A DNA stretch of 63,835 bases, the filler included, from Octopus bimaculoides (Eukaryota), in assembly GCF_001194135.2 (NCBI RefSeq). It is 7 parts of 7 records of this genome, joined end to end, with 100 filler letters (N's around TTAATTAATTAA, not from the genome) between each part and the next. Parts side by side here need not be neighbours in the genome. Positions count along the whole stretch, not along the records: positions 10,228 to 18,622 come from NC_068981.1; 6 more parts are not named here. The stretch is one strand, 5' to 3'. Positions 1 to 63,835 of this stretch are shown here, piece by piece. Below the pieces are notes generated by a model. It saw only the letters and a list, made by a program, of their open reading frames with translations, searched no databases and was not told the DNA's origin. The position numbers and the translations under genes were made by a program. Every line of letters begins with the position of its first letter. Position 1 is the stretch's first letter.

Positions 1-306
1 TACCGCCTGACTGGCTCTCGTAGGATTTTCGAGCGAGATCGTTGCCCGTGCCCCTGGACTGGCTTGTGCGGGTGGCACATAAAAGACACCATTTCGAGCG
101 TGGCCGTTTTCGTGCGGGTGACACGTAAAAGCACCCACTACACTCTCTGAGTGGTTGGCGTTAGGAAGGGCATCCAGCTGTAGAAACTCTGCCAAATTAG
201 CCTGGAGCCTGGTGTTGCCATCCGGTTTCACCAGTCCTCAGTCAAATCGTCCAACCCATGCTAGCATGGAAAGCGGACGTTAAACGATGATGATGATGAT
301 GATGAT
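1..306 (+). mobile_element. SINE family D 3' part with a (GAT)n tail
   Basis: ggcgttaggaagggcatccagc...ccaacccatgctagcatggaaagcggacgttaaac(gat)n; second copy at 52190-52345. Confidence 0.75.
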
Positions 307-1841
307 GAAGACTTGGGTTGACCCAAGGCTAAGGTAAAAGAGACTTGTCTGAGATATAATGCTGTGAAATTGAACCTGAGATTACTTTGTGATTGCAAAG
401 TAAGCTTTCTAATTAATTGGGCATGCTGCATCCTAAAAATGGTAGTACATATTGGTTTTAAATTTTGGCTGAAGGGCATCAATTTCAGTGGAGGAGTAAG
501 TTGATTACATTGAGCCCAGTGTTAAGCTGGTATTTATTTCATCGATCTTGAAAGGGTGAAGGGCAAAGTTGACCCTGGTGACATTAGAACTCAGAATATA
601 AAGTCGGAAGAAATACCATCAAACATTTTTTTTTTTTTTTTTGGTGTGGTTATGATTCTGCTAGCTTGCTACCTCAATGATAGTATATATTAGATAATGT
701 AGTTTTATATGCACTTCCTGAATTAAAGGATGGATGGTATAGCTGGAAAGCCTTTGGCCCATGGGTCAGCTTGATCAATTCTGACCTTGGGTTAAGTAAC
801 AGTAACTTAACAACAAACATATATCAAGAAATGATTTATTATGTCCAAACAAATACAAGTCTAATATTAAAAATGTAGTTCAGAGTTTTATACAATCAAT
901 AAGCCTTATATATGAATGATGATGTGTTATTAAGTAGAAGCAATACTTCTTGAAACCCAACACTAAGATGCAGGTTCAGTTTGTTTAAGTTGCATGTCTT
1001 TTGTAGAATAAAACTGATGAGCAAGGCATGGCAACCATATTAACTAGCCACTCACTTGTCGGAAAGCAATAGGACTGATCATCCAATGATGTGTATCTCT
1101 GATGATCAATGATTAAACAAACAATTCATTCATCTGAAGTCTGTCAAATGGAGAAATGTTTATTCATAGACTTAAAATGTAATTTCAATAATCCCTAATT
1201 AATTATAAATAGAAAACAAGTCCATGCATGGCAACAACATGCATGTGTGTGTGTGTGTGTGCGTATAAAATTGTGTACCATGGCACATCTAATAGAAAAG
1301 AGGTGGTCGTTGAAAGTATAGTTGTTATTGTCATAGTCATTGTTATCAGGTGATTTAGTTATGTTAGCTTCTGTTTTCCNNNNNNNNNNNNNNNNNNNNN
1401 NNNNNNNNNNNNNNNNNNNNNNNNNNNNNNNNNNNNNNNNNNNNNNNNNNNNNNNNNNNNNNNNNNNNNNNNNNNNNNNNNNNNNNNNNNNNNNNNNNNN
1501 NNNNNNNNNNNNNNNNNNNNNNNNNNNNNNNNNNNNNNNNNNNNNNNNNNNNNNNNNNNNNNNNNNNNNNNNNNNNNNNNNNNNNNNNNNNNNNNNNNNN
1601 NNNNNNNNNNNNNNNNNNNNNNNNNNNNNNNNNNNNNNNNNNNNNNNNNNNNNNNNNNNNNNNNNNNNNNNNNNNNNNNNNNNNNNNNNNNNNNNNNNNN
1701 NNNNNNNNNNNNNNNNNNNNNNNNNNNNNNNNNNNNNNNNNNNNNNNNNNNNNNNNNNNNNNNNNNNNNNNNNNNNNNNNNNNNNNNNNNNNNNNNNNNN
1801 NNNNNNNNNNNNNNNNNNNNNNNNNNNNNNNNNNNNNNNNC

Positions 1842-1959
1842 CATGGCACATCTAATAGAAAAGAGGTGGTCGTTGAAAGTATAGTTGTTATTGTCATAGT
1901 CATTGTTATCAGGTGATTTAGTTATGTTAGCTTCTGTTTTCCATAAGAAATTCCAGCAG
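1842..1959 (-). CDS. Weak exon candidate
   Basis: gatttctcag| open frame CWNFLWKTEANITKSPDNNDYDNNNYTFNDHLFSIRCAM. The weak donor gtacac is visible only in the duplicate copy at 1273-1279. Confidence 0.2.
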
Positions 1960-2579
1960 CTGAGAAATCACACAATACATAGAATAAATCTCATAGTTAT
2001 GATTATTGTTGTTGTTTCTAGAAAGATGATGGTCATCAGGTCAAGGATGCTAGAATGTAATACAACAGTGGTTAGAAATATATATTCAGAATGTTGCTAA
2101 TAAAGAATTACACTGTCTTTATGTATTTCTCATTTTCTGAAATTGGTCTCATACATGTCATTTATTTTATGAAGCCATGAAAATCTTTACAATTTTCAAG
2201 ACATAATTGCTTAAAATGTCAAAAAACACCTTGATTTGTGTTCATATGTTTAAGTATCACACAAATAGTGAACTTACTTGGGATAACTGTGTCATTCACA
2301 GATAATGTAGATTTCTAACTTAGGCACAAGTTAACCAATTTTGGAGAAGAAAACAATCAGTTATATTCAATGTTTGGTTGGATTTTATTTGATCCACCCT
2401 GGAATGAAGGAAAGTAAAGCTGACCTCAGCAATATTTGAACTTAAAATGTAAGGGTATGTGGCTAAACACTTGGTTTGCTGTTTTACTAACTCCATCACC
2501 CTGATGCAAGGTGAATGCAAAGTGTGTACTTCAGTAGAAACTGGATTTGAAGGAGGTGTCTGTCAGTAAAATAAAAACA

Positions 2580-2902
2580 GGCACTCTGTTGGTTATGACA
2601 ATGAGGGTTCCTGTTGATCTGACCAACAGAAGAGCCTGCTCATAAAATTAGTGTGCAAGTGGTTGAGCATTCCACAGACACATGTAATCTTTTATGTAGT
2701 TTCCAGGAGATTTAGCATGACACAGAATGTGACAAGGCTGGACCTTTGAATTGCAGGTACAACTCATTTTTGCCAGCTGAGTGGATTGGAGCAACATGGA
2801 ATAAGGTGTTTTGCTCAAGGACACAAAGCGCTGCCAGGAATCAAACTTACAACTTTGTGATCATGAGCTGAATACCCTATCCACTAAGCCATGTGCCTTC
2901 AC
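2580..2902 (-). mobile_element. SINE family A variant (shared 3' half, different middle)
   Basis: tRNA-like head at 2820-2902; 3' half matches family A. Confidence 0.8.
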
Positions 2903-3012
2903 TCTCTGACAGTAGCAATTTTGAGTTCGCCATATAGATGTGTGGTTTAGTGGTTTCTTCAACCATACAATTCTTCATTTTTATAGGGTTTCTTTCAAAA
3001 GGACTGGGAGTA

Positions 3013-3048
<36 letters not shown>

Positions 3049-3299
3049 TACTACTATATTATCTACCATTTGCAAGGTAAATCAGTTTCATCATAGCTGA
3101 ACAACTGTTACATTTCTAAATAGAATAACACACACACAAAAACAAAGAAGATAAAAAAGACCAGTTGATGTAAAAATCCCTCATCTGCACAATTTATTAT
3201 AGTTTATAAGTTAGACAGCCTTTATTGGTCAAATCTATGGTCAGAGGCTTTCCAGCTATGAACATCCAATTTTGTTTTAGACATATTGTATCAAAGATT

Positions 3300-3689
3300 G
3301 TTGTTGTTGTTGGCACTCTGTCACTTACAACGTCGAGGGTTCCAGTTGATCCGATCAACGGAATAGCCTGCTCGTGAAATTAACGTGCAAGTGGCTGAGC
3401 ACTCCACAGACATGTGTACCCTTAACGTAGTTCTCGGGGATATTCAGCGTGACACAGTGTGACAAGGCTGACCCTTTGAATTACAGGCACAACAGAAACA
3501 GGAAGTAAGAGTGAGGGAAAGTTGTGGTGAAAGAGTACAGCAGGGTTCACCACCATCCCCTGCCAGAGCCTCGTGGAGCTTTAGGTGTTTTCTCTCAATA
3601 AACACTCACAACGCCAGGTCTGGGAATTGAAACTGTGATCCTATGACCGTGAGTCCGCTGCCCTAACCACTGGGCCATTGCGCCTCCAC
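3300..3689 (-). mobile_element. SINE family A (tRNA-derived, octopus OR-like), full length
   Basis: Head GGAGGCGCAATGGCCCAGTGGTTAGG with A/B-box-like motifs; (CAA)n tail; 11-bp TSD TATCAAAGATT. Confidence 0.9.
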
Positions 3690-4762
3690 TATCAAAGATT
3701 ACACTAGTCTTTTTAAGATGGTCGGATGTATTTTGAGAGAAATTTGGGAGCTATTTCAAGCAGTTAAAATGACCATGTACAGGCTGACTTATTGTCCTAT
3801 CTTACAGAAGTCACTATTTGAGAGGCAATGAAACAGTATGTATGCTTCAATTGCTTTTCAAAATTTTACTGTGCTTCATTGGTTTTGTGAATAATCTACA
3901 TTTGGAGATTCTTTATAAAAGTCAGGTTTTAAGAACCCTTAATCATTGAGATGTAGATTCATGCTGCTTGGTGCCAGAAGGCAGCAGAATCAGGATAATC
4001 TCTTGCCAACAACTGTTCTTGAGAATGTTCACCCATGCAATTTTGGCTGTATATTATCAATATATGTATATGAATATATATATATTCTTTTACTTTTATT
4101 TCCTTTACTGGTTTCAGTTATCGCACTGTGGTTATGCTGAGGCACTGTCTTCAATTGTTAATCAATCATAACATACCATGCGGTTACTTTATCTCTATTT
4201 ATTGAAATTTTGCTTTCCAGAACATAATATGACACATTGGCAATATAAATACAGGCATACATACAAAAATGGCAGCTGTGTGTGCGTGTGTATGCGTGTG
4301 TGTATATGTATGTATATATATATATATGTACACACACACACACACATGTATATATATATATATATATATATATAGTTGTATTTGGGGATGGTCATGTTGC
4401 CAGTTTAGCCAATATATATATATGTGTCTGTGTGTGTGTGTGTGTGTGCGCGTGTGTGTGTATATACATACAGTAACATTCCATTAATCTGGCCACCGGT
4501 AACCAGATTGTTCCTGCACTGCTTTACACTTTATCAATTCTACATTTTCCCTAAGCGCCATCACTCCATCATTGTTTACACTCAAGTTAAAACAAACAAA
4601 TAAAAACATTAGCCAGCGACCAATCTATTATCTTAATCTACTGTATCATACATCCATTAAAGCACGGCAGAGAGTACCGGTGTCAAGTGTCCGATACATT
4701 GGGAATAAGATGATTGTGAACTAAGATTTTATGTTCATAAGGAAAAGAAGTTTTGAAGGTTC

Positions 4763-5146
4763 GTTGTTGGCACTCCGTCGCTTACGACGTCGAGGGTTCC
4801 AGTTGATCCGATCAACGGAACAGCCTGCTCGTGAAATTAACGTGTAAGTGGCTGAGCACTCCACAGACACGTGTACCTTTAACGTAGTTCTCAGGGATAT
4901 TCAGCGTGACACAGTGTGACAAGGCTGACTCTTTGAATTACAGGCACAACAGAAACAGGAAGTAAGAGTGAGAGAAAGTTGTGGTGAAAGAGTACAGCAG
5001 GGTTCGCCACCATCCCCTGCCTGAGCCTCGTGGAGCTTTAGGTGTTTTCGCTCAATAAACACTCACAACGCCCGGTCTGGGAATCGAAACCGCGATCCTA
5101 TGACCGCGAGTCCACTGCCCTAACCACTGGACCATTGCACCTCCAC
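4763..5146 (-). mobile_element. SINE family A, full length
   Basis: Highly similar to 3300-3689; TSD TT(T/C)GAAGGTTC. Confidence 0.9.
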
Positions 5147-6145
5147 TTCGAAGGTTCAGAAGGGAATGAAAAAGAACTGAAGAGGTTTAAAAGCCATTGT
5201 TGACATAGACTGGAAGGCAGCGACCAGCGAGTTCAAAAACTGGTTGAACAACTTCAATATTCACACACACACATTACGCATACAATTATACATATACATC
5301 TGCGGACGACCTCATCACTAACATGGTTTTTTTTTTCTTTGTGCTTTCATGCTTTCATAGTTTTCTCCACTACAGAATTTCGCCACTGGTTACGATGACA
5401 TGTCATCTCTTCATGGAGCTTTGTCATCTGAGTTATCTTTTACCACAATCTTCCTCTTCAACAAGTTCTTTCCAGTTAGACAGCTTAAGACGTCTTCACC
5501 CATCTGACATCCTTCATATGTATCACATGTTCGTAACAACAAAGTCTTCTGTCTTTCACTTTATGAGATCATTCCATTCTGATTTTTTCCCCCTTCACTT
5601 CATTTATACTCCGTCATTCATGCACGCTTCCATTACACATCCTATGAAACATGATCGCTCCGTTTTATTCCAGCCTTCGCACGTCCTCAGCATTCATTGC
5701 AATGTAATATTGAACTTCTAAAATGTGCACCATACAATCTATAGGAGAGAGATACAAAGATAGATAGAGAGAGAGAGAGGGGGAGCAGGGCAAAGTACGA
5801 GGGAAAGAGAGAGGAGGAAGAAGGGAAGGAGGGGAAGTCCTCTTGCTGCCAGCAAAGGTAATAAATTTCAGAACTTTTTCCACATCGTTCTTACTCCAGC
5901 TGCTATATATTTTACGTTGGTTATACAGTATAGAATTTTTGCCTACGGTCTGCGTATCTAGTATGAACCCTTTCCAGGTGGCCTCCGAATTTTGTATTAT
6001 TTCTTGCTAGCTAGGTCTTTTGTTTTTATTGGTTTATTTTTAGACCTCTTGATTCTAGACTCTGCTTCCATGTTTGTAACTTTTATCCTAATTTGTTAAT
6101 TGAGTTCGCTATGAGAACTAGATTGTCACTATATTGAAGTTCCAT

Positions 6146-6363
6146 AAGGCGGTGAACTGGTAGAATCGTTACTGTGCCGGGAAAAATGCTTAGCGGCATT
6201 TCGTCCGTCTTTACGTTCTGAGTTCAAATTCTGTCGAGGTTGACTTTGCTTTTCATCCTTTCGGGGTCGATGAAATAACTACCAGTTAAGCACTGGGGTC
6301 AATGTGATCGACTAGCACCCCCAACTCCCAAAATTCAAGCCTCGTGTCTATAGTAGAAAGGAT
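6146..6363 (+). mobile_element. SINE family B, full length
   Basis: Head AAGGCGG..CTGG.AGAA.CGTTA, B-box-like GAGTTCAAATTC; 13-bp TSD TATATTGAAGTTC. Confidence 0.9.
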
Positions 6364-6469
6364 TATATTGAAGTTCTATCAGACAGCCAATCTTGAACTC
6401 CTCTCTTTTGGCTAGAACTGAAATAAAATGAGTGGGTTGAAAACTATGCAGACAGATACCTATCTTTAC

Positions 6470-7400
6470 TAGATATACAACGCCACTTAGTTGACGTTAG
6501 TATCCCTGAACATGATTTGCATAGTTCTCACAAACCATTCATCTAAAATTAGTTTAATTAGCGACTACCATAATACAGAGCGTGGAACTCTGTCAAAGGT
6601 CTTTTATGGAGTCAACGAATGCTTTTTATACTGGCTTGTTCATTACATCTCCCATAAGCTAATTCTATTCCTCACGTTGTCCATCGATTATAACACCACT
6701 GGAGTCGCTTCTTCTAGAGTGTATCTTTTGCTCTTGATTTAGTTATCGGTGGTACTGCTGCACTAGTCACTGGGAATGACACATTACTGTAATACCTGAT
6801 CCAGTCTGTAACATCTCGGTGACTATCTCTGATGGTTCAGCAGCTTTCCATGCCTTCAAATCTTTAATAGCTCTTTTAACCGTATAGCTGTAAACAGTGA
6901 TTGATGCGATGTAAGGCGCACCCCAATCTCAGCAGCGCATATATAGGAAAAATAATTTTCAGTGCGCTAAAACTTGTGGGAGACCTAACTTTGCATATTT
7001 GAACTGGAATAATTTGGGGGATAGGCTTTTTAAAAAAAATATGTCTTATATGACAGTTTCCCCAAAGTTTAAAGTCCACGTGGAGTAGTTCAGCCTTCTC
7101 GCACTCAGTCTTTTCATCCAACAACCTTTTTATAGTCGCACTTCCATGCCTCTTTCTGCTTGATGGGTCAGTGAGCGCGAGTACAATGCCGCCATTTCAT
7201 GCACAGTTTTTGTCCAACGACCTTACGATTCACACTGCTCCTTACACCAATAATCCTATCGCTAGAAAACCCCAGTAGGCTTATTATTTTCTACTTTTCT
7301 CCAAGAGAAGTATACACGATACCTACCTACTCTTCTAGTTACCTGAAACAGTTCCTCACTGTGCCTGTTCTTCTGCTCACACAGACACAAACAGGCAAAA
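6470..7400 (-). mobile_element. Decayed, internally deleted RTE-clade LINE
   Basis: Broken frames give SSDRII (endonuclease), AIKDLKAWKAAEPSEIVTEML and TFDRVPRSVLW*SL (RT). Confidence 0.75.
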
Positions 7401-7414
7401 TTAATAATGGTTTC

Positions 7415-7617
7415 AAATTTAGGCACAAGGCTAGCAGGTTTGAGGAAGGGGTTAAGTAAATTAAATCGACTCCAATGTTCAACTGGTACCTATTTTATCG
7501 ACCCCAAGATGAAAGACAATGTCGATCTCAGTGGAATTTGAACTCAGAACGTGAAGACGAACGAAATGCCGCTAAGCATTTTGCCCGGCGTGTTAACGAT
7601 TCTGCCAGGCTAACGTA
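7415..7617 (-). mobile_element. SINE family B
   Basis: Reverse-complement match to 6146-6363. Confidence 0.85.
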
Positions 7618-8299
7618 CAAAATTGCTAATGTTTTTTTCATAACTATAATAACAAAAATTGGTTGTATACAATTTTCGCATTTGCCGATAGAACCGTCCT
7701 CGCCAACACAACCCAAACCAAAACAAAACACAAACTAGGTATCGATAGATCTGGCTAGTGAAATAATGTAATTCTACCATGTGTTTCGATTGGTCTAAAA
7801 CAGCTTGCAATCATAGAGAGTTCCTAACATGAAAACTCAAAACCGATTTCGTGTTAAATTCAAAGTTCGCTATTTAAATCCAGTGTCTTTTAGAAATAAC
7901 ACACTAATTAGTGTTTGAATGGAAAAAACAAAATGAAACTTCTTAAAAGACAAATTAGCAACAATTCCTAAAATATAGATCACAGAATAAAAATTGCTTT
8001 TAGTGTGAACCCGTGTATGCGTGTGCGCTGGAAAACAAATCTTTCTATGAAAAAATCAACACGTGCCGGAGAGAATGTGCTAATTTGAGAGATCAAAATA
8101 TCGTGAATTTCTGTTAATTTTCTTTTTGACTCTGGTCTGTTCGGTATTCAGCAATCAGGTTTTATTGCAAAAGTGAGGCCCCTGCAAGTTTTTCGTGGAA
8201 CAACAAGCATTTCAAAGTAAACAATTTGGTTGGTTAAAAAAAACCCCAATAAAACTGTCGTATCATTTTTTCAATTCTATCCAAATAATCGGGACATTA

Positions 8300-8350
8300 T
8301 GACAAAGGAATTCCTTTTGGCGCCAAAATCTAGGCTAGTGACAATTGGCT
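8300..8350 (-). promoter_or_regulatory. Possible promoter: E2F-type palindrome plus CCAAT box
   Basis: TTTTGGCGCCAAAA at 8315-8328; CCAAT on the minus strand at 8344-8348; located in repeat-poor sequence. Confidence 0.3.
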
Positions 8351-9279
8351 GATGGGGAGACGTGACACTTAAGATTTGTGATAATGGCGACTGACGGCAA
8401 CACAGTATCATGTATCTTGCATGTATGTATGTGTGTGTAGTAGTAGCTTCTACTTCACACACACAAACACACACACACTGATACAAACATTTCCTATTTC
8501 GGCACACACTGATTATTGTATAAAATATGATGTTCGAAGTAATAGTGCTTTAATTCTGGTATAACACTAGAAAACTAGTGAAGCAGTGGTAGTGACAAAA
8601 GTGTTGTGTTGTTGGCTAAAGTGGTAGCAGTATGTATTTAACCTCTTATGATTTTTGATGGATTTTCAATGACTCCTGAAGTGGATGGCACCAAACAGTG
8701 TAGTAGTAGATAAGAAGACAATATATACTTCTAGCAACAGTTTAATTATCATAAGGGAGCATAAATTTACCACTGTTGTACTGTTATAGTTATGTTGCTA
8801 TTGTTTCGCCCCGGGTCAGATGTGATCGACTAGGTTCATAAGCAATGTGTCCTTTAAGCGGTGAACTTGTGCACGCATAGACATGTTTTACAACTAGCGC
8901 ACAAAGGCAAATAAATGTGCGCGTAGGCTTCCAAGATAAAACCATCTTTGTTTTTAATTAAAGAGATTACGAACCTGTTATGACTAAACAGTTAAGATGT
9001 TCACTTTTCCGTCGTGAAGTCTAAGGTTCGATCCATAAGTTTTGAATGAAATTAGGTTGAGGGAAACGGCGCAGAAGGCCAACAGATAGATTGTGTCTGT
9101 AATTTAAATGCCAGTCCTTGTTACACTGTTGTCGTTGATTTTGTCTGTGGAATACTCAGCCATTTATGTGTATGCATTTACACATACATACACACATATA
9201 TATTATGTATACAGGTATATGTGTGTGTATGTATATTTGTGTGTGCATATATATGTATGTATGTATGCATAGATACAAG

Positions 9280-9311
<32 letters not shown>

Positions 9312-9389
9312 TATGTATATAAATATAAATATATATATTTGTTTTGCAAGATTTATGATATGACCATCCCCAAGTACAACAACATATAA

Positions 9390-9433
<44 letters not shown>

Positions 9434-10008
9434 GTGGAGTTTTTTTTAATTTTAGCTCCGAGGAAGTTGTTGTGAGGGCGGTTTCCTCTGTTTTCAGTCG
9501 ATCAATCGAGTGATTGATAAAATTGAACCATGAACGTACCCAAAATAATACCTGAAACAGCTGTAAGCCTATAATGAATGAAAGAATAAATAAATGTGTA
9601 TAACCCATTATTTATGTGTATTTATGTATCATTCTGTAAAAACAAACCGTCTTAACTGTGTAATGCAACCGTGGGTTAACAAATTTGACTTGTGATGGAC
9701 TTCGATATCGGCTTCCAACTTCGGATTACCTGGTGTACAATACCAGTTACAAGACTTTTTTGTTACTCTAGTGTATTTGTATCTGCAGAAAACTTAATAA
9801 AGTATTTCGCTTAGCTTAATATTTTTATTAACCCCTCTTTGTTTTGGTATTTACACACACGCGCCGGCGCACACACACATACAAACACAAACACATCACT
9901 GTAGCGACCAGACTATCGTATATTGTTATACACCCCTGGTCATAATGCGTTTTCTCGCATTGTTTTAGCTTTCGAATGATGCCGTCCTGCTGGCCAGGCG
10001 CGCAGGTC

Positions 10009-10051
<43 letters not shown>

Positions 10052-10227
10052 CGCACATACATGCTGCACACACATAAGTTAGTCAGAAGAACTGAAAGAA
10101 TTATTTCATAGTTTATTTATATTCAGGNNNNNNNNNNNNNNNNNNNNNNNNNNNNNNNNNNNNNNNNNNNNTTAATTAATTAANNNNNNNNNNNNNNNNN
10201 NNNNNNNNNNNNNNNNNNNNNNNNNNN

Positions 10228-10420
10228 TTAGTTTCCCTTGCTTCTGGAGTAGGTATTTTTGCAGTCCTATGGTGGTTATTTTATAATAGTTTTCTAGCTG
10301 TATAAGACCCCTACCACTTTCTGTGCGTTGTATATATAGCCTTTCTATGTCAGATTTTGGGTGGTGCATCCTATATCCTGTCATTATTTTTCTTGTTTTC
10401 CTGTCTATTTTACATAGTTC
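10228..10420 (-). mobile_element. R4/Dong-like non-LTR retrotransposon RT C-terminal fragment
   Basis: LCKIDRKTRKIMTGYRMHHPKSDIERLYIQRTESGRGLIQLE. Confidence 0.75.
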
Positions 10421-10434
10421 GTTTATTATTATTA

Positions 10435-10486
<52 letters not shown>

Positions 10487-10847
10487 GTCTCTAAGGCCAT
10501 ATTTTGTTTATCTATTTCGTTTTCTTTTTTCTTTCTTCTTTTTTGCTTTCTTTTCTCCTTGACTGTCCGTCTTGCTTTGTTATGTTTTGCTGGTTGCCTC
10601 CTGAATGGATGCAATATTATCGATAATGGTACGAAATAGCGCTCGACACTTTGGCCGATAACTAATGAGGAACTGTTGACCTTCTGTGTTTGTTCTCCAG
10701 TCGTCTGCGCATTCAGTGCACTTAGTATGTGTTTTTCCGTCCGTTTGTTTATTATTATACGTGTTTGACTTCTGACAATATCATTCACGTAACACTCTCC
10801 TTATTTTTTACCTATATATACTTGCATTAAGCAGATGCCAGAAAGTA

Positions 10848-10936
10848 ACTTAAAGGCCAAGTGTTTCGAGTGTTGGCACTTATTTGTGTGAACTAGTTTG
10901 ATAAGTGCCAACGCTCGAACCTCTTCGCTCTTGAGT
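10848..10936 (+). ncRNA. Candidate microRNA precursor hairpin
   Basis: 10865-10884 pairs with 10900-10919 (20 bp including G-U), closing a 15-nt loop that starts UGUG. An in-register, bulge-free lower stem extends to 10848/10936 with 5 mismatches. Confidence 0.5.
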
Positions 10937-11479
10937 CAATCTGTTGCTTCTGCTAAATATTATTAAAAATATACATATACTCATGTTTTTAGCTCTATTT
11001 TTCAACATATCTATTTATATATACACACGTGTGTGTGTATTATGTATATATATATATATTTCTGACACGACTCTATCTTCGTATCTTTCTCCCCCTCTCG
11101 TTCTTCCTTCTGTTGTTCTTCGCCTCTCCCCTTCACTACTATCTCACTCTCTCTCTCTTTTCCTCCCTGTTTCTCGTTTCTCACCTATATTCTACTTCCT
11201 TTTTTCCCTTTTATTCTCTCTCTACCACTCTTTCTCCTTACCCCTTGCTGGTCACATGTGTCCGGCTCCTGCTTCCTTTCTTATGTTGGCCACTGCCAAT
11301 CTAGCACGAACTTCTCTCTTCCTTTGAGTTCGTCACATCACAGCGTTCTGTATACATATATATATTTTCACGTCTGGCCCTATTAGCCCTTCATGTTATT
11401 TTCCCTGTTTCGTTTTCCAGTCTTGTTTTCTGTTCGCCACGATATTCCTCCGCTTTACAAATTTAATTTGTTTCCGCGG

Positions 11480-11720
11480 GAAGAGCCATTCTAACAATGC
11501 GTCTTGCCCTAGCTCTTCGAAACGCTTAGTATTAGAATGGTGGCAGCTGATGAAGGAAATGTTCTCCATGTGGCCTGTGTGCTTTCTGTGGTCTGTTTAT
11601 GTTCTGTTTTTCATTTTGTCCACGTTTTTTTTGTGACGTCCTGTACCCAGATATGCATGTATATATACATGTAGATGTAGGTATGTACATACATGTACGT
11701 ATATATGCATATACTCACAT
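11480..11720 (+). repeat. Dispersed repeat carrying split hammerhead-like boxes (probable Penelope pLTR remnant)
   Basis: TCTTCGAAACG...TTAGAAT...CAGCTGATGAAGG...TCCTGTACCCAGATATGCA; copies at 27430-27640 and 52728-52930. Confidence 0.55.
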
Positions 11721-11766
11721 ATCTTTTGAATTATATATATATATATATATATATAAGCACCACTAT

Positions 11767-11799
<33 letters not shown>

Positions 11800-12530
11800 C
11801 CTCTCTCTCATTCACTCTCTCTCTCTCTCTTTCATTTGCGTTTATCAGCAGTATCCTATAATCGCCAAACCTGACAGAATCTGTTGTTGTTAACAGGATG
11901 GAGATATTTGACCTCGACTAAAACTCTGACCCGGTCTTAGCATAAACTCTCTTAGAATCTGAACATCACTCTCTTTTACTCCTTCTTTGTTTCTCCCTTT
12001 CACTCCTACTCCTCTCCCGCCTTGACCACCCACCCCACCACACCACATCTGCAGCGCTTTCGGCGTCATCCCTTCTCACACTCACGTGAATTTTCCATGT
12101 TGAATTGTTTACGCTCGCTCCCCAACAAAATCTCAATTCAGATATCATTTCCTCGTATCTTATTTTACCCTACCTGAACGACGATGTTTCTTTCTTACTT
12201 CATCTATGTTTATTTTCTATTCATAATTACCTTCTGGTAACTTTGTAAATCTACAACTTACCATTATTGTTACAGAAAAACTAATTAACATCAGTAGCTT
12301 TTATATTTCCAATAAGAACGCCGCAACAGGCTAATTAATTGCACCAGGATTTAAAATAGGGGTCGATGTAGGAACTAGTATTACAAATTATCCATATCTG
12401 TGTATTCCTCTCCTTTAGTAAAAGCTATGAAAATGACTATAGCTTATATATGCGCGCGTATATGTGTGTACGTTTGTGTATGTGTGAGTATGTGTGTGTA
12501 TGTGTATGTGTGTCTCTGTGTGTGTGTGTG

Positions 12531-12584
<54 letters not shown>

Positions 12585-12659
12585 NNNNNNNNNNNNNNNN
12601 NNNNNNNNNNNNNNNNNNNNNNNNNNNNNNNNNNNNNNNNNNTTATTATTACCTTTAAT

Positions 12660-55274: not shown

Positions 55275-55418
55275 CAGGGCAGGCTTTAGGGTTGCTGGCG
55301 CCCCGGACAAGCTGAACGTCGGCGTGTACAAGCTGACGGTCGTGGAAACTTCCTTGTCTTTGTTACGCCCTCCCTGGCGCCCCCTAGGCCGAGTTGTTGG
55401 TACCTTGAGCCGGCACTG
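55275..55418. mobile_element. GC-rich hAT-type MITE
   Basis: Imperfect CAG-starting TIRs and a perfect 8-bp TSD ATAAGTAA. Confidence 0.75.
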
Positions 55419-56028
55419 ATAAGTAAGAAGTTAAAAGTGTGTGAACGATAATGTAGAAAACTCAGAAAAAGTTTATTCGTATTTTTATTATCATTTCTTC
55501 GGATGATATTCCAGCGAAGGACAATCGTTCGAAGATCGTAAATGGAAACTTGGAGTAAGGTTTTGTGAAGTTTCAGACTTCCCCCAAAATATCACACACA
55601 CACACACACACACACACACACNNNNNNNNNNNNNNNNNNNNNNNNNNNNNNNNNNNNNNNNNNNNNNNNNNNNNNNNNNNNNNNNNNNNNNNNNNNNNNN
55701 NNNNNNNNNNNNNNNNNNNNNNNNNNNNNNNNNNNNNNNNNNNNNNNNNNNNNNNNNNNNNNNNNNNNNNNNNNNNNNNNNNNNNNNNNNNNNNNNNNNN
55801 NNNNNNNNNNNNNNNNNNNNNNNNNNNNNNNNNNNNNNNNNNNNNNNNNNNNNNNNNNNNNNNNNNNNNNNNNNNNNNNNNNNNNNNNNNNNNNNNNNNN
55901 NNNNNNNNNNNNNNNNNNNNNNNNNNNNNNNNNNNNNNNNNNNNNNNNNNNNNNNNNNNNNNNNNNNNNNNNNNNNNNNNNNNNNNNNNNNNNNNNNNNN
56001 NNNNNNNNNNNNNNNNNNNNNNNNTTTA

Positions 56029-56090
<62 letters not shown>

Positions 56091-56583
56091 TATGCATTTA
56101 TGTGTAAGTATGACGAAAGCATACTATTTTGTGTTAATGTGACGTAAAATCTTTGAGCAAAGAAAACAAAATATACAATAATTCTCTTTGCAATATGTAT
56201 AAGCTTATTTCTGCATTATCACTAGTGCCGTTTAGGGCAACCCAATCTAATTGGATTTATCATAATTACTGAAGAAAGAAAAATACAAATATTGCTATTC
56301 AAATAACATCATATTTTATTGAGAAATAGACGTGCTACATCGAGTATATGTTATACAAAAAACAACAGCTGAATTAATATACAAAGAGCACAGATCATGT
56401 ATCTTGTGCAAAAGATAATCAGTGCAAATTTAAACCAGTCAGCAATATATAAATTTTTAATATAACGTTTATGAAAAGAAAACTTTATATCTAAGTGTTA
56501 TTACTATTAGGTAATGTTGACTGTGACAAGGTTGAAGTTGGTAATTTCTCTGTGGCATAAATTATAATGAATATACTGTCTAG

Positions 56584-56737
56584 GGGATTGGGCGGATTCG
56601 TTCGGTAAAGCACACGCATTATGGAAGGACAAGTTGAATGGAGAATTCCGTTCAAAGTTGAATCTATATTGTTGGAAAGACGAAGACAGTAAACGAAGTA
56701 TGCGTAACCGCAAAAAGCAGGCACGGCTTATGAAACT
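56584..56737 (+). CDS. Putative internal coding exon, unidentified protein
   Basis: AG|...|GTGAGT bounds an open frame, with stops just outside each splice site. Reads (G)DWADSFGKAHALWKDKLNGEFRSKLNLYCWKDEDSKRSMRNRKKQARLMK(L). The acceptor pyrimidine tract is weak. Confidence 0.4.
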
Positions 56738-56794
56738 GTGAGTTACAATGGCCTTTAAAATCAAGCAACAATGGTTTGTGATATTTGTTTAAGT

Positions 56795-57146
56795 CAGTGG
56801 TTCTCAACTAGTGACCATATGACGCCTGCGGGTTCATATAAGATTTTTAGGGGTCCATGCAACAAAATAGTAAATTGGAGATCCACAATAGTATTTTAGG
56901 GGCTCTGAATAAATTTTGTGTTACATTTATATTGGTATGTATAGCAAGAAACAGTTAAGCTAGGTTTCTTTCGCTAACATTTTACATAGTTCAACCTACA
57001 CAAGATAATGCGTGAAAAACAAAATAGGAATTTTGAAAGAAGTTTCTATAAAACTAGTTTTTAAACATCGAATGGCTATGGGGTTCCACCAGAATAAAAT
57101 AGTAACCAAAAGGGTCAATAGATAAAAAATGGGTTCAGAATCTCTG
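56795..57146. mobile_element. hAT (Charlie-like) MITE
   Basis: TIRs CAGTGGTTCTCAAC / GTTCAGAATCTCTG; TSD GTTTAAG(T/C). Confidence 0.8.
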
Positions 57147-57786
57147 GTTTAAGCCGTGATGATTCGTAATAATCAATTGTGCATCCGTATATATCTTAAA
57201 TGTTCATAAGACATATCGAAGTTGGATTAGTGTTCGAAAACTGTGTGATGAGAACCAAAATGCTATAGGCATAAGGCCTGAAATTTTGGGGTAGGGGCTA
57301 GTCGATTACATCAACCCCAGTGTGCAATTAGTACTTATTTCAGCGACCTCGAAAAGATGAACTCAGAACATAATGACGGACGAAATGATGCTAAGTATTT
57401 TTCTCGGCGTGCTAACGATTCTACCAGCTCGCCGCCCTCGAACCAAAAGGTAATATCAATATCCATAATTAAGCTGTATAGCAGTAATTATTGCTGTAAT
57501 GTTAATTAGTCTGTATGATCGTTCCTTATAACTGTTAACAAAAGAGGCTTACTCTACAGGTCACGTGACTGTTTGCAGGTTAGTCTGTGGAAATGGCGTA
57601 TGAAAAAGACAGAGAAAAGTCGCAGAAAAAAGGAGAGAAAATACTTCAACTCGTTCTGCTTTGTTTTACATTACCCCTCCCCACCAAAAGGAGATGTCAG
57701 TAGAAAGACCCCCATTACCTTCACTCGGACCTGAGACAAAGTTCCAAGAAATACTAGACAATCGTTCAACCCCTGTTACATTTCAG

Positions 57787-57808
57787 CAAGCAACAACTCT
57801 CTATTCGG
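57787..57808 (+). CDS. Putative 22-nt microexon
   Basis: ccctgttacatttcag|...|gtgagc. Phase-compatible with the 56584-56737 exon, giving ...RLMK-L-KQQLSIR. Confidence 0.2.
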
Positions 57809-58649
57809 GTGAGCTGTGATGTCCCAAAACATAGCTTAGAAACGACTGTAGGTGTTGCATTTAGGTTAGACACAGCTTGTGCCGAAAAGTTATGTATGTA
57901 TATGAATAAATATATATGTATATATCCGCATATATGCCATACACATACATACATACATTTCACACACAAATATGCCAGTGTCCCACACAAAGACACTCGT
58001 GTAATCTGTAAAATCGACATACACGCACACACACGCGCACTCACACACATACCACATACATGCTCACACACACACATATATATAAACACGTAGATCATAC
58101 TGCTCCCCACACATTCATAAATAAGCTGAAAAAAATATGACACGTTCCCACCAAAACAAAACAAAAACCATCTCACACATACACACACAAACACAAAGAA
58201 AAAAATATATTGAATTCACCGTCTACGAAAGCTTCGCTTCTTTCTCTCGATTTAGTAATAGAAAAAAAACCCAACAACATAAATGAATAAATAAATACAT
58301 AAATAAATAAAATCGTAGAAAGCTCCTTCCTTGTTCAACCGGTTGCTTCGTGTTTATAATGAATTGTAGGAAAGAAAAGAACCTCTACATTTTGCAGCTT
58401 TTAATATGTCTCCTGCATTTATGTAAGTGTAGACCAACTGAAGTGTACTGTTGTAAAAGAAAGCATCGACCAGAAGCCCGCCTTTTTTATTTGCTTGTTT
58501 AGTGGCAGTATATGATATTTTTGTGTGATTTCGATCTTACAGTATAGTACCTTGCGCATGTGCATTATACTCCGAATTTGGTTCAGCTAATATCTCGTGA
58601 GTGAAATAATTTTGGCCTCATGTTCATAATGTATTTTATTCATTATAGT

Positions 58650-58702
58650 AGAATAATCAACTAGTTTCGTCATAGCAGAGCTCATCAGGATTCATTTACT
58701 CT
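58650..58702 (-). ncRNA. Minimal type I hammerhead ribozyme motif (Penelope-type)
   Basis: Minus strand AGAGT-AAATG-AATC-CTGATGA-GCTCTGCTATGAC-GAAA-CTAG-TT-GATT-ATTCT. Both catalytic boxes are intact, stem III is the palindrome ACTAGT, stem I is bulged and stem II is imperfect. Repeated at 59241-59290 across a gap. Confidence 0.6.
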
Positions 58703-59303
58703 TGTCACGGTAACANNNNNNNNNNNNNNNNNNNNNNNNNNNNNNNNNNNNNNNNNNNNNNNNNNNNNNNNNNNNNNNNNNNNNNNNNNNNNNNNNNNNN
58801 NNNNNNNNNNNNNNNNNNNNNNNNNNNNNNNNNNNNNNNNNNNNNNNNNNNNNNNNNNNNNNNNNNNNNNNNNNNNNNNNNNNNNNNNNNNNNNNNNNNN
58901 NNNNNNNNNNNNNNNNNNNNNNNNNNNNNNNNNNNNNNNNNNNNNNNNNNNNNNNNNNNNNNNNNNNNNNNNNNNNNNNNNNNNNNNNNNNNNNNNNNNN
59001 NNNNNNNNNNNNNNNNNNNNNNNNNNNNNNNNNNNNNNNNNNNNNNNNNNNNNNNNNNNNNNNNNNNNNNNNNNNNNNNNNNNNNNNNNNNNNNNNNNNN
59101 NNNNNNNNNNNNNNNNNNNNNNNNNNNNNNNNNNNNNNNNNNNNNNNNNNNNNNNNNNNNNNNNNNNNNNNNNNNNNNNNNNNNNNNNNNNNNNNNNNNN
59201 NNNNNNNNNNNNNNNNNNNNNNNNNNNNNNNNNNNNNNNNATAATCAACTAGTTTCGTCATAGCAGAGCTCATCAGGATTCATTTACTCTTGTCACGGTA
59301 ACA

Positions 59304-59680
59304 TTTTCATCCATCTATTTTCCTCGTGCACTAATCCTGGGAGGATCGTGGAGGTAGAGTCCTCAGACCACATCTATAGGGTCCTATCAGAAGCAACCGT
59401 CGTTTCGACTTTTCTGCTGGATGTCCAAGAACGACCAATTGAGACCAACGATATCATTCAACTATTTCGCTTTTACTTTACCCCTAAGTCTCTTGTCCGT
59501 TGCCTCAGTTTGACGAATCCGTCTTGCAGGTCAATTCCTTCGACATTCTAATCACATGTTCATAGTACTAGAGCTGAGACTTCTCAATATAGAGAAGTAG
59601 CGGCTCAAATTGAAGCGACTCCATAATCTCCGAGCTGTGCACCCTGTCGAGTAACGTTACTTCAGAGATTCTTTTCGAAG
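59304..59680 (-). mobile_element. RTE (Rex3/Expander-like) LINE 3' end
   Basis: RISEVTLLDRVHSSEIMESLQFEPLLLYIEKSQL*YYEHVIRM, followed by a tail ending gaggaaaatagatggatg. Confidence 0.75.
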
Positions 59681-60030
59681 AAAACATTTCGGCCACATGT
59701 ATTCAAGGATAAACAATAGCAAACCCGAGCCAAGGCAGACATTGTTTGCACGTAAGTTAGTTATAAGGAACTTAATTAATTTAATTACAAGCTCAATTTT
59801 TCTAGTGTTGACGAATAATTAAAGTTGATTTTACGTAGTCGCAGAAACCTGTTAAAAGTAACAACCAAATTTATCTCAAATTACGTACTTGACCGTTTTA
59901 ATACAAGGAAGTAAACGTTAGACAATGTAGTCTTAGAAAATTTTTAAAAAATCGACAGGATGGTCGCGGCCATAGGGAGAGCGATCAGAGTTGACTTTGG
60001 GGTTGAACAATAATAAAAACCCATCCATAT

Positions 60031-60200
60031 AGGCGCAGGAGTGGCTGTGTGGTAAGTAGCTTGCTTACCAGCCACATGGTTCCGGGTTCAGTCCCACTGC
60101 GTGGCACCTTGGGTAAGTGTCCTCGGGCTGACCAAAGCATTGTGAGTGGATTTGGTAGACGGAAACTGAAAGAAGCCCGTCGTATATATGTATATATATA
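60031..60200 (+). mobile_element. SINE family C, 5' half
   Basis: Near-identical to 25657-25810. Confidence 0.85.
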
Positions 60201-60305
60201 TATATNNNNNNNNNNNNNNNNNNNNNNNNNNNNNNNNNNNNNNNNNNNNTTAATTAATTAANNNNNNNNNNNNNNNNNNNNNNNNNNNNNNNNNNNNNNN
60301 NNNNN

Positions 60306-60345
<40 letters not shown>

Positions 60346-60576
60346 TTATATATTCGTTTTGCAAGATTCTTGATGTGAAATCGTGTGTTGAAACAGATAT
60401 TGTTGTATTTGGGGATGGTCATGTTGCCAGTTTAGCCAATAAAAACACACACACTATATATTTGGTGTTAATAATAATGATAGTTATATATGTGTGTGTG
60501 TGTACAAACATGCATGCACACACACACATATATATATACAAATATATAAATGTATGTGTGTGTATGTGTATTCAAT

Positions 60577-60740
60577 AGGCCTTTTCACAGTTTCCATCAA
60601 CTAAATTCACTCACAAGGCATTGTTTGGCTTAGGGCCAAGACACTTGCTCAAGAAGACACTTGCCCAAGGTGGGACTGAACTTGAAGCCATGTGGTTGCA
60701 AAGCAAGCTCCTTAACCATAAAACCATGCCTGTACCTATA
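60577..60740 (-). mobile_element. SINE family C, 5' half (older copy)
   Basis: Reverse-complement match to 60031-60200. Confidence 0.75.
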
Positions 60741-60818
60741 TTCAATGAATTATCCCCATTTAGCTTACATTCTAATAAAAATCTTAAGTATTCAAAAGAA
60801 CTTTAAAAAGATGCTTAC

Positions 60819-61529
60819 TAGTAATTTTTACATGTGTTACTGCATAAGTTTTCTCTCCACTGTTTCTTGTTCCAGTTTCCTTAAAATCAGATTTGATGTT
60901 CATCTTCCTGGTTTCCTTTTGATTGATATCCTTCTCACTGGCATCCTTCTCACTGTCTATCTCACCATTTTTTCCCTTGTAGTTCATAATCTCATTATTG
61001 TCTATCCTGCCACTTTCCTCATCATCTACACTTACACAGTTTTCCTTTACCGGCCCCTTTGTGGAGCTTCCCTCACCACTATACTCATGACCAGTCTGTT
61101 CCTTACAGTTCTCTTCAGTATTTGTTTTTGGAGCCTTACAATTGCTTCGATGCATTGGCCAGTCAATTTTCTGGCACTTTGTTGAGCAGTAGTATACTGA
61201 TTTGCACTTAGTACATCTATGCAGAACAACATTAGTTCTGTAACATGTCCAGCAAAAGCTTTCTGCTTCATCACAGCAGGAACTCTCATTTATATGCTCT
61301 TTGGTTTGTTTATTGAAACCAAAAGAAACATGTTGTGAACCCATCATGGGTTCAGTTTTTGATTTTGATTGGTTTGTGAGGTAGAGCATACTTTTTTATG
61401 TTCTCTTTCATGCATTCTTTCACATTTTTTAGAACAATATGAAACAGCTTTGCACTGAGAACATTGGTAAATAAAAGTTTTTACTTTACCTCAATTTTGA
61501 CTACAATCTTCAGTTAAATCTATATTTAT
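60819..61529 (-). CDS. Exon encoding two tandem MYND-type zinc fingers plus a charged linker; the first finger is disrupted. Possibly the N-terminus of a TDRD1-like protein (unconfirmed).
   Basis: ORF 61389-60784 contains CWTC-x9-CTKC-x4-YC-x3[10 protein letters not shown]3-C (61138-61254). Upstream, in another frame, is CSQN*-x9-CSQC-x4-YC-x3[10 protein letters not shown]3-C (61386-61505). Acceptor ttgcag lies before 61529 and donor GTAAGC after 60819. No downstream exon was found. Confidence 0.75.
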
Positions 61530-61811
61530 CTGCAATATTAAAAAATATATATATATATAAAAGAAATAAATATTATATAACTATTCAATTTTCTGACACT
61601 TCTCTTTTACAATAAAAGAAAGGAAACTCTAGTGTAAGTGTGCAGGGAACTACATTAAAAGGTACAAAACAACCAGTTGTATTTCATTCATTTTAGATCT
61701 GTTTTTCTATGCTAGTATCAGTGAAATGAGTACTTATTTGAAGTAGAATTTTATGGCCAGATACTCCTCCTGTCACCAAATTTTATCTGTCTTATAAGCG
61801 AGGGTTTTTTC

Positions 61812-62199
61812 TGTGATAAGACGTCAGCAACTGGGGAGCTGACCGCTGACCGGAACCTTGAACTGACCGGAAGAGGAAGATGGGCAGGGGGAGCCTCGAT
61901 CAGGATTTCGTGCCTTTTTCGAATGGGGCTATTGTGACGAGAAGACGTGCCAAGCGATCGTCTAGGTGTTGGAAGAAGCAGCTGTTATTTCTAGCGTTCT
62001 TCGGGTCGGGCCAGCTGCGAGGATTGGATACCGCAGGACAGACTCGTACGAGGGAAGGAAAATAAGCTGAGTTGCGGAATACTTGTTAGTGTCCAAAAAC
62101 CTTGGGAAACAGGCAGTTAAAAACAAGTATTTCAAGGTATTTTTTTATAACAGACATTGCTGGATTTCTTTTTTCCCCAGTTGCTGACGTCATACCACA
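61812..62199. mobile_element. Probable solo LTR (or short TIR element)
   Basis: TG...CA ends; 26-bp terminal inverted repeat with a perfect 18-bp core (61820-61837 / 62174-62191); 5-bp TTTTC duplication on both sides; GC-richer than the flanks. Confidence 0.6.
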
Positions 62200-62204
62200 T
62201 TTTC

Positions 62205-62520
62205 ATTCCAATGCTTTGAGAGCTCACAGCTATAACTTAAATAACTTAGATTGGTTTCAGCCATTATCAGCTCAGGGTATGGCTAACTTAATAGCACCAC
62301 CTGGAAAGGTCTTTTAGGACACCATGGACCACTCGAGCCAAGAGTTGTTGTTGGGTGAGATGTATCCAGGTGTTTGTTGGTGGATTGTCTGGTACTTCTT
62401 GGAGAAATTTTTTCAGGCACCATTTGAATGTTGAGGGGTCATTTTCAACTTTAATTTCCTTCAGAATAACACTGAATAAAGCAGGACCATGAGAATGTGA
62501 ACATGACACTATCACATCTT
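62205..62520 (-). mobile_element. CR1/L2-like LINE 3' fragment
   Basis: HGPALFSVILKEIKVENDPSTFKWCLKKFLQEVPDNPP matches the post-RT C-terminus of CR1-type ORF2. Confidence 0.65.
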
Positions 62521-62661
62521 AACTTAGAGGGTTTCGTGCAAAGCATAGAAATGACAAGTCATACACGTGTGCATAAGGACACAGACATAATATGTATATA
62601 TGTGAGTGTGTGCATGTGTAAACATATATGTACAATATATATATGTATCTATGTATATGTG

Positions 62662-62710
<49 letters not shown>

Positions 62711-62944
62711 NNNNNNNNNNNNNNNNNNNNNNNNNNNNNNNNNNNNNNNNNNNNTTAATTAATTAANNNNNNNNNNNNNNNNNNNNNNNNNNNNNNNNNN
62801 NNNNNNNNNNCTTCCTTCGTTATTCATCTATCACCTCTTCCTTTCTCATTCATACGACGCGCTCTCTTTGCCATTTACCTCCTCTACCTTAACCTCTCAC
62901 TCCAGCTCTATTATATATCTAATATATAAAATAGAGATGTCTGT

Positions 62945-63390
62945 GTATTCGCTTTTCACGTGAGATCGACTCCACCAAATGCTTCCATACTTGTGATGCA
63001 TGAATAATTTGACCTCGGATAAATGTTAGGCTCTTCAATTTATTTTTTTTATTAAAAATAAATAATATTGCTTTATATTTATGATTCACTTCTTTAAAAA
63101 GGTTCCTCAATGTCAACTTCCGGTATTGACATAACAACGGCAAAAAGCTTCACTCTCTATTTTGACGTTTTTGTACCAAATGCTTACATACTTGTGATGC
63201 AATGTCAACTTCTGGTGTTGACGTAGCAACGGCAAAAAACTTCACTTTGTATTTTGACGTTTTTGTGTATTCGCTTTTCAAGTGAAATCGACTTCACCAA
63301 ATGCTTCCATACTTGTGATGCATCAATAATTTGACCTCTGATAAATGTTAGGCTCTTCATATTTATGATTCACTTCTTTAAAAAGGTTCG
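62945..63390. repeat. Complex tandem duplication (A-B-a-B-A)
   Basis: Block A at 62945-63107 and 63267-63390; block B at 63108-63174 and 63200-63266; a 26-bp A-internal piece lies between the B copies. Confidence 0.85.
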
Positions 63391-63835
63391 AAATATTTAC
63401 TATGTCCACAAATTTAAACATTCCGTACAAGAGCTTTTATTTATAAGACTTTTTCATTTCATGTTTATTTCATTCATTCTTTGCGATATTCTCTCTCACA
63501 ACACACACACGCGCGCACGCATACAAACGTGTCTTTGTAAATATGTTTGTATACATTTATGTATGTGTGTTTGTAAGAGACAGATTGTGAGTGAGTCAAG
63601 GGGTGTGTTGTCATATGCATCCATCATTTTTGGATGTATGTGTGCGTGTGTATGTAGTATTTAATCTCTCTCATACACACACACACAAAGATGTATGCAT
63701 ATTTATGCATGTACGTATACATGACAACAAACCTCTCTCTCTCTCTGTCACACAAACACGTCCATTTCATCTGATGTGTAATACTCTGTGTGTGTGTGTG
63801 CGTGGGGGGTTCCACAATCGCCATTTATTTCAATT

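What the first reader, a model, noticed from the sequence alone, without database searches (positions are those of the whole stretch)
10848..10936. Pri-miRNA-like hairpin not explained by any repeat
Seen: a 20-bp near-perfect upper stem (TTCGAGTGTTGGCACTTATT / GATAAGTGCCAACGCTCGAA), a 15-nt loop starting UGUG, and a bulge-free lower stem with 5 mismatches, about 37 paired positions in all. G-U pairs favour the plus strand. No second copy is visible in the window. Known: Microprocessor substrates have ~35-bp stems and often an apical UGU(G), and coleoid cephalopods have many lineage-specific miRNAs. The 3p arm could begin UAAGUGCC (an AAGUGC-type seed). I do not recognise it as a known family, and a CNNC motif is not evident.
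Basis: partly seen in the sequence, partly recalled or inferred. Interest (0 to 1): 0.7.

Follow-up and report, generated by a model that had tools for sequence, protein, structure and literature searches.

The report
Lone pri-miRNA-shaped palindrome in octopus DNA
The 89-base hairpin is real and has the shape of a microRNA precursor, but octopus DNA holds tens of thousands of such palindromes and nothing here shows it is a gene, so it is most likely an ordinary by-product of mutation.

Summary
Positions 10848-10936 form a bulge-free imperfect palindrome with 37-nt arms (29 Watson-Crick pairs, 4 G·U, 4 mismatches) and a 15-nt loop starting UGUG. It folds at -43 kcal/mol on the plus strand (z = -6.4) and is single-copy in the piece. 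Chance cannot produce it: about 2e-5 are expected in the piece.

The miRNA-gene reading is not established. Every Rfam hit is a generic long-stem match far below threshold (miR-430 scores 20.9 bits against 47.3). None of 14 processing registers matches a named Octopus vulgaris miRNA seed in the held tables of Zolotarov et al. 2022. The site for UAAGUGCC is listed there as "non-seed".

SINE copies identify the piece as octopus DNA (up to 94.6% identity to O. bimaculoides). A matched census finds two further palindromes of the same grade in about 70 kb of octopus DNA. That implies roughly 10^4-10^5 per genome, against 162 annotated miRNA genes.

No target-site duplication and no second copy were found.

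Best reading: a non-genic palindrome made by a local inverted duplication or template switch, at most miRNA raw material. I put P(real miRNA) at about 0.1. Small-RNA reads, genome-wide copy number and orthologous loci could not be tested here.

The parts
10848..10884 (+). 5' arm of the imperfect palindrome (37 nt)
   Evidence: Pairs position for position with 10936-10900: 29 Watson-Crick, 4 G.U, 4 mismatches, no bulges.
10885..10899 (+). 15-nt spacer / apical loop, TGTGTGAACTAGTTT, which starts UGUG
   Evidence: Unpaired in both the minimum-free-energy and centroid structures.
10900..10936 (+). 3' arm of the imperfect palindrome (37 nt)
10863..10884 (+). Hypothetical 5p product GUUUCGAGUGUUGGCACUUAUU, if the hairpin were cut 22 bp from the apical junction. 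This is inferred, not observed.
   Evidence: Geometry of the fold. An alternative register 13 positions from the base gives 10861-10882. No small-RNA data were available.
10902..10923 (+). Hypothetical 3p product UAAGUGCCAACGCUCGAACCUC, with seed AAGUGCC. This is inferred, not observed.
   Evidence: It gives a 2-nt 3' overhang relative to the 5p product above (geometry). Its 8-mer site GGCACTTA is listed as a 'Non-seed kmer' in Zolotarov et al. data S2.
10830..10842 (+). Probable decayed outer extension of the left arm
   Evidence: Pairs with 10940-10954 (12 Watson-Crick pairs) beyond a 5x3-nt internal loop. The flank gain is -14.6 against -7.6 +/- 2.8 kcal/mol for shuffled flanks, P about 0.01.
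10940..10954 (+). Probable decayed outer extension of the right arm

Best explanation
It is a lone, partly decayed DNA palindrome in non-coding, repeat-rich octopus DNA, and not a gene.

The most likely origin is a single local event that copied roughly 40-55 nt in inverted orientation next to itself. This would be a replication template switch or a short inverted duplication. The copy then accumulated at least 8 point substitutions in the 37-position core and a few indels at the outer edge.

If the plus strand happens to be transcribed, the RNA would fold into a 33-bp stem over 37 positions with a 15-nt loop. That fits the Microprocessor's length ruler, so it could leak a ~22-nt duplex: GUUUCGAGUGUUGGCACUUAUU and UAAGUGCCAACGCUCGAACCUC. 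In that sense it is raw material for a miRNA (a proto-miRNA), not an established one.

Shown: the structure, its non-random nature, its single-copy status locally, and the high background density of such palindromes. Inferred: the template-switch origin, the absence of function, and the hypothetical products.
For: 1. The palindrome is real and far beyond chance, so a copying mutation made it.
2. The piece is octopus DNA, crowded with a LINE tail, three SINE copies, two other dispersed repeats and many microsatellites. It holds no credible coding ORF.
3. Base rate. Besides the target, two palindromes of the same grade occur in 70.4 kb of non-N octopus DNA. One is window 15985-16072, with 30 of 37 Watson-Crick pairs. 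The other is L005:12158-12242, in a hairpin that folds at -43.1 kcal/mol. That is about 1 per 35 kb. With a 2.7-Gb genome (my knowledge) it gives about 8e4 per genome, with a Poisson range of 1e4 to 3e5. O. bimaculoides has 162 annotated miRNA genes (PMC9699675), so the prior is about 0.2%.
4. Independent figure from primates: template switching made more than 6,000 suitable hairpins but at least 18 miRNA genes, about 0.3%. The same paper names a promoter as the limiting factor (PMC10710096).
5. Nothing marks it as a transposon. No target-site duplication of 4 nt or more exists at any boundary (0 observed, 4.5 expected by chance). There is no second copy in the piece or in L005. The palindrome fades out rather than ending at defined termini.
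6. There is no clear sign of selection. A mismatch-free run of 20 or more, given 4 mismatches in 37 positions, has P = 0.18.
7. It matches no known miRNA family or annotated octopus seed.
Against: - All four true mismatches lie in the lower 17 positions (P = 0.036). The two changes in the upper 20 bp are both pair-preserving G.U on the plus strand. That is the pattern selection on a miRNA duplex would leave, although it is only marginal.
- The stem and loop dimensions are close to the Microprocessor optimum, and the loop starts UGU.
- Zolotarov et al. say their miRNA count is an underestimate and excludes species-specific genes.
- The template-switch origin cannot be shown without an outgroup sequence.
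- Copy number was tested in only 70 kb, which excludes only families above about 1.3e5 copies.
Confidence: 0.5

Rival explanations
1. It is a decayed copy of a low- or medium-copy miniature foldback or MITE-type DNA transposon, comparable to human Made1. It consists almost entirely of two terminal inverted repeats around a short spacer, and it is non-genic at this locus.
For: [quoted passage not shown] Here there are 37-nt arms and a 15-nt spacer. TA lies immediately to the left of the core (10846-10847). The region is full of mobile elements. A second palindrome with nearly the same architecture (37 + 14 + 37) lies 5 kb away.
Against: The right flank reads CA, not TA, and no target-site duplication of 4 nt or more exists at any boundary. 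There is no second copy in the 8.2 kb of the piece or in 62 kb of O. bimaculoides DNA. The two palindromes in the piece share no sequence. The pairing continues weakly beyond the supposed termini. The outer ends, which a transposase would recognise, are the most decayed part.
Confidence: 0.28
2. It is a genuine, young, octopus-lineage-specific miRNA gene transcribed from the plus strand. Drosha and Dicer process it, and the 3p arm UAAGUGCCAACGCUCGAACCUC (an AAGUGC-type seed) acts as guide.
For: It has 33 bp over 37 positions, a 15-nt loop and an apical UGU at 10885-10887. The hairpin persists in a 246-nt context. The plus strand is favoured by 5.7 kcal/mol. Mismatches are confined to the lower stem (P = 0.036). 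The proposed 3p product starts with U and has a weakly paired 5' end. Coleoids have many lineage-specific miRNAs, and the published count is called an underestimate.
Against: The prior from hairpin density is about 0.2%, with a range of 0.05-1.7%. It belongs to no Rfam family. GGCACTTA is explicitly a non-seed k-mer with background conservation of 0.567, and 13 other registers are absent from the held tables. There is no basal UG and no CNNC at +16 to +18. The base of the stem continues into a further helix and not into single strands. A 20-bp duplex with no mismatch is unusual for conserved animal miRNAs (my knowledge). No evidence of transcription was obtainable.
Confidence: 0.1
3. It is a structured RNA element of another kind. 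It could be a hairpin source of endogenous siRNAs, an A-to-I editing substrate for ADAR inside a host intron or UTR, or a cis-acting element of a neighbouring mobile element.
For: A near-perfect 20-bp duplex is a better Dicer/siRNA or ADAR substrate than a typical miRNA duplex (my knowledge). Octopus neural transcripts are heavily edited (PMC9699675 abstract). The plus strand around it is pyrimidine-rich and intron-like.
Against: The LINE fragment is on the opposite strand. It is 5'-truncated at about 10440, and its 3' end points away from the hairpin. The hairpin is not part of the SINE. No host gene or transcript could be identified.
Confidence: 0.08
4. It is an assembly or sequencing artefact, such as a chimeric fold-back read.
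For: The piece comes from a gapped draft scaffold, with N runs at 12585-12642 and 13116-13262.
Against: Artefactual fold-backs are long and perfect. This palindrome is short, carries 8 substitutions and lies about 1.6 kb from the nearest gap.
Confidence: 0.04

Closest known systems
Made1 MITEs and the hsa-mir-548 family derived from them (Piriyapongsa & Jordan 2007, PMC1784062)
   Same: A short palindromic DNA unit made of two ~37-nt inverted arms and a short spacer. If transcribed, it forms a stable pre-miRNA-like hairpin.
   Different: Made1 is multi-copy, has TA target-site duplications and comes from a known mariner. Here no second copy, no duplication and no parent element were found. The spacer is 15 nt, not 6.
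Hairpins generated by template-switching mutations, and the de novo miRNAs that arise from them (Monttinen, Frilander & Loytynoja 2023, PMC10710096)
   Same: A single-copy inverted repeat that arises in place with near-perfect pairing and the dimensions of a pri-miRNA. Most such hairpins never become genes (at least 18 of more than 6,000).
   Different: A template-switch origin is demonstrated by comparison with an ancestral or outgroup sequence, which was not available here. It is inferred only by excluding the signs of a transposon.
Lineage-specific 'Novel' miRNA families of Octopus (Zolotarov et al. 2022, PMC9699675; MirGeneDB)
   Same: The same host lineage (the SINE matches O. bimaculoides), a non-conserved sequence, and a hairpin of suitable size.
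   Different: Those genes are defined by small-RNA reads from both arms and by presence in two octopus species. This hairpin's possible seeds are not among the named seeds in the held tables, and UAAGUGCC is explicitly non-seed. The paper also reports that no two novel families share a scaffold, whereas this piece holds two such hairpins.
AAGUGC-seed miRNAs of vertebrates (miR-430 / miR-302 / miR-17 type; Rfam RF01413, clan CL00096)
   Same: The 3' arm contains AAGUGC at a position that could serve as a seed.
   Different: The covariance-model score is 20.9 bits against a gathering score of 47.3. It is no better than the hits to unrelated plant and herpesvirus hairpins. Those families are restricted to vertebrates (my knowledge). 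Any resemblance would be a six-base convergence.

Membership tests
Bona fide animal miRNA gene (MirGeneDB / Fromm et al. criteria, as applied by Zolotarov et al. 2022) | Hairpin with at least 16 complementary nucleotides between the two arms | tested here: met
   33 pairs over 37 positions, 20 of them contiguous.
Bona fide animal miRNA gene (MirGeneDB / Fromm et al. criteria, as applied by Zolotarov et al. 2022) | Reads of ~20-26 nt from both arms, with 2-nt 3' overhangs (Drosha and Dicer signatures) and uniform 5' ends | not testable with these tools
   No small-RNA data can be reached from here.
Bona fide animal miRNA gene (MirGeneDB / Fromm et al. criteria, as applied by Zolotarov et al. 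2022) | Presence of the locus in a second octopus species, which the paper requires for a novel family | not testable with these tools
   No whole cephalopod genome is searchable here. Only 76 kb of O. bimaculoides could be fetched, and it is not the orthologous locus.
Bona fide animal miRNA gene (MirGeneDB / Fromm et al. criteria, as applied by Zolotarov et al. 2022) | Seed identical to that of an annotated O. vulgaris miRNA | tested here: not met
   Six 3p and eight 5p registers were tested as seed-site k-mers, thirteen as 7-mers and one only as an 8-mer, and none carries a miRNA name. GGCACTTA is labelled 'Non-seed kmer'. Caveat: both tables are truncated in the held copy, and the files contain no mature sequences.
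Canonical Microprocessor (Drosha-DGCR8) substrate | Stem of about 35 bp and an unstructured apical loop of 10 nt or more | tested here: met
   37 stem positions and a 15-nt loop. The criterion is as stated in PMC10710096.
Canonical Microprocessor (Drosha-DGCR8) substrate | Single-stranded flanks at the basal junction | tested here: inconclusive
   The base opens into a 5x3-nt internal loop, which is followed by a further 12-bp helix.
Canonical Microprocessor (Drosha-DGCR8) substrate | Sequence motifs: basal UG, apical UGU/GUG, and a downstream CNNC at about +16 to +18. The motif positions are from my knowledge of Auyeung et al. 2013 and have not been validated in cephalopods. | tested here: not met
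   Only the apical UGU is present (10885-10887). The basal position reads CU or AA. The nearest unpaired CNNC motifs are 24-30 nt downstream, at 10947-10953.
miR-430 / AAGUGC-seed families (Rfam RF01413) | Covariance-model score at or above the family's gathering score | tested here: not met
   20.9 bits against 47.3.
Any Rfam 15 family | Score at or above the gathering threshold | tested here: not met
   The best hits are mir-3688 at 26.6/84, mir-H11 at 26.1/70 and MIR3627 at 25.8/64. Several hit both strands, so they are generic stem matches.
MITE of the Made1 / Tc1-mariner type | Terminal inverted repeats making up nearly the whole element | tested here: met
   37-nt arms and a 15-nt spacer. 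This shows a resemblance in shape only.
MITE of the Made1 / Tc1-mariner type | Flanking target-site duplication (TA for mariner-type elements) | tested here: not met
   The flanks read TA on the left and CA on the right. No duplication of 4 nt or more exists at any boundary.
MITE of the Made1 / Tc1-mariner type | Multiple dispersed copies in the genome | tested here: inconclusive
   There are 0 further copies in 70 kb of octopus DNA. This excludes only families above about 1.3e5 copies.
Hairpin generated by a template-switch mutation | An ancestral or outgroup sequence that lacks the inverted copy, with one arm explained as a reverse-complement copy of the adjacent sequence | not testable with these tools
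   No orthologous sequence is available.

The most novel reading that the evidence does not exclude
The hairpin is a very young miRNA specific to one octopus species or genus, born from a template-switch palindrome and not yet annotated. Its 3p guide would carry an AAGUGC-type seed that converges on the vertebrate miR-430/302/17 seed class.
Probability: 0.07. Interest if true: 0.4.

Novelty: new member of a known kind. Interest (0 to 1): 0.15.

Why it matters
As it stands, this is one more example of a common class: short palindromes that mimic miRNA precursors.

The practical lesson concerns the scan. In octopus DNA a pri-miRNA-shaped hairpin with z about -6 occurs roughly once per 35 kb. Hairpin shape alone therefore predicts a miRNA gene in well under 2% of cases, and such calls need read or conservation evidence.

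If small-RNA data did show processing, the locus would be a clean example of de novo miRNA birth in the lineage with the largest invertebrate miRNA expansion. That would be of moderate interest to specialists, but it would not open a new question.

Tried and rejected
1. Known RNA family. I ran Rfam at permissive thresholds on the whole piece and on the hairpin alone. Only generic sub-threshold stem matches appeared. The many mir-297, mir-3149 and mir-466 hits elsewhere in the piece are TA/TG microsatellites.
2. Literature match. Sixteen-mers from both arms occur in no paper's main text. My first search of the Zolotarov supplements for the arm sequences found nothing. I then showed that search was uninformative, because let-7 and miR-1 mature sequences are not in those files either. 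I replaced it with the seed-site test. No supplements are held for MirGeneDB 3.0.
3. Homologues in DNA collections. A pattern of both arms with a variable loop gave three hits. All are bacterial terminator-type perfect palindromes with unrelated flanks, so they are chance matches. There were no viral hits.
4. Reaching the locus through spurious flanking ORFs. These gave no exact records and no homologues.
5. Whether the LINE contains the hairpin. It does not. Only a 45-aa RT tail matches, and the element is truncated at about 10440.
6. MIR-96 relationship. The 5' arm contains UUGGCAC, and Rfam mir-96 scores 23.1 bits against 65. I rejected this, because the motif sits at positions 11-17 of any product the hairpin geometry allows, not in the seed.
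7. A cluster with hairpin 2. I rejected this: the two share no sequence, hairpin 2 folds better on the opposite strand, and none of the six most plausible hairpin-2 registers tested matches a named seed.
8. A LINE-tail query and a SINE query, both from very abundant repeats, each returned a single hit. This shows the protein collections hold annotated octopus proteins but not six-frame ORFs of octopus DNA. A short ORF across the hairpin therefore could not report copy number.
9. Printing of the SINE core sequence in any paper: none found.

Full report

Yes. As plus-strand RNA it folds into one unbranched hairpin of -43.0 kcal/mol. Dinucleotide shuffles average -21.6 +/- 3.4, so z = -6.4, and none of 200 shuffles folds as well.

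A position-by-position table gives 37 stem positions: 29 Watson-Crick pairs, 4 G.U pairs (positions 4, 8, 24, 37 from the base) and 4 mismatches (positions 7, 11, 15, 17). There are no bulges. The upper 20 positions (10865-10884 with 10900-10919) are continuously paired. The loop is the 15-nt TGTGTGAACTAGTTT.

Everything else checks. The minus strand folds less well (-37.3) because the G.U pairs become A.C. The 4:1 asymmetry among transition-type changes is not significant on its own.

The hairpin survives folding in a 246-nt context. Pairing continues beyond a 5x3-nt internal loop, between 10830-10842 and 10940-10954. The palindrome is therefore probably about 124 bp long and decays outward.

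Chance cannot make this object. A gapless inverted repeat with at least 29 of 37 Watson-Crick pairs is expected 1.7e-5 times in the piece and about 6 times in 2.7 Gb. Shuffled controls gave none. A copying mutation made it.

**2. What is around it, and whose DNA is it?**

The piece (8,190 non-N bases, two assembly gaps) has no credible coding ORF.

- At its left edge, on the minus strand, is the C-terminal tail of a LINE reverse transcriptase (10228 to about 10440). It is 60% identical over 45 residues to a LINE in an unidentified eukaryotic contig. The element is 5'-truncated at an (ATT)n tract and does not reach the hairpin.
- Three plus-strand copies of a tRNA-derived SINE lie at 12655-12878, 15146-15364 and 15380-15550.
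- An ORF running through one SINE copy hits "uncharacterized protein LOC106868243 [Octopus bimaculoides]" at 77% identity.
- The 76-kb O. bimaculoides chromosomal stretch around that gene (L005) holds 13-16 copies of the SINE, with up to 94.6% DNA identity. It also holds copies of two further repeats of the piece, 11514-11755 and 18353-18622.

The piece is therefore octopod DNA, either O. bimaculoides or a close relative.

**3. Is it a known miRNA or RNA family?**

No. Rfam at permissive thresholds gives the hairpin only 20-27-bit matches, against gathering scores of 47-100. The matched models are mutually unrelated (human mir-3688, herpesvirus mir-H11, plant MIR3627 and MIR529, mir-96, miR-430), and several hit both strands. 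Such matches reward any long stem. The miR-430 hit, which is the AAGUGC link, scores 20.9 bits against 47.3.

Neither arm appears in any paper's main text. The supplements of Zolotarov et al. 2022 hold no mature sequences, as my positive control with let-7 and miR-1 showed. My first negative search therefore meant nothing.

The supplements do list, by name, the 7-mer and 8-mer seed sites of all annotated O. vulgaris miRNAs. A site is defined as the reverse complement of seed positions 2-8, plus a trailing A for 8-mers. I tested six registers of the 3' arm and eight of the 5' arm, and none is a named seed. Its conservation between the two octopus species is 17/30 = 0.567, which is background level, since let-7 itself scores 0.574.

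The tables are truncated in the held copy, with 20,073 further rows in one sheet. This test therefore has moderate power, not full power.

**4. How much does the shape say? The base rate.**

I ran the same census on the piece and on genuine O. bimaculoides DNA. By RNAfold, I looked for unbranched hairpins of at least 30 bp and -38 kcal/mol or better in non-microsatellite windows.

- The piece has two: the target and a second hairpin at about 15985-16075 (z = -7.6 on the minus strand).
- L005 has five, of which two are complex palindromes. The other three are a minisatellite, a tRNA-like SINE head and a microsatellite.

By a gapless inverted-repeat count matched to the target, followed by a looser count with a complexity filter, the comparable objects are the target, window 15985-16072 (30 of 37 Watson-Crick pairs, 14-nt spacer) and L005:12158-12242.

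The target was selected for study, so I leave it out. That leaves 2 per 70.4 kb, or about 1 per 35 kb. For a 2.7-Gb genome (my knowledge) this means about 8e4, with a Poisson range of roughly 1e4 to 3e5. O. bimaculoides has 162 annotated miRNA genes. The prior that such a hairpin is an annotated miRNA is therefore about 0.2% (0.05-1.7%).

An independent figure from primates agrees. Template switching created more than 6,000 suitable hairpins, but at least 18 became miRNA genes, about 0.3%. The same paper names a promoter as the limiting factor.

Zolotarov et al. also state that no two of their novel families share a scaffold. Here two such hairpins sit 5 kb apart, and they fold best on opposite strands.

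**5. Features for and against processing.**

For:
- The stem has 37 positions, against a preferred ~35 bp.
- The loop has 15 nt, against a preferred 10 nt or more (criteria as quoted).
- UGU lies at the start of the loop.
- A cut 22 bp below the loop would give GUUUCGAGUGUUGGCACUUAUU (10863-10884) and UAAGUGCCAACGCUCGAACCUC (10902-10923), with 2-nt overhangs. The 3p strand starts with U at a weakly paired end.
- All four mismatches lie in the lower stem (P = 0.036). Both changes in the upper stem preserve pairing.

Against:
- There is no basal UG and no CNNC at +16 to +18. The nearest CNNC motifs are 24-30 nt away.
- The base of the stem runs into another helix, not into single strands.
- A 20-bp duplex with no mismatch is more typical of young or siRNA-type hairpins (my knowledge).
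- The apparent protection of the upper stem is weak evidence. A mismatch-free run of 20 or more arises in 18% of random placements.

**6. Origin.**

The anatomy closely recalls Made1 MITEs, which have two 37-bp inverted repeats and a 6-bp spacer and are the source of hsa-mir-548. The defining marks of a MITE are nevertheless missing.

- The flanks read TA and CA.
- No duplication of 4 nt or more exists at any boundary (0 found, 4.5 expected by chance).
- There is no other copy in 70 kb of octopus DNA. This excludes only families above about 1.3e5 copies.
- The pairing fades out instead of ending at termini.

I therefore prefer a local inverted duplication or template switch (confidence 0.5) over a decayed MITE (0.28). 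Only an outgroup sequence or a whole-genome copy count can decide between them.

**7. Verdict.**

The hairpin is real and has the shape of a pri-miRNA. The step to "miRNA gene" has no positive evidence beyond shape, some negative evidence and a very low prior. I put it at about 0.1, which is generous in order to allow for unannotated species-specific loci.

Expression, orthology and genome-wide copy number are the deciding data, and none could be obtained with these tools. The finding is best filed as an ordinary member of a known class: palindromes that are raw material for miRNAs. Its interest is low.

Noticed in passing
window 15985-16072 (fold tested on 15975-16085): A second, unrelated pri-miRNA-grade palindrome lies 5 kb from the first. 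It has 37-nt arms with 30 Watson-Crick pairs and a 14-nt spacer. It folds at -42.7 kcal/mol on the minus strand (z = -7.6) and -39.2 on the plus strand. It has a weak Rfam mir-29 hit (23 bits against 46.7). Its plus-strand 3' arm shares ACCAUCUG with miR-29 but lacks the AGCACCA seed. None of six plausible registers matches a named octopus seed.
   Followed up: partly
window 10228-10440, minus strand: The C-terminal tail of a LINE reverse transcriptase (motif ..IDRKTRK..HPKSD..RLY..GRGL..) is cut by the edge of the piece and 5'-truncated at an (ATT)n tract. It is 60% identical to a LINE in a 1.07-Mb eukaryotic contig of ENA assembly ERZ25066847.
   Followed up: partly
window 12655-12878, 15146-15364, 15380-15550 (plus strand): Three copies of a tRNA-derived SINE, two of them in tandem. 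L005 (O. bimaculoides) holds 13-16 copies, with the best at 94.6% identity. An annotated O. bimaculoides protein (LOC106868243) is partly SINE-derived.
   Followed up: yes
window 11514-11755 and 18353-18622: Two further dispersed repeats are shared with O. bimaculoides. The first is 88.5% identical to L005:22838-23088, with one copy there. The second has 7 copies at about 73% identity. Neither family was identified.
   Followed up: no
window 15700-15760, minus strand: A tRNA-like 3' half with a B box (GGTTCGATCC). ARAGORN does not call it a tRNA. It is probably the head of another SINE family.
   Followed up: no
window 16100-17200, and 11650-11720, 13040-13115, 13263-13320, 14259-14340: TA, TG and ACAT microsatellite tracts produce dozens of sub-threshold Rfam 'miRNA' hits (mir-297, mir-3149, mir-466, mir-1277), with E-values down to 1e-8. 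They also give the most stable folds in the piece. These are low-complexity artefacts.
   Followed up: yes
L005:12151-12250 (O. bimaculoides CM046612.1): An AT-rich imperfect palindrome with a 42-bp stem (-43.1 kcal/mol). It has the same grade as the finding and served as a background comparator.
   Followed up: partly
L001:1832-1867 and L003:7671-7706: The same bacterial locus occurs both in metagenome contig MKWU01008798.1 and in a contig binned as 'Kistimonas sp. bin40'. It carries a perfect terminator-type palindrome, CGTTGGCACTTATGGGCTATAGCCCATAAGTGCCAACG. That palindrome shares 12 nt per arm with the octopus hairpin by chance.
   Followed up: yes
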